DNA of 64,000 nt. Source: an uncultured virus (IMG/VR IMGVR_UViG_3300024298_000009) (lineage: Duplodnaviria; Heunggongvirae; Uroviricota; Caudoviricetes). A program made the position numbers and the translations under genes. The notes under the pieces were generated by a model, which was not told the origin of the DNA, searched no databases, and saw only the letters and a program-made list of their open reading frames with translations. Position 1 is the first letter of the stretch. Each line of letters opens with the position of its first letter. The stretch lies in IMG/VR virus record IMGVR_UViG_3300024298_000009; one strand, written 5' to 3'. Shown here one piece after another: positions 1 through 64,000 of the stretch.

Positions 1-108
1 GTAAAATCATTTTGTCCAAAAATGATTACTTTACAAAGATATGATTTTAAAGGTCCATTTAAAACAGAAATGGAAATGAAACAGGTATTATCAAATGTCA
101 GCAAATAA
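1..108 (+). CDS. 3' end of a phage hypothetical protein (partial; ...VKSFCPKMITLQRYDFKGPFKTEMEMKQVLSNVSK*)
   Basis: Frame 1 is open from base 1 to TAA at 106-108 and overlaps the next start at 95; translated by hand. Confidence 0.75.
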   Translation, partial: VKSFCPKMITLQRYDFKGPFKTEMEMKQVLSNVSK

Positions 109-343
109 TATACCAGATAAATTACCTAGTGTTGAAAGGCTTATTCAACGATTAAATGTAGCAGAAAAAAGTCAACAGAAAGATATACGTATATCTATTC
201 AAGAAGGAAAAGAGCTAGTACAAGAACTAGCTATTATAACGACTAAATTAGGTTCTACGGTTGCCGAAATTCGCGATTTATTGAAAGAAATTAAAGAATC
301 AACCACTCAAATCGATGTAAAGTTTGACGGCGGAACGTTCTAA
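95..343 (+). CDS. hypothetical protein, predicted coiled coil
   Basis: 82-aa ORF overlapping the upstream stop, heptad-like helical pattern. Confidence 0.75.
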   Translation: MSANNIPDKLPSVERLIQRLNVAEKSQQKDIRISIQEGKELVQELAIITTKLGSTVAEIRDLLKEIKESTTQIDVKFDGGTF

Positions 344-349
344 AGGTGA

Positions 350-355
350 TAAATA
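350..355 (+). promoter_or_regulatory. T4-type late promoter core TAAATA
   Basis: gaTAAATA in the gap ahead of ORF 386; the same hexamer precedes many genes in sense orientation. Confidence 0.6.
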
Positions 356-385
356 TATACGTGGTTAATTAGGAACACGTATATA
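354..385 (+). promoter_or_regulatory. hairpin over the translation-initiation region of ORF 386
   Basis: Perfect 10-bp inverted repeat TATATACGTG (354-363) / CACGTATATA (376-385); loop contains AGGA; ends next to ATG 386. Confidence 0.65.
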
Positions 386-670
386 ATGAGTAGACCAAAA
401 CCGAAGATAATACTCGAATATGCCAATAAAGAAAACTACAAGGTTGAACAGATTCTTGAAAGTGAAGCTATATGGGCAGTATTCTACAAAGGCCAGCCTT
501 TTAATTTAAAGAGCGGAAGCCTGTTGGCTAGCTATCCTGGACCAAAATACAAAAAGGTTAGTTTTTCAAATCCAGGCCATGCACACAATCTAGCAAAAAA
601 ATTAAACAAACTTTTTAAAACAACAGATTTTGCAGTATATAAATTAACACAAGGTGAACCGATAAAATGA
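386..670 (+). CDS. basic hypothetical protein
   Basis: 94-aa ORF with AGGA Shine-Dalgarno; ATGA overlap with the next gene. Confidence 0.8.
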   Translation: MSRPKPKIILEYANKENYKVEQILESEAIWAVFYKGQPFNLKSGSLLASYPGPKYKKVSFSNPGHAHNLAKKLNKLFKTTDFAVYKLTQGEPIK

Positions 671-1059
671 CTTATACCAAGAATACCTATACTGCGGTGT
701 TCTTGAAAGCGGCAAATAAAGAAGTAGACGACCGCACATTTGATCAATTAAAAACAAGTTGGTGGTACAACTTGCGCACAAAAAACGAAGGCGGACTACG
801 CCTCACAGAAGAAGGTCTTAGATTTATTCAAGAAGAAGCAGACATAAAGACCTATAGTATAAAAATTCCCAAAGAAATTAAAATAACACCCCAAATACTA
901 GTTTGGTTAGATAACTTTATTCATGCCCCGTGGTATCTTGAAAAACATACGTTATCGGTGTTATCCGAAAAAGCAGCATTTGAACTTTATCTATTTTCCG
1001 GCGATGTTATGAAAATGGGATATTCAAAAGCTATGAGCAAACGATTAAACGCAGATTGA
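667..1059 (+). CDS. hypothetical protein
   Basis: 130-aa ORF coupled to the upstream gene by an ATGA overlap. Confidence 0.8.
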   Translation: MTYTKNTYTAVFLKAANKEVDDRTFDQLKTSWWYNLRTKNEGGLRLTEEGLRFIQEEADIKTYSIKIPKEIKITPQILVWLDNFIHAPWYLEKHTLSVLSEKAAFELYLFSGDVMKMGYSKAMSKRLNAD

Positions 1060-1084
1060 AATTTTCATTTCAATTCTGTATAAT
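1056..1084 (+). promoter_or_regulatory. sigma70-type promoter TTGAAA-N17-TATAAT
   Basis: -35 at 1056-1061, exact 17-nt spacer, perfect -10 at 1079-1084. Confidence 0.55.
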
Positions 1085-1099
1085 ATTATAAACTACTAC

Positions 1100-1107
1100 T
1101 ATAAATA
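1100..1107 (+). promoter_or_regulatory. perfect T4 late promoter TATAAATA
   Basis: Exact T4 consensus 6 nt upstream of ATG 1114. Confidence 0.65.
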
Positions 1108-1113
1108 TCACGT

Positions 1114-1383
1114 ATGAATGATCTTAATCCGTTAGACGTTTTGAACACTAGAAAACTTACTAGGATTCCGCCACATTTTTTAAAAATGAAATTAAGCGAA
1201 AGAGATGTTTATAATAACGAATTAGATGATTGGATTCGTTCTAAATTAAAAGGAAGATATTGTATTAAACAAATACCGTCTTTTGATGAGAACGGAAATC
1301 TAAAAACTTCAACGTATGTTGGATTTGAAGATGAAAAAGAAATGACATTCTTTGCATTAGCCTGTACAAAATTAAGGAGATAA
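1114..1383 (+). CDS. hypothetical protein
   Basis: 89-aa ORF directly behind two promoter motifs. Confidence 0.8.
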   Translation: MNDLNPLDVLNTRKLTRIPPHFLKMKLSERDVYNNELDDWIRSKLKGRYCIKQIPSFDENGNLKTSTYVGFEDEKEMTFFALACTKLRR

Positions 1384-1385
1384 CA

Positions 1386-1616
1386 ATGACTGAAGAAAAC
1401 AAAGATTTGCAAACTACTGCTCCAGCTGCTTCTGCTCCAGAAGCTCCGGCCGCAAACTCTGCAGATTTAAACGTTAGTGACCTTACAGCACTAAAAAGCA
1501 TTATCGACGTTGCTAGCCAACGTGGAGCATTTAAAGCAAACGAACTAGAAGCAGTTGGTAAAGTTTATAATAGACTTTCAACATTTTTAGATTCTGTTAG
1601 CAAAAAGGAACAATAA
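1386..1616 (+). CDS. hypothetical protein (Ala/Pro linker plus small helical domain)
   Basis: 76-aa ORF with a strong AAGGAG Shine-Dalgarno. Confidence 0.85.
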   Translation: MTEENKDLQTTAPAASAPEAPAANSADLNVSDLTALKSIIDVASQRGAFKANELEAVGKVYNRLSTFLDSVSKKEQ

Positions 1617-1618
1617 TC

Positions 1619-2269
1619 ATGAGACAAATCAAGCACATCGGAAGAATGAAAAATACTGGAGCGAAAGTAATCACCGTATTTAGAACAATACCGGGCGATT
1701 CAGGATCAGCTCTTGTAGTAGGAACAGCAAACTTAACTGATTCCTATCACGATGCTCTGATGGGATTGCTTGAAAGCGACCAGGGGCAAGAGGTAAATGA
1801 GTTTGGCGAAATCATGCATACTCGATTGTTTCCAGATGGTCGTCCTATGCTTCAAGCTATGCAAGCAGACGGAAGATTACAAAAAGTTGCAACTGATATG
1901 GTTATTATGACTCCAACGTCTAGCACCAATATTGTGTTGTCTGAATTAAATGTTCTTATCGCAGAACAAAAAAATTGCACCGTTGACGAATTATCAAATC
2001 TTGTTTCCGGCGCACCAGCAAGAGATCAAGATTTTAAAAAGAAACAACAAAAATCAGAAGCTGTTCCTAATGTAGATCCAGATGTTCCTGCTCCAGTAAG
2101 AGCACAAGCATCAACTACAGAAGCATTAACTGATAAAGACCTTGCTAAAAGTTATCGCAGTCAAGCAGATGCTATGTATAAAGAAGCTGCAAGACTACGT
2201 AAACAAGCAGATGAATTAGATCCACCAGTTAAAAAGACTACTAAGGCTAAAGAAGAAGCAAGTGCCTAA
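1619..2269 (+). CDS. hypothetical protein
   Basis: 216-aa ORF with AAGGA Shine-Dalgarno, 2 nt after the upstream stop. Confidence 0.85.
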   Translation: MRQIKHIGRMKNTGAKVITVFRTIPGDSGSALVVGTANLTDSYHDALMGLLESDQGQEVNEFGEIMHTRLFPDGRPMLQAMQADGRLQKVATDMVIMTPTSSTNIVLSELNVLIAEQKNCTVDELSNLVSGAPARDQDFKKKQQKSEAVPNVDPDVPAPVRAQASTTEALTDKDLAKSYRSQADAMYKEAARLRKQADELDPPVKKTTKAKEEASA

Positions 2270-2567
2270 GCGTCTCTTTAAACCACCAAAGCATCTAATC
2301 AAAGAGTGGCCGGAGGTGTTCGAGGATATGTATATGAACACCATGCCGGTCGCTTATCTTAATGCTATTAAATTAGAATTTGATAATGGCAGAGTTTGGA
2401 AAATAGAAGTTGCAGAGTTATTGTCTGTTTCTGATGCAGAAGAAGTTGCCGATAAGCTATTAGAAACAATGCAAGAATATCACGACACTATTAAAAAAAT
2501 AGATTTTGAAGTTGATGTAGAACGTCTTAAACAAGACATTTCAGACGAAACTAAGAAATTTCTTTAG
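2262..2567 (+). CDS. hypothetical protein
   Basis: 101-aa ORF with GTG start overlapping the upstream stop; converges on the minus-strand block. Confidence 0.75.
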   Translation: MPKRLFKPPKHLIKEWPEVFEDMYMNTMPVAYLNAIKLEFDNGRVWKIEVAELLSVSDAEEVADKLLETMQEYHDTIKKIDFEVDVERLKQDISDETKKFL

Positions 2568-4122
2568 TTGGAAAAATCTCTAGTAAGTGGTCAACAAATC
2601 TTTCATGCACGATTTGTTTTGGATGGCCACCAGCATGAATATCATCCTCTTGCAGTTCAACAAAATCATAAAGATTTTTATCAGTAATAAAATACTCGCT
2701 GTTTAAACATTCATCTCTAAAATTTAAAATATCTGTTTGAAAGTATTTTTCTAACACAGGATCAAAATTTTTATAATTGTCGTCGTTAATACACGGAACA
2801 ATTAACAATCTTCCTTTTAAATGGTTTGATGATAATTGTATTAGTCGTGAAAGACACAAGTAATAAAAATAATACATAAACATAGAATTATTAAAATCCG
2901 CAATTGGTCCTTGATACTTTTGAAATTGTTTTGGAAAATTTTCTCTCATATGCATCAGAACCGAAACTGGTTCTTTATGTGAAAAATATATATTTCTTTC
3001 GTATGATGTTAATCCAACAATTATTAAATCTTTTTCAGTAATATCTCCGTTGGCAAAATCTTTTTCAATTTGCCAAACTATATTTGCTAATGAATTTCCT
3101 GCTTTAGCTCTATTATCAATTAACATCGATAATCTATTTGCTAAGATTGCAGGCCAAGCCATATTTCTTTGTTTTTCATTAATGGTTGCAATTAAATTTT
3201 TATCAAAATTAACTTTAAGATCAAACCATTCTCTAATGTTTCGTTTTTTAATTTCTTCCGCATCGGCTCGATATAAAGTATCTAAAAATTCATCTCCTGC
3301 TGTATAACTACATCCATAAGCAACAATCCTTGATATTAATTTTTTATCAAATTTAAATTTAGATTGTTTACTTGCGGTATCTTTATACTTTCTCCAATTT
3401 TCAAACATAATACTCAATTGATTAATAGATTTTTTTAAATCTGTAATAACCATTGTGGGTCTTACCTTACATTGATGTATTGTCTTTAATATTTTAATTT
3501 TTATTCCACAATATTCAAAAAGTTTTTCCCAAAGTGTTTCAGCCTTGAACCAAGTTTCTGGAGGATTTGTTGTAAAAAATGTAGATAAAAACTCACTGCT
3601 TTTATTAAGAATTATTTCTCTTGCCTTATTGTTTAAAATAATAACATGCGGAATTAATAAATTTTTATAATGACAATAAACCTGAGGAGTTTCTAAATCT
3701 ACTCCAATAAGAAAAGAATTTAAATCTCCTTCTAATATTAAATCTGTTGTTATTGAAACAACAACATCATTTTTAGTTTGTTTTAATCCTTCGATGAATG
3801 TATATAAGTGTTGAATATAATAGACTTTATAGGTATCTATTTCCCCATATGCATTTTGAAACCATTCAGAAATTTGATATTTTGAATATACAGCAGTGAC
3901 CTCTGGATTCAATTGTTCTGTAATATAATTTAAAGCATATCGAAAATCTTTGTCAGCATCAAACATGTAGGAAGATCGTAATGCCATTTTTGCATGAGAA
4001 TCTTGTACGATGTCTAATAAACTAAAAACATTTCGACACTCAGTATTTTTAAAAAATTCTTTTTGTCGAGAACATGCCTCAGCATATCTTAATTGTCCGG
4101 AGTATAATACATCAACTTTCAT
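2551..4122 (-). CDS. two-domain protein with a C-terminal SGNH/GDSL hydrolase-like domain
   Basis: IVAYGCSYTAG (block I-like Ser), NRAKAGNS (block II-like), terminal GGHP (block V-like His); N-terminal domain (SGQLR...) unassigned. Confidence 0.6.
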   Translation of the reverse strand: MKVDVLYSGQLRYAEACSRQKEFFKNTECRNVFSLLDIVQDSHAKMALRSSYMFDADKDFRYALNYITEQLNPEVTAVYSKYQISEWFQNAYGEIDTYKVYYIQHLYTFIEGLKQTKNDVVVSITTDLILEGDLNSFLIGVDLETPQVYCHYKNLLIPHVIILNNKAREIILNKSSEFLSTFFTTNPPETWFKAETLWEKLFEYCGIKIKILKTIHQCKVRPTMVITDLKKSINQLSIMFENWRKYKDTASKQSKFKFDKKLISRIVAYGCSYTAGDEFLDTLYRADAEEIKKRNIREWFDLKVNFDKNLIATINEKQRNMAWPAILANRLSMLIDNRAKAGNSLANIVWQIEKDFANGDITEKDLIIVGLTSYERNIYFSHKEPVSVLMHMRENFPKQFQKYQGPIADFNNSMFMYYFYYLCLSRLIQLSSNHLKGRLLIVPCINDDNYKNFDPVLEKYFQTDILNFRDECLNSEYFITDKNLYDFVELQEDDIHAGGHPKQIVHERFVDHLLEIFPTKEIS

Positions 4123-5377
4123 TTGGTTTTTGTGATTCTAAATATCTTTTTTTTCTATTTTTTAAAACAATTTCATGTGTAAAAATTTTATCTATAGATG
4201 AAAATGTTCCGCAGGTTTTAGAACAATAAACAAGTTTTCCTTCTTTTGTTGTTTTATCCCATGTGTCTGCATATAATCTATCTAAATGCTCCGCTGATAA
4301 AATTTCTTCTAAAGAATGGTTATTTAAATTAAGTTTTTCTGGTCCATAATTATTTAAATTACGAACAAGTTGCATACTTGGAGGATCAGAATAAATTCCA
4401 TTTAAATGTGTTCCAATATAACAACAAGGCATAACGTTACCAGCACTATCGACAAAAATTTCTTTTCCACGTTTATACCCATCATCAATATGCGATTTAC
4501 ACTTAATATTACACGAGTCGTGTTCGTCATATTTAGAACTTGCTATTATATCAACAATTTCTTCTGTTCTTTTATAATAAGAATTTTTAAATTCTGAATT
4601 TTCTTTCATCTTATTATAATCATCTTTTGAAAAAGGATAAAATTTTAAAGGTTGGATTCCTGTTGGATTTTCTAAATTTCTATTTTTGGGATTTGTAGGA
4701 GCTTCAATATAGTAATCTAATTGTCCTTCTTTATTAAGAGCTACCATATATATTAATTCTGTTCCATTATCAACGCCTAATGCTTTTTTAGGAACAAATT
4801 CAGTAAATCCCATATCCTCAGATAATTTTTTTGCAGTATCTAGTTGATGCTCGTTGTGTTTAAAAATTAAAAAGTCCCAAAGAGCTCTCCCACCCGCATC
4901 AATAAATGCTTGTGCATTTGCTATAAGTTTATCCCATTTAACGTTTCTTCGATAAATGTGATTTGTATCTTCTAACCCGTCAATGGAAAAAGTAAGCCTA
5001 TATTGATTTGATGCTTTTCCTTTTGCAAAAAGATTACCTAATTTTGCCCACCATTCAGGATTTCTCATGCCGCCATTTGTATGCACAGCTATGACCCCAG
5101 GACTATTATTAATGATGTACTCGCATATTTCATAAAAATCTTTAGCCATACACGGATCTCCATGAACGCCACAGAATAACCAAAGTTTAACTCTATCTAA
5201 TACTTCTTGAGGGAACCATTTTTTAAAATCTTCTAAAGAAATTTGACTTAAATTTAAATCTGGTCTAATTAACTCTGAAGAATTATAAAATCTTACGCAC
5301 ATAGGACAAGCAGCATTACAATGATTTGTAAGTTCAATATGTACTTGTATTAATTCATTAAAATTCCAAAAACTCAT
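4112..5377 (-). CDS. radical SAM protein with C-terminal SPASM/twitch-like Cys cluster
   Basis: CNAACPMC (CxxxCxxC), GDP, HTNG, FSIDG; C-terminal GNVMPCCY and CSKTC. Confidence 0.9.
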   Translation of the reverse strand: MSFWNFNELIQVHIELTNHCNAACPMCVRFYNSSELIRPDLNLSQISLEDFKKWFPQEVLDRVKLWLFCGVHGDPCMAKDFYEICEYIINNSPGVIAVHTNGGMRNPEWWAKLGNLFAKGKASNQYRLTFSIDGLEDTNHIYRRNVKWDKLIANAQAFIDAGGRALWDFLIFKHNEHQLDTAKKLSEDMGFTEFVPKKALGVDNGTELIYMVALNKEGQLDYYIEAPTNPKNRNLENPTGIQPLKFYPFSKDDYNKMKENSEFKNSYYKRTEEIVDIIASSKYDEHDSCNIKCKSHIDDGYKRGKEIFVDSAGNVMPCCYIGTHLNGIYSDPPSMQLVRNLNNYGPEKLNLNNHSLEEILSAEHLDRLYADTWDKTTKEGKLVYCSKTCGTFSSIDKIFTHEIVLKNRKKRYLESQKPNES

Positions 5378-5379
5378 TT

Positions 5380-6603
5380 TTACATACCTATAATTTTTGA
5401 ATAGTCAGGAAAAACTTTATTAAATTCTTGTCCTCGATATTGATCGTGTTTTTTTGTTACTTCCTTTAGAGAAGTAAAACTTGAAGGCTCGTAGTGTCCG
5501 TTTTTTATAAAATTTAAAATGCCATCTAGATACATCCATGCTTGATTCTGCGTCTTAGGCACAACATCATTAATATGTTGAATAATTTTTTCTTTAATAT
5601 CTGTTGGGAGAGTTGAAATATTATAATGTCGGGGTCCGTGAACTAAATTTAGATAAAAACCAAAACTAGAAAAATGATCGTAATAAAAATTTATTGTTTT
5701 AGGTAAGTCATATATGTTCAGTGTACTTAAAGTAATGCACCAACTAATTTTAAGAGTTTTTAAACTATTAGCAAGCTCTTTTGCCTTATTCATATTTTCT
5801 AATACTTCATTCCATTTTGCTGGAAATCTCATATATTCAAATTGTTCTTCTATACCGTCAATACTAAAAGATAAATTAACACCTTTAAAATGTTTAAACA
5901 TAGAAATTTTATCTTCTGGCCAAGTTGTACCGTTAGTATTATAATGCAATTCAATATCTTTAGCATATCCTTTGTCAACACATATACTTAGAATTTCCCA
6001 CATCTTTTTACTTAAAAACGGTTCGCCGCCATAAAAATCAAATTGTCTAATATTGACTAAATTATTTTTTAAATCTTCCCAGAAAACACTTTCGTCGTCG
6101 TAGCTCTGATGAAACACTCTCATCATTTCTGCATATTCTTTATAAGAAATTTTTGAATGATGCAGATCGTAATCTTCTTTCATCCATGTTGAACTAATCT
6201 GAGGAGCACAGGTTCTACACTTTATGTTACAATTATTTCCTAGATTTAATTCAAACTTAGCAAGACCGGTAAATGGTTTTTCTCCCCTTTCTATCGATCT
6301 AAAATATATTTCATTATCTCGAAGACGCTTACTTTTACGTCCAGCATTTTCTTCTTCCCAACAATTTTTGCAGGCATAATTTCTTATTCCGTTTTCTAAA
6401 TCTTTTCGAATTTGTATTGCTACAGGATTATTAAAATTTTGTTCGATAGACATTTTGTCTACAAAATAAATTGGTTGTAATTCTTTCATTCTGTTGTATT
6501 CTTCAATAATCATACAACACATTTTAGAACTTCCGTTGTTATTTGCGCTCATTCCATGGAACGCATTAACACACCAAGAATTTTTATTTGTTTCTGTTAT
6601 CAT
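5380..6603 (-). CDS. radical SAM protein with N-terminal twitch-like domain
   Basis: CNIKCRTC, GGEPF, YNTNGT, FSIDG; N-terminal C...CC...CKNC. Confidence 0.9.
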   Translation of the reverse strand: MITETNKNSWCVNAFHGMSANNNGSSKMCCMIIEEYNRMKELQPIYFVDKMSIEQNFNNPVAIQIRKDLENGIRNYACKNCWEEENAGRKSKRLRDNEIYFRSIERGEKPFTGLAKFELNLGNNCNIKCRTCAPQISSTWMKEDYDLHHSKISYKEYAEMMRVFHQSYDDESVFWEDLKNNLVNIRQFDFYGGEPFLSKKMWEILSICVDKGYAKDIELHYNTNGTTWPEDKISMFKHFKGVNLSFSIDGIEEQFEYMRFPAKWNEVLENMNKAKELANSLKTLKISWCITLSTLNIYDLPKTINFYYDHFSSFGFYLNLVHGPRHYNISTLPTDIKEKIIQHINDVVPKTQNQAWMYLDGILNFIKNGHYEPSSFTSLKEVTKKHDQYRGQEFNKVFPDYSKIIGM

Positions 6604-7951
6604 AATTTTCGTAAATGTTTTTACATAAGTTATAAAAGTTACTATACTCTGGAAAAACCTCTAATAAATTAGTTCCTAATCTTCTATCATTTTCAGAAAA
6701 GAAACTATAAAAATCTCTTCTTCCTTGAAGAATTTTTAAATCGCTAACTGGATTTTCTTTCATGTAATCTGTTACACGTTTAAACTTTTCGTATTCGACG
6801 CCTGTAAACCAATCCATATTATCTTCAATAAATTTTAAAGTGTCTTCTTGATGTTTAATAAATTCTTCAGGCAAAATATTAATCATCCAGTGTGGCGGTT
6901 CTTTTAAATATGGTGTATCAAAAGATACAGCTTCCTTGCCGTATTCTTTTCTCCATTCGATAACTTTGTGTAATAACTTTTGAAAATTAGTTACACATAA
7001 TACGTTATAAGTACACATTAGATTTACCGTTGCACCGGCTTTAATTACTTCTTTCATATTGCGTTCCCAGTGATCACATTTTAATCCTGTACGCATATAT
7101 TCTGCTTGTTCTCCCCAGCTATCAATGCTAGTAAAGAAACTAAACTTTCTAATTTTTTTCTGTTCTATTAAACTTTTTACTCGAGCTATTAATCGATCAA
7201 CTCGATCAAAAGTTACTCCAAGATTACTATTAAGTGTAATCTCTAAATGGGGAGCTGGCTCATCTTCTAGTAAATCAAAAAACTGCATAGCACCAGGATT
7301 CATTAATGGTTCACCGCCTGTAATACGTAAAGTATGTAAATCATTACGTAAACTTGGCCACCACTTCCAGAATGCTTCGATGTAAGGGTTTTCATCTTTA
7401 GGCCCATAATATGTTCCATTTTTTAAAAACTCAATACCATATTGATTATAAGTTAAATCATAATTACCGTGTTTCTTGATCTCTTCCATCCACATAGTAC
7501 TAGCCTGTGGGCAACAATAACCACAGCGATAGTTGCATCCGTTACCAAAACTTACTTCTAGATAGCGTGGGTTTACCGGAGCGTCCCATGGTAATTCTGC
7601 TAATTTTTCTATGTAAGGTTCTGAAAAATCGCTAGAACTATGAATCATTCGATCACTTATATGCTCTCCCGGCAAGTCTTCAATATTCCAACAATAATAA
7701 CATTCTTCTGGTCTTTCACCTTCTAACATTTTTTTACGTTGTTGTTTTTTCCATTTAGTATTGTGTAAAGCACTTGCATCTATTTTAATTTCATCTAATG
7801 GAATGTGATGAGGACGAGGATGGTAACAACTATGGTTATCACCGGTGTGAAGATACAAAGTTTGATGCAACCATTTCATTGCACAAAAACCTGGACCTAT
7901 TTTGTTTAAACGATCTCTAACACCTTTAATATAATTTACTCTATCATCCAT
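6584..7951 (-). CDS. radical SAM protein with N-terminal Cys/His auxiliary domain
   Basis: CNYRCGYC, TGGEPL, TSIDSWG; N-terminal C..KW, HSCYHP, ECYYCW. Confidence 0.9.
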   Translation of the reverse strand: MDDRVNYIKGVRDRLNKIGPGFCAMKWLHQTLYLHTGDNHSCYHPRPHHIPLDEIKIDASALHNTKWKKQQRKKMLEGERPEECYYCWNIEDLPGEHISDRMIHSSSDFSEPYIEKLAELPWDAPVNPRYLEVSFGNGCNYRCGYCCPQASTMWMEEIKKHGNYDLTYNQYGIEFLKNGTYYGPKDENPYIEAFWKWWPSLRNDLHTLRITGGEPLMNPGAMQFFDLLEDEPAPHLEITLNSNLGVTFDRVDRLIARVKSLIEQKKIRKFSFFTSIDSWGEQAEYMRTGLKCDHWERNMKEVIKAGATVNLMCTYNVLCVTNFQKLLHKVIEWRKEYGKEAVSFDTPYLKEPPHWMINILPEEFIKHQEDTLKFIEDNMDWFTGVEYEKFKRVTDYMKENPVSDLKILQGRRDFYSFFSENDRRLGTNLLEVFPEYSNFYNLCKNIYENYDNRNK

Positions 7952-9369
7952 TATTCTTTACACCTATTCCAAAAATCTGTTAGTTCAGGAAATGTATTTA
8001 AAAAATTTGTATTTCGTCTTCTATCGTGTTCTGAGAAAAATTCATAAAAATTTTTCATAGCTTTATCTTTGTCAAATCCTGTATCTGATTCAATCCAATC
8101 AATTAATCTTCGAACTTTACTCACTTCAAAGTCGCTAAATCCCATAAACTGATTACCACGACCTTCTTTATTTTCTAACATATATTTTAATGCCAATTTA
8201 AGTTCTGTTACCATTTCTGGCATTACTTTGGGATTTAAAAAATCTGGATCATGGAGCGGAGGGATATCAAACCAAATTAGTTGTCTACGTTTACTAAATT
8301 TTCTTCTCAATTTAATAATGTTCTGCAAATATTCAACAATACGAGTATAACTCAAAGCATTAAATGTTATGATAAAAGTAAGTGAATGTTTCTGACTATT
8401 TGCAAGATAGTCAGTGACGTTTGCCTTTAACATTTCAAAATCCATTCCATTACGTATATATTCTGCTTGCTTACCCCAACTATCTAAACTACAAAATAAC
8501 ATAAAATGATCAACAGCCTCTGCATCTGTAATTTCTTTTAAACTAGACATAAATTTTGACCATTGGTCTTTTGGAGGACAGCAATTACTTGTAATACTTA
8601 AATGAAGATCACTTTTAGGATTATTTTTTACATATTCAAACATCCTAAAGGTATTTTTATCCATAAGCGGTTCTCCGCCAGTCATGCGGAATGTTTGTAA
8701 GGTTGGATAAATTTCTGGAAGCCATTCCCAGAATGCTTTTACATAAGGATTTTCAGGACTATTGTCGATTGGTGATTCGTTTTGAATCCATAGAATATCA
8801 TTATGCACACGGTCAGTTAAAAGGTACGGGCCTTCTTTTTTAATTTCATCATACCATGCTGTGCTAAGATGAGGGCTACAATAACTACATTTAAAATTAC
8901 ATGCTTGATTAAAATTTACTTCAACATATCTTGGTTTAGCATTTCCCTCGTAACCAAGCTCTAATGCTTCATCAATTAACCCTGGTTCCCATACATCTTT
9001 GCTTCGATATGCTCGATCGCTTAGTTGGTTTCCGCTATCTTCAATTTGCCAACAAAATTCGCATTCTTTAGGTCGTATACCCTGTAACATCAATGCACGT
9101 TGAGATTTTTTATATTTTGTATTATGCAATGCACTAACATCGATCTTTACTTCATCTAATGGAATTGCATGACTTCTAGGATGATAACAACTATGTGTTC
9201 TTCCAGACGGAATGTGTATACTAACATTAAACCATTTGGCCAAACAAAAACTTGGACTTACTTCGTTTAATTCCTTATGAACAAATTCTGCATCTAATAG
9301 ATATCGAGACTGATATTTTCCATCAATCTTTCTAAGTTCATTACCTTTTATATTTCTATTAAATTCCAT
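7951..9369 (-). CDS. radical SAM protein, tandem paralog of 6584-7951
   Basis: CNFKCSYC, TGGEPL, SLDSWG; shares HSCYHP..H.IPLDE.KID.SALHNTK with its neighbour. Confidence 0.9.
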   Translation of the reverse strand: MEFNRNIKGNELRKIDGKYQSRYLLDAEFVHKELNEVSPSFCLAKWFNVSIHIPSGRTHSCYHPRSHAIPLDEVKIDVSALHNTKYKKSQRALMLQGIRPKECEFCWQIEDSGNQLSDRAYRSKDVWEPGLIDEALELGYEGNAKPRYVEVNFNQACNFKCSYCSPHLSTAWYDEIKKEGPYLLTDRVHNDILWIQNESPIDNSPENPYVKAFWEWLPEIYPTLQTFRMTGGEPLMDKNTFRMFEYVKNNPKSDLHLSITSNCCPPKDQWSKFMSSLKEITDAEAVDHFMLFCSLDSWGKQAEYIRNGMDFEMLKANVTDYLANSQKHSLTFIITFNALSYTRIVEYLQNIIKLRRKFSKRRQLIWFDIPPLHDPDFLNPKVMPEMVTELKLALKYMLENKEGRGNQFMGFSDFEVSKVRRLIDWIESDTGFDKDKAMKNFYEFFSEHDRRRNTNFLNTFPELTDFWNRCKE

Positions 9370-11626
9370 ATTGTGTTTTTAACCAATCAAAATCATTAAT
9401 TTTTGCAAGGGCTTCTGGATTGTTTTTATTTTCTTCTCCGTACTTACGTCCTGCAATTGCACCGCTAAGTGCATCATTAGCAAATTTGTCTTTTGCTACA
9501 GAACACCATATGTCTAATCTCTTTTGTGTTTCCTCATCAACTTGTCCAGCAATTGTTCTACTAGAAAGTTTTACACATTCTCTAAATGCCGATTTCCAAG
9601 TATTAAAAGGATCTGTATTGAATGCAGATATATTACTGACTTCCGGCATTGCTTTAAATTTTTTACTAATCGATGTTGTCATGTCGGCTGTATTTACATC
9701 CATATCTAATGTTAATTTTCTTGGTAATAGTTTTACTCCACCATAACCATATATTAAATCATTTATTGGATTTTTACTTCTCCACACATGAACAACATCT
9801 TTTTCGTATCGCGTTGCCTGATGATTAAAATTAAAATCATCTATTATATGTGCATCGGCATCAACAACCCAGAACATGTCTGTTGTGGCAAGTTCAGCTG
9901 CCTTTATATGCGCTTGATGAATACCTTTAACACCATGTACTCGTTTAGCTCTTGGAAATTTGTTAATTAGTTTATTATAATTTTCTTCAGCATTAGGTTC
10001 GTTATAACTTACAAATATTATATCATAGTCTTTATGCTTAGAAACAACTTGTTCATATTGTTTTTTATTAATTAAAAACCTAAAATCAATTTCTTTAGGA
10101 CTAACTGGCGTTGATGTAGACATTAACATCAATCCGTTATATGTTAATTCGTTTCTAAATTTATGCTGAAATACATGATTGATATTTCTATCATAATCAT
10201 ATACGCCATTATTAGGTTCAAAATATAAATTAAAAATTTCAGAATCAATAATTTCTATTTCAGGCCAAATTGCCCAGAATAAAGGTTGAGATTCGGTGTC
10301 TATAATTTGTTTGTAATCGTCATAAGTATCAATATTGTAAACAGGATACGCATAACGACTTGCTACAAAATTATGTTCTTTTTTATCAATTAAAAATCTT
10401 CTATTAAATTCTTTTTTAGATATGATTTTTTCTTTAGAAAATAATACTACACCGTTTAGAAAAGATTCTTTGTCGTTACATAAATTTTTAAAAACATGAT
10501 TTTCTTTTCTATCATAATCAAATGCCCCACTATTTGGATCAAAATACAAATCAAATAGTTTATCATCTAATATTTTAATTTCTGGCCATACACACCAAAA
10601 CATATTTTGAGATTCAGTTTTACATATATCTAAATATTGCTCGTAAGATGTGATTGTATATATAGGATATTGAAATTTACTAGCGATTATATTATATTCT
10701 TTTTTATCAGTAGGATATTGTTTATCAAACTCTTCTTGTGTTAAAGGTTTAAATTTGCTGCATAACAAAATTCCGCTTAGGTAAGATTCGTCGTAATTAC
10801 ACAAATTTTTAAAAACATGATTTTCTCTTCTGTCATAGGTATTGTGATGGCTAAAATATAAATCAAAAATTTCATTGTTAATAATTTTTACCTCAGGCCA
10901 CACAATCCAAAACATATCGTCTGTAATTTGTTTATACTCATCAAATGTTTTAGGAGAATAGATGTTGTATTGTTTTGGAATACTAGCAACAATATCTATT
11001 TCTTTTTTTTCTGCAAAAAATCTATGATAAAATTCTCTCTTAGAAACTTTTACATTTTTTGGAAATAAGCAAATGCCGTCAAAAAATTCTCCATTTTTAA
11101 AAATATGAACAATATTAGAATTATGCTTAGGAACTTTATAATTAAATTTAAAATCTTCTTTGACATTTACATCAGGCCAAATTGCCCAAAACATGTCTGT
11201 ACTTGATTGTTCAACAGCGTTTAGATAATCATCGTAAGTTGTAATATTAAATTTATCATATCCTAGTGGAATACTAGCAACAATATCTATTTCTTTTTTA
11301 TCTGTAAAAAACCGATTATCAAATTCTCTTTGAGAAATTGTAACTGACTTAGGAAATAAACAAACTCCGTCGTAATGATCACTATTTTTAAATACATGAA
11401 CATACATATCGTCCCACTGGGTAGCTCTGTATGTGTTTAAATTAAGATTGTCTAATAAGGTAAGGTCGTCCCACACAACCCAAAACATTTTAGTAAATGC
11501 TTGTTTTTTTAATTGATCAAAAGAATTTATGTTTTCAAATTTTCTAGCTGTGGGATATTTTGACTTGACTGAGTTCCAGTTATAGTCGTTAATGGAATTT
11601 TTTGAAACATAAAAAATATCATACAT
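9359..11626 (-). CDS. glycosyltransferase-like (GT-A) protein with five degenerate N-terminal repeats
   Basis: C-terminal YDIIFVSYNEPNA...MFWVVDAD...YGYGGVKL (DxD motif), preceded by five MFWxxW-type repeats. Confidence 0.7.
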   Translation of the reverse strand: MYDIFYVSKNSINDYNWNSVKSKYPTARKFENINSFDQLKKQAFTKMFWVVWDDLTLLDNLNLNTYRATQWDDMYVHVFKNSDHYDGVCLFPKSVTISQREFDNRFFTDKKEIDIVASIPLGYDKFNITTYDDYLNAVEQSSTDMFWAIWPDVNVKEDFKFNYKVPKHNSNIVHIFKNGEFFDGICLFPKNVKVSKREFYHRFFAEKKEIDIVASIPKQYNIYSPKTFDEYKQITDDMFWIVWPEVKIINNEIFDLYFSHHNTYDRRENHVFKNLCNYDESYLSGILLCSKFKPLTQEEFDKQYPTDKKEYNIIASKFQYPIYTITSYEQYLDICKTESQNMFWCVWPEIKILDDKLFDLYFDPNSGAFDYDRKENHVFKNLCNDKESFLNGVVLFSKEKIISKKEFNRRFLIDKKEHNFVASRYAYPVYNIDTYDDYKQIIDTESQPLFWAIWPEIEIIDSEIFNLYFEPNNGVYDYDRNINHVFQHKFRNELTYNGLMLMSTSTPVSPKEIDFRFLINKKQYEQVVSKHKDYDIIFVSYNEPNAEENYNKLINKFPRAKRVHGVKGIHQAHIKAAELATTDMFWVVDADAHIIDDFNFNHQATRYEKDVVHVWRSKNPINDLIYGYGGVKLLPRKLTLDMDVNTADMTTSISKKFKAMPEVSNISAFNTDPFNTWKSAFRECVKLSSRTIAGQVDEETQKRLDIWCSVAKDKFANDALSGAIAGRKYGEENKNNPEALAKINDFDWLKTQYGI

Positions 11627-12530
11627 TTTCGGGCATTCTAAAATAAGTATCGTTTAAATTCATAGTTTCATTATATAAATCTAGTGTGTACTTGCTTTGG
11701 TTAGGATCTAAATAAGGCCAGTGCAAACCTAAACCAACTTTAATTTTTTCACCTAGGTCCTTTGTTGCATCAACTAATCCTTCACCGTTTACTTCTTCGT
11801 AGGGACGTCCATATTGATTCCAGATTCCTCTAAGAATTTCAAAATCTCTAACTTCTATATAATTCCAGTCTGTGCAATTAGCCATCCATGTTCCTAGTCT
11901 AGCACCGTATACAGCATATAGACCGTTTTCTTCGTGAGCGCCTACCGTAGACCACATACGCAGTCTATGAATGTTATGCCACCAAATGCGTTCTTGTATT
12001 TCAGCCGGAGGAACTTTGACTCCGTCGAGCAACGTCATTTTAACACCTTCACGGAATCCTGCTCTCCATGCTTGAAATGGACTTCCTGTAATAATGCTAT
12101 CACTAAAACTTAAAGGAAAGTTTTTGTATCCATCTTCCCAGCAAAAATCAACTTGTCCTCTATCGCTATCAGAATTTTCATGTGTTTTCATGTTAAGAAC
12201 AAAATCTTTTTTCCAGATTTTTAAACCACCATTACCATATCGTAGTCCATTGATAACGTTGCGGCCACACCATCCATAGACCTGTATCTTTGGATCATCC
12301 ATTTTTAAATCGAGATTAAAAAATCTTGGATCTACAATATTGTCAGCATCGACGGTAACAAACCAATCAGTGTCACTACTTTCTGCTGCGGCTTTATGTG
12401 CATGGTCTGAACCTTTAACACCGTGAATACGTTTTGCCCAAGGTACTTTATTACACAGGTCCGCATAATGCAAGTCTGCATTAGGTTCATCATAACTTAA
12501 AAATACAACATCAAATTCAATAACTTTCAT
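11619..12530 (-). CDS. glycosyltransferase-like (GT-A) protein
   Basis: FDVVFLSYDEPNA, WFVTVDADN (DxD), YGNGGLK, AWRAGFREGVK; homologous to the C-terminal domain of 9359-11626. Confidence 0.7.
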   Translation of the reverse strand: MKVIEFDVVFLSYDEPNADLHYADLCNKVPWAKRIHGVKGSDHAHKAAAESSDTDWFVTVDADNIVDPRFFNLDLKMDDPKIQVYGWCGRNVINGLRYGNGGLKIWKKDFVLNMKTHENSDSDRGQVDFCWEDGYKNFPLSFSDSIITGSPFQAWRAGFREGVKMTLLDGVKVPPAEIQERIWWHNIHRLRMWSTVGAHEENGLYAVYGARLGTWMANCTDWNYIEVRDFEILRGIWNQYGRPYEEVNGEGLVDATKDLGEKIKVGLGLHWPYLDPNQSKYTLDLYNETMNLNDTYFRMPENV

Positions 12531-13123
12531 TTTGTCTCGATCACGTATTTGGGGAATAATCTTCTTGTGTAAACACTAAATCTACCTTCTAAAGGTAAAC
12601 CGGTTAGTGAAATTTGTTTTTCTGTTAAATCACTGATACTAAATTTTACTATAAATCTAACAATATTTGGATCGTTATATTCTGTAATAAAAAAACAAAG
12701 CTCGGTACTTCCGTCCCAGTGAATCTTTCTTTTTAATTCTCTATACTTAGGAGAAAGGTCAAAAACTAATTTGTCTGTTCCTTCTACATAGGAAACAATT
12801 ACATCGGGGTCTTCTACATCAGACCATTTTTTATCAACAATCCTATGGAGCACATCGTCTATCTTTATAAGACTTCTTATTTCTGCAATTTCAAATTTGC
12901 CTGAGCTAATATCAACAAAACACGAATTTAATTTTAATGCGCCTTCATTAATTAATTGTGCTGTTTCTTGATCAATTTCTACAACATTTTTTTGATCTGT
13001 TAGAGCGTGTGACGGATACACTCCTGTTACATCGCCTGTATTAGGATCAAATGCAGCGTAAAATTTTACTTCTGGCGGTTTATAATTTGCTAACCATTCG
13101 TCAAAGTCTATTATTTCTGCCAT
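12527..13123 (-). CDS. hypothetical protein in the glycosyltransferase cluster
   Basis: 198-aa ORF overlapping both neighbours. Confidence 0.8.
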   Translation of the reverse strand: MAEIIDFDEWLANYKPPEVKFYAAFDPNTGDVTGVYPSHALTDQKNVVEIDQETAQLINEGALKLNSCFVDISSGKFEIAEIRSLIKIDDVLHRIVDKKWSDVEDPDVIVSYVEGTDKLVFDLSPKYRELKRKIHWDGSTELCFFITEYNDPNIVRFIVKFSISDLTEKQISLTGLPLEGRFSVYTRRLFPKYVIETK

Positions 13124-13950
13124 AATTTCTCTTCCTGTATGCTGATAATTTCATCTGTAATCAATTCTTTTTCAACATAATGAACTACATCATATTGTCT
13201 ATAATTTCCAATCTTAAGTTCGTTGTTTACATTGAAATAAAATCCTACATGATCTGTGTATCTATCTGACGGCCATGGCCAATTTTGAATCATTGGCTTC
13301 ATGTGAACAATTTTAGGAAAATCTAAATCATATGCAATTTGATCAGTAATATCTAAAATTTTAGATGATAATGCAAATGCTTCATCGGTTCCAATTACTT
13401 TAGGTTTAAAATCTGGAAAGAAAGTATTTTTAAATTCGTTAGGATTTTTTATAATATGTCTTGCTAAGGTAAAAAATTCTTTTGCTAGTTCGCTATCTTT
13501 CTTAAAGAACGTATAGAAAGAATATAAATTAGGCAAATTATTTTTTACAAATGCTTTTCTATAAAAATCGCCTGTAATAACTTCTCCTCTGTATGTAAAT
13601 GCTTTGTTTGCTACATACAATTCTGAGTTATTAATAAAATATTCTGCCCAATGACTAACATCTCTTGTAAACAACATGTCAGCATCTAAACATATTGTGT
13701 TATCCCAAGGTGTTAAATGATCCATCCATGATCGACCGTCCCATCCCTTTTCTTTGTTCCAAGGAATTACTTTATCAAATACCCAAGGACTTTTTAATTG
13801 TTCTACAGCAGAAACATCATCTGTAACTAAAGCTACATTATTATAACCCCACTTCTGTGTATTTTTAATACTTAATGCCAAAGAATAGGCTAATTTTGTG
13901 TAGTCAATTGTTTCGTGTTTGGCAACTACAATTAAATATCCAAATGTCAT
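13111..13950 (-). CDS. GT8-like nucleotide-diphospho-sugar transferase
   Basis: ALSIK, ALVTD, TPWDNTICLDADML (DxD). Confidence 0.7.
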   Translation of the reverse strand: MTFGYLIVVAKHETIDYTKLAYSLALSIKNTQKWGYNNVALVTDDVSAVEQLKSPWVFDKVIPWNKEKGWDGRSWMDHLTPWDNTICLDADMLFTRDVSHWAEYFINNSELYVANKAFTYRGEVITGDFYRKAFVKNNLPNLYSFYTFFKKDSELAKEFFTLARHIIKNPNEFKNTFFPDFKPKVIGTDEAFALSSKILDITDQIAYDLDFPKIVHMKPMIQNWPWPSDRYTDHVGFYFNVNNELKIGNYRQYDVVHYVEKELITDEIISIQEEKLWQK

Positions 13951-14807
13951 ATTAACTCCAACAATTTATCTTTATTTCTAACAATGCTTTGTTTATTCAT
14001 TACATGAACATCGGTATTATTAATAGAACATGCTGTAAATGCTTCTTGATTTAAAGGATCATTTATTAGGAAGTATAATTTATTTCCCTTAACATCGGCT
14101 AACATATCTTTATCAGTTGTAGTTAATAATGACGGTAAAGCATTTGAAGTATCTGTTGTAAAACCTTCTAAGAAATGTTTTGCAACGCTGAAAGAAATAT
14201 CGTTTCTATACTGATGAGGATTAAATCTGTAAATGTCACCGTATTGTTCGTAGTTGTTTCGAATATGTTTTACATATTCAAAAAATGTTTTGCTTTCCTC
14301 GTTTTTTGTAAAAATGACAGCGGTAGCCCAAAACAAATGAACTCCTGTTTCAGATACATGTTTATCTAAGAAACCAATTCGATCACCTCTAATATCATTC
14401 ATAGATTTTGATATTAAAATACTTTCATCAATATCCCAATAATTATTCAGGGCGTTAGAAAAAATCAAATAATCGCTATCTAGAAGAAGTGTTCTATCAT
14501 ATGGTGTTAGATCCCATACCGATGCTCTATCGGCATTAATGAAAGGAATTGTTTTCGATTCGTTACCGTCATTTAAACGTCTTGTGTTCAGAGTTTCTGG
14601 ACGTGGGGTAGAAATAATGTTTTCAAAAACGTCATTTGCTTTATCCCAAATATTTGAAGTCTTCATCCATTCAATTGTAGCATCATCTGTTACTAAAGTA
14701 AACGGAATTTCAAGATTCTTTTTTGCAAGGCCACCAGAAATCACTGCCAATAAAGCATAGTCAACTTCTCTGCTATTATGAGCAAAAATTAGGCCGCCTT
14801 TTTTCAT
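13947..14807 (-). CDS. GT8-like nucleotide-diphospho-sugar transferase
   Basis: TLVTD, TPYDRTLLLDSDY (DxD), YRNDISFSVA, HVMNK. Confidence 0.7.
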   Translation of the reverse strand: MKKGGLIFAHNSREVDYALLAVISGGLAKKNLEIPFTLVTDDATIEWMKTSNIWDKANDVFENIISTPRPETLNTRRLNDGNESKTIPFINADRASVWDLTPYDRTLLLDSDYLIFSNALNNYWDIDESILISKSMNDIRGDRIGFLDKHVSETGVHLFWATAVIFTKNEESKTFFEYVKHIRNNYEQYGDIYRFNPHQYRNDISFSVAKHFLEGFTTDTSNALPSLLTTTDKDMLADVKGNKLYFLINDPLNQEAFTACSINNTDVHVMNKQSIVRNKDKLLELI

Positions 14808-15154
14808 AGATCCACCAATGCTTCTACAGAACGAGCTTTTTTAATCACTTCGTATTCTTGATAATATTCGTTGGTCGCTGTAAAGTATCTGTCAAAAATT
14901 TCATCTTTGAATTTTGACAAATCATTAACTAAAACAGGATTGTCGTTTGCGTCGATAAGAACTACATCTGTAGATCTATCTTGATCAATTAAAAATTGAA
15001 CAAAATTAATTAATTCTCTGTTAATTTTAAAAATACCGCCATTGAATCCAAAAGTTAATTTTGCATCAACTTTTTCTTTTAACGCTTTGCGTTGAATGGC
15101 TAGAGATTGCTTATAGTTTGAAAACTCTAAGGCTTTTGTTAATAAAGATTCCAT
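14804..15154 (-). CDS. hypothetical protein, first gene of the modification operon
   Basis: 116-aa ORF with GGGAG Shine-Dalgarno and upstream TAAATA (15182-15187). Confidence 0.8.
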   Translation of the reverse strand: MESLLTKALEFSNYKQSLAIQRKALKEKVDAKLTFGFNGGIFKINRELINFVQFLIDQDRSTDVVLIDANDNPVLVNDLSKFKDEIFDRYFTATNEYYQEYEVIKKARSVEALVDL

Positions 15155-15181
15155 ACATACTCCCTAATAATATGAGTATAT

Positions 15182-15187
15182 TATTTA
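15182..15187 (-). promoter_or_regulatory. late promoter core TAAATA ahead of the GT/radical-SAM operon
   Basis: tattta on + strand in the 15155-15212 gap. Confidence 0.55.
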
Positions 15188-15212
15188 TGTGGGGTATAGA
15201 TGGGGTGAAAAA

Positions 15213-16118
15213 TTATGCTATGGTGCTAGGTGCAGCATAAGCAGGAGAAGGAGCATTAAAACTCTGAGGTGTTAAATTTGGATATAAAGCTCCGGACGCT
15301 CTAACATGGGTTATGGTCCAGGACATTGTTCCGTTAACTGCATCTCCAGGGGGAGGAAATCCGGGATCAGTATATCCGTCAATCCATCTAGATCTAAAAG
15401 TTATAGATGTTGCGCCGCCTGAATTATTATTACCAATATTACATAATACATCTATTTGCCATCTATTAGATGAATATGGAGATGATGATGAAAGTTGATA
15501 AAATGTTTGATAAGAATTGGTTAAAGTATAAAAATTAACTGCGGGAGAATTACCCCCAAACACAGCAGGACTTGCAGATGTTGCAGATAAAGTAGTGTTC
15601 CAAGAATTATCTTGTTGTGTAGGAGAAGCACCTTGAGTAAATGCTGAAGTAAATCTTATTTTTCCGCCAGAATTAAAAAAATATCTTGCTTGATCAGCAC
15701 TTGTAAATGATATTGTACAGGTACTTGCTACCTCGCCACTAAAAGAAACAGAGTTAGATCTTGATGTTCCTGCTTCAGTAACATACTGACCTGTTCCTAA
15801 ATCAAAACGATTTGTTTCTGCTAACGATGCTAATGTGCTATATTGATAATTTGGCTGATCAGCTGCATATCTAAGTAATTCGCCTTCGTTAATTGTAGTT
15901 ATTGTTGGAACTGAACCTGATTGATGCACTATTGCATTAACTACATCAAATCTTAAATTATCCCATTGTGTCTTTGTAACAGCATCGCCAGTTGCAACCA
16001 ACGAAGATTGTAAGGCCTGCCCGTATCCAAGTGTGGCTGACCCGGTAGACATTACTCCAGAAATTTTATTTCTAATATTGTTATAATCCGGTACGCTAAT
16101 ATAATCATAGGCCGCCAT
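15213..16118 (-). CDS. putative virion structural protein, paralog of 16147-17049
   Basis: Ser/Thr/Gly-rich; shares DYNNIR.KI..VM.TG...GYGQ, QWD.LRFD, FFNSGGKIR and W.D.YTDP with its neighbour. Confidence 0.65.
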   Translation of the reverse strand: MAAYDYISVPDYNNIRNKISGVMSTGSATLGYGQALQSSLVATGDAVTKTQWDNLRFDVVNAIVHQSGSVPTITTINEGELLRYAADQPNYQYSTLASLAETNRFDLGTGQYVTEAGTSRSNSVSFSGEVASTCTISFTSADQARYFFNSGGKIRFTSAFTQGASPTQQDNSWNTTLSATSASPAVFGGNSPAVNFYTLTNSYQTFYQLSSSSPYSSNRWQIDVLCNIGNNNSGGATSITFRSRWIDGYTDPGFPPPGDAVNGTMSWTITHVRASGALYPNLTPQSFNAPSPAYAAPSTIA

Positions 16119-16135
16119 TAAATTCCTCCGTTAGG

Positions 16136-16141
16136 TATTTA
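16136..16141 (-). promoter_or_regulatory. late promoter core TAAATA
   Basis: In the 28-nt gap ahead of ORF 16118, which has a GGAGG Shine-Dalgarno. Confidence 0.55.
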
Positions 16142-16146
16142 AACAA

Positions 16147-17049
16147 TTACGAGCCTGCAATTGCAGATATTGAATAACTTGTTGGACTTGTGATTGTAAA
16201 AGAACCAGAAGGTAACAGGGTTCCCGAAGCTTTAATTTCTTCGATAGTTAATGTTAATGTTCCGTCAACACTATCGCCCGGTGGAGGAGGATTTCCAGGA
16301 CTTGGATCAGTATATGAATCAAGCCAAGTAATTCTAAATGTTAATTGATTAGTTGTTCCGCCAGAATTATCAGCAACATTACACTTTACATCAATTGTAT
16401 ATCTATTTGATGCATACGGTGATGACGATGTAGATGTATAGAATGTTTGGTAACTATTTGTCAATTGATAAAAAGACACTCCGGACGAACTTACTGAAAA
16501 ATCTCGTGAACCTACTGCGCTAAGTAGGCTAGTCCAGGCAGCATTTTGAGCAGTAGAGGATCCGCCAGTTCTTGAAGAATATAATCGAATTTTTCCGCCA
16601 GAATTAAAAAAGAACCTACACTGGTCAACCGTTCCAAAATCAACAACTACATTTGACGACACGCTATTAGCCCATGCCGAGGATCTAGAAACATCCCCTG
16701 CTGCTAATGTATGAAATTGTCCTGCTCCAATTGAAAATCTATCAGTTCTTGCTTGTTCAGCAATAGTATTATACTGATAATTTGGATGATCAGCATCGTA
16801 ACGTATTGGATCAGTTGTTTGAATTTCTCTAATTGTTGGGAGTGTGCCAGTTTGATGTAATCTAGCGTTAACAATATCAAATCGAAGATAATCCCACTGA
16901 GCTTTGGTTACTTTTTCTTGAACTACTGCTGTGCTAGCAATTACTTGTCCGTACCCGTAAGTTCCGGCACCGGTACCCATTACCTCAATTATCTTGTCTC
17001 GAATATTATTATAATCTGATGCAAGAATCTGTGTTCCAACGCCTGCCAT
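16147..17049 (-). CDS. putative virion structural protein, paralog of 15213-16118
   Basis: Same motifs as its neighbour; lies directly after the fibre genes. Confidence 0.65.
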   Translation of the reverse strand: MAGVGTQILASDYNNIRDKIIEVMGTGAGTYGYGQVIASTAVVQEKVTKAQWDYLRFDIVNARLHQTGTLPTIREIQTTDPIRYDADHPNYQYNTIAEQARTDRFSIGAGQFHTLAAGDVSRSSAWANSVSSNVVVDFGTVDQCRFFFNSGGKIRLYSSRTGGSSTAQNAAWTSLLSAVGSRDFSVSSSGVSFYQLTNSYQTFYTSTSSSPYASNRYTIDVKCNVADNSGGTTNQLTFRITWLDSYTDPSPGNPPPPGDSVDGTLTLTIEEIKASGTLLPSGSFTITSPTSYSISAIAGS

Positions 17050-17058
17050 TTTTAATCC

Positions 17059-18885
17059 TTATAATATAACCGCTTCTATTAATTTAACAGAAGTTTCGTT
17101 GTTTGTTTCTAATGCAATAGCAAATACATCATTTGCATGTGGGACTCCAGCTACTGCTGTTCCATCATTTCCTGCTATTAGGCGTTGTCCTTTTTTAACT
17201 GCGCCTGTTACTTTAACTGGAACGCGACCTTTAAGAGCAATATATGTTCCGCCTTCTAGATCTTTATTCATCATAAACGCTGGATTTGTACTTACTACAC
17301 CAATAGCACGTTGTCCCCACTGACAGGCTTCTACTTCGTGGTCGCCATGTTCGCAAACAGAAACAACCGTGCCAGGCTCGTATTCTTTATCTGTTAAGTA
17401 TTTTTCTGCTAGGTCAGCATATCGAGCTGCGGTTGCTGTACCATCAAATAAAACTGCTGATAAGTTTCCGCTACCATCACGTGCTGCAATTGAATTTGCA
17501 ACCGCTGTAGTTTTAGCTGTTCTATAAGTTGCATCTGTATCAACTGCTAAATTATCAATTTTTAAACGGTCTGCAAGTAAAGCAGTTCCTTGAAAGGTTG
17601 TACCGTAAATATTTCCTTCGGAATCTCTAACTACTACGGTATCAGGAGATGTTGAAATACTTGGACTATAAGATCCCAATTTACTTGCAGTTTGGGCTGA
17701 TCCTGTTACTTCACCTACTAAATCTCCGTAAACTAAACTACGCTGACTTGGAGTACCTAATGTTCCATAAAATGTTTTAGTTTCTGGGTCAAAGGCTTCA
17801 GTTTCGTCACTGGCATATACTGCACCGATGTGTGTACCTGTTGTATTTCCTGTAACGTTACCAGTTAATGCACCGTAAATATCTGTAGAATAAATTTGTC
17901 CCCAACGTTTTGATGCTGATCCAAGATATAAATTACCATCTGAGCCTGGATATACTCCGCTAGATTTAACTTTTAATACGTTTGATTTAGTTGTTTCGTT
18001 TACACGAATTCTAAAAGTAATTGGTTGTCCTGCAATAGCTTGTTCAATAACAACTTGATCTTCGTCTCTTAACGGATTACCACCAACTTCATTGTAAAAA
18101 GGATCTTGTGTTTCAACAAATACTAGTAAGTCATCGCTATCGCCTACGGTAATTCCTGCATCAGGAAAAGCAATTTGTTCTGTAAATCTTAAATCACCTT
18201 TGGTTAAAAACTGATCTGCTGCAATTCCGTTTAATTTTAACGAGTTACTTGCTGTACCCCAGAAGTAATATTGCGATGATGCAGTAGTTACTCCAGTTAA
18301 ACTATCAGTGTTGACTAAAGTAATACCCTTTTTAATTCTGCTAAATCCGGTAATAGGATTAACTGATCCTAAAACAAAATCTGTTTTACTTGCAATAGCA
18401 ATTGTGTCGCCACCTGAAACTAATTTAACAATAGTTTGTGGGCCGCCGGTGTTGTCTTGTACTACTTGACCTACTGCTGCTGAAGTACCAAATTCCGGAG
18501 CGGCTGCTGGTCCAATTAAAACATACTCTGTTCCGCTCCATGTGTATAGTTGATTTGCACTTTCGTCAAACCAAAAATCACCCTTAGCTAATCCAGTTGG
18601 AGCACTTGCGCTAACTTCAGCACCGCTGGCAACTTTAAATCGAGAGCCGTCGTAAAATTTTAACTTTTTAGTAGAGCTATCATACCAAATTTGTCCGGTG
18701 ATTGCCTTGGGCGGAGCCGATGTATTAGAAAAATTCTGTAAAAGATGTAAAAAATTCTCGTTTTGTACTTCGCCATAACCGGCGTAGTTCTTACCTACGA
18801 AACGTAAATCCGTAGTTGTATCAATCGTACCATCTTCTACAGATACTAAAAACGTTCCGTTAAAATTATCAACTTGGTATGCCAT
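17059..18885 (-). CDS. tail fibre protein with a putative C-terminal autocleaving chaperone domain
   Basis: Shared fibre N-terminus (DGTIDTTT..GKNYAGYGE..NENF..GQIWYD); C-terminal ARYADLAE...GVVSTNPA...ALKGRVPVKV. Confidence 0.7.
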   Translation of the reverse strand: MAYQVDNFNGTFLVSVEDGTIDTTTDLRFVGKNYAGYGEVQNENFLHLLQNFSNTSAPPKAITGQIWYDSSTKKLKFYDGSRFKVASGAEVSASAPTGLAKGDFWFDESANQLYTWSGTEYVLIGPAAAPEFGTSAAVGQVVQDNTGGPQTIVKLVSGGDTIAIASKTDFVLGSVNPITGFSRIKKGITLVNTDSLTGVTTASSQYYFWGTASNSLKLNGIAADQFLTKGDLRFTEQIAFPDAGITVGDSDDLLVFVETQDPFYNEVGGNPLRDEDQVVIEQAIAGQPITFRIRVNETTKSNVLKVKSSGVYPGSDGNLYLGSASKRWGQIYSTDIYGALTGNVTGNTTGTHIGAVYASDETEAFDPETKTFYGTLGTPSQRSLVYGDLVGEVTGSAQTASKLGSYSPSISTSPDTVVVRDSEGNIYGTTFQGTALLADRLKIDNLAVDTDATYRTAKTTAVANSIAARDGSGNLSAVLFDGTATAARYADLAEKYLTDKEYEPGTVVSVCEHGDHEVEACQWGQRAIGVVSTNPAFMMNKDLEGGTYIALKGRVPVKVTGAVKKGQRLIAGNDGTAVAGVPHANDVFAIALETNNETSVKLIEAVIL

Positions 18886-18908
18886 TACCCTGCTCCATAA
18901 ACTATTAT

Positions 18909-18914
18909 TATTTA
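18909..18914 (-). promoter_or_regulatory. late promoter core TAAATA
   Basis: gaTAAATA in the gap ahead of ORF 18885. Confidence 0.55.
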
Positions 18915-18927
18915 TCTGAACCCTTTT

Positions 18928-21051
18928 TTAGATCCTGCCCACAGCAACTTCAATAATGCCCTCAATCCCTTCAAAATCTTCTAAGGCTTTACCAATAATA
19001 GTACCAATTTGCGGGGTTGTACACGGTCTTGCATACCCGCTACCACCGCTGATTAGCATATCGCCCTTAGAAATTTTGCCTCGTACTTTACACGGAACTC
19101 GACCCTGTAATGCTAGGGCAACTACATATTGCCCAGTACAATGAGAATTCATCAAATAAGCAGGATCTGTAGATACAACTCCTGCTACACGAGTAGTTGC
19201 ATCTTCAGCTATTCTAACTTCTGCAGAACCACCAAATTCTAATACGGTACCAGGTTCGTATGCCGCATCAGCAATGTAATTTTCAGCTAAGTCAGCATAT
19301 CTAGCAGAAGTAGCTGTTCCTTGGAATAATCCAGTGGTAATAATATCGTTAGTTCCTGCATCTAAACGTTTATTAATAGTCCACTTATCTCCAGTGGCGC
19401 TATAAACTAATCTAGCATTTGCTCCACCAACTATAAATCCTGCACCGTCTGCATTGATAGGACTTTCTACGTCTTTTGCAACCGTAAATGTTAGGTCATG
19501 GACCATAACATCAGTTGAATTAATTGTTGTTGTAATGCCGTTTACAACTAAATTGCCTTGAATTATAAGGTCACTTGATACGGTTACGCTGTTTGTTTCG
19601 GCTGTTGTATTAATTGTTTCTGTATTAACTATTGGTGCATTAATATAATTTGAATATACTTTATTATATCTATAAGCACTAGATCCTAAATTTGCACCGC
19701 CAGTTACTCTTGGAGCAAGCATTGCTTTGGTATCGGCTCCTAGTCCAGCGGCAACCTGTCCGGATACTAACGAAACTTCAGCTAATTCTGACGGAACGCT
19801 TGTGTCGTTAACTCTAAAAACTAATTCACCGTAACTAGTTGCTGAGATTACTGGTAATGTAACATCAGCATCATAATATAATTTTAAAGTGTTGCTGCCA
19901 AGTGTAATACCGGCATCACTAACTTCTAATGAATTTAATGTTCCAACGCTGGTTAAAAATGAAGTTACTACGTTTGATGCTAATGTATCACCGGTTAACG
20001 TGCTTGCCGCAGATGTTATTGTAATATCAGATGTACCGTTAAAATTAACGCCGTTAATTTTTCTTGTTGTTTCTAATTGTGTGGCTGAAAATGCATTTCC
20101 AGACAACGATGCACCAATAAATTCATTAGCAATTACTCTATTAAATGAGCTTGATCCGGTAGCAACACTAACATTACCTACCACATTTCCTATTAAATTA
20201 GCTGTGATTGTTCCTGCTGAGAAGTTTCCAGAACTATCTCTAGCAACAACTTTTCCAATATCATTAGTTGACGATGCATCAACGGCCCATGTTCTTGTTA
20301 CGCTACCATCAAAATCGGCACCTGTAAGATATGTACCTTTAATTAATTTGTTAGTGGTTGCAGATTTAATTGTTACATCAGATCCGCCATCAAATACTAC
20401 ACCATTAATTGTTCTTGATGTTTGCAACCTAGAAGCAGTTGTTGAATTTCCTTCAACATTTCCTTTAATAACTACTAGAGAAGAAATGTTTAATCCTGGA
20501 ACTATAGTTGAAAATCCAGAAATAGAATCTGACGAACGAATAGTAAAAAATGTCTTTGATACAATACCTTGAACAATGTTGTTTACTTTCATTAAAATTA
20601 CAGCATGGGCCAAATTACTTGTATCATATAAGGTTGTAGATTCCATTTTGGTGCCAGGGAATCCGTCAACAGCTTCTGGGCCAACTAATTTCCATTCTGC
20701 TCCGTCATACACAAAAAGTTGATTTGTGTCTGGATTGAACCAAAAAGAACCTGTTCCTGTTGGAGGTTCTGATGTGCTTACATCAGCGGCTGAAGCCGAC
20801 TTCCACGATGCACCATCATAAATGTTTAAAGTGCTGGTTGTACTATTGTACCATAATTGCCCGCTAAGAGGTCTAATTGGTGCAGCACCATTTGCAAAAT
20901 TTTCTAATAAAAATAGAAAGTTTTCATTTTGAACTTCACCGTAGCCGGAGTAATTTCTACCTAGTAAACCTAAACTAGTTGTTGTATCTAATGTGCCGTC
21001 TTCTAAGACAACTAATTGTGTACCGTTGTATCGGTTTATAACGTATGGCAT
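18928..21051 (-). CDS. tail fibre protein with a putative C-terminal autocleaving chaperone domain
   Basis: Shared N-terminus; fibre repeats A..L.T.R.INGV.F.G..D.TI (twice); ARYADLAE...GVVSTDPA...ALQGRVPCKV. Confidence 0.75.
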   Translation of the reverse strand: MPYVINRYNGTQLVVLEDGTLDTTTSLGLLGRNYSGYGEVQNENFLFLLENFANGAAPIRPLSGQLWYNSTTSTLNIYDGASWKSASAADVSTSEPPTGTGSFWFNPDTNQLFVYDGAEWKLVGPEAVDGFPGTKMESTTLYDTSNLAHAVILMKVNNIVQGIVSKTFFTIRSSDSISGFSTIVPGLNISSLVVIKGNVEGNSTTASRLQTSRTINGVVFDGGSDVTIKSATTNKLIKGTYLTGADFDGSVTRTWAVDASSTNDIGKVVARDSSGNFSAGTITANLIGNVVGNVSVATGSSSFNRVIANEFIGASLSGNAFSATQLETTRKINGVNFNGTSDITITSAASTLTGDTLASNVVTSFLTSVGTLNSLEVSDAGITLGSNTLKLYYDADVTLPVISATSYGELVFRVNDTSVPSELAEVSLVSGQVAAGLGADTKAMLAPRVTGGANLGSSAYRYNKVYSNYINAPIVNTETINTTAETNSVTVSSDLIIQGNLVVNGITTTINSTDVMVHDLTFTVAKDVESPINADGAGFIVGGANARLVYSATGDKWTINKRLDAGTNDIITTGLFQGTATSARYADLAENYIADAAYEPGTVLEFGGSAEVRIAEDATTRVAGVVSTDPAYLMNSHCTGQYVVALALQGRVPCKVRGKISKGDMLISGGSGYARPCTTPQIGTIIGKALEDFEGIEGIIEVAVGRI

Positions 21052-21071
21052 TTAATTTCGCTCCTTATTCA

Positions 21072-22901
21072 TTATGATACAAACGTCCAGTTGCCAGCAA
21101 CTAGCTGGAATGTTTTTACAATTCTAAATACCGACACTACAGGAGCAGGAACCGTTGCTGTTGAAAAAGAAACGCCTGTAACTCCAAACGCTGTTCCGCC
21201 TGGAACTAAAGAACTTGGAGCATCTGGTGTAATAAATTCAGTTGTTGGAAGTGAATTTAAGTATGTATTAATGTTTAAACTTGATGAACCGTTTGATAAC
21301 GATGTACATAAAATTCGTGCTACCGTGCCGTCTCTAAAATCTGCCGGTGGCGCAACTAACGTTAAGTATGCTGCAATACCAGAATTAGAAATAGCATCTG
21401 AAATATCCATGCTAAAAACTAAACTTCTTGTTTCTATTGTATTATCAACATATTCTTTTGTTGCTGCATCTTGTTGATCGATAGGATCGTTCAATCCTGT
21501 AATTCTAGGATAGTTAATTAAACTAACATTTCCTGTTCCGTCTGGGGCTAATTCAAGATCCTGATTAGTCTGAACGGTTGCAATTCTATTATCTTCAAGG
21601 CGTAGGTAAGGTGTTGGAGGATTACCTGAACCAGGCGGAAGTTCTGGACCAACCGTTAATAAAGTTTGTGTACCAAAAGATGTAACACCAGGGATACTAG
21701 TAATTCCAGGACCTAATGATGTTGCTGTAATAACTTCAACACCGTTAATCTTAAATGCTTTTCCTGTGGCTAAATTTATATGTTCGGTACTATTCCATGC
21801 TGTGCTTGCCTGTGTCCATAAAAATTCATGATCGCTAGCGCCTTTTAAAATAATACCGCCGCCATCTGCATAAGCGTCTGTTGGAGTATCTGTTTTTGCT
21901 AATTCAATATTTTTATCTTCAACATTAATTGTTGAAGTATTAATTGTTGTAGTATCGCCTTGAATTGTAAAATCGCCAGCAACTACTAAATTTCCACCAA
22001 TGAATGTTTCACTGCCGGGATTATCTTTATAAATGTTTAGTGTTTGATTAATTGTGTCTACAGATAAAACACTATCAACCGCAGCACCTCGTTTTACTTT
22101 TACAGAAATGTTTTTATTTTCTGCATCGTTACGAAACTCAACATCACCATCTACAACAACAAATTGTCCTTGCTGTGCATCACCAACTAACAAACCTCTA
22201 TTTGAGGTAATTGTTAATTGTCCGTCAATAATGTTATCAGTATCTTGTCTTAAATATTTCGAAGCTGGTTGGTTTCCAAGTTTATCGGCGTTACTAGATG
22301 TAACATTAAATTTTAAATTTGTTAATGTACCAGCATTAAATCCTGGACCAATGTCTCCGGAAAACCCCGGAATAGCAATTTTAGGAGTAAAACTATCTTT
22401 TGAAAATATTCCTAACAACACACCGTTGGTGTATAGATATGTTATAACACGAGTTTGATTTAATGAATCAAGTATACTTGCTACTTTAAGTCCGCTAAGA
22501 CCTTGACTTTGAGAGTATGACGGTCCTAACAATATTGTATTTGTTCCATCATAGAAAAATAATTGTTTGTCAGTGTCATTAAACCATAAATCGCCTGTAC
22601 CTAATGTTGAAGGTTGTGTGTTTGATATTGTTGCCGAACTTACTGGTTGAAATTGAGTCCCGTTGTAAACTTTTAATTTTAATTCGCTTACATCAAACCA
22701 TATTTGTCCTCGGATAGGTCTTTCTGGTTCACCTGTATCAGCAAAATTTTCTAGCATCTTAACAAAGTTTTCGTTTAATGCTTCGCCAAATCCGCTGTAG
22801 TTTTTTCCAATTAATGTAATATCAGAAGATAGTTGATCGACTTGACCGTCGGCAACCGTTGCTAAAATACTTCCATCAGTTTTGTTTATTGTGTATGACA
22901 T
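21072..22901 (-). CDS. tail fibre-like structural protein
   Basis: Shared N-terminus (GKNYSGFGE..NENF..GQIWFD); GDTTTINTSTINVEDK and DAATKEYVD fibre motifs. Confidence 0.7.
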   Translation of the reverse strand: MSYTINKTDGSILATVADGQVDQLSSDITLIGKNYSGFGEALNENFVKMLENFADTGEPERPIRGQIWFDVSELKLKVYNGTQFQPVSSATISNTQPSTLGTGDLWFNDTDKQLFFYDGTNTILLGPSYSQSQGLSGLKVASILDSLNQTRVITYLYTNGVLLGIFSKDSFTPKIAIPGFSGDIGPGFNAGTLTNLKFNVTSSNADKLGNQPASKYLRQDTDNIIDGQLTITSNRGLLVGDAQQGQFVVVDGDVEFRNDAENKNISVKVKRGAAVDSVLSVDTINQTLNIYKDNPGSETFIGGNLVVAGDFTIQGDTTTINTSTINVEDKNIELAKTDTPTDAYADGGGIILKGASDHEFLWTQASTAWNSTEHINLATGKAFKINGVEVITATSLGPGITSIPGVTSFGTQTLLTVGPELPPGSGNPPTPYLRLEDNRIATVQTNQDLELAPDGTGNVSLINYPRITGLNDPIDQQDAATKEYVDNTIETRSLVFSMDISDAISNSGIAAYLTLVAPPADFRDGTVARILCTSLSNGSSSLNINTYLNSLPTTEFITPDAPSSLVPGGTAFGVTGVSFSTATVPAPVVSVFRIVKTFQLVAGNWTFVS

Positions 22902-22916
22902 GTCTTATTTCCAATA

Positions 22917-25004
22917 TTAGAATGCTGGTGGACCAGATCTTATGATATAGTTAATAGTCAAGAACGGATTCATAATACTAAACGGGGTTGCTAAAGTAGC
23001 ACTTGTTTTGATACCTCCGGATGTATTAAGATACTGAGCTTGACCAGCTGCTGTTGGTCCTAGTCCTGAACCAGGAGAAGTTCCCGGAACGACCGCCGAA
23101 TCAACTCTAACAACAGCAAATTGTCTATCAACTCCAGGCGGTTTTAAATTATGTTCATGTTCAGGCAGATTTCTAACTTCTAATACGCTTTCAGCATCTC
23201 CTGCACCGGCACCTAATGTATCTGCTTCTGTACCTGCAACACGATCAATGTTGCCGCCACCTGCGTCAATGAAGCCGCCGTTTTCTTCAGGAACGGTGCC
23301 ATAATTATCCATATTATCTCGACCTAGGGGGAATCTACCACGTAGATCCGGCAATACAAAAGTGTTTACACCCCTAGTTGGCAAACCATATGTGTTACCA
23401 ATAGCATCGTATAGTTTACTATATTTTGATTTTTCAACCTCTGATCCGTCACATAATAAAAATCCGTCTGGAATATCGATGCCTGCGTACGGTAAAATTC
23501 CGCCAATTGGAATTCCAAGGTCACCAACAAATACATCCCTTGATTCTTTTATTAGACCTGTACCAGATCTAAAAACTAAAACCAAATCGTCTGATTTTGA
23601 TACATTTGGAAAAGGAAATTCTTTTCCTTCAATAATGTTTGAAGTTAATGTTGTTGTAAACTCTTTAATACTTCCGCCAACAGAACCGTCAAAATTAATA
23701 ACCTGAGATGTTACGTCGCCTTTAATTTGAAAACTAGTAACCGTTCTTAAATTAGTGGCTGTTCTAGCATTACCTGCAACGTCACCGTCTAACACACCCT
23801 TTAAGAAATCTGCTTTGATAGTTTTAGCGTAAACCGTATCCCAACGTTTTCCGCCGGTTGTAGGATCTGCACCTAAACTATATGTTTCAGTTGTCTTTGG
23901 AAGAAGATTTTTAATAGTAGTTGTTCCGCCAACTTCTAATTCTGTTCCAACAATTAAATTTTTTGTAACTGCGGCTCCGCCTGCTGTTCTCAAAGATCCG
24001 TTATTAAAATTTGTACTTGGATCTGTGCTTGTGATAATAACATCACCGCTAACACCAATATCGCCACCTACGTCAAGTTCACGCTGAGGAGTTTCAATAT
24101 TAATACCAATCTTATTATCAATAACTCTTAAAATTGTTGATTGACTACCGTTTCTATTAACTTGTAAATCAATACTACTTCCAGGATTGGCATTATAAAT
24201 TTTTGCCGATGTTGCAGAAGATGAAATTCTAAATCCGCTGTCAACTCCTAATGTAATACCGCTATTACTTTTAACGTTAATTCCATATTCAGTTGTATTA
24301 GTAATATCAGATCTTAAAAACTTTGAAGCAACAACTTCTACATCATTAACAATCAATGCATCTGCTGCTTGAGCAGTTCCGTACAATTTTGGAGCATAAT
24401 TACCGTCGCCCGATGCAACGGTTGTTAAATTAATTCCTGATTTAATATCGATAAAACCAGGAATACTAATTTTAGGAGTAAAACTATCTTCGCTAATAAT
24501 AGCAATTGGCGTTTCATCTACTAAAAATTTAATAATTTTACGAGCTGTGTTGTCCGAGTCGTCAATAATGTCAACAATTGGTCCAGTTCTTAAACCGCTA
24601 GTTGTACTGAATTGAGGACCAACCAACACCCATGTTTCACCTGACCAAACATATAATTGTTGTTTAACGGTGTCGACCCAGATCTCTCCAACCTTGTCTG
24701 CACTAACAGATGGTTGTGTTGGGCTTTTCTGAATACTGCCTGCTGCTTTCCAACTGGTGTTGTCAAAGATCATCAGTGTACCAGTTTCACTTTCATACCA
24801 CAATTGCCCTTCAACTGGATTAACTGGTTCGGTGGGGCTAGCAAAATTTTCTAATAGGTGGAGAAAATTTTCTGCAATAATCTGGCCGTAGCCTGTAACA
24901 TTTCGTCCGGGAAATGTTAATGTTGTATCGGTACTTGAAGTATTGTCATATACCGTAATTGGCGATTTTGTATTTTTATCTGTGTAATTTACGCTATACG
25001 GCAT
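22917..25004 (-). CDS. tail fibre protein with a phage tail-collar domain
   Basis: Shared N-terminus; PIGGILPYAG..IPDGFLLCDG...YSKLYDAIG..YG...FVLPDLRGRFPLG; NLPEHEH; ends NPFLTINYII. Confidence 0.85.
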   Translation of the reverse strand: MPYSVNYTDKNTKSPITVYDNTSSTDTTLTFPGRNVTGYGQIIAENFLHLLENFASPTEPVNPVEGQLWYESETGTLMIFDNTSWKAAGSIQKSPTQPSVSADKVGEIWVDTVKQQLYVWSGETWVLVGPQFSTTSGLRTGPIVDIIDDSDNTARKIIKFLVDETPIAIISEDSFTPKISIPGFIDIKSGINLTTVASGDGNYAPKLYGTAQAADALIVNDVEVVASKFLRSDITNTTEYGINVKSNSGITLGVDSGFRISSSATSAKIYNANPGSSIDLQVNRNGSQSTILRVIDNKIGINIETPQRELDVGGDIGVSGDVIITSTDPSTNFNNGSLRTAGGAAVTKNLIVGTELEVGGTTTIKNLLPKTTETYSLGADPTTGGKRWDTVYAKTIKADFLKGVLDGDVAGNARTATNLRTVTSFQIKGDVTSQVINFDGSVGGSIKEFTTTLTSNIIEGKEFPFPNVSKSDDLVLVFRSGTGLIKESRDVFVGDLGIPIGGILPYAGIDIPDGFLLCDGSEVEKSKYSKLYDAIGNTYGLPTRGVNTFVLPDLRGRFPLGRDNMDNYGTVPEENGGFIDAGGGNIDRVAGTEADTLGAGAGDAESVLEVRNLPEHEHNLKPPGVDRQFAVVRVDSAVVPGTSPGSGLGPTAAGQAQYLNTSGGIKTSATLATPFSIMNPFLTINYIIRSGPPAF

Positions 25005-25006
25005 GA

Positions 25007-25675
25007 TTAAACCTCATTATATCCAGTTAAACTTTGAACTCGAATTGTATAATCAACTTGCAATAATCTATTCAATGATTTTTGCACTGGGTGGAAAATT
25101 ACATGAGTTAATAGTTTTCCGTTACCGTTTGGATCATAACTTTTTAGCCCAAGCTCGTCAAACACAAAATTTCCGCTCATATCTTGACTATTATCAAATG
25201 CTTCTTGACCGTCGGGCTCTCCGTAATCAAGTAAACAACTAACAACAATATCTGAATATGTTGCTCCGCTTACATGTCGAATTTCCATTTTATTTCGAAC
25301 AGGGTCGGTGTTTTCAGAAGCGTTTTGGTCAACAATTTTCTGATAAGTTTGATTATACAAGCTAGAATTAACACCAACGGTATTTGGGGTCAAATACGAA
25401 ATAAGCCCTGTAGGATCAACAATTGTTCCTCCTGTTCCAAAAGCCATTTGATATATTGTTCCTAGCCCTTGATTTGAAAGGCTGTTTACCATTGCTACTG
25501 ACATATTTTCATAGTGAATGGCGTTTCTCTTATCCACAAAAACCTCTTTGGTCTGCGGATCAAATATTTTAATATGACCTTCGAAGTGAAACCCGCCCGT
25601 TTCGTTGGGTTTTTGTTCGGTTACCTTGCTATTTGTGTTTTGATCTTGTGGCATTTTAGACTCTTTTATCTCCAT
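25007..25675 (-). CDS. baseplate/fibre-attachment-region structural protein (putative)
   Basis: 222-aa ORF between the giant protein and the fibre genes; FDELGL..., HVIFHPVQKS. Confidence 0.6.
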   Translation of the reverse strand: MEIKESKMPQDQNTNSKVTEQKPNETGGFHFEGHIKIFDPQTKEVFVDKRNAIHYENMSVAMVNSLSNQGLGTIYQMAFGTGGTIVDPTGLISYLTPNTVGVNSSLYNQTYQKIVDQNASENTDPVRNKMEIRHVSGATYSDIVVSCLLDYGEPDGQEAFDNSQDMSGNFVFDELGLKSYDPNGNGKLLTHVIFHPVQKSLNRLLQVDYTIRVQSLTGYNEV

Positions 25676-25679
25676 ATGT

Positions 25680-25685
25680 TATTTA
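25680..25685 (-). promoter_or_regulatory. late promoter core TAAATA, 4 nt before ATG 25675
   Basis: Minus strand reads TAAATA-ACAT-ATG. Confidence 0.5.
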
Positions 25686-28600
25686 TTATGGCAATTCCGT
25701 TGGCTTTTGATCAATGAAACGAGCAATAGCTGTATTGTTATCAAGCAGCGTAATACCTCTACTTGCTGTAGTTTCAGCTCTCTCGTACCATAATCTACCA
25801 ACTTTTCTAATTATTAAAATTCGTGTACCTTCAGTTGCTGGCTTAGTTAATCTTATATAAGGTGTTGCTCCGTCTACAGAAAATTCTGCTTCTAAAATTT
25901 CATCTGCCGATGGACTTACTGATCCTAAAGATTCGTTATAAACAGATAACTGATCTTTTCTTAATCTTTTGCCTGCAACAAATATTTCTACTTGATCGCA
26001 GGCTCCAAAATCTTCTGGAATTGTTTTTCTGGTAAAGCTAGATCTTGTTGATTTTGTTGGAACAAAAGATAATGGTCCAATCAACAATGTACTTCCGTCG
26101 CTAACAAACTCTTCTTTTTCTTGAGAATCAATATAAGGAATAATGTCATCAACACCTGCACTGATTACTGGGGTTCCTGCAGGATAAGTTTGACCGATTG
26201 AAGATCCTAACGTTCCTCTTCTTAATTGTCCTAACACGTTTCCGGATTTAGTTAAGAACTCGATGCGTTCTTTGTTGATTGTTACCACTCCAGGAATATT
26301 TTTAGACATATTAGGTTCGTCAAGAGCCGAAGCATCATTAACTTCAATAGTAGTATCGTAATAATTTAATTCTTTTGATAACTGAACATCATTAATAGCA
26401 TAACGCTTATAATGAGTTACGTTAAACATGTCTTTATACATTTCAAAAGCTCTTGGAGTTTTATAAACATTATTACCAAATTCCATAATTTCAATTTTGT
26501 CAGTTAACAAAGAAGGAATATTCAGATATACAACATTCCTTGGTGTTGAAACAACAAATTCTTTTCCTTGAACTAGTCTCTCGCCATTCTTATAAACCCA
26601 TACATAATGAGAATCTAATGGGGCTCTATTCAATTGATATTGAACTTTTCCTCCTGAATGAACGTCAGAAACAATGTCAAACGTTGGATATTCGCTAAAC
26701 CAAGTTACTTCTATTTGATCTTCGTCTACTAAGGTTACTAAATCAGAAATTTGTAAAATGTTATCTGTAACAGAATATTCTGCATTATTAATAATTTCTA
26801 TTCTAATAACATCTTGCAATTCTAGATATTCTGTATTAACAACCACGGTTCCGGTAGTGCCGTCATAGATATATGCCGTAACAAATGGCTGTAATATATT
26901 ATTAATATAAACTCTAACATCAACTGATGTTACCACAGATGTTGGATCTACACCTACTTCAACTTCGTTATTTGATCCGTCGTATATTCTATAATAAGTA
27001 TCTGGGCCTTTTAATTTTTTATTGTTTAACAAAACAACCATAGACGCAATTGCTGAACTTCTAGATGGATCTACAAATTTGTCTAGCATAAAAGATCGTG
27101 TTGATCCCTCATATGTTAAAATTTGTTTATTAACACGAATTACAGACAATCCAGAACTATCAACATTTGATGTTGAACCCAAACAAATGATTTTAATAAT
27201 TGAATTTGCATCTGGTGTTAATCCAAATTCTACCATTGTTTTTCCAGGTTCAATAGTTGTTCCTGTATCTTCAGCAACAATAGTACTATTAGTAAATCCT
27301 GTGTCGACTTGATGACCGTCAACGGTTACTAAAATATTTTGTGTTAAAGAATAATCTGCTTTTGTTAAGAACAATCTTGTATTGCCATCTGCAACAAACT
27401 CTTGGAAATCTAATAATGCAATACCCCCACGACCAATTGCAATGATCTCAATTGTAGAGCCTAGCGCAGGTGGAGTATTAAACACAATTTCGTTGGTTGT
27501 AAAATCTATGCTATAACTGGTTGTGCTATCTCCAAATGAAACATAGGAAATTTTATCTACATAGACCAATATTGATGCTTCTTCTATTATAGTTAAATCA
27601 ATGGCATATCGAGAAGTAATTCCATCTGAAATAACAACTTTATTTTGAATAGTTGCAGCACCACTGATTGTAGTTTGGAACACCTTAATAGAAACACTAT
27701 CAAGTATTTGTCCCGGTACATTTTCTTCAGGAGCAGGTGTATGATCTGGCGTATTAAATGCGCCACCGCTAATTACAATTTCTTCTGCTGTCATTCCTGT
27801 AGCAGTTGAATATGCACCGCTCATTGATGCTAATGTTCCGCCACTAATCTTAGAATCGAGAAGGTTTGTATCTGTAATATTAACAGATCCGTCGCTTTCT
27901 GCAGGACGGAAAATTAATACATCGCCTGCATATGTTTGGAAATAATTTTCAATAGAAACAATTTTTGTAGAACCATCTCCAACAAACGTTGGCATAAGAG
28001 CATTAGAATTTGTTACTAATGCCGAGTCGCCGGCATGATCAAAGTGTGGATCGTCAATTCTAATCGGTTTAGATGTTCCTGCTCTTTGTAGATAAATTGT
28101 AATTATTTGATTTTCTACAGGAGCTTCTGGTAGTTCAATCCCAGAGGTACTACCGTCAACAATTACATAATAATCGTCGTTAGAGTCAACGCTGTCCCAG
28201 CTATCAGTAAACCACGGAAGAGCGTCCCATCCGCCAGTTACATCAAATGTTGTTCCTTGAACTTGAACTCCGCCAAAATCAATACCGGTCATTAATTGTC
28301 CAACTTCATTTCCAATCATTCCGCTAGTTGGTGAATAATACTTGTTAATTCTGTTAACAGCATCTAACAATTCATCATTCTTTTCATATGTTATTGTAAT
28401 AACATCATCTTTAGCTGGCGGGTCAACAAAAATCAATCTACCTTTTAGGATCTTATAATCATCGGTAGATGTTTTGAACAATGATAAACTATATTCATTA
28501 TTCAATATTAATTGTTTGTTTTTAACAATAGTAATTTTCGATTTATCTCTTGTTGGCGCAAATGCTAAATCAAAAACCGCAGTACGTCCTGATGCAGTAA

Positions 28601-31600
28601 ATGTTTGAGAATGCGTAAATGCGTTATAAATGCCTTCTTTAGAAATTCTGTCAAACTTAATTCCAAGATTAAATGTTCTTGCTTTTGTTTGACCTAAAAT
28701 TGCAATTGCTTTTGCTTTTAATAAAGACGAACCGTTGCCACCAACTAACGTAATTGTTGGTGTTTCAGTATACCCTTCTCCAATATCAACCATTGTGATA
28801 CCAGAAACTTTACCATTTGAAATATATGCTTTAGCTTTTGCTCCTGTTCCGTTGCCCTCAATAAGAACGGTAGGAACAGATGTATAATCTGCACCTGCAT
28901 ATGAAACTTCAATAGATACTACTGAGAATCCTTTGTTGTCATACCACCACTTCCATGGATACTGATCAAATAAATTGTATCCATTATTCACTGGAACAAT
29001 TTTATTATCGCGTGTGGAATATACGGGAGGTAAATCAAAATCTAAAATATCTGTATTTGTTGATTCTTGATTTACATAACGACTTGTATATTCTCTAATA
29101 GAAGTTTTGTATGGTTTAATTTCTTCAAGATATTTTTGATACGCAGGAAGGTTATCGTTCTTGTAAGAAACTTTATGTTCTAACGATCCAACATTATGTA
29201 ATGCATTAATAAAACTTGTTTTAAATGCCCAGAAAATTGGCTGATTTTCTGAGAAAGCATATCTTACACAAGTGAAGAATAATTTATTCCACTCAACTTT
29301 AAGATCTCCAACAAATAAATCAGTTTTAATAGAATTTAAAATAATCCTTAATTCTCTTGAAGGTTCTAAGTCATATAATGCTGTATCATAATATCCAACA
29401 TTATCAAAACCAATAGCGGTTGTTTTAGTATTATAAAGAGAATCTTTAAATTCAATTGTTCCGTTTTGTCTAGCAACTAACAGATATTTTCCTAAAATTT
29501 CACCAGAGCCGTCTGCTGTTCTTTCAAGTACTGCCCATCCGCCGTTAGCATATTCTTTAACTCTAATTAAATCTCCTGGCTCAGTATATATTGTTGGTTC
29601 TAAATACAAACTTGGAACTTCATATAATATTCTAGTTGAGGTTGAGTATCCTGGTTTCCACCAATCGATATATGACCAATAGTTTCTTACATCATAACCT
29701 TGAGACTTACTCTTATAGAAAATTCTTCTTTGTTGATCCCAAGAATAGATACTCCAGAAATTATTAATTGTTTCATCAGTTCTAACTAATACTGAATACT
29801 CTCGAATTTTAACGGTGGCGGTTGTATATTTTCTTCCGGTTGTTTGAATTTTAACACTACTTACTCTACCTTGATTATCAATTGTAATATAAGCCCTGGC
29901 TCCTGTTCCGTCACCTTGTATTTCAATGTACGGAGCATTTTTATAACCAAATCCAGAATCTACAATATCAATTGTATCAACTTCGCCGTTAACAATATTT
30001 GCTTGTAATACTGCTTGGCGAACACGAATTGCACCAATTTGTTCTAAGTCAGTTATTGTATCTACTGCTACATCATATTCGTTTAATTTTTCATCTGGTT
30101 CTAAATCTGTTGAATTTAAATTATCAAAATTTAAAATTTCAGAATATGGATTTGTTAGTAATAATGAATTAATATTAGTAATAACAATTTTTAAAATTTC
30201 AGAACGATTTACAAACATACTCTGACGAGGTCTGAATGATAATCCGTATTTTTCTTTAGTAGAAAGTTTAGGATCAGGCACGGTATTACCTGCTTGATCA
30301 AATCCAACTAAACTATCGATCCATTTAGTCTCTAAAGTTTCTGGAGGAAGGTTGTCTGCAACGCCTTCAGCTAATAATACATATTCTCTATGCACAGGAT
30401 TAACTGAAGATTCATTTGTGTAGAATTCAATGTTTAATAATGCTCTTCCAGAAGTTACAAATTTATTAAAATTGTATGCTAAAATTTTATCACTATCTAA
30501 CAATGCTAATATTGGATATCCGCTTGAAATTGGCGTCTCAATCAACGCTGCAACTTCTCCTGCTGACAATTTTCTATTAACTTTTTGTGGGACAACGGTG
30601 CTGCCCTTAACCCAATAATAATATTTTATTTCTGTTACCTGTTGTGTAATTTCATTATAAAATTGTTTTACAGAATATACATCATCATTAGGATATAATG
30701 GCTGTCCAGAGATTCCTTCAGTTAATCCTGCAGTGGTGTCAGCAAGGGCACTCCATTCGCTAGGTAATAGAGTAGTTTCAACCCATTCATAAACATCAAT
30801 AGTAGATCCTTTAGCTAATTGTCCCCAATTACCGTTTCTATAAGCAATATCGCCTTGCTCATAGTACAACCACTTAGCTGTGTTTAAATTCCACCATAGT
30901 TTTCCAACGTTCTTTGTAAACCAAGCTGCGTCAGGATCTACTACGGTTTCTTCTGTTCCGTTGGTATAAATTGCTGGATCGTACGGTGTTTTAAAATTAA
31001 GTTCCTGTTCTGCAAGTCCTAATATTTTTAATTTAATTGGATCAATAAAATCAATGTCGCTTATCTTAACATTTTTATCTGCATCAATTAAAGAAATATT
31101 TTTAATTTTAGAAATATCAATTAATTGTTCTTGAACGGCTAATGTTTTTAAAGATTTAACAGAAGTATCTTTTCTAAATGTTCTAACTAAACCGTCACCG
31201 TTATTGTAGTTAGGAGAACCAACTACAATAACATCGGATGTTGCATCAATGGCATAACCAAAAGATTCATTATTGGTTACGTCTGCTTCTAATTTTTCTG
31301 TTAAGAAATATTTTCCACTAACTCTTTCAAAAGAATATACCTGTCCCGAATAACCGTTAAATGTTGAAAATATTGTTGAATTTTTATCAAATGTAGTTCC
31401 TGTTTCAAAATATGCATAAGATTTGTATGGAGCATTTTTTGCGCCAACAACTATTCTTTCTGTTCCAGAACTAATAGATACATCAGAACCAAACAACAAA
31501 TTATTATATTCTTCAAAACTTTCTAATTTTTGTTTTAATCTCCATTCTGGATTTGTTAAACTAGTTGCAGAGAAATAATATACTGCACCTTGATTTTGTA

Positions 31601-34600
31601 AATTAATATCTGCCTGAGGAGCACTAATAACAATGTGTTGACCTGTTGCATCAACATCAACAGAGAATCCAAATTTATCACCAACGGTGATAGATTCGTT
31701 ATTGCCAGTATCATCAAATAATCCAATTGATCCAGCAGTTATTGTTTGTTTTAGTTTGTAAACACTATTACTATCTCTTTGGTAGATATAAACTTTACCT
31801 GTTGAATACGGAATAGTGCTGTCGCCCACGTTAGTCCATGGCAATCCATCGTCTGGGTATTCTCCAAAACTTCTATAGGTTGCTGAATCTACAGGATCTT
31901 CAGGACGAACATTTGTTAGTCTATGATAGTAACCTTGATATTTTACAACATCTCCTGCAATATATTCTTGGGTGGCTGACCAGATTCCTTTATAATTTGC
32001 AAAGTAAATACCATCACTATCAGCAACACCGACAACTAATATAGATCCATCTTTATTCATTGCCATTGCAGAACCAAACATATCACCTTGTTTTGTAAGT
32101 TCTGCTAGATCACTTTCACTTAATAATCCAGACGAAATTGTTGATCCGTCATCTTCAATAGAAACGTTTGTTGGTAAAGATGATTGACTAGATATGTCAT
32201 CAATTTTTATCCAGTCGGGTGAACTGATACTAATGGTACTACCGTCACCGTTGGTATCCTCAACCGCTTTCCAGTAGGAATTATTCCACCATACAATTGA
32301 TCCTTTTGGATATTGTCTAGCAGGATCTGAAACATATACTCCAATATAATTGTTATTTTCGTGTTGTTCCCAGGCCAAAGTTTCACTATTATACCTGTAA
32401 AGATAAATTCTACCCCTGCTATCTAACGAACCAGGAGCTGAAACAGCCATCCAATAATCTGAACCAGATTTTGAAATAGAAATATTAGATCCAAAATTTT
32501 CATCAAACGCAGGTCTTGGACTTACTAGTGTAGTTGTTAATGACCAGTTTTGATTATTCCAAACATAAATCGAAACAGCTCCTTGATTTCTAAATCCTTC
32601 GCCACGGCCAAAATTTGGATCATAAGTTAATAAAGATGTAGGCTCCCAATCATTACTTTGAATATCAATTGTACTGCCGTCTCCTACTACTGCTGTTGTA
32701 GCCTTCCACAATTTTCCAGCATATTCAACAACATCACCTATTTCATAATTTGCTGTAGGATCAAAAACACCAATATATGCTGAAGGCACGCCCGATGCTC
32801 TAGGACATCCAACTGCTAAGAAATGTCCGTCAGGACTTACTGCAAGTTCTTCTCCAAAAGAATTAGAAAGCAACAAATATAGTTCAGGCTCAGGGGCAAA
32901 TGTCTGTTTAATTTTTAAACCTGTAGGTCCCTCAACATAAACAAGAACCATTGAATTTGAAGGCATGCTTGTAATAGTTTGTTGTAATCTTTCAACATAA
33001 CAAACTGCATGTCCTGTTCCTTCGGGCACGGTAGTTCCATAATCAGTTAAGGATTTATAGCTAAAGACTTTATTTTTTTGTACAACTTCCCATAGTCCGT
33101 TATCATTAGAATCAAACCACAATTTTGAATTGTTAGGCAATAATGCAACATATTCTTGATCTATATCCGATCCAGAAGAAAATCTAACATTGTCTAATCC
33201 GTAAACACGAATTAATGTACTTGTATCAACTAATGGATCTTTAGCATCAGATGCGCAGGCAATGATAACAGAAGTAAGAGTTACTTCATTAATTTTATAA
33301 AAGCCGGTTAGGTTAGGAACATCGTTAATGCCAATGTAATCGTCAACAATAAAAGCGTGTCTACGATTAAATGTAATTTCAATTGTTGTACCTGTTTTAA
33401 TTGCTGAAATTAAAGTTAATAATGGCTTTCTAGTAAATCTTAAAACCGTCCATGCTGAATTATCGAATGTAATCCAAAAATGGTCGCCGTCTTTTACTTG
33501 TGTAATATCTAATGTTTCTAAATCTGATCTATTCTTAATAACAAAATCAACTTGGTCAAGTTTTACGTAACCCGCAGACTGAAATTGATCAAAATCTGTT
33601 TTAGGAATAATCGAAGTTGTAAAAGGCGACGGAGCATTTGTAAAGTCCGATGCAGGGATTCTTAGATATTGATCAAGTATTACTCCTGTATAAGCCGATG
33701 ACACAAATATCATTGGCTGAGGATTTACTTGTAAGGAGTCTTTATTAAATGCAAATTCAACTTCATTTAACTCGTCTACTCCGCCTAAGGTACCAACATT
33801 AAACGCCCATTCTTCGTTTAAAACAATACTATCTTCTGTTGTTTTGCTTAGTTTATCAAATATTTTAACAGCGGCATTTAATGTACCTTTTTCTCTAATA
33901 AAACCTTGATATAACTGAAATTGTGTTACGTCATCTTCTGCAAGATTTTGTAAGTATTCTCTAGTTTGATAACCGATGGCGTGTCGACCAAGATCTCGTT
34001 GGCTTGACCCAAGACCATCTGCATCAAGATTATAATAATCTTCAAATTGATTAATTCTATAATCAAAGTTTGGAACTAATCTCTTGTTCGGTGTTGAATC
34101 AAGTTTAGTCCAGAATGCATTTACAAATTGATCGGTAGATGTGTGATTAGATTTTGTTACCCAGTTATAACTTTTGTAATTAACTATATCACCCAATCTG
34201 TAATCAGTATAAGGTTGCCATGCTATAATATTAACATTATCAAATAAGAATCCGGGACTTGTATAATCACCGTCCCAGTCAACGGTTCTAAAACCTCTTG
34301 CCTTAACTCTTTCTTGACGATAGCCTGTTGTTTTATCATAGATAACATCATTGAAAACGGTTCGGTCATCGAAAATAGCAACGTGTTCTTTTAACACTAA
34401 GTGAGCTTTAAAGAAATAAATTCCTTCTGCTGTGTTTGTAGTTTCAATAGTTATATTTTGAAAATCTCTTTTTATGTTTAAGAAATTAGGAGTCAATGGC
34501 TGACCGTCACCTCTAAACACTTGATATTCATAAAAGCTATCTAATAGATTATCAGGAACACCAATTGGATAAGATACATCCATTTTTTCAGCAGCAGGAC

Positions 34601-37600
34601 TTAAAGTTAATAAAGATCCAGGAGCCCAATTATGCTGTGTCCAGTACATAAATTCTTTAGCACTAGTGAACCAATCTTGAGTTACCTTGCTGTCTGTATC
34701 GTATCTATCAAATTTAAATCCTTTAGAAATTAGATATTGTTCATAACCTAATAAGAAATCAACTACTCCTTGGATTGTGCCGATGGTAGTTCCATAACTT
34801 ATTTTTTGTTCTCTTATGGTGTTAAATGTTCTTCTCTTAAATGCTTGAACGTCGTCTTTCTTAGGAAGGTCTGGAAGTTTTTTCCACAGGGTTAAATCAA
34901 ATGTGGATCCGCTTTGATGGCTTTTAACACTTCTATAATATTCATTATTATATCTTGCTACTACACCATTTCCATAAAATTTATCTTCTGTCCAATTAAC
35001 AAAATTTTCAGAAACTCCGCCAACTGAAATAAGAGGATCTATTTGACTAATCACCGGAGCAAAATATGTAAAATGCGGATCTAAAAAGTCATAGCCGCTA
35101 ATTTTCCAACCGTTGGTCATTTTTTCAACAATGACCGCGCTATAAATTATACTTGCAATTGGAGCACTAACATTATAATAAATTTCCTGATTTTCTACCG
35201 GAACAAAAATATTTGCCGAAGTAGAATTAGGATTTTTTGAATCTAAAATAAATCGTTGTTGTGTTTGATCAACAAATCCAGATAATCTATGTGTTAGGTA
35301 AACATCGATTTCATCTAATTTTTCCTGCAACACATTTTCATTAATATTATGGCTCTTTAAATAATCTACAATATAAGAAACTAATCCGCTGGTTAAATAT
35401 CCGCCAGAACTTGATCCAACTAAATCTTCAACTTTAACAAAGATACCTGTATCGGTATGTACTAATTGATTTAATTTGTTTCTTACAATTTTTGAATTGT
35501 CAAAATTTTTGCCTACAAATTCAAAAGGTCTTAACAATGCCATTCCAATAATTGTTGCAAATGGATATTCACTACTGCTATACCATGCATGTTCTGCAGG
35601 GGAAATATCGCCAAAGTTAAAATCCCCTTGATTATTAATCAAAGAAAAATTTTGTGCTAGATTTGAATCTAGAGGGCTTAATAGTTTACCATCTCCATCT
35701 ACAGGAATGTGTGTTAACAAAGTAGATCTTACATATCGTTTATGAACACCTGCTCTTGGACCTTGTCTAATTAGGCCGGCAGCCAGGTCTTCCCATAAAA
35801 GTAAATTGTTTCTAGTGTATGGTGCAGGTCCGTATTCACTTTCCCACCATGTCGGTTTAATAGAAAATCCTAACATTTCCCATGGGCAGCGATGTGGACG
35901 ATCTGTATCGTAAAAATACTTGTAGACTCCTCTCCACCAACCTGGTAAATTTTCTAATCCGGCTGGGTCAGACATATTAGAATATGTATAAGTGAAAGAA
36001 TTTTCGCTGTCAAAATAGCTATTACTTACATAATCGATATTTGTATCTGCAATCCATTTTAAAAATTCTTGTGTGTTTATTTGTATAATTTGATTGTATT
36101 CAAATATTCCAGTCTTATAATATCCGCCAGCGGTTGCATCAATATCAAATATATTTTCATCATATTCTTTTTTGATGTTATTAAAAATTCTTAATTCTAA
36201 TTCAAGAAGCGCATCGTCTCGATAGTCATTAAATGCTGTTGTAAGGCTACCGTCGTGTCCTTGAATCATATATTTTGGTTCAACAAAGGTGTCATCTAAG
36301 AATTTTTCAGGTACAAACTTTTTAAACAATCCAATCTTTGTCGGTGTTTGAGGGATATGATTAAATCCTGAAGAAACATATTCTCTAATTTCAAGTATGT
36401 CTCCAACATTAAGTGTTTTTAAAATATTAACAAAAGAAAAGTCACTATTAAATTCGTAATCAAATCCATTAATTAATTGTTGATTATTAATGTATAGGTA
36501 GACAGCTCGATTACTTAAAGTTTTTAAATCAAATTTATCTGAAATAACAAATGTGTTAATATCTGGATCTTCAACTTCGTAAATTAAATTTGTATATGCT
36601 CCGCTACCGATCATATCAGAATTTACAAACGGGCTTGAAGGATTTTTACCTCTTGTTAATTCATTAATAATATTGTCAACTAGCTTTGGAATATCTCCAT
36701 CAAAATCTAATTCTCCAGAAATTTTAATAAAATTATGTTTAAAATCAGTATAAGACTTTTTAGCATATCGGAGAGCTTTAATTAAATTAACCTGCTTATC
36801 AACTAGCAATGTTAATGCAACAGGTGCCACACTTTCATGTTTTAAAAATCTCTTAGTATATGCCTGGAATCCATGAATGTCTCTTAAAGAATTATTTCCT
36901 ACAACAAGTCCAGAGAATCCATTGTAAAATTCTAATCCAGACGAAATATGATCAACTGCTTGTCCAAACGTAAAATCTGTTAGTTCGTTGTTTAACGGAT
37001 TTTTTTCCAAACCTACAGGAATTTCATAATATCCTTCTTCTGGAATTAAATTACAAAATATTTTTATTACAAGAACATCTTTTACAGCAAACGGTGTAGC
37101 AAAAATAAAATTTCCACCTTGTCTTGTATATGATTCTGTATAACGCTCTCCGTTCTTATAAAAATAAATTTCGTCTTGATCAGTTACTTTAAACCAATCA
37201 ACGGTATTAAAATAAACCGTGTCAGTTGCTGTGGTAATTACCTGCGAATCAATGATTGGTTGTAGATATTTTTGTTCAGTTTCAATCCAATGATTAACAT
37301 ATTCGTCTGTTAGGTTAAATTTACAGAAACCAGTATTAATATTTTTTGAATATGATTTTCTTAAAACTTCATAGGTAAAGGATTCTATATCCCATACAAA
37401 TTCAAAACTTATATCTCCAACGTTGCTGATATTAAGATAGCTAATTGGAAATCCAAGTTCTAGGTCAACAACTCCTGTGCTTTCTTTGTATGCTAAAATT
37501 TTAGTACCGCGGAATGTTGAAACTGGATACGTATCTTTATCAGAAAAACTTACACCATTTTCATCAAATGCATCAAATAAAGGTGCTTGATTAACTTTAG

Positions 37601-39371
37601 TTTTTTCTTGGCTACTTAACCAAGCGGTTCCATCATAGTAGAACATTGTTCCTTTATTTTTCTTTCCACGGCGAACTAATAAGGTTTCTCCAATGATGGA
37701 TTCAGTATCATCAACTTTTATTAAGGTGATTTGATTTTGACCGTTTTGAGTGAAGAATTTAACTTGATAAATTTTATTATTAGCTAAACTATCAGTGTCG
37801 GCCGTTACAAGAATTCTTGCTCCGTTAAACAACGGCTCACCGTCAATACTATAACCAGTACTTCCTTCAATTTTAGAAAATACGTCTGACGTAAATGTGT
37901 CAATGTAATCTACGGTTTCCTTAGCAAATACTCCGTGTTCGTATAATTTTAAATTTGGTAAAAATTCTATAATAGGACGTTTTGCTCTAGCTGCTTCGTC
38001 GTGGTAAAAATCTTCTCCTGATAATTTAAAAGAAAGTTCCAATACACTTCTATGAAACCAACGATTATATCGTGACCAAGGATTTAAATCTTTACTACTT
38101 TTAGCTATTGTGATATAATCTTTTGTTCCCGGATACGAGCTTGCATCATCAAAAGGTGCTGTGTCAAAACCTTCATTATCAAATAATACTTCTGGAACAT
38201 CTGATGTTAATACAGGAACAACTAAATCATCAAAGTTGGTCAATGAGATTGCTTTACCAACACCTTCAACTAACCAATTTCCTTTTGAATATTTCTCTGG
38301 GGTAACAACACCGCCAAAATTAACAATCATACCATTGCTTAGTTCAATTCCGTTGCTACTTGTATATGTTGTCTTTCCAATAATATCATCGTTAATATTA
38401 ATTTTTGAATTTTCTTCAATGTCGGAAATAATAAACTGACCAAATTTATTTGGATCAGTAATACTTTGATAATAAAGAATATCCGGCGCATCGTAAGGCA
38501 CATCAAATGTTAGTGTTCCATTCTCAATGCCAAAATTTGTAATTCCTTTAGTGTAGTCAAGTGCTGCTGAATTTGCATTTACAATTTCAACAAATTCCCA
38601 GTCTTGAGATTCTGTTGTTATTGTGCTACCGTCGGCCGGAGATACTGGAACTTTTGCTTTCCATACAGAACCATTGAATACAACAATAGATCCTTGAGGA
38701 TAGAATAAATCAGGATTAAATGTCAATGAACCAGTATCATATGATGTTCTAATAACAAATCCGTTACCCGGAACATTTACAATAAATTTGTATTTTTGTC
38801 CTCTATATAATGTTATTCTAGGATTGTTTGTATAGCCGTCTGGAGAAAAAATAAAAGAAGACGCTTCTCCGAGCTTAACTCTATATGTGCTTATTACAGA
38901 AGAACTTTGGCCTAAAATTCTAATTGGTGGAGGACCGCTTGGCATCCAAAAATATTCTCTATAATTAATAAACTTATCCCAGTCAACAGGAGGGTTCCAA
39001 CTATAGTGCTGGTGTTGATCAATTAGATCATCTCTATCTTCATTATTTCCAAAATATTTTAAAATATTTTTAAAGTCAATGAAGTCATAAAAATTTTGTG
39101 TCTTACCATCTTTTTTAAGAACAACGCCAGGCTCCAACTGATATCTACTTCTAAGAGTAGCGTCGGTATCTAAATAAATGTCTGAGCCGTTGTATGTTTT
39201 ACCGTATCTACGCCCAACATATCCTACGTTCTTCTCTAGTGTACCAGGTTGCAGTAACGGATCTAAAACGCCGGATAAAAATTTATCATTAGCATCTGTT
39301 TGAAATACCTTTGGTAATAAATCAGATGACTTTCTAATAGGTAATTGACTTTTTGGAAAAAACTTTGCCAT
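25686..39371 (-). CDS. giant 4561-aa baseplate-associated structural protein with propeller-like and carbohydrate-binding-like modules
   Basis: Uninterrupted 13.7-kb ORF directly after gp6; FG-GAP-like blades, about six Y..G.vV.y.g..w modules, G.GY...P.I.I.G.G.GA.A repeats. Confidence 0.75.
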   Translation of the reverse strand: MAKFFPKSQLPIRKSSDLLPKVFQTDANDKFLSGVLDPLLQPGTLEKNVGYVGRRYGKTYNGSDIYLDTDATLRSRYQLEPGVVLKKDGKTQNFYDFIDFKNILKYFGNNEDRDDLIDQHQHYSWNPPVDWDKFINYREYFWMPSGPPPIRILGQSSSVISTYRVKLGEASSFIFSPDGYTNNPRITLYRGQKYKFIVNVPGNGFVIRTSYDTGSLTFNPDLFYPQGSIVVFNGSVWKAKVPVSPADGSTITTESQDWEFVEIVNANSAALDYTKGITNFGIENGTLTFDVPYDAPDILYYQSITDPNKFGQFIISDIEENSKININDDIIGKTTYTSSNGIELSNGMIVNFGGVVTPEKYSKGNWLVEGVGKAISLTNFDDLVVPVLTSDVPEVLFDNEGFDTAPFDDASSYPGTKDYITIAKSSKDLNPWSRYNRWFHRSVLELSFKLSGEDFYHDEAARAKRPIIEFLPNLKLYEHGVFAKETVDYIDTFTSDVFSKIEGSTGYSIDGEPLFNGARILVTADTDSLANNKIYQVKFFTQNGQNQITLIKVDDTESIIGETLLVRRGKKNKGTMFYYDGTAWLSSQEKTKVNQAPLFDAFDENGVSFSDKDTYPVSTFRGTKILAYKESTGVVDLELGFPISYLNISNVGDISFEFVWDIESFTYEVLRKSYSKNINTGFCKFNLTDEYVNHWIETEQKYLQPIIDSQVITTATDTVYFNTVDWFKVTDQDEIYFYKNGERYTESYTRQGGNFIFATPFAVKDVLVIKIFCNLIPEEGYYEIPVGLEKNPLNNELTDFTFGQAVDHISSGLEFYNGFSGLVVGNNSLRDIHGFQAYTKRFLKHESVAPVALTLLVDKQVNLIKALRYAKKSYTDFKHNFIKISGELDFDGDIPKLVDNIINELTRGKNPSSPFVNSDMIGSGAYTNLIYEVEDPDINTFVISDKFDLKTLSNRAVYLYINNQQLINGFDYEFNSDFSFVNILKTLNVGDILEIREYVSSGFNHIPQTPTKIGLFKKFVPEKFLDDTFVEPKYMIQGHDGSLTTAFNDYRDDALLELELRIFNNIKKEYDENIFDIDATAGGYYKTGIFEYNQIIQINTQEFLKWIADTNIDYVSNSYFDSENSFTYTYSNMSDPAGLENLPGWWRGVYKYFYDTDRPHRCPWEMLGFSIKPTWWESEYGPAPYTRNNLLLWEDLAAGLIRQGPRAGVHKRYVRSTLLTHIPVDGDGKLLSPLDSNLAQNFSLINNQGDFNFGDISPAEHAWYSSSEYPFATIIGMALLRPFEFVGKNFDNSKIVRNKLNQLVHTDTGIFVKVEDLVGSSSGGYLTSGLVSYIVDYLKSHNINENVLQEKLDEIDVYLTHRLSGFVDQTQQRFILDSKNPNSTSANIFVPVENQEIYYNVSAPIASIIYSAVIVEKMTNGWKISGYDFLDPHFTYFAPVISQIDPLISVGGVSENFVNWTEDKFYGNGVVARYNNEYYRSVKSHQSGSTFDLTLWKKLPDLPKKDDVQAFKRRTFNTIREQKISYGTTIGTIQGVVDFLLGYEQYLISKGFKFDRYDTDSKVTQDWFTSAKEFMYWTQHNWAPGSLLTLSPAAEKMDVSYPIGVPDNLLDSFYEYQVFRGDGQPLTPNFLNIKRDFQNITIETTNTAEGIYFFKAHLVLKEHVAIFDDRTVFNDVIYDKTTGYRQERVKARGFRTVDWDGDYTSPGFLFDNVNIIAWQPYTDYRLGDIVNYKSYNWVTKSNHTSTDQFVNAFWTKLDSTPNKRLVPNFDYRINQFEDYYNLDADGLGSSQRDLGRHAIGYQTREYLQNLAEDDVTQFQLYQGFIREKGTLNAAVKIFDKLSKTTEDSIVLNEEWAFNVGTLGGVDELNEVEFAFNKDSLQVNPQPMIFVSSAYTGVILDQYLRIPASDFTNAPSPFTTSIIPKTDFDQFQSAGYVKLDQVDFVIKNRSDLETLDITQVKDGDHFWITFDNSAWTVLRFTRKPLLTLISAIKTGTTIEITFNRRHAFIVDDYIGINDVPNLTGFYKINEVTLTSVIIACASDAKDPLVDTSTLIRVYGLDNVRFSSGSDIDQEYVALLPNNSKLWFDSNDNGLWEVVQKNKVFSYKSLTDYGTTVPEGTGHAVCYVERLQQTITSMPSNSMVLVYVEGPTGLKIKQTFAPEPELYLLLSNSFGEELAVSPDGHFLAVGCPRASGVPSAYIGVFDPTANYEIGDVVEYAGKLWKATTAVVGDGSTIDIQSNDWEPTSLLTYDPNFGRGEGFRNQGAVSIYVWNNQNWSLTTTLVSPRPAFDENFGSNISISKSGSDYWMAVSAPGSLDSRGRIYLYRYNSETLAWEQHENNNYIGVYVSDPARQYPKGSIVWWNNSYWKAVEDTNGDGSTISISSPDWIKIDDISSQSSLPTNVSIEDDGSTISSGLLSESDLAELTKQGDMFGSAMAMNKDGSILVVGVADSDGIYFANYKGIWSATQEYIAGDVVKYQGYYHRLTNVRPEDPVDSATYRSFGEYPDDGLPWTNVGDSTIPYSTGKVYIYQRDSNSVYKLKQTITAGSIGLFDDTGNNESITVGDKFGFSVDVDATGQHIVISAPQADINLQNQGAVYYFSATSLTNPEWRLKQKLESFEEYNNLLFGSDVSISSGTERIVVGAKNAPYKSYAYFETGTTFDKNSTIFSTFNGYSGQVYSFERVSGKYFLTEKLEADVTNNESFGYAIDATSDVIVVGSPNYNNGDGLVRTFRKDTSVKSLKTLAVQEQLIDISKIKNISLIDADKNVKISDIDFIDPIKLKILGLAEQELNFKTPYDPAIYTNGTEETVVDPDAAWFTKNVGKLWWNLNTAKWLYYEQGDIAYRNGNWGQLAKGSTIDVYEWVETTLLPSEWSALADTTAGLTEGISGQPLYPNDDVYSVKQFYNEITQQVTEIKYYYWVKGSTVVPQKVNRKLSAGEVAALIETPISSGYPILALLDSDKILAYNFNKFVTSGRALLNIEFYTNESSVNPVHREYVLLAEGVADNLPPETLETKWIDSLVGFDQAGNTVPDPKLSTKEKYGLSFRPRQSMFVNRSEILKIVITNINSLLLTNPYSEILNFDNLNSTDLEPDEKLNEYDVAVDTITDLEQIGAIRVRQAVLQANIVNGEVDTIDIVDSGFGYKNAPYIEIQGDGTGARAYITIDNQGRVSSVKIQTTGRKYTTATVKIREYSVLVRTDETINNFWSIYSWDQQRRIFYKSKSQGYDVRNYWSYIDWWKPGYSTSTRILYEVPSLYLEPTIYTEPGDLIRVKEYANGGWAVLERTADGSGEILGKYLLVARQNGTIEFKDSLYNTKTTAIGFDNVGYYDTALYDLEPSRELRIILNSIKTDLFVGDLKVEWNKLFFTCVRYAFSENQPIFWAFKTSFINALHNVGSLEHKVSYKNDNLPAYQKYLEEIKPYKTSIREYTSRYVNQESTNTDILDFDLPPVYSTRDNKIVPVNNGYNLFDQYPWKWWYDNKGFSVVSIEVSYAGADYTSVPTVLIEGNGTGAKAKAYISNGKVSGITMVDIGEGYTETPTITLVGGNGSSLLKAKAIAILGQTKARTFNLGIKFDRISKEGIYNAFTHSQTFTASGRTAVFDLAFAPTRDKSKITIVKNKQLILNNEYSLSLFKTSTDDYKILKGRLIFVDPPAKDDVITITYEKNDELLDAVNRINKYYSPTSGMIGNEVGQLMTGIDFGGVQVQGTTFDVTGGWDALPWFTDSWDSVDSNDDYYVIVDGSTSGIELPEAPVENQIITIYLQRAGTSKPIRIDDPHFDHAGDSALVTNSNALMPTFVGDGSTKIVSIENYFQTYAGDVLIFRPAESDGSVNITDTNLLDSKISGGTLASMSGAYSTATGMTAEEIVISGGAFNTPDHTPAPEENVPGQILDSVSIKVFQTTISGAATIQNKVVISDGITSRYAIDLTIIEEASILVYVDKISYVSFGDSTTSYSIDFTTNEIVFNTPPALGSTIEIIAIGRGGIALLDFQEFVADGNTRLFLTKADYSLTQNILVTVDGHQVDTGFTNSTIVAEDTGTTIEPGKTMVEFGLTPDANSIIKIICLGSTSNVDSSGLSVIRVNKQILTYEGSTRSFMLDKFVDPSRSSAIASMVVLLNNKKLKGPDTYYRIYDGSNNEVEVGVDPTSVVTSVDVRVYINNILQPFVTAYIYDGTTGTVVVNTEYLELQDVIRIEIINNAEYSVTDNILQISDLVTLVDEDQIEVTWFSEYPTFDIVSDVHSGGKVQYQLNRAPLDSHYVWVYKNGERLVQGKEFVVSTPRNVVYLNIPSLLTDKIEIMEFGNNVYKTPRAFEMYKDMFNVTHYKRYAINDVQLSKELNYYDTTIEVNDASALDEPNMSKNIPGVVTINKERIEFLTKSGNVLGQLRRGTLGSSIGQTYPAGTPVISAGVDDIIPYIDSQEKEEFVSDGSTLLIGPLSFVPTKSTRSSFTRKTIPEDFGACDQVEIFVAGKRLRKDQLSVYNESLGSVSPSADEILEAEFSVDGATPYIRLTKPATEGTRILIIRKVGRLWYERAETTASRGITLLDNNTAIARFIDQKPTELP

Positions 39372-39373
39372 TC

Positions 39374-42300
39374 TTAAGTACTCGTTGAAGTAATAATTGT
39401 TCCAGAAATTGCACCAATTTCTGCTGCATTAATAGATGTTACTATTTCTATATCATCTACGGTAGCACCGCTTACAAAAATTTCATCTGCTCTACTTTGA
39501 ATTTCAAACAGACTACCAAACACCTGAGATTGTTGTCTTGGTACAATAACCATGTTAGTAATGTCAGGCGCTGTTGAATTAATCACATAGGTTATTAATT
39601 CTGAAAGATAAAATTTATCTCCAAAGTCCCAATTTGCCGAATCAAAAAATTCATTGATCGCTGCAATAATTCTAACCTTTAAATCGTTATCGTTGATTGT
39701 CTTTGATGAGTTTTTAACAATTTTAAATATTGCTTGTAATTTTTCATCTGCGGTTTTTCCGAATAACACTTTATATGAAACTGGATGATATACAATATCA
39801 TCGCTTATAGATTTAATTGCACTCAAGTTTCCGCCAAATGCAATTCTTAAACTTTCTGTTGTTGGCGGTTCGGGCATTTTTGTTAACACACCTTGCAAGT
39901 AATTTCTAAAATCTGTGTCATAAGAACGTGTTAATAGATACACATCAATAATATTACTTACGCTTGGATCGATACGGCGGTCAACATTTGCATGGTGCAG
40001 ATATTGGAATTTAATTCCAGCCCTACCAATGTTTGCTCTAAAATTACTTTGAAGAACAAATGTATTTGTTGTTCTATCAACCATTTTTACAACATCTTCA
40101 GCAATGTCATAAAAATATACAAGTTGGCCATCGGTATAATCTGTAACCTTGACGTCAATTTCTTTAGCCGCTAATACAATGTCATTGTTTGTATTATCGA
40201 AATATTGAAATATTTTTGCTCCGGTGTCGTCGACCGTTTCTTGGAAAAACAAAAATTTATTTGCTGAATCTTCTCCAACAATTCTAATAAACTCGTCTGG
40301 GTCATCAATAACTCCGTCGTCGTCAGAATCAGCAAACGCAATTTTAATTGCATCGGTGCTTTGATATCCATCTTCAAAACGAATACTATCACTAATTTCA
40401 AAAACAAGATCTTGTTTTAGATAATCTAAAAGACCGTTGTCGGTATTAATTCCTAATACCTTGATTTGATCTTTAACAACCTTGTTTGTTTTGCTATCGT
40501 AGATTTTTTGATTTGAATCAAAATAGAAACGATTTTTTCTAATACTAGCAAAAATATATTCCATGCTTCTAACGTGGACAACATACTTGTCTGGTTCTTT
40601 AACAAACGCTATGATCCATGAAGAATCAATTCCAGAGTTTGATGTGTCGCCTGCTTTACCAAGACTAAAACTATTGATTAAATCTAGATTTGCGGCTGTA
40701 ATAATTTTCCAGGCGGCAGATTCAATATCGTATCGCAAACCAAAGTTTAAATTTGAAAATGCAAGGTTTGCCATTTCAGTTTCAAATGCATTAGGTAAAT
40801 TTGAAACCCACTTTGGTACTATTTGAAAAGCTACCGAACCCGAAGGAATATTATCACTAAATGTAATTGGGCCTAGGCCTGTACTTAATACTCCACGGCC
40901 CGCATTTGTACCGTCACCAACAACTCTAACAACCTTAGACCAAATATATGATTTTTGTAAAGGATCTGTTAAATCTTGAGTAACAAGTTTTCCGTTTTTA
41001 AATGCTTTGCCGGCGGGCGGAACAAATTTAACTATTGAATCAGGTAAAAGATATTTCAAAGTATTATTTGTATAAACACCTGTTTTTAATAATGACGAGT
41101 CAACTCCACTAATAAAATATCCTGTTGAACTATTAGTTGATGTGGTTACTGAATTCCAAACCGATGTTGGATCCGTAAACAAAATTTTTGTATATTTTGT
41201 TATATAAAAATTAAAAACATCAGTGCTGTCAATTAATGGCTCAATAGTATTTCTAATAAAGTTATAAATTTCAATCTTATTTGTAAATTTAAACCCTAAT
41301 GTTGTCTCAACTTCGTTTTTATAAATTAAACCGTCGTCAGCGAATACATCAATACTTGAATATTTTCCGCTGGCATCAATAATATCAAAATTTCTGCTAA
41401 TACCGCTCGATGTTCTATTAATTGCTTTAACTTTAAGAATATCTTGACTGCTGGTTAAAGGCGCAAGATTATAATCTTCGCCTGTGATCATTCTGTTTTG
41501 TGTATAATAAGATGCTGGTGCATTTGCACGAATACTATCAATACTTTCACTTGGAGTTGAGGACGATACGGTATATTTTAAACTCATACTAATTGTTAAT
41601 GTATGAGCTGATCCTAATTTATTAACATAAGGTATAGATATGCTGATTCCTCGCATGTCGCTAGGAGTTATAGAGTAACTCAAACCATTTGAAACACGAT
41701 AATAAATTCTAAAATTACCTTGAGGTAAGTTTCCGTATACTCCGTCTGAGAATAATAAATCAACTTTGTCTTTGTCTTTAGTTACAACAGAATAAATGTT
41801 CTTGACCTGATTGACCAAACTATTATAAGCAATATTGTTTCCAATTAAATTTGGAACTTGCAACCATTCTGTTGTTTGTGCTCCAACAGAGTTTAAAGAA
41901 TATAACCAAATATCGTTGTTATTAATTCCTTCGGCGTCAATAGAAACTTTTTCATTTGTCGTAGGAACTGCGATTGAGAAATCTGCTAATTCTAAACTAC
42001 CTTGTTTAAACATTAAGAAGAAACCATTGTTTAAACTTGCTGGTCCTTTATTGTCATTTTTATATATAAATCCTAGTTGATTAGCAGGCGTAGGTGCTTC
42101 TTCATAAATTTCTTCTTTGCCTTTAAAGGTTGTGCTAACAAGCTCGAAAGACATTCTTCTTCCTGCAACATTTTTACTAAATGTGTATAATGGAATATCT
42201 CTGTTAGATGTTCTTAATCTATATTGTTCTGTTCTAATACCGTCAATAGTACCAGATCCTTGGCTTCGGCCAAACTCTGTATTGTCTGCCATAGCTGCAT

Positions 42301-42781
42301 TAAGGACCAATAGGAATTGCTCGCTCCAATTTGAATTAGTAGGATCGTTCCAGATGATAATTTGTTTAGATAAATTTTTTCCGTTACTATCAACAATATC
42401 TTCAGTTGTTGATATGGTGTCAAATTTTAACAATCCCTTTGACGGAATATTTCTTTTAGGAGTATAACTCAACATCCTAGCAAGTTTTAAAACACTTTCT
42501 TTACGCTCTGCTAGTTCAATAAAATTTTCACGACTAGCTAAGTCAATACGGAAACTTAAACTCTGTCCTAAAAATGCAATGGCGTCAATTAAAGCTAAGT
42601 ATTCGCTTGATTCAATATAATCATTAAAATCTTCAGGATAATTTTCGCGAATATATTCAATAATGACCCTGCGAAGATTTTCAAAGTCGTAGGATTTGAA
42701 GTCAGCATTTTTAAATGTCTGATAAATTCTAGTCCAGTCTTCGTTGAGAATTAAGTTATTTTGTCTTGATGTAGCTGTCAT
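39374..42781 (-). CDS. gp6: baseplate wedge subunit, T4 gp6-like
   Basis: YDFENLR...DFNDYIESSE..ALID..AF, ENFIELAE.KESVLKLARMLSY.P; ESIDSIR.NAP..YYTQNRMITGEDY; follows gp25. Confidence 0.85.
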   Translation of the reverse strand: MTATSRQNNLILNEDWTRIYQTFKNADFKSYDFENLRRVIIEYIRENYPEDFNDYIESSEYLALIDAIAFLGQSLSFRIDLASRENFIELAERKESVLKLARMLSYTPKRNIPSKGLLKFDTISTTEDIVDSNGKNLSKQIIIWNDPTNSNWSEQFLLVLNAAMADNTEFGRSQGSGTIDGIRTEQYRLRTSNRDIPLYTFSKNVAGRRMSFELVSTTFKGKEEIYEEAPTPANQLGFIYKNDNKGPASLNNGFFLMFKQGSLELADFSIAVPTTNEKVSIDAEGINNNDIWLYSLNSVGAQTTEWLQVPNLIGNNIAYNSLVNQVKNIYSVVTKDKDKVDLLFSDGVYGNLPQGNFRIYYRVSNGLSYSITPSDMRGISISIPYVNKLGSAHTLTISMSLKYTVSSSTPSESIDSIRANAPASYYTQNRMITGEDYNLAPLTSSQDILKVKAINRTSSGISRNFDIIDASGKYSSIDVFADDGLIYKNEVETTLGFKFTNKIEIYNFIRNTIEPLIDSTDVFNFYITKYTKILFTDPTSVWNSVTTSTNSSTGYFISGVDSSLLKTGVYTNNTLKYLLPDSIVKFVPPAGKAFKNGKLVTQDLTDPLQKSYIWSKVVRVVGDGTNAGRGVLSTGLGPITFSDNIPSGSVAFQIVPKWVSNLPNAFETEMANLAFSNLNFGLRYDIESAAWKIITAANLDLINSFSLGKAGDTSNSGIDSSWIIAFVKEPDKYVVHVRSMEYIFASIRKNRFYFDSNQKIYDSKTNKVVKDQIKVLGINTDNGLLDYLKQDLVFEISDSIRFEDGYQSTDAIKIAFADSDDDGVIDDPDEFIRIVGEDSANKFLFFQETVDDTGAKIFQYFDNTNNDIVLAAKEIDVKVTDYTDGQLVYFYDIAEDVVKMVDRTTNTFVLQSNFRANIGRAGIKFQYLHHANVDRRIDPSVSNIIDVYLLTRSYDTDFRNYLQGVLTKMPEPPTTESLRIAFGGNLSAIKSISDDIVYHPVSYKVLFGKTADEKLQAIFKIVKNSSKTINDNDLKVRIIAAINEFFDSANWDFGDKFYLSELITYVINSTAPDITNMVIVPRQQSQVFGSLFEIQSRADEIFVSGATVDDIEIVTSINAAEIGAISGTIITSTST

Positions 42782-42798
42782 TTTATAGTCCTATTCAA

Positions 42799-42804
42799 TA
42801 TTTA
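42799..42804 (-). promoter_or_regulatory. late promoter core TAAATA
   Basis: gaTAAATA in the gap ahead of gp6. Confidence 0.55.
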
Positions 42805-42822
42805 TCGCGGAAAATAAACTGG

Positions 42823-43260
42823 TCAGTTAACTGAGTAATTTAACTTGTCAAAGTCAAAAGTCATACGCTCGCTAACATTAAAAGGCAGATATACTAACTC
42901 TGCTTCTATTCGAATTCCTTGATCTGTGCTATCGACAATTACTGAATTAACAGCAATTCTAGGGTCGTAGTTAATAATTTCTTCAACGTCTTTAGCAATT
43001 AATTTTTTTACTTCTTCTGTAAATTGTTCAAATAATAAATCCCAAATGACCGTACCAAATTCTGGGTTTTCTAACTTTTCGCCCTTACGAATGTAAAAAT
43101 GATTAATTAGATCTTGTTTAACAAGATCGATGTCATAGAGTTTATATCCTTTTTTTGTTTCTGCTGAACAAAAACCTTTATAGGTAAATTCTGTAATATT
43201 TTGATTTCCAACAGATGCTATATTACTTGCAACCGTTTTTTGATTATATAATTTTGCCAT
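42823..43260 (-). CDS. gp25: baseplate wedge subunit, gp25/GpW family
   Basis: LVKQDLINHF..RKGEK..NPEFG..IWDLLFE and I..YDPRI motifs. Confidence 0.9.
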   Translation of the reverse strand: MAKLYNQKTVASNIASVGNQNITEFTYKGFCSAETKKGYKLYDIDLVKQDLINHFYIRKGEKLENPEFGTVIWDLLFEQFTEEVKKLIAKDVEEIINYDPRIAVNSVIVDSTDQGIRIEAELVYLPFNVSERMTFDFDKLNYSVN

Positions 43261-43262
43261 AA

Positions 43263-44765
43263 TTAAGCATCCCTATCCGTGTTATCCGGAGTAACAAATT
43301 GTGGCGCTTGATTTTCATGCAAAGGCCACGGTTCGTGCATTGGTATACGTTTCATAATACTTTTAACAGGATCAGGTTTAATATATTTTGTTTTAGCCCA
43401 ATCAAGTGTTCCGTCTGTTACTAAATTGTCATTTAAAGTTAACGGCAATGCTTTTGTAGCAGGTGTTGCAGCTGGACCGTTCATGTCAATAGCACTTGCA
43501 GTTTCAAAGTGGTGAGCACTTTTTATATTGCTGTTTCCTGCTGCTGTAATGTTTGCATCGCCGGTTGCATTTAAATGAATACTTCCTGCTGTTGTTAGAT
43601 ATCCGTTAGCTCCAACAACTAATTCTAAATTAGTAGTTGCATCAATATGAACTGCTCCTAATACACTTCTAACATTAAAGTTTCTTCCTGCTTCTAAATT
43701 AATATCTCTATCAGCACGAATGTTTAAATCTTGTTCAGAGTGAATACTAATGCTATCTTGAGCATAGATATCTATTTTTCCATTGCTGGTTAATTCAACC
43801 CAGGCTGTTCCTCTAGCATTACCAATATAAATCAAATCTTCGGAATTGTGCATCAACAACTGATGGCCTGTTCTTGTACGTACCCTAAAGTATTCGTTAT
43901 AAGGAATATTTTTATCTCCCTTATTTCCTTCGAGATATTCAACTCCTCCTTCACCTGCAGAAGTTTTTCGGTAATATCTGTCATCGCCGTCGTCAAATAC
44001 TAATTGTGTTCCTCCTAGTCGGCCTACCGGAACCGGAGATATTGTTGCAGAATCTTTTCTACCAATATTTGATTTTTTAGCACCGTCTCTTTGATCTAAT
44101 GGACCTGGAGTTAAAATACCAAAAACCATATTTGGTACATTTCGTCTTACGGTAGATGTAGTTACTCCTCGTGCATCATCTTCAATTAACCCTTGTTCTA
44201 AAAATCTATCTGCCATAGGATGCACTGGTTTTTTAATCTTGTCTACCGCAGTACTTTTAGTTAGATCGTTGGCTTTTCTATTGACTTCTGCAACTGGTAA
44301 CGGCATACTAGTTGAATACTTAGATTTATCTGTAGACGAAATATCTACCACATCAGTACCGCCGATTGCTGGAATCATGTTATTGGCAAAACGGCTAGGA
44401 ACACAACCAATAAAATATCCTTCAGAAGGATTGCCATCTACAAATATAACCATTACGGTTACGCCAATATCCGGTGGGGTAAACCACATGCCGTAGGATT
44501 TTTGTGTATCGTGATAGGCATCTGCATTGCCGGTGTTTTTGCCCATAAATTCGTAGGCAGTACTTCCATAAAATGGTGTTAAGTATTTTACAGGATATGT
44601 TTGGCTTTCGTCACCAATTTCGTTTGCAGAATCTCTAAGTAGTGTAACTTCTAATCCCGACATAAAAGAAGGATCAAGATGGCTTACCACCTTAGCAAGA
44701 TAAGGGCCGTTGCCTATGCCTTGACTAGATTTTTGATTCTGCGGTTTTCTAACTGACTCTGCCAT
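43263..44765 (-). CDS. gp5: baseplate central spike, gp5/VgrG-like (OB fold plus beta-helix, no lysozyme domain seen)
   Basis: SYGMWF.PPDIG..V.VIF..G....GYFIGC; RTRTGHQLLM; beta-helix repeats; terminal RIP.HEPW..HE; lies upstream of gp25. Confidence 0.7.
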   Translation of the reverse strand: MAESVRKPQNQKSSQGIGNGPYLAKVVSHLDPSFMSGLEVTLLRDSANEIGDESQTYPVKYLTPFYGSTAYEFMGKNTGNADAYHDTQKSYGMWFTPPDIGVTVMVIFVDGNPSEGYFIGCVPSRFANNMIPAIGGTDVVDISSTDKSKYSTSMPLPVAEVNRKANDLTKSTAVDKIKKPVHPMADRFLEQGLIEDDARGVTTSTVRRNVPNMVFGILTPGPLDQRDGAKKSNIGRKDSATISPVPVGRLGGTQLVFDDGDDRYYRKTSAGEGGVEYLEGNKGDKNIPYNEYFRVRTRTGHQLLMHNSEDLIYIGNARGTAWVELTSNGKIDIYAQDSISIHSEQDLNIRADRDINLEAGRNFNVRSVLGAVHIDATTNLELVVGANGYLTTAGSIHLNATGDANITAAGNSNIKSAHHFETASAIDMNGPAATPATKALPLTLNDNLVTDGTLDWAKTKYIKPDPVKSIMKRIPMHEPWPLHENQAPQFVTPDNTDRDA

Positions 44766-44773
44766 TTATTACC

Positions 44774-47083
44774 TCAAGCAAAATATGTAGGTGGATCTGA
44801 CGGTTCACCCTCATCACCGGCATCATCAGTGTCAACAGGAGATGACGATTCTGGTTTAACTTTATCTGTATTGTACATAAGAGTACTTTGTTTATCTGGA
44901 TCAACTTTGTCATCAAGATCGTTAGGTTGTAGAGGCATTCTAATACACTCTAGTGTTTGTTTAAACAATCCTTCAGAAAAATTATTTTGACATTTAATAA
45001 CTTTATAAATGCCGCTAAAGGGACTATCTGATTCTCCAACAAACAAATAAGTTCCTTTTTCTTCCATTGGTTCAATCGGTGTTCTAAATCTCATATAGAT
45101 GAATGTATCACCTGCTTCATAGTTTGCTGTCCCGTCTTCGGTAATTTGATCTGTGGCTCCTGGGCCTGCAAAATATCCGCCCATGCCGCTATCTACCATC
45201 CAGTAAGGATCTCCAATAATTTCTGCTGAAATTTTTACCATTTCAGCTTGAGAACTTTCAAGGAATGCTTTGTGAAAATTATTAGCAACTACTTGTTCAT
45301 CAGTTAAATTTCCAGAACCGCCAAACGGTAGTTTAATAGCATTTACATCCTGTGCAACCGGCCTACTTCCTGTAGGACTCTTAGCTGCTGTTACTCCTCC
45401 CGATCCTTTTTCAACTTCTGCTTTGTTTTGTTGCGGATCGCCTGATGTTTGTAAATCTTTATTTGCAAGGCGGCCTGCATCTTCAATTCTATTTGATGCA
45501 ACTGCGGTATAAAAAGAATTATTAATTTGTATATCAAATCTTAATAAATCATTATTTGTACCTGTATAGATGTAATTGTATTGTTTAACTATTTGTTCTT
45601 CTAACTGGTCATATCCTAAAGGGACTGCATTAGGATTTGTAAAAACCGAATTATGAATTTTGTATGGCATTACTCTAAAAATAATACGTTTTGAATATTT
45701 TTTAAATTTAGGATCCCAATTCAAAAGCTGTGTTTGAACATCAATTCTAAACCAATTAATCATACCAGTTGGATCAATATTAGATTCTTTTAATGCCTTA
45801 GCTGCATAATCGGATTCTTCAATGGCTTGTGTAATAACTTCTAATATTGATTGTTTTTGAGCATAGTTAAATGTTCTTTCTTTTGCATTTATTGAAACTT
45901 TATCTCTATTAACTTTTCCTGTGCTTTCGTCATATGCATCTTCTGCTTTTGGGGCAACATAGTTTCCTCCTGAGTCTGCCTGGAAATTAAAACTTGCATT
46001 GCCTATAGCGTTTGAAATAAAAAATGCCGGATCGTCCTCTGGATTAGCATAAGATGCACTTTTTGAAATTACTCGTTCATTTGATGTGTTTATTACTGCT
46101 CTGTTGTCTGCATCGTCTGGTCCAACTCCAGGGATTGGATCAAATGAATTTTCTGGAAAATGTATTTCGTACTTGTCTGGGTACGTTTTTAATTCAGGAA
46201 CAGATTTTTGTTCGTGCTCATTAAGAACCGTTGTTAAACTTCTTTCTCTGCCTGCTAATAATTCTTTTACGGTACTTCCTGTGATTGCTATATCAGTTTT
46301 TAATGCTGTGTAGGTTTCAGAAAATCCTTCTTGATTATAAACAATGGCTTCAAATTTATAAGTGCTTCCAGATTCTGTAACATTAAAAGTTGTTTTCTTT
46401 AACAACATTAAAAAGAATTTTGGTTTTATAGAAGCATAGGATTTCATATCTTGATCAAATCCTACAAATTCCATTTTTAAACAATATACTGCTTCTTCAA
46501 GATAACTTGGATATCCTGCTGCCAGAGCCGCAACCTGAAGACTCTGTAAAAACAATCCCATGCTGTAAGGTTCTATAATTTCAAAGGTAAAGTTAATAGC
46601 ATTTGAAGAGCCTGTAGCAGGAGTACCTGTCATTAAGGTATCCATAGAAAAGTTTTGAATAAAGTATTCAGGGGCTCCGTAGGCTGTTGCTGCTCTTTCC
46701 TGATCATATCTTCCGCCAGACGAAAATACAACTTGTTTTTCAACGAATGCAGAATTTCTGTATAGGTAAGGATTATTTGCTTCCTCGGGTTTTAAACATG
46801 CCAACGTCCATAAAACATTATATGATGCAAATTGTTCTAACTGATTAGCAAACCCTCGTTGTTTAGGTTTAATATTTTCTTTGCTACCTGCACTAATAGT
46901 TGCTCTGGCATCAGTTCCTGCAGGTGTTTTTCCCTGCAATAAACTTAACTTTATGTCTGATGAAGTTTTTGCAAAACCAAGTCCAAGGTTTGATGCTGTT
47001 GCAGTTGGATCGATTCCTGTACCGTCTGGTTTAGTTAATGCTGCACCAAATACTTGACCAATGTCTCGTAATCCTAAAGCCAT
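44774..47083 (-). CDS. putative baseplate hub protein (gp27/GpD-like)
   Basis: Position between gp53 and the spike; IIGDPYW and SGIYKV....N.FS.G.FKQTL...R C-terminal motifs. Confidence 0.5.
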   Translation of the reverse strand: MALGLRDIGQVFGAALTKPDGTGIDPTATASNLGLGFAKTSSDIKLSLLQGKTPAGTDARATISAGSKENIKPKQRGFANQLEQFASYNVLWTLACLKPEEANNPYLYRNSAFVEKQVVFSSGGRYDQERAATAYGAPEYFIQNFSMDTLMTGTPATGSSNAINFTFEIIEPYSMGLFLQSLQVAALAAGYPSYLEEAVYCLKMEFVGFDQDMKSYASIKPKFFLMLLKKTTFNVTESGSTYKFEAIVYNQEGFSETYTALKTDIAITGSTVKELLAGRERSLTTVLNEHEQKSVPELKTYPDKYEIHFPENSFDPIPGVGPDDADNRAVINTSNERVISKSASYANPEDDPAFFISNAIGNASFNFQADSGGNYVAPKAEDAYDESTGKVNRDKVSINAKERTFNYAQKQSILEVITQAIEESDYAAKALKESNIDPTGMINWFRIDVQTQLLNWDPKFKKYSKRIIFRVMPYKIHNSVFTNPNAVPLGYDQLEEQIVKQYNYIYTGTNNDLLRFDIQINNSFYTAVASNRIEDAGRLANKDLQTSGDPQQNKAEVEKGSGGVTAAKSPTGSRPVAQDVNAIKLPFGGSGNLTDEQVVANNFHKAFLESSQAEMVKISAEIIGDPYWMVDSGMGGYFAGPGATDQITEDGTANYEAGDTFIYMRFRTPIEPMEEKGTYLFVGESDSPFSGIYKVIKCQNNFSEGLFKQTLECIRMPLQPNDLDDKVDPDKQSTLMYNTDKVKPESSSPVDTDDAGDEGEPSDPPTYFA

Positions 47084-47084
47084 A

Positions 47085-47384
47085 TTATATTCCTAAAAAT
47101 CTTTCTAGATTGCTTTTTTTTGGAAGATAAATTTCTGTTCCGGGTTCAAAATCATATATTGGATCTTTAATAACATCCATATTTCTTTGAACAAAAACCC
47201 ACCATAGTTTTGGTGTTCCATACAAATCATAGGACAATAAATCCGGTCTGTGTTTGTATTGATTTTCTATTTTGTATTTGAAATCATCAGTCTCTGCAGG
47301 AATGGGTCTGATAGACAACAATTCAAGATACAAATTGTTTTGTTTAGTAAGAAAATAAGGTGAACTTTGTCTATACTTTGCCAT
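47085..47384 (-). CDS. gp53: baseplate wedge subunit, gp53/LysM-like
   Basis: HRPDLLSYDLYGTPKLWWVF..RN...DPI.DF..G..IYLP; start reassigned to ATG 47384 (MAKYRQ), just after the upstream stop. Confidence 0.8.
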   Translation of the reverse strand: MAKYRQSSPYFLTKQNNLYLELLSIRPIPAETDDFKYKIENQYKHRPDLLSYDLYGTPKLWWVFVQRNMDVIKDPIYDFEPGTEIYLPKKSNLERFLGI

Positions 47385-47385
47385 G

Positions 47386-48519
47386 TTATAGGAATCCTGT
47401 TGTGTTTGCTGTATTGCCAGAAGCAAAATCTTCTAAACTAAATTGACGTAGTCTTGCTCTGTTATAAATTGGCGATACCGTCACCGAGATAGTACTTAGT
47501 GTCGGTACCCATGTTGGTTGCGACATTGTATCTGTTTGACATTTAATGTATTGAACATCTTCTTTAAAATCAAAACTTGTTGCTTTGATTACTACAGGAA
47601 CGGTGTTGAATACATTACTTCCATAGCCGGTTAGTTGACAAATAATAGGCGGATTACCAACGTTTGGTCCTGTACCATAAAACATTTTAGTAACGGTTCT
47701 TAACCAAGTGGTGGCAGCTATCCAGTAGTAAGCATCTTTTTCAGTTTCAACTGAAAACTCTCCACTAATTTGAATGTCTTCAATAGCACTACTCTTATAG
47801 GCCTGGAATGGATATATATTATGCACAGGATCTAATTGGCTGTAGTTTGCCTTTGAAGATACCGTGATGTTTGGCAAGTATGGCCAAGCGAGTCCGCCGG
47901 TTTCCTTAAGAGTTGCGTCAAACAAAGGAGAGTTAAACAATTCCCAATTGCAGTTGATTCTAACACGCCAATCATTTCCTGGCACTGGTGTCATTGATAC
48001 TACCGCGCCTCGTGTTTGAAATAACTCTGCATTTGACGGTAAGTTTATTCCTCTAGCAAGACTTAGAATATTGTTTAATTGTCCAGCGGCTTTGGAAATA
48101 GCACCTGCAACACCAAGTAGTCCGCCAGCAATATTTCCACCGCCTAATTTATTAAGAGAGGTAGCAATGTCAGAAGTAACGTTACTAATAGCACCAACAC
48201 CCGTACCAACTTTAGATACTAAGTTTTGTGCTTGTCCTGTTATGCCGCCTAATGCTGGAAGGCCGGCGCCTCCAATTGAGCCTGTTAATCCTTTAACGCC
48301 TGCCATTCCTTGGTCAATTGCATTACCAACACCCGCTGTAACTCCATTTAATCCGCTGCCTAATCCGCCGGAAAGACGAGAAGTTACAGAATCTAAATTT
48401 GTTTTAGATAAAGAAGCGGTCATGTTGTTTAAGCCGGCTCCTGCTTGGTTAGCGGCTCCGCTAATACTTTGAGAAACATTGTTAACTAATTGGGCTAATG
48501 GATTAAGCGATAATGGCAT
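47386..48519 (-). CDS. tail tube initiator / baseplate-tube cap-like protein (gp48/gp54-like) with a Gly-rich N-terminus
   Basis: Tube-fold-like C-terminal domain (WPYLPNI..., GNPP.IC.L.GYG..VF..VPVVI..., VPT...ISVTV.P); first gene of the baseplate operon. Confidence 0.55.
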   Translation of the reverse strand: MPLSLNPLAQLVNNVSQSISGAANQAGAGLNNMTASLSKTNLDSVTSRLSGGLGSGLNGVTAGVGNAIDQGMAGVKGLTGSIGGAGLPALGGITGQAQNLVSKVGTGVGAISNVTSDIATSLNKLGGGNIAGGLLGVAGAISKAAGQLNNILSLARGINLPSNAELFQTRGAVVSMTPVPGNDWRVRINCNWELFNSPLFDATLKETGGLAWPYLPNITVSSKANYSQLDPVHNIYPFQAYKSSAIEDIQISGEFSVETEKDAYYWIAATTWLRTVTKMFYGTGPNVGNPPIICQLTGYGSNVFNTVPVVIKATSFDFKEDVQYIKCQTDTMSQPTWVPTLSTISVTVSPIYNRARLRQFSLEDFASGNTANTTGFL

Positions 48520-48538
48520 AAAAAGACTCCGTTTAGTC

Positions 48539-48544
48539 TATTTA
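48539..48544 (-). promoter_or_regulatory. late promoter core TAAATA heading the baseplate operon
   Basis: In the divergent gap 48520-48593, followed by a GGAG Shine-Dalgarno. Confidence 0.55.
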
Positions 48545-48593
48545 TTCTTGTCAAAATGTGCTATTATATTAATAAAAGGGAGATATATACTGA

Positions 48594-49442
48594 ATGAATA
48601 CCGTACCTAAAATTAAGTACCTAACAAACAAAGACTTACTAAGAGAGATACATTTAAGCAAAAATACATACTGCTCATGCACAGATAAAGCATTTTTAGA
48701 GTATGATATGATTGTACCAAACTTGTCCAAAATTAATATCAGGACAATTGCCGAAGCAAAAAGAAACAGAGCTTCTAGGTTAGCAAAAATTAACCACGAA
48801 GCAGCAATGTTAGCGCAAGGTAAAAAAATTCCCGCAAAAGAATTTGAAATAGACTATAAAAAAATTGACAAGAATGATGTAGTCTTTAGAGTTATGACCT
48901 TTGAACATATTCCTCTTGCTCCAGGAAGAAAAAAGACCGTTAAAAATACCAGCGACGGTCATGAAAAAGTAAATTTTCCGCCCTTTCAACATTGGAAATT
49001 TGATACCAACGGTAATCTAATATGTGTTGTAAAAAGCCACTGGAAAGGTGATATTAACACCGGAGCATTTAGCAAAGACCACGGCCAAATGACTAGTAAT
49101 CTAGCTCGAATGTTTTTAAAATTATGTGACCGATATGCGACTAGAGGCAACGTTAGAGGATATACCTATAATGACGAAATGAAAGGGCAGGCTATTTTAC
49201 AGCTAACACAGATAGGACTACAATTTGATGAAAGCAAATCCGATAATCCTTTTGCTTATTATACTGCTGCTGTCACTAATTCATTCGTGCGGATCATTAA
49301 CATTGAAAAACGTAACCAGAACATCAGAGACGACATACTGGAAATGAACGGTATGAATCCAAGTTGGACTCGTCAATGGGGTAGTGGTAGTGGTCCTGCT
49401 ACCGCTCCTGTTACTATCGATAATGGTAATGATTGGGATTGA
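48594..49442 (+). CDS. gp55: late-transcription sigma factor, T4 gp55-like
   Basis: YLTNKDLL.EI, N.RGYTY.DEM, FDE.KS.NPFAYYT....NSF.RI...EK; precedes gp47/gp46 as in T4. Confidence 0.8.
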   Translation: MNTVPKIKYLTNKDLLREIHLSKNTYCSCTDKAFLEYDMIVPNLSKINIRTIAEAKRNRASRLAKINHEAAMLAQGKKIPAKEFEIDYKKIDKNDVVFRVMTFEHIPLAPGRKKTVKNTSDGHEKVNFPPFQHWKFDTNGNLICVVKSHWKGDINTGAFSKDHGQMTSNLARMFLKLCDRYATRGNVRGYTYNDEMKGQAILQLTQIGLQFDESKSDNPFAYYTAAVTNSFVRIINIEKRNQNIRDDILEMNGMNPSWTRQWGSGSGPATAPVTIDNGNDWD

Positions 49443-49467
49443 CCTTTAATAAAAATTATATTAAACT
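49439..49467 (+). promoter_or_regulatory. sigma70-type promoter TTGACC-N17-TAAACT
   Basis: -35 at 49439-49444, 17-nt spacer, -10 at 49462-49467; predicted +1 falls at about the ATG 49474. Confidence 0.5.
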
Positions 49468-49473
49468 CGTCAT

Positions 49474-50484
49474 ATGAATCTATTTAAAAAAGCCGCATGT
49501 TTTACGGATATACACTTTGGATTAAAATCAGGAAGCAGAACTCACAACATTGATTGTGAAGAATTTGTTAAATGGTTTTGTGATACTGCTAAAGAAGAAG
49601 GTGCAGAAACTTGCATCTTCTTAGGCGACTGGCATCACAATCGATCAACTACAGATGTTAGCACTATGAATTATACGGTGTCTAACCTAGAACGATTAAA
49701 CGCATCTTTTGAAAAAGTCTATTTTATTTTAGGCAATCACGATTTGTTTTATAAAGACAAACGAGAAATCAATTCAATTGAATTTATGCGATTGTTTCCA
49801 AATGTAACTCCTATTAAAGAACCCTTTACAGATGGAAATGTAACAATACTCCCTTGGTTAGTAGGAGACGAATGGAAAGATATTCCAAAAATTAAAAGCA
49901 AATATATTTTTGGACATTTAGAATTACCAAGCTTCTACATGAATGCTATGATTCAAATGCCCGATCATGGCCAGTTGCAAAGAAACCATTTTGTAAATCA
50001 AGATTATGTGTTTAGCGGGCATTTTCACAAACGCCAAGCTACAGGAAACATAGTGTATATTGGTAATGCATTTCCGCACAATTACGCCGATGCAGGTGAT
50101 GACGATCGAGGTATGATGTTATTAGAGTGGGGAGGCAAACCCCAATACAAAACTTGGGCTAATCAACCAGTATATCGTACCTACAAGCTAAGTCAAATAA
50201 TTGATACTCCCGACGCATTGTTAAGACCAAAAATGCATTGTCGTGTTACTATTGACTTACCTATTACATTTGAAGAAGCAAATTTCATTAAAGAGCAATT
50301 CATGCCGCAATACGATTTGCGAGAATTAATGCTTATTCCAGAAAAGGTAGAAGTTGAATCGAGTGCTTCGCCTATCGATATTGAATTTGAAAGTGTTGAT
50401 ACCATTGTTATCAATCAAATCAATGCTATTGAAAGCGACACATACGATAAAGGACTCCTATTAGAGATTTATAAAGAACTATGA
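49474..50484 (+). CDS. gp47: recombination endonuclease subunit, Mre11/SbcD-like
   Basis: Metallophosphoesterase motifs DIHFG, GDWHH, GNHD, GHLE, SGHFH. Confidence 0.92.
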   Translation: MNLFKKAACFTDIHFGLKSGSRTHNIDCEEFVKWFCDTAKEEGAETCIFLGDWHHNRSTTDVSTMNYTVSNLERLNASFEKVYFILGNHDLFYKDKREINSIEFMRLFPNVTPIKEPFTDGNVTILPWLVGDEWKDIPKIKSKYIFGHLELPSFYMNAMIQMPDHGQLQRNHFVNQDYVFSGHFHKRQATGNIVYIGNAFPHNYADAGDDDRGMMLLEWGGKPQYKTWANQPVYRTYKLSQIIDTPDALLRPKMHCRVTIDLPITFEEANFIKEQFMPQYDLRELMLIPEKVEVESSASPIDIEFESVDTIVINQINAIESDTYDKGLLLEIYKEL

Positions 50485-52259
50485 TTAAAATTAAGAATCT
50501 AACCGTAAGAAATTTCATGAGCGTGGGTAATCAAACTCAAGCCATCGATTTTGACCGTGGTCAATTAACTCTAGTCTTAGGTGAAAATCTAGATCTAGGA
50601 GGTGATGATTCTGGGGCTCGCAACGGTACGGGCAAAACAACTATCATCAATGGCTTGAGTTATGCGATCTACGGTCAAGCCCTGACTAATATTAAACGTG
50701 ACAACCTTATCAACAAGATTAATCAAAAGGGAATGTTAGTCACAATTAGTTTTGAAAAACACGGCGTTGAATATCACATTGAACGTGGTAGAAAACCAAA
50801 CTTGTTAAAATTTAGCATTAACGGTCAAGAACAAGAATTACAGGACCTTGACGAATCTCAAGGCGATAGTCGAGAAACACAAAAAGCAATTGAAGATGTA
50901 TTTGGTATGAGTCACGAAATGTTTAAACACATTTTAGCGTTGAACACTTATACTGAACCGTTCTTATCAATGAAGGCTGCTGATCAAAGAAGCGTTATTG
51001 AACAATTACTAGGTATTACACTTTTATCAGAAAAAGCAGAAAATTTAAAAGAACAAATCAAACAAACAAAAGATGCTATTACTTCAGAAAATACTAAAAT
51101 AGAAACAATTAAAGCTAGTAATGAACGCATTCAACAAAGCATTGAAGCGTTAGAGCGTAAACAAAAAATGTGGAACGATCAAAAAGAGTCCTCTCTTGAA
51201 AATATACTTAAAAGTATTGATCGTTTAATGCAAATTGACATTGAAGAAGAAATATCAAATCAACGAGCATTAGTTGAATGGAATAAAAACAAAAAAGAAA
51301 AAGATAACCTTAATTCTTTAATTGCTAAACAAACAGCGGCATTAGAAAAAGAACAAAAAGTCCTTTCTAAATTAGAAAAAGAGCTTATTAGTCTTGCAGA
51401 TCATAAATGCCATGCTTGTGGTCAAGAGTTACATGATGACAAACATGAAGAAATGCTTGTAGCAAAAGCTCAACAAGTTGAAGAAAGTAAAGGTTCTATT
51501 AACGAACACTTAGAAGAACTATCAACTCTTAACGAAGCAATGGCATTATTAGGTGAGCTAACTGCTTGTCCAAAAGTAACTTATGACAATTTAGAAGAAG
51601 CACTTAATCATAAAAACACATTAGATGGGTTAGAAAGAGATGCTACTATTAAAGAAGCAGAAGAAAACCCTTATGATGATCAAATCTTAGAATTAAAAAA
51701 TACTGCTGTTCAAGAAATTGACTGGAATAACCTAAACGAACTTGTAAGAGTTAAAGATCATCAGGAGTTTTTACATAAACTTTTAACAAATAAAGATAGT
51801 TTTGTACGTAAACGTATTATCGATCAAAACTTAGCATTCTTAAATCAACGATTAACTCATTATCTAGATAGAATAGGATTGCCTCATATTGTAGAATTTC
51901 AAAATGATCTTAGTGTTATTATTACTCAATTAGGCCAGGACCTAGATTTTGATAATTTAAGTCGAGGTGAACGCAACAGATTGATTTTATCTCTATCTTG
52001 GGCGTTCCGAGATGTGTGGGAAAATCTTTATCATCCTATCAACCTGTTGTTTATTGATGAGCTTGTAGACAGCGGCATGGATGCCAGCGGAGTAGAATCA
52101 AGTATTGCGGTACTTAAGAAGATGACTAGAGAAAGAAATAAAAATGTTTTCTTAATTTCTCACAGAGATGATCTAACAAATCGAGTAAATCATGTGTTAA
52201 AAGTTATTAAAGAAAACGGATTTACCAGTTACAGCAACGATGTGGAGATTATAGAATGA
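50481..52259 (+). CDS. gp46: recombination ATPase subunit, Rad50/SbcC-like
   Basis: Walker A NGTGKTT, coiled coil with CHAC zinc hook, LSRGE signature, LLFIDE Walker B, ISH. Confidence 0.93.
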   Translation: MIKIKNLTVRNFMSVGNQTQAIDFDRGQLTLVLGENLDLGGDDSGARNGTGKTTIINGLSYAIYGQALTNIKRDNLINKINQKGMLVTISFEKHGVEYHIERGRKPNLLKFSINGQEQELQDLDESQGDSRETQKAIEDVFGMSHEMFKHILALNTYTEPFLSMKAADQRSVIEQLLGITLLSEKAENLKEQIKQTKDAITSENTKIETIKASNERIQQSIEALERKQKMWNDQKESSLENILKSIDRLMQIDIEEEISNQRALVEWNKNKKEKDNLNSLIAKQTAALEKEQKVLSKLEKELISLADHKCHACGQELHDDKHEEMLVAKAQQVEESKGSINEHLEELSTLNEAMALLGELTACPKVTYDNLEEALNHKNTLDGLERDATIKEAEENPYDDQILELKNTAVQEIDWNNLNELVRVKDHQEFLHKLLTNKDSFVRKRIIDQNLAFLNQRLTHYLDRIGLPHIVEFQNDLSVIITQLGQDLDFDNLSRGERNRLILSLSWAFRDVWENLYHPINLLFIDELVDSGMDASGVESSIAVLKKMTRERNKNVFLISHRDDLTNRVNHVLKVIKENGFTSYSNDVEIIE

Positions 52260-52810
52260 TTTATGACTTTTATTATGTTAAAGAACTTTATACACCAGAA
52301 ATGTGTGAAGAACTCAGGACTTTAATTCTATTACATTATAATAGAGACGATTCTGTAAAAGATGTTCCTGCAGATGGAGCAACTAAAACTGCCGATGTAA
52401 AATTTATCAACAGAAAATTTATATCCCCCGAATTAGAAAAATTTTATGAATCAATTGGTGTTATTAACAACCTTGCTTTTAGATTTCATCTTGACGCAAT
52501 TGGGTACGAGTCAATATTAAGTTACAATACCTACGATTCTAAAACCAACGGCGAATATGATTGGCACACCGACGGGAGAAGAGATGGTATTAAGGATATT
52601 AAATTAACAGCATTACTAAACTTATCTGACGAACCGTATGAGGGCGGTGATATAAGTTTATTTTTCAACGGTCCTCATGTAATTGAAGAATTTAGATTGC
52701 CAGGAACATTGTTAGTTTTTCCTAGCTGGGTTCCTCATAAAGTTGATCCAGTAACCAAAGGCACTAGAAAAACACTTATTCAATTCTTTGAAGGCCCTCC
52801 TTTGTTATGA
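52256..52810 (+). CDS. 2OG-Fe(II) oxygenase (prolyl-hydroxylase-like)
   Basis: WHTD (HxD), YEGG, FPSWVPHKV.PV..G.R. Confidence 0.88.
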   Translation: MIYDFYYVKELYTPEMCEELRTLILLHYNRDDSVKDVPADGATKTADVKFINRKFISPELEKFYESIGVINNLAFRFHLDAIGYESILSYNTYDSKTNGEYDWHTDGRRDGIKDIKLTALLNLSDEPYEGGDISLFFNGPHVIEEFRLPGTLLVFPSWVPHKVDPVTKGTRKTLIQFFEGPPLL

Positions 52811-53037
52811 CAACAGAATCGCACGATCGTATGATTGCTGCTTTTCAGGAATATTTTAAGTGGCAAGAACGATTTGAATACAAAGGCTCAGATGAAGCAG
52901 GCATTAAGGCACGATATTGGCTATCAGAAATACGCAACGAGGCATCAAAAAGGCGAGTTGAGATACAAGAAAAACGCGAACAACGAAAGTTAGCCAGAAA
53001 AGGCATGGTTGGAAGACCGCCTAAAATAACTAAGTGA
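52807..53037 (+). CDS. hypothetical basic helical protein
   Basis: 76-aa ORF with ATGA overlap; abuts the GIY-YIG gene. Confidence 0.75.
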   Translation: MTTESHDRMIAAFQEYFKWQERFEYKGSDEAGIKARYWLSEIRNEASKRRVEIQEKREQRKLARKGMVGRPPKITK

Positions 53038-53472
53038 GTGCAATGGACGTATCAAAATCAACCAATAAACGAAATACCAGAAGGCTATATTGGCTTTGTT
53101 TATCTCATCACGAACACACAAACCGGGCAGAAGTACATAGGCAAGAAATTAGCACAATTTAAACGTACTAAACCACCACTCAAAGGCAAAAAACTTAAAC
53201 GTAGATCCGTAGTTGAAAGCGATTGGCGCGATTACTGGGGTTCTTCTGATAGGTTAAACGCAGACGTCCAAGCATTAGGTCCCGGAAACTTCACTAGAGA
53301 AATACTTTATCTTTGCAAATCCAAGGCAGAAATGTCCTATTTAGAGGCAAGAGAGCAGTTTGAACGCAGAGTTTTAGAAACTGACGAATATTATAATGGC
53401 ATTATAAACGTCAGAGTAGGCGGTTCAAACATACTAAGGCAACGCCTAGAAGAACATAAAAAGGCAAAATAA
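53038..53472 (+). CDS. stand-alone GIY-YIG family nuclease-like protein
   Basis: GFVYLITN...G.KYIGKK (GIY/YIG strands), YLEAREQ (Glu), YYNG (Asn); basic insert KRTKPPLKGKKLKRR; no C-terminal DNA-binding domain. Confidence 0.75.
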   Translation: MQWTYQNQPINEIPEGYIGFVYLITNTQTGQKYIGKKLAQFKRTKPPLKGKKLKRRSVVESDWRDYWGSSDRLNADVQALGPGNFTREILYLCKSKAEMSYLEAREQFERRVLETDEYYNGIINVRVGGSNILRQRLEEHKKAK

Positions 53473-53860
53473 AGCGGTTTTTGGCTAGCGCAGGCCTTAA
53501 CTTCATGCGCTCTAAACCTGGTCAATCGTGGTCGCAGGGACGGAATTCCATGCCGCAATGGTACTCAACTACTACCCATTTATGGATGAAGATCGCTTAA
53601 AACCTGCGATTTAGTTGTTTGAAAAGGATATGTAAAGGTAAAATGAGGGGAGAAAAACCCCACGTGTACATTAGTGATAGCAGATTAATGTATACCGCCG
53701 TTGTGTAAAGACGGAGCTCGAGGTACCGGACAACCGCCTCTGTAATGCTCTACTGCTGTGTGACATGGTTCGACTCGGATAATGTTTTTTCTTTGCCCGG
53801 CAACGGGCAAAGTGTGACTGAAACGATCTGGATAATGCTAAATTTGCGCTTCGCGCAAAA
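53473..53860 (+). ncRNA. candidate large structured non-coding RNA (family not recognised; boundaries approximate)
   Basis: Largest gene-free gap in the window and GC-richer than its flanks; at least eight hand-verified helices with G-U pairs on the + strand, a GCAA tetraloop and a pseudoknot pairing. Confidence 0.6.
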
Positions 53861-53946
53861 TATATTTCAACTGCATCTTTGAAATAATTAAAAAAAAGAA
53901 AAGTGCTTTGAGCGAAGCGATAAAGCAAGCGAGCGTTAGCTCGCTT
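53843..53946. repeat. cluster of inverted repeats including GC-GAA-GC mini-hairpins
   Basis: TTTGCGC-TTC-GCGCAAA (53843-53859), TATTTCAA/TTGAAATA (53863-53886), GCGAAGC (53912-53918), AAGCGAGC-GTTA-GCTCGCTT (53927-53946). Confidence 0.8.
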
Positions 53947-53951
53947 TTCAA

Positions 53952-53957
53952 TAAATA
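53952..53957 (+). promoter_or_regulatory. late promoter core TAAATA
   Basis: aTAAATA 26 nt ahead of ATG 53984. Confidence 0.55.
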
Positions 53958-53983
53958 AGTAGTATATCAATTTTGAGTCTTTT

Positions 53984-55501
53984 ATGAAAATATCAACATT
54001 ATTAGAAAATCATCAGTTACTTGTCGAAAGACATATGCACAACTCACGATTAATATTAGAGGAAAGCTGTGACGGTCTTAATAAGGAACAACGCAGAATT
54101 GTTGAAGGCATTTATAATGAAATGCTACCTCTTATCGAAGCTAGTCTAAGCCCTGAACAGGTTAAACAGGTATTTGGATCTGTAGAGCAAAGTGTAAGTG
54201 CAGGTGGTGGTAATAGAACAATGCTGGGCAAAGGCATCGATGTTGCTAAAAAAGCAGATGAAGTAGTTAATAAAGTTGGTAAATGGCTACAGGATACTAC
54301 GCCTGTTAAGAACATGGACCAAAAGTTTGAAGATTTAAAGGCTAAAGTTGGTGCTAAGTTTCCTGAGCTAGATAAAACTCTAACTGGATGGGGAACTTGG
54401 ATGAAAGAAAATCCAGGTAAGTCAGCAGCGATTATTGGTGTGCTTACCACTCTAGCAGCTCTTGCAGGTGGCCCAGTAGGTGGCGCTATTGCAGGTGCTA
54501 TTATTCGTAATTCGTCTGAACTAATCAAAGGCGAAAAACTTTCAACTACCATTGGCAAAGGTATTAAAACAGCAGCCTATGGTTTTATTGCTGGTAAGAC
54601 CTTTGAACTTATTGGCGATGCACTCAGTGGCGGAGTTGATATTATCAAAGATAATCTATTCCCTGGTGCTAGAAGATTAAACATGACTCAAATCTTTGAT
54701 GAAGTTGGGGGAGAGTTAGGATCACGTTCTGCTAACTTTGAAATTAAAGGACTAGTAGGACAACCAGCAGATATTGCAGATGCTAAAGAGTTATTCATGG
54801 ATGCTACTTCTGCTTGGCAAGCAGGAGATTATGCTCAAAGCGACAAGGTATGGCAAGTTCTTCAGGGCATGATTGATGATAAATTTAATAATCCAGAGTA
54901 TATTGCTCAGATTGCTGCCACAGCAGACAAGCGAGCAATGTTAAAATCTGCTGCCGAAGGTGCTAAAGAAGTGTTTAAATTCTTAGGCGCGGCTGCGCAA
55001 GGCGCAGTTGCAGCTGGTACAGGCAGCAAACAACCAAAACAAGAAAGTTATTATATTCAAACTAGACCTTTAAGTGAAGGTCAAGTATATCTAGTGTTTA
55101 ATCGTGTGTTATCAGAAGCTGGCTTTATGGACAAGGTTAAAGCTGGAGCAGGCAAAGCAGTTGATTGGGCCAAGACAAAAGGTCATAACATGACCACACA
55201 GGTCACGGCAGACAAGTTAAATTCTGCTTGGCAAAAAGCAGGTGCTCCTACAGATTCAGAAGAACTAGCAAAGTTTTTACAAGATCAGGGCATTGATGCA
55301 GGTATTGTTACACAAGTTTATAGTCAAATGAAACTACCACCACCCGGTCAGGGCGGTGCCGATCAAGGTGGCCAAGGTGGCGCCAATGGTAAAAAAACAG
55401 CTACACTATATGCAGAAGTTAAATCAGAGTTAGCTAAGTTAGATAAGAAAAGTAAAAAGCGTATCATGGGCTTCTTACAAAAACAATTAGGAACTGCTTA
55501 A
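53984..55501 (+). CDS. Ala/Gly-rich hypothetical protein, candidate internal head protein
   Basis: 505 aa; late promoter; several L-x-E sites near the N-terminus; hydrophobic AAIIGVLTTLAALAGGPVGGAIAG segment. Confidence 0.6.
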   Translation: MKISTLLENHQLLVERHMHNSRLILEESCDGLNKEQRRIVEGIYNEMLPLIEASLSPEQVKQVFGSVEQSVSAGGGNRTMLGKGIDVAKKADEVVNKVGKWLQDTTPVKNMDQKFEDLKAKVGAKFPELDKTLTGWGTWMKENPGKSAAIIGVLTTLAALAGGPVGGAIAGAIIRNSSELIKGEKLSTTIGKGIKTAAYGFIAGKTFELIGDALSGGVDIIKDNLFPGARRLNMTQIFDEVGGELGSRSANFEIKGLVGQPADIADAKELFMDATSAWQAGDYAQSDKVWQVLQGMIDDKFNNPEYIAQIAATADKRAMLKSAAEGAKEVFKFLGAAAQGAVAAGTGSKQPKQESYYIQTRPLSEGQVYLVFNRVLSEAGFMDKVKAGAGKAVDWAKTKGHNMTTQVTADKLNSAWQKAGAPTDSEELAKFLQDQGIDAGIVTQVYSQMKLPPPGQGGADQGGQGGANGKKTATLYAEVKSELAKLDKKSKKRIMGFLQKQLGTA

Positions 55502-55502
55502 A

Positions 55503-56612
55503 ATGAGATTAAATGAATTCATAACCGAAGATAAAGAACTTGCCGAAGGCCCATTGATGAATAAAATTGGTAGTGCAGTTGGCAAAGCTGTAGGAACTGC
55601 TGCCAAAGGCGTTGGCGCAGTTGCAGGTGGTATAGCTGGACTTGGTGCAGCCGCTAAAAAAGGATTTGCCGCAGGTAAAAGTACGGTAGCAGGTGCAGGA
55701 GATGACGAAGAGCCCGCACAAGGTCAAGCAGCAGGTGGTCAACAAGCAGCAGGTGGTGCCGGTGGTCAACAAGCAGCAGGTGGTCAAGGAGGCATAACTA
55801 AACGTCAAGTTGCTCAAGATATGTGGAAAAAAGGAAAGATTGGTCAAAATAATCCTTTCCTTAATGCAGCCAAGAAAGCAGGAATGCAAGATACAGATCA
55901 AGAAGAACCCGCACAAGGTCAAGCAGGAGGCCAACAACCGGCCGCTAGCGGACAACCAGCACCTGCAAAAGGAAAACCAGCAGCAGGCGGAGCAGCACAA
56001 CCTGATGCATCTGGAAGAATTGAACCAACTATGGAACCCGCACAAGGTCAAGCAGCAGGTGGTCAAGGACAAGATCAAGCTCAACAAGGCACGCCTTATG
56101 CACAGGTTAAAGCTAAGATTGCTAAACTAGATAAAAAAGGTAAACAACGAATCCTTGCAGGACTACAAAAAGAATTAGGCGCACAACCAGCAGCACAAGA
56201 AAAACCAGCAGCAGGCGGAGGTGCATTTGGACAAATGGCAGCAAACTTAGCCGGCGAACCAAATCCGGCAGTAAGCACTGGAACAAGCTCAACTGGTGGA
56301 ACAACATCAAAGGTTGGTGGAACAACAACCCATACAGCAAATCCAAACAATCCTAATATGCAACAACAACCAGCACCGGAACAGCCAGCTGCAACACAAG
56401 AACCCGCAGTTGAACCTACAATGCAGACAAAGAAACGTGCTCCGAGAAAATCAAGAGCTAAGGCTCCTGCTCAGCCTTCGGTGCAAGCCGCTGGCAAAGT
56501 TAACACAGGTAATCCTTTGGCAGAAGCACTTGAAAGAAAAATTGAAGAACACAAAAAGAAATTGTTCACCGAAAATGTTAAATCAGGTGCAACAAGTATT
56601 TTTAAAAAGTAA
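55503..56612 (+). CDS. low-complexity Ala/Gly/Gln/Pro protein, candidate internal head protein
   Basis: 369 aa; N-terminus MRLNEFITEDKELAEG; EPAQGQA repeats. Confidence 0.65.
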   Translation: MRLNEFITEDKELAEGPLMNKIGSAVGKAVGTAAKGVGAVAGGIAGLGAAAKKGFAAGKSTVAGAGDDEEPAQGQAAGGQQAAGGAGGQQAAGGQGGITKRQVAQDMWKKGKIGQNNPFLNAAKKAGMQDTDQEEPAQGQAGGQQPAASGQPAPAKGKPAAGGAAQPDASGRIEPTMEPAQGQAAGGQGQDQAQQGTPYAQVKAKIAKLDKKGKQRILAGLQKELGAQPAAQEKPAAGGGAFGQMAANLAGEPNPAVSTGTSSTGGTTSKVGGTTTHTANPNNPNMQQQPAPEQPAATQEPAVEPTMQTKKRAPRKSRAKAPAQPSVQAAGKVNTGNPLAEALERKIEEHKKKLFTENVKSGATSIFKK

Positions 56613-56845
56613 TTAAAAGAATGGGAGGCCGCTTTTCTTAGTGGTCTCTAAATTATCTTTGATAATCTCGCCAATAATTTGGCGCTCTTCATAACTTAGA
56701 TTCATACCTTCACTATAAGAAAGTCCTCGCATATACCAACAAGCCTTGAGGACATCCTTTTTAATCTCCCTAGCCTCTTTTTCTAATTTTGAAACAAGAT
56801 GTAAGATCTCCGGCCTTGGGAGGTTTAAGACCTTACTGCGAAAAA
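56613..56845 (-). CDS. -1 frame extension of the gp26-like gene (FRSKVLNLPRPEILHLVSKLEKEAREIKKDVLKACWYMRGLSYSEGMNLSYEERQIIGEIIKDNLETTKKSGLPFF*); absent from the ORF track
   Basis: Hand translation: open from the slippery run at 56849-56840 to TAA at 56615-56613, filling the gap exactly. Confidence 0.7.
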
Positions 56846-57685
56846 ATTTGATTGATCCATTACTAAGTTAATAGTATATTGATGATGACATTCTGTACAC
56901 TCGACTTCTTGAGTCTGTAGATCAATTCTACCTTTCATTTCTGTTACATGTTTATTAATTGTATTAAACACATCAGTTGATGCATTGTTAATAAATTCTT
57001 TAATCATAACAGAATCAGTTACGGTAGCTTCTGGCGTAGTAATACTAGTGATACATCCTGCAATAACATCTACGGTTAATTCGGTTAATTTAATAAAACT
57101 TTCGCCAAATTGCTCTAATTTTTCTTCATCTGACAATGAATCGTTAGTAACAACGTTTAATACTTTTTGTTGTTCTAATGCTTTAATACTAGCCTTAGTA
57201 ATTTCTTGATATGAATAAGGTCTAATAGTAATAGTTAACGGTGGAACTTCAAGTTGATCTACATATCTAAAATTATTAAGTTTATCAAGATAACTCACAA
57301 GATTAATTTCAAATGTACTTCGATTACTGCATTCAGGGCAATCCGCATCAACTTCCATCATTTCACCGTAGGTTGCTGTTCTAATAGCAATTAAAACAGC
57401 ATCTAAATCTAAACTTGGCATTTTCCAAGGATCTTTAATAGCAGGCACACAGCTTTTTATTAGTTCAACGGTTGCTTGACCATTCATTAACGCATCGGGA
57501 GTTTTAAACATAAGTTCGTCCTTAGCGGTCATAGCATAGACAGCGTATTCGCCATTCTCACTCTGATCCAATACTCCCGGCGGATAATATTTGCCGTGAC
57601 TTGGTAAAGTTACATATAACTTTGGTTGTCTAAAAAACGCTGCCAACGGATTTGTTGGTTTAGCAATTGATGGATTTTCTACCAT
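56825..57685 (-). CDS. gp26: baseplate hub assembly / tail chaperone protein, T4 gp26-like
   Basis: PKLYVTLPS.G, MTAKDEL, LDLDAVLIAIR.ATYGE, CPEC...CTEC zinc pairs, C-terminal NFF. Confidence 0.75.
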   Translation of the reverse strand: MVENPSIAKPTNPLAAFFRQPKLYVTLPSHGKYYPPGVLDQSENGEYAVYAMTAKDELMFKTPDALMNGQATVELIKSCVPAIKDPWKMPSLDLDAVLIAIRTATYGEMMEVDADCPECSNRSTFEINLVSYLDKLNNFRYVDQLEVPPLTITIRPYSYQEITKASIKALEQQKVLNVVTNDSLSDEEKLEQFGESFIKLTELTVDVIAGCITSITTPEATVTDSVMIKEFINNASTDVFNTINKHVTEMKGRIDLQTQEVECTECHHQYTINLVMDQSNFFAVRS

Positions 57686-57698
57686 TTTTTAACCCCGA

Positions 57699-57725
57699 TA
57701 AATAAAAAGTAATCATACGTATTTA
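57699..57725. promoter_or_regulatory. pair of oppositely oriented late promoter cores
   Basis: TAAATA on + at 57699-57704 (toward the tape measure gene) and on - at 57725-57720 (toward gp26). Confidence 0.55.
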
Positions 57726-57753
57726 TGTACGCACTTTTCTGGGATTTTGAATA

Positions 57754-60700
57754 ATGGCAGAAGTAACCGGTGATCTAGGCGGTCAACCAATTGAATTAAA
57801 CAACGCGGCTACCGAAGCCACCCTCAAGGAACTTGTCCGTGCTGTTGCTCTGTTGGCTGCTAAACAAGGCAAAGACGGCAAATCTGAAAAACAAATTGCA
57901 GAGTCGATGAAAAAATTCTACAAGCAACTTGAAGAATCATCGGACGGATTTAAAAAATTAACCAAACTGCAAAAAGAAAAGATAAAACAAGACGAAGAAG
58001 AAAACAAAGCTCAAAAAGAAAAGATAAAACAATATCAAGAAGAACTTAGAGCCCAGGAAAAATTTATTGAAGGGACAAAATTAGTTGCTTCTGGATTTAC
58101 AAAAGTTGCTAGTAGTGCCAGTGCATTAGGATCATCATTCTTTGGGTTAATGAATGATCTTGCCAATATGGGAAACAACATCAATGCTGTTGGCGGCATT
58201 ATTGGCAAGATTCCAATTTTTGGTGGAGTTCTTGGGTCGGCCTTTGGTGCTGTAGCAGGCGCTGCTACAAAAACTTATGAATCGTTTAACAAAGCAGCAA
58301 GTGTTGGTGCAAACTTCGGAGGAAGCATTCAAGAAATGCAACGTCAAGTTTCGGCAACAGGGCTAACACTTGACCAGTACACAAGCATTATTAAAAATAA
58401 CAGCGAGAACTTAGCATTATTTGGCGGTAGTGTAACTCAAGGTGCAAAACGTTTAAGTGAAATGTCTCAGAAGATTAGAAATAGTCAACTTGGAGACGAA
58501 CTTGCAAGATTGGGTTATTCAACTGAAGATATTAATAATGGCATTGCTAGATATTCAGCAATAGTCACAAAGAGCGCCGGCGGAGTAAGAGTTTCAAACG
58601 AAGAGTTAGTTAAAGATACGGGTGACTATCTAAGAAATTTAGATGCTGTTTCAAAACTTACTGGTAAGAATAAAGAAATACTTCAAAGAGAACAAGAAGC
58701 AAGACAAGCCGATGCGCAGTTTAGAATATTACAGGCTAAAGTTGGAAAAGAAGGTGCTAAAAATTTAAACATGCTAATGGATAGCATGAGTGAATCTGAA
58801 AAACAAGCAGCACAAACTATTTTAGCCACAGGATCATTAAACAGCGAAGCAGCTCAGCAATTAATGATTACAAATCCGCAGGCCGCAAAAGCATTGCTAC
58901 AGGCTTCTCGTGATATTAGACAATCAGGAACAATGACTAGAGAAGGAGCATTTAAGATTGACGAAGCATTCAATGCTGGTGCTATTGCTAGTCAAAAAAA
59001 TGCTGCTCAAGTAACGTTGGCCACGTATGATGCTGAAAAATGGGGCAAGGGTATTGTTTCTAATTTAGATCGAGCCAACAGGGCAGAAAAAGATAACGGA
59101 AGTCTAAGAGCACAAGCGGCACAACAAGAATTAGACAGACAAAAACAATTAACAGAAGGCGCCAAAGGTCTTGATCCTGCTAAAATGAAAAGTAACATGG
59201 AAAAGTTAGCTGACCTTTCAAATAAATTTATGGCAGCATTGGCTAATAGTCCGTTGTTAGATAAAATGTTGCAGTCATTTACAGCGGCCATAGAAGAACT
59301 AACTCCTATATTAATTGAAGGATTGACTTGGGTGGCAGACCATGCAAAAGAAGTAGCTATAGGAATGGGAATACTAGGTGGACTTATAGTAGTTTCAAGC
59401 GCCATTACTGCTGCTGCAAATTTAGTTCAAGCAGTTAATGTTTTAGGTTTAACAGCACTGGCATCAGCAGTATGGGCAACCGTAGCTCCTGTACTAGCGG
59501 CCGCAGCGCCATTTATTGCAGTAGCGGCAGCGGTTGCAGGTGTTGTTTATCTCTTTAAGAAATTATATGATAGTGGTTGGACATTTGGAACAATTATTGA
59601 TGCTTTAAAAGATAATTTCCAACGTTTATGGATGACTTTGCAAGATTGGATGGATTCTTTATTAGAGAAAATACCAAATGCAATTGGTGGTATTAGTAAA
59701 GCAGAAGCTGATAGACGTAGAGCCTTAAGGGATGACCAACGTAAAGAACTTGACGCTAAAGAAAAAGATAGAGACGATAAGAGAAAACAAAAAGCAATAG
59801 AACGTGGAACTTACGAGGAAGATAAGAAAGCTACTCAAGAACATACTAAAACAACACAAGCTGCTACCGCTGCGGCTCAAGAGGCAACTAAAACAACAGA
59901 AGCTCAAGTAGAAGCACAGAAGAAAATTAATTACACAAGTCCTGAAGAAACATTTAAAGCCTTTAAAGAAAGAAAAACTATGGGAGGAGGAGCTCCTTCA
60001 CCTGCCACACCTGCTACTGCACCCGCTGCACCAACAGGAGGACCGGCCCCAGGAGCTGCTGGACCGTTAAATCAAGATCAACAGAAAAACATGGCTCTAG
60101 TTGAAGCAGCTCTTAAAAAACAAGGAATTACTGATCCTGCTTATGTTGCTGCTGTCAAAGGCAACATAATGAAAGAAACTGGCGGTAAGAGTATTTCTGA
60201 AAATATGAATTATGCTAATACATCTAACGATCGTATTAGAAAAATATTTGGTAGTAGGGCTGCTGGAAAATCCGATGCAGAACTAAATGCTATCAAAGGC
60301 GACCAGCAAAAAATGGGCGAAATGATGTATGGTTCCGGCACAGCAATGGGTCGTCAAATGGGGAATACGGAACCCGGAGATGGATGGAAATATAGAGGCA
60401 GAGGTTTTATTCAGTTAACTGGTAAAAATAATTATGCCGCTGCATCAAAAGCCATCTACGGTGATGATAGATTAGTTAAAAATCCAGATTTAGTTAACGA
60501 TCCACAGGTTGCTGCGGAAGTTAGTGCTTGGTATATGAAAAAAGGTCAAGCCGGAATGGCTAGCAAACTTGGTATGGGCACTTCTGGATTATCTCAAGAA
60601 CAAGCAAACTTGTTAGCAACAAGCCAAATTGCCGGTGGAGACATAAGACGAAAAGGCGCAATTGGAGAAGAAATTTTAGGAAAAGTAAATTCTTATTCTG

Positions 60701-60987
60701 GACAATTTGCCAAAGGTGGCAGCGTAACTCCATCGACCTCAACAGCTCAAACTAGTGTATCACAACAACCAGCAGCGCCAGCACCAGCGGCAGCAACTGC
60801 TCAACCAAGAACTGGTGCAACAACACCTACACCCGCTAAGGCAACTCAAGAAACAGCTGAATCGCAGTTATCGCTATTAAATACTAAGATGGATCTATTA
60901 GTTATGATAAATCGAAAATTATTAGAAGTTAACGACAAGCAGCTTACTACACAAAAGTCTATGACGGGCAATGTATATTCTGCTTAA
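57754..60987 (+). CDS. tape measure protein with a C-terminal GH19 (chitinase/lysozyme-like) domain
   Basis: Long Ala-rich helical body with a hydrophobic stretch; IMKETGG and [25 protein letters not shown], NPDLV (GH19 phage-lysin signature). Confidence 0.8.
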   Translation: [1077 protein letters not shown]

Positions 60988-61001
60988 GGATCATTAATTA
61001 A

Positions 61002-62699
61002 ATGAGTTGGAAAAAATATTTTACTCCTGTCAACATCGATAACCAACAAGGAACAATGAGTCCTATTGGCAGTAGAGGGCGACCAGGACCTGCAAGAACT
61101 AATTATTCATCATTCTTGCCTGACGTATATGCAGGTAATCCAAATCGTGTCGAACGATATATGCAATATGACACTATGGATATGGACAGCGAAGTTAACG
61201 CAGCTCTAGATATCTTAGCTGAATTTTGTACACAAAAAGATAGAGAAAATGGAACAGCGTTTCAACTATCATTTAAAGGCAAACCAACCGGAACCGAAGT
61301 TAAGTTAATTAAAGAAAGCCTACAGAAGTGGGCAAAACAAAATCAATTTGACACAAGAATTTTTCGTATAGTTCGAAATTCTTTCAAATACGGAGATTGT
61401 TTCTTTGTTAGAGATCCAGAAACTAAAAAATGGTTGTATGTTGATCCTGCTAAGGTTACAAAAATTATCGTTAACGAAAGCGAAGGAAAAATTCCCGAGC
61501 AATATGTTTTAAAAGATATTAATTTTAACTTTGCAAATCTAATTGCAACAACTCCTCATGCTACATCAAATACACAACCTAGTGGTACTGGTAGTTATAC
61601 CGTATCGGGCGGTGGATTTGGTAGAGGATTTGTTGGGGATGCAGCAAGACCTCCTGGCACTAGATTTCACAATCAAGTAAACGAAATAACGGTTGATGCA
61701 AAAAATGTTGTGCATATTAGTTTAAGCGAAGGATTAGACAACAATTATCCTTTTGGCAATTCAATTTTAGAATCTGTATTCAAAGTCTACAAGCAAAAAG
61801 AATTGCTTGAAGATGCTATTATTATCTATCGTATACAACGTGCTCCAGAAAGACGTATTTTCTATGTAGACGTTGGAAATATGCCAGCACACATGGCTAT
61901 GAGCTTTGTTGAACGTGTTAAAAACGAAATCCAACAAAGACGTATTCCTAGCGCCAGCGGTGGTGGCAATAATTTAGTTGACGCTAGTTATAATCCACTA
62001 AGTGTAAACGAAGATTACTTCTTCCCACAAACTGCTGAAGGTCGTGGTTCTAAAGTTGAAACACTACCGGGTGGTACTAATCTAGGTGAAATTACAGATT
62101 TACGATTCTTTACAAACAAACTTTTCCGTGCTTTAAGAATACCAGCAGCATACTTGCCAACAGGTATTGAAGAAGCAAGTAATACTATTGCCGACGGAAA
62201 AGTTGGAACGGCATATATTCAAGAATTACGATTTAATGAATATTGCAAACGTTTACAATCAATGATAGCGCAAACATTTGATGTTGAATTTAAACTTTGG
62301 ATGGCTGCGCAGGGCGTAAACATTGACAATAGTTTATTTGAATTAAAATTTAATACTCCACAAAACTTTGCTGCTTATCGTCAATCAGAACTTGACACAG
62401 CAAGAGCAGCAACATATTCACAAGTTTCACAAATTCCTCATCTAAGCAAACGTTTTGCACTAAAACGCTTCTTAGGATTAACTGAAGAAGAAATTAAAGA
62501 AAATGAATCATTATGGCGCGAAGAAAATGGTTCTAACCTAACACCTACGGATGATGCTGCTGGAGACTTAAGATCGGCTGGCGTAACACCGGGAGGTATG
62601 GCGGCAGAAGCGGGTGGACAAGACGCAGAAGCACCCGACGATTTAGCAGCACAAGCAGCTGAACCAGGGGCTGAACCTGAAGCTGCTCCAGCAGCCTAA
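61002..62699 (+). CDS. gp20: portal protein, T4 gp20-like
   Basis: LLEDAIIIYRIQRAPERRIFYVDVGNMP, EDYFFP...GRGSKVETLPGG.NLGEI.D..FF..KL.RAL.IP. Confidence 0.95.
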   Translation: MSWKKYFTPVNIDNQQGTMSPIGSRGRPGPARTNYSSFLPDVYAGNPNRVERYMQYDTMDMDSEVNAALDILAEFCTQKDRENGTAFQLSFKGKPTGTEVKLIKESLQKWAKQNQFDTRIFRIVRNSFKYGDCFFVRDPETKKWLYVDPAKVTKIIVNESEGKIPEQYVLKDINFNFANLIATTPHATSNTQPSGTGSYTVSGGGFGRGFVGDAARPPGTRFHNQVNEITVDAKNVVHISLSEGLDNNYPFGNSILESVFKVYKQKELLEDAIIIYRIQRAPERRIFYVDVGNMPAHMAMSFVERVKNEIQQRRIPSASGGGNNLVDASYNPLSVNEDYFFPQTAEGRGSKVETLPGGTNLGEITDLRFFTNKLFRALRIPAAYLPTGIEEASNTIADGKVGTAYIQELRFNEYCKRLQSMIAQTFDVEFKLWMAAQGVNIDNSLFELKFNTPQNFAAYRQSELDTARAATYSQVSQIPHLSKRFALKRFLGLTEEEIKENESLWREENGSNLTPTDDAAGDLRSAGVTPGGMAAEAGGQDAEAPDDLAAQAAEPGAEPEAAPAA

Positions 62700-62705
62700 C
62701 TTAGG

Positions 62706-62711
62706 TAAATA
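62706..62711 (+). promoter_or_regulatory. late promoter core TAAATA, 5 nt before ATG 62717
   Basis: gTAAATA-ttatt-ATG. Confidence 0.55.
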
Positions 62712-62716
62712 TTATT

Positions 62717-62965
62717 ATGCTTCTACGTGAATTTTTCTATTTTAACGACAATACAAACGACTTTGGAAACGATCAAAGATATGACGCTTCCAGAGATAGT
62801 TCTGTCTTAAAAAAATCAGATACTCGTAAAATTCGATTAACTTTACGACAAATCAACCAACTGCGCCAACAAAGCGAAGCTCATGAAATGGAAGAACAAT
62901 CAGAGCGTTCGTTTATACAACAGATGTACGGTACTCCAGTTGAAGCACAGCAACCCGCGGAATGA
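62717..62965 (+). CDS. hypothetical protein in the head module
   Basis: 82-aa ORF after the portal; DTRK.RLTL.QIN.LR motif. Confidence 0.8.
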   Translation: MLLREFFYFNDNTNDFGNDQRYDASRDSSVLKKSDTRKIRLTLRQINQLRQQSEAHEMEEQSERSFIQQMYGTPVEAQQPAE

Positions 62966-63581
62966 ACCAGCTTTCGTACTTGGTAATGGGCGTAGCAGAC
63001 TAAGATTAAATCATGCTGCCCTGCCAGAATACGGCACTACATTTGGTTGTAACGCACTTTACAGAGAATTTGAACCCGATTTTTTAATTGCAGTTGACGT
63101 AAAAATGGTCAACGAAATTATAGCCAGCGGGTATCACAGAACACATTCTGTATGGACAAATCCAAACAAAGGAGTTAATACTAAGTCCGGAGTTAACTTT
63201 TTCCATCCGCATAGGGGATGGAGTAGCGGTCCAACAGCTCTTTATTTTGCTTGCGATTGCGGCCACAAAGACATATATATTTTTGGATTTGATTATGAAG
63301 GCATAGAAGGTAAATTTAACAATGTTTATGCCGATACATATAACTATAAAAAGAGTTTTGAACCGCCCACTTACCACGGTAATTGGCTAAGTCAAACAGA
63401 AAAAACGATTAGAGATTGGAGAGGTAATCAGTTTTACAGAGTAGTAGAATCGGGATCATTTATTCCAGAAAAACTTGGCCCTACATTACCAAATTTAAAA
63501 CATATAAGTTTTGAAGAATTTGAAAAAAAGTTCCCCGGAACTATATATTCTGACCAAACGAATCAAAAAAACGTCATTTAA
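62940..63581 (+). CDS. Rossmann-like protein resembling sialyltransferase/Maf (DUF115)-type folds; start uncertain (TTG 62940 preferred over ATG 62883)
   Basis: AFVLGNGRSR, FGCNALYR, PDFLIAVD, WSSGPTAL, IYIFGFD. Confidence 0.6.
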   Translation: MKHSNPRNEPAFVLGNGRSRLRLNHAALPEYGTTFGCNALYREFEPDFLIAVDVKMVNEIIASGYHRTHSVWTNPNKGVNTKSGVNFFHPHRGWSSGPTALYFACDCGHKDIYIFGFDYEGIEGKFNNVYADTYNYKKSFEPPTYHGNWLSQTEKTIRDWRGNQFYRVVESGSFIPEKLGPTLPNLKHISFEEFEKKFPGTIYSDQTNQKNVI

Positions 63582-63603
63582 CCCCTTTTTTTAATCTACG
63601 CAG

Positions 63604-63609
63604 TAAATA
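63604..63609 (+). promoter_or_regulatory. late promoter core TAAATA
   Basis: gTAAATA ahead of ORF 63648. Confidence 0.55.
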
Positions 63610-63647
63610 AAAACACAGCCTAACCATACCTTGAAGGAGAATTTAAC

Positions 63648-64000
63648 ATGGCAGATAAGAATTTATTAAGCCAAATGCTAGAGCATTTGGTTAACGACGA
63701 TCAAGCAAAAGCTGATGAGCTTTTCCACGAATACGTAGTACAAGCATCACGCGAAATCTACGAAAATTTAATTGAATCTGAAATCGCAGAAGAAGAAGAT
63801 AAAGAAGACGAAGACATGGACGAAGCTGCACAAGATGATGATGCAGAAGAAGACAAAGTTGACGAAGCTTCCGAAGAAGATAGCGACGAAGATGATCTAG
63901 ATGAAAACTTCGAAGATGTTGCTTTTGAAGGTGGCGACGAGCCTGAAATGGGCGGTGATCCAACAGACGACCTAGAAGGTGACCTAGAAATGGGTGACGA
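63648..64000 (+). CDS. acidic prohead core/scaffold-like protein (partial; runs off the window)
   Basis: GAAGGAG Shine-Dalgarno then MADKNLLSQMLEHLVNDDQAKADELFHEYVVQASREIYENLIESE, followed by a D/E-rich tract; open to the window end. Confidence 0.75.
   Translation, partial: MADKNLLSQMLEHLVNDDQAKADELFHEYVVQASREIYENLIESEIAEEEDKEDEDMDEAAQDDDAEEDKVDEASEEDSDEDDLDENFEDVAFEGGDEPEMGGDPTDDLEGDLEMGD

Follow-up and report, generated by a model that had tools for sequence, protein, structure and literature searches.

At the locus described here, two small genes, a structured RNA and a hairpin follow one another on the + strand of the window (the whole 64,000-nt stretch of uncultured-virus DNA that was analysed):

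52807–53037, + strand: 76-aa ORF with a basic C-terminus, whose stop abuts the nuclease start
53038–53472, + strand: stand-alone GIY-YIG nuclease, 144 aa, SegE-type catalytic domain only (PF19835, phrog_447)
53473–53862, + strand: whole structured RNA, ~390 nt (nhmmer profile, covariation, shuffles)
53927–53950, + strand: small GC hairpin plus T-run ahead of the next gene (53984), read from the sequence

Between the nuclease ORF and the next conserved ORF, which starts at 53984, lies a gap of 511 nt; the second-largest gene-free gap in the window measures 212 nt. A first-pass annotation of this DNA called the former the largest gene-free gap, which holds only if an antisense ORF of 99 aa (53671–53970) is discounted. 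The frame of this ORF is not conserved among homologs, the length differences of which are spread over the residues mod 3 as 27/18/18. The + strand folds better than its shuffled versions (z = −2.18, 3 of 100 shuffles equally good), unlike the − strand (z = −0.24, 40 of 100 equally good). The hairpin at 53927–53950 was not flagged in a terminator scan; similar GAGC-loop-GCUC hairpins precede the next gene at loci L194, L196 and L355. The 76-aa ORF, which has no Pfam or PHROG match, is kept upstream of the nuclease: a homolog lies directly 5′ of the nuclease gene in L170, L177, L194, L196, L153 and L282 (loci inspected), and the upstream ORF was recovered at 56 of 83 distinct loci.

The nuclease had been described as a bare 144-aa catalytic domain with a very basic insert, an accurate description. 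Pfam PF19835 (SegE_GIY-YIG) matches residues 3–123 over profile positions 1–123 of 123, at 124.6 bits against a cut-off of 25, and no extra domain is present; in particular, the 144-aa protein has no C-terminal DNA-binding domain beside the catalytic one. In an AlphaFold2 model (pLDDT 86.5), the K/R-rich insert is a predicted β-hairpin. The best solved match found by Foldseek is the I-TevI catalytic domain (1LN0/1MK0), with probabilities of 0.98–0.91 but E-values of 0.07–0.27; the top match (E = 0.07 at probability 0.98) has a TM-score of 0.64 normalised to the target. A phmmer search of PDB sequences with the nuclease gave no relevant match. Members of the family are 140–148 aa long, except for two rows of 151 and 161, and 40 alignment columns are invariant among 25 diverse sequences. 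No change is seen at Y22, Y33, G35, R87 or N120, and conservation of E88 and E106 is at least 90%, both in these 25 sequences and in a 120-sequence set; residues of this kind may correspond to the catalytic residues of I-TevI, where the motif has the two Tyr of GIY and YIG, a Glu and an Asn. In cultured phages, relatives of the nuclease (one of them annotated cd10444 in the phiM12 record) sit in unrelated contexts, beside RNR, endolysin, tail tube or EndoV genes. RF01718, the Rfam motif of the RNA, is absent beside the relatives in all 6 cultured phages inspected, and mostly there is no room for it. A search of 3 related records for a T4 EndoVII homolog (PF02945) gave no match, with the controls also silent and the records 53–76% complete.

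A conserved RNA behind two nuclease folds

The first-pass annotation proposed a ~400-nt structured RNA after the nuclease, to be sought downstream of nuclease homologs. Here, we show that such an RNA exists: it is ~390 nt long, lies on the + strand, and has a conserved, covarying structure in 64 non-redundant homologs. Of 82 non-redundant regions downstream of the nuclease, 76 match its nhmmer profile immediately past the stop, 63 of them over the full length, and the RNA begins 0–25 nt beyond the stop codon. Across the 64 homologs, the 69 pairs of the structure are formed in 94.2% of cells, versus 33–46% in slid controls, and 52 of the 69 show changes on both sides; none of 500 shuffles reaches the observed values. 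The RNA keeps 70–75% nucleotide identity even where the nuclease protein is only ~55% identical. The earlier argument from G-U pairs for the + strand holds up: at three positions, such a pair is conserved in 62, 64 and 48 of the 64 homologs. Some contigs assembled from RNA libraries run through the nuclease stop into the RNA (X16 records 14 and 15, X17 record 22, X18 record 31), and these bridging metatranscriptome contigs suggest that nuclease and RNA are co-transcribed. The metatranscriptome contigs are also deeper across the nuclease and RNA than on either side; we leave depth out of the argument, as related phages add to it wherever the sequence is conserved.

That the RNA directly follows the nuclease is also borne out. 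Among the matches listed, a GIY-YIG ORF of 140–148 aa ends at most 120 nt 5′ of the locus in 111 of 116 loci with the RF01718 pattern, and at 3 further loci an extra ORF separates the two. For the domain-2 motif, 64 + 4 of 70 real-RNA loci are nuclease-linked, again among the matches listed, and the pair of direct repeats described below is carried by 55 of the 58 nuclease loci with enough flank. Inserted ORFs of 257–308 aa were seen between nuclease and RNA at 7 loci (L007/L016/L024 and L239/L246/L290/L294, at least 2 of these contigs being fetched twice), and one locus, L383, has an apparent RNA with no upstream ORF of 60 aa or more.

The same RNA is found behind a second, unrelated nuclease. 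At locus L282, a PD-(D/E)XK nuclease (phrog_244; PF24608 at 104.8 bits, where the cut-off is 27, over profile positions 1–162 of 164) occupies the exact slot of the GIY-YIG enzyme, between the 76-aa ORF and the RNA. Among the matches listed, the 3′ domains of the RNA lie directly 3′ of 24 of 38 relatives of this nuclease, and marine-type RNA loci have that nuclease upstream in 16 of the 17 real cases. At least hundreds of contigs from uncultured freshwater and marine-type T4-like phages carry the 3′ domains 3′ of the two nuclease folds. No cultured carrier was found, since a blastn search of 50,697 phage records with the window RNA and the marine-type RNA gave no match, and a literature search turned up no description of the ~390-nt RNA or of its link to a nuclease.

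In both lineages, the locus is at the end of the gp47–gp46 gene block, with the end of gp46 upstream and a convergent baseplate-hub gene downstream. The gene 3′ of the RNA varies by lineage (a 505-aa versus a 173-aa protein), as do other genes of the block (a 2OG oxygenase plus the 76-aa ORF versus 67-aa and 258-aa ORFs). Because the downstream gene differs between lineages, the link of the RNA is to the upstream gene. Adjacency in both lineages could nevertheless be explained by this shared position alone.

An RNA behind two unrelated nuclease folds is a pattern that usually means that the two work as a pair or that the site is under strong targeting. One reading of the linkage is homing: selfish, free-standing homing endonucleases of two folds would have settled beside a very conserved RNA gene, in or near which they would cut those alleles that lack a nuclease. 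This would account for the SegE-type domain, for the unrelated contexts of the family in cultured phages, and for the capture of one site by two folds and of the same junction by extra ORFs. It would not readily account for a nuclease found almost everywhere instead of sporadically (at 114 of 116 loci, and for the marine type at 16 of 17, among the matches listed, with almost no empty alleles seen), that has a constant length and 40 invariant columns, and that has no DNA-binding domain. We consider homing quite unlikely.

Architecture of the RNA

The structure comprises the following elements, those of Domain 1 other than P3 being supported by covariation/Rfam:

53474–53477, + strand: 5′ strand pairing with the P3 loop (53553–53556); tentative, outside the Rfam model
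53483–53620, + strand: Domain 1, Rfam RF01718 (Polynucleobacter-1), 100.2 bits, model 1–141 of 141
53483–53485/53494–53496, + strand: Domain 1 helix P0
53488–53492/53506–53510, + strand: Domain 1 helix P1 (AGCGCA/TGCGCT)
53517–53521/53533–53538, + strand: Domain 1 helix P2
53548–53551/53558–53561, + strand: Domain 1 helix P3, weak (66% paired)
53566–53571/53612–53617, + strand: Domain 1 helix P4
53576–53577/53584–53585, + strand: Domain 1 helix P5
53591–53596/53606–53611, + strand: Domain 1 helix P6
53647–53661, + strand: P7 hairpin (GGGG/CCCC), 86.6% paired, both partners vary in each of the 4 pairs
53664–53695, + strand: P8, 12-bp stem, 12 of 12 pairs change on both sides
53677–53683/53753–53759, + strand: PK8, pseudoknot of the P8 loop with a downstream strand, 6 of 7 pairs change on both sides
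53700–53751, + strand: core with helices J, K and L, 95.6–98.1% paired
53700–53704/53730–53734, + strand: helix J (GUUGU/ACAAC), crosses K and L (covariation)
53713–53717/53747–53751, + strand: helix K (GGAGC/GCUCU; covariation)
53720–53724/53736–53740, + strand: helix L, encloses the near-invariant GGUACCGGACAACCGCC (covariation)
53791–53812, + strand: P9, 9-bp hairpin between the repeats (homologs folded individually)
53843–53859, + strand: P10, hairpin with a UUCG loop, 3′-terminal in the conserved region, flagged terminator-like

The first-pass annotation recognised no tRNA, tmRNA, RNase P RNA or group I/II intron here, and none has an Rfam match at E up to 10 within 53300–54100; ARAGORN found no tRNA or tmRNA in the whole window, and Rfam HEARO has no match in the element. 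It had also held that a hit to a known Rfam family would count against a new RNA. This applies in part, because the 5′ third of the RNA, not recognised in the first pass, is RF01718 (gathering score 37 bits), a family without known function that covers only 140 of the ~390 nt; the remainder is unmatched. The 3′ 240 nt, free of Rfam matches, hold the 12-bp stem with its pseudoknot, an invariant core and a duplicated module.

Much of the fold drawn in the first pass survives comparison across the 64 homologs. Covariation confirms P1, P7, P8 and the loop pseudoknot ATAGCAG/CTGCTGT (PK8, whose 7 pairs are 97.8% paired). P9, likewise foreseen, forms at least 6 bp in all 64 homologs folded individually, with 20 distinct 5′ strands, and P10 folds with at least 4 bp in 60 of 64, with many stem sequences. 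Other proposed helices gave way to different pairings. In place of a long-range helix between GTCGCAGG and CCTGCGAT, Rfam and covariation give local hairpins at 53517–53538 and 53591–53611. The CCGTT/GACGG helix is replaced by J and K, in which GUUGU (53700–53704) pairs with ACAAC (53730–53734) and GGAGC (53713–53717) with GCUCU (53747–53751). Of the nested stem proposed next to it, the outer GAGG/CCTC part covaries as helix L, and the inner CGG-ACAA-CCG yields to the J/K pairings. J and L stay paired through changes in the PD-(D/E)XK lineage, where they read GUUGG/CCAAC and AAGG/CCUU.

Domain 1 matches the full Polynucleobacter-1 model, also found in L007, L023, L166, L178 and L346, and P1, P2, P4 and P6 covary here too. 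It differs from the family in several ways. The family comprises the 5′ 140 nt only; here these are fused to another ~240 nt of conserved structure, lie 3′ of a nuclease ORF, and form one additional pairing, with bases that precede the model on its 5′ side. This tentative pairing, between 53474–53477 and the P3 loop, begins 2 nt past the nuclease stop codon. Its variants in the alignment include GCGG/CCGC, ACGG/CCGU, GCAG/CUGC and CGCCA/UGGCG, and one column pair is GC in 32, AU in 9 and CG in 6 sequences; column-wise pairing is only 57–76% owing to poor alignment of the 5′ end. Bacterial genomes carry the motif by itself, beside a divergent DUF6641 gene, and Domain 1 lacks nuclease and repeats at 14 of 16 real loci there. 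A 16-year-old orphan Rfam motif is one exchangeable domain of a much larger RNA, and gains a genomic partner and a testable context.

Polynucleobacter-1 is listed among likely cis-regulators by Weinberg et al. (2010; PMC2864571). The whole element might act in cis, on stability, 3′-end formation or translation of the nuclease mRNA, or on read-through into downstream late genes, the last being the 5′-UTR interpretation that the motif received in 2010. The RNA is intergenic and followed by hairpins, consistent with such a role. What had been seen as a stand-alone ~140-nt motif in a presumed 5′ UTR is here, however, the 5′ domain of a ~390-nt RNA starting at a stop codon, and the next start codon is 363 nt past the end of the RF01718 motif and ~120 nt past the conserved region. 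Moreover, a stabiliser would not need anything like some 390 nt, three pseudoknots and junction nucleotides that never vary, and between lineages the upstream ORFs are unrelated and the downstream genes different. A cis-regulatory element seems improbable to us.

Direct repeats and the proposed role of the RNA

The duplicated module contains two short direct repeats:

53771–53783, + strand: R1 (CGA CUC GG AUAAU), preceded by GUGUGAC at 53758–53764
53824–53836, + strand: R2 (CGA UCU GG AUAAU), preceded by GUGUGAC at 53813–53819

The two repeats change in concert. R1 equals R2 at every variable position (X, Y, R) in 64 of 64 homologs, and the centres are constant, always CUC in R1 and UCU in R2. 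Position X has changed at least 12 times on the tree in each repeat, and in 7 of 7 independent pairs the changes go in the same direction (p = 0.016). Divergent GIY-YIG loci keep the pair with another sequence (ACAUGAA in both copies), as does the PD-(D/E)XK lineage (AGGAAAUAGUUA twice, GGGGAAUA twice). Repeats that never differ from each other yet differ between lineages are an unusual signal, one that points to a sequence-specific partner.

Several candidates for this partner were considered and rejected. Pairing of R1 with R2 through the UCGGAU/AUCUGG helix given by RNAalifold was set aside because, worked through by hand, it is broken step by step across the natural alleles AG, GC, GA and AC. 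A duplex of the R1 spacer with the R2 core reaches −8 to −11 kcal/mol in some alleles and is near zero in the AG class, with no compensation; spacer:spacer pairing, judged by eye, holds only in the 'UG' class. The G/U-rich segment 53614–53622 fits the repeat in ~54 of 64 sequences at up to 1 mismatch with G-U allowed, a fit that could be due to chance, and was rejected since its wobble tolerance would not enforce R1 = R2. Nor do the repeats appear to be coding or to serve a translational hop: there is no conserved ORF, and spacing and length run over all residues mod 3. The first-pass annotation suggested looking for a variable, guide-like segment. R1/R2 answer to this in being lineage-variable at a fixed position. 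No complementary target turned up for them: searches covered the RNA itself, the 2.5 kb around it, the 219-kb record and 4–5 related records, and in these related records counts equal those of a reversed-pattern control. Likewise, no third copy of R or complement recurs at a consistent place within 2.5 kb, and the 219-kb record is no better than chance. Co-evolution of protein specificity with R was also rejected, as no column of the nuclease or of the 76-aa ORF tracks the XY allele (top normalised mutual information 0.38 and 0.53).

We propose that the RNA is a multi-domain, pseudoknotted non-coding RNA that would form the 3′ part of the nuclease transcript. Its 5′ domain, here the Polynucleobacter-1 motif, is exchangeable; its conserved 3′ part comprises P8 with its pseudoknot, a core that reads GGUAC..CAACCGCC, and a module present in two tandem copies, each made up of GUGUGAC, a spacer, the repeat R and a hairpin. 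Most likely, it works with the small upstream nuclease, as a regulator or decoy or as an adaptor, and its two identical, single-stranded R segments may contact a partner, probably a nucleic acid. Contact between nuclease and RNA, physical or functional, is part of this proposal. We hold such a functional partnership tentatively, at somewhat less than an even chance; if the RNA regulates or directs the nuclease, the pair would be a new kind of nuclease–RNA system.

It is also possible that the RNA is less closely tied to its neighbour. It could be an independent RNA gene that acts in trans, for instance as a ribozyme, as a host-factor decoy or, by way of R1/R2, as an antisense RNA. It would then merely have its fixed place where the gp47–gp46 block ends, next to a slot whose small nuclease was replaced once, non-orthologously. 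The flanks shared by both lineages, from the end of gp46 to the convergent baseplate-hub gene, are in line with this, as are the nuclease without RNA in 6 of 6 cultured phages inspected, the apparent RNA without nuclease at L383, the tolerated insertions between the two, the failure to find protein–RNA co-variation and the use of Domain 1 in other contexts. Against it, a nuclease stays directly 5′ of the RNA while other genes of the block change, and the first pairing begins almost at its stop codon. An independent RNA gene is in our view somewhat unlikely. With no role for the nuclease, this would still be among the larger structured phage RNAs without an assigned function.

The functional partnership also has a more specific form, in which the 3′ two-thirds of the RNA would be a dedicated RNA subunit of both GIY-YIG and PD-(D/E)XK phage nucleases, and R1 = R2 (8–13 nt) a programmable recognition element shown twice for a dimeric or two-site enzyme. 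The two folds are DNA enzymes as far as known, and to our knowledge no RNA role has been demonstrated for either. We regard the RNA-subunit version as a long shot.

Comparison with known systems

The nuclease shares its SegE_GIY-YIG domain with the Seg-type homing endonucleases of T4, and I-TevI is its best structural match. The T4 SegB gene, moreover, is located among stable-RNA genes. Unlike those enzymes, the protein here has no C-terminal DNA-binding domain and a near-constant length of 140–148 aa, and unlike Seg genes, its gene is almost universal at a fixed site in its lineage (114 of 116, among the matches listed), even though the family occupies unrelated contexts in six cultured phages. 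T4 mobA and the gene 60 bypass insert offer another precedent, in which a nuclease gene moves together with a non-coding insert that has matching triplets at its two ends. R1 and R2 resemble such triplets in that, without exception, each reads XYA and then UAA or UGA; they differ in that no conserved reading frame surrounds them and their spacing of 47–58 nt covers all residues mod 3. In ToxIN, a type III toxin–antitoxin system, a repeat RNA likewise lies beside a nuclease, and a structured RNA with direct repeats could neutralise the enzyme here as well. ToxI, however, consists of whole-unit repeats upstream of an endoribonuclease of another fold, whereas in the present RNA the repeated part is just 13 nt long, and both enzymes are of DNA-nuclease fold.

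Ssn enzymes, single-domain GIY-YIG nucleases of CDD cd10448, are described by Chenal et al. (2025; PMC11893778) as cutting ssDNA at short hairpin repeats (NTS/SRM) scattered through the genome, and the Ssn gene is flanked by a structured single-stranded element that Ssn recognises. The present nuclease is also a single-domain GIY-YIG enzyme beside a structured element, but a relative of it is annotated cd10444, not the family given for Ssn, and the element folds as one RNA-type unit of 390 nt in which G-U pairs are conserved.

The OMEGA systems combine an omega-RNA with IscB or TnpB, nucleases of the RuvC/HNH type. As in OMEGA (HEARO included), a sizeable structured RNA with a lineage-variable segment adjoins a small nuclease gene. 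The differences are substantial: no transposon ends were seen, no target was found and HEARO is unmatched in the element; the variable segment is internal and duplicated instead of terminal; and the nuclease folds are GIY-YIG or PD-(D/E)XK instead of RuvC/HNH. If the RNA-subunit reading were true, this would be a nuclease–RNA system unlike CRISPR and OMEGA in having no RuvC/HNH enzyme.

Structure of the RNA downstream of the nuclease

The window comes from a T4-like phage whose IMG/VR virus record is 219 kb long. The RNA under study occupies most of a 511-nt gap between a 144-aa GIY-YIG ORF and a 505-aa ORF.

Features of the locus (window positions)
49474-52259: gp47-like and gp46-like genes
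52256-52810: 2OG-Fe(II) oxygenase
52807-53037: 76-aa ORF
53038-53472: 144-aa GIY-YIG ORF
53700-53704 with 53730-53734: helix J, GUUGU with ACAAC, from covariation
53713-53717 with 53747-53751: helix K, from covariation
53771-53783: repeat R1, NNA-CUC-XY-AU-R-A-N
53824-53836: repeat R2, NNA-UCU-XY-AU-R-A-N
53984 onward: 505-aa ORF

In Rfam, 53483-53620 (+) matches the whole Polynucleobacter-1 model (RF01718, 100.2 bits), here domain 1; 53620-53983 has no Rfam match, and no tRNA or tmRNA was found. Compared with fetched relatives by blastn, the gap is conserved from ~53483 to ~53840 at 70-75% nucleotide identity, a level that persists where nuclease identity drops to ~55%. No conserved reading frame crosses the RNA region. 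When 125 downstream regions were thinned to 82, each <93% identical, a profile search placed the RNA directly 3′ of the stop codon in 76 and recovered it at full length in 63; these 63 RNAs and the window make up alignment A1.

The A1 structure comprises 69 pairs in 14 helices, including three pseudoknots, and is 94.2% paired, versus 33-46% when partners are slid by 1-3 columns. Both sides vary in 52 of the 69 pairs (625 cells); of 500 shuffles, none reached any observed measure. Helices P9 and P10 were assessed by folding each sequence singly, because MAFFT misaligns both, and were found in 64/64 and 60/64 sequences. The folding z is -2.18 for the + strand and -0.24 for the - strand; conserved G-U pairs are compatible with the + strand only, as the first-pass annotation had argued from such pairs. 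That annotation had described a structured + strand RNA following the nuclease, and this part of it stands, together with six of its helices (P1, P7, P8, L, P9 and the pseudoknot of the P8 loop with 53753-53759). Three others give way: covariation yields local hairpins P2 and P6 instead of a long-range GTCGCAGG/CCTGCGAT pairing, and helices J and K instead of CCGTT/GACGG and CGG-ACAA-CCG. The poorly aligned GCGG just past the stop codon (53474-53477) likely pairs with the P3 loop. Pyrimidines 53575 and 53587, which flank hairpin P5, exchange together (U/C in 33 sequences, C/U in 31), their state going along with loop type; they either covary as a non-canonical pair or mark two clades.

Six river metatranscriptome runs contain part of the stretch. 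In four of these, contigs, which reveal neither transcript ends nor levels, cover nuclease and RNA, several of them across the stop codon; DNA carry-over is possible. One contig from run X16 (depth 2.6) omits 72 nt within 53842-53915 and probably comes from a related phage without the AT-rich spacer.

Linkage to nucleases of two folds

The first-pass annotation had called the 144-aa protein a minimal GIY-YIG nuclease, and it is indeed a complete SegE-type domain and nothing more (PF19835, 124.6 bits). Its AlphaFold2 model (pLDDT 86.5) lies nearest to the I-TevI catalytic domain (1LN0/1MK0, probability 0.98-0.91, E = 0.07-0.27), and the K/R-rich insert is predicted to form a beta-hairpin. This family is present in 761 phage records. 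In six phages inspected (Melnitz, RHph_I1_18, S-SRM01, phiM12, ACP17 and Moby) its contexts are unrelated, and RF01718 is absent.

An exact RF01718-core pattern matched at least 119 viral loci, and 116 of those listed have at least 190 nt upstream. In 111 of these 116 a co-oriented GIY-YIG ORF ends ≤120 nt upstream; in three an additional ORF intervenes and the GIY-YIG is 840-880 nt away, and two (L023, L118) have no GIY-YIG upstream. Starting from the nuclease, relatives are encoded in at least 596 viral stretches, and among the best 80, 58 loci extend 450 nt or more past the nuclease, 55 of them with the R1/R2 pair. The core of domain 2 served for another search from the RNA side: the GIY-YIG nuclease is ≤450 nt away in 64 of 74 loci with sufficient upstream DNA, four have an inserted ORF and six lack this nuclease. 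These six are four chance pattern matches inside unrelated ORFs, L255 at a contig edge, and L282. The three counts are not independent, because the sets have contigs in common.

Extra ORFs that separate nuclease and RNA or immediately precede the RNA
L007:1675-2448: 257 aa, no Pfam match
L239:1574-2500 (-): 308 aa, weak methyltransferase-like Pfam match
L255:616-1641 (-): 341 aa, no Pfam match

At L282 a 188-aa PD-(D/E)XK nuclease (PF24608, 104.8 bits; phrog_244) replaces the GIY-YIG, filling precisely the slot between a homolog of the 76-aa ORF and the RNA. By profile, 24 of 38 viral loci encoding its relatives carry the RNA 3′ domains immediately after the gene and in its orientation; none has a GIY-YIG. 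A marine-type core pattern matched 20 loci, namely 16 with this PD-(D/E)XK nuclease upstream, three chance matches in coding DNA, and L383. The L383 sequence (1300-1700) looks like the RNA: it shares the core and has CCGUUUAGCA twice as its repeat pair; it lies beside a convergent 437-aa ORF, with no ORF ≥60 aa for 1.1 kb upstream. The PD-(D/E)XK-linked RNAs, for which Rfam has no family, retain P8 and its pseudoknot, the core, P9, the GUGUGAC element and a repeat pair, and helices J and L still pair through altered bases. In cultured phages, the PD-(D/E)XK relatives are putative Holliday-junction resolvases, by annotation only.

Both lineages have the gp46 end upstream and a convergent baseplate-hub gene downstream; they differ in the intervening genes and in the gene after the RNA. 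An independent RNA kept in place by synteny is a rather unlikely account of the linkage, and we doubt that the RNA is a cis-regulatory element. It is also improbable that the RNA locus is a target of homing endonucleases. A functional partnership of nuclease and RNA, which the first-pass annotation had proposed as one possibility and which is partly supported, is our leading, if tentative, reading. In the window, the RNA is followed by two genes (53984-56612) whose 505-aa and 369-aa products are G/A/Q/K-rich with low-complexity stretches and have no match in Pfam or PHROG.

Modular build and the repeats R1 and R2

The GIY-YIG loci at 76-81% identity (L170, L177, L194 group) keep the repeat module without RF01718. 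In front of the conserved 3′ part, the Polynucleobacter-1 domain also gives way to other 5′ domains, at least two in number (L177, L194, L196, L349, L355); those scanned match nothing in Rfam. Among bacterial genomes and MAGs, 19 loci have the RF01718 pattern: 14 with domain 1 only, where nuclease and repeats are both absent, two phage-type, and three chance matches. Domain 1 can therefore be exchanged, and it is the 3′ part that is linked to the nuclease. Carriers of standalone domain 1 include Limnohabitans, Polynucleobacter and Comamonadaceae, among others. All five bacterial loci inspected (L208, L214, L218, L223, L224) have a divergent DUF6641 gene (PF20346) ~220-280 nt from domain 1, and at L208 a phage-type integrase is also nearby; this suggests a small integrative element.

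Throughout A1 (64/64), R1 equals R2 at X (G 39, A 25), Y (G 53, C 9, A 2) and R (A 51, G 13); agreement is 63/64 at the last N and 57-58/64 at NN. The centres are constant, CUC in R1 and UCU in R2. On a tree made from columns other than the repeat positions, X changed at least 12 times per repeat, with 7/7 independent pairs in the same direction (p = 0.016), as were 5/5 for Y; the real count of events may be smaller if blocks have recombined. Other lineages have different repeat sequences, again in two copies each. Explanations of R1/R2 by pairing, coding or protein coevolution failed. We read R1 and R2 as a duplicated module that would offer a sequence-specific partner two copies of one short single-stranded segment. 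No Watson-Crick partner covarying with R1/R2 was found. A true guide role, counted within the partnership reading, is unsupported and improbable.

The 140-nt motif RF01718 is already known. Judged by Rfam 15 and the literature searched, four things appear to be new: the RNA at its full 390 nt, its construction from modules, its linkage with two nuclease folds, and the concerted repeats R1/R2.
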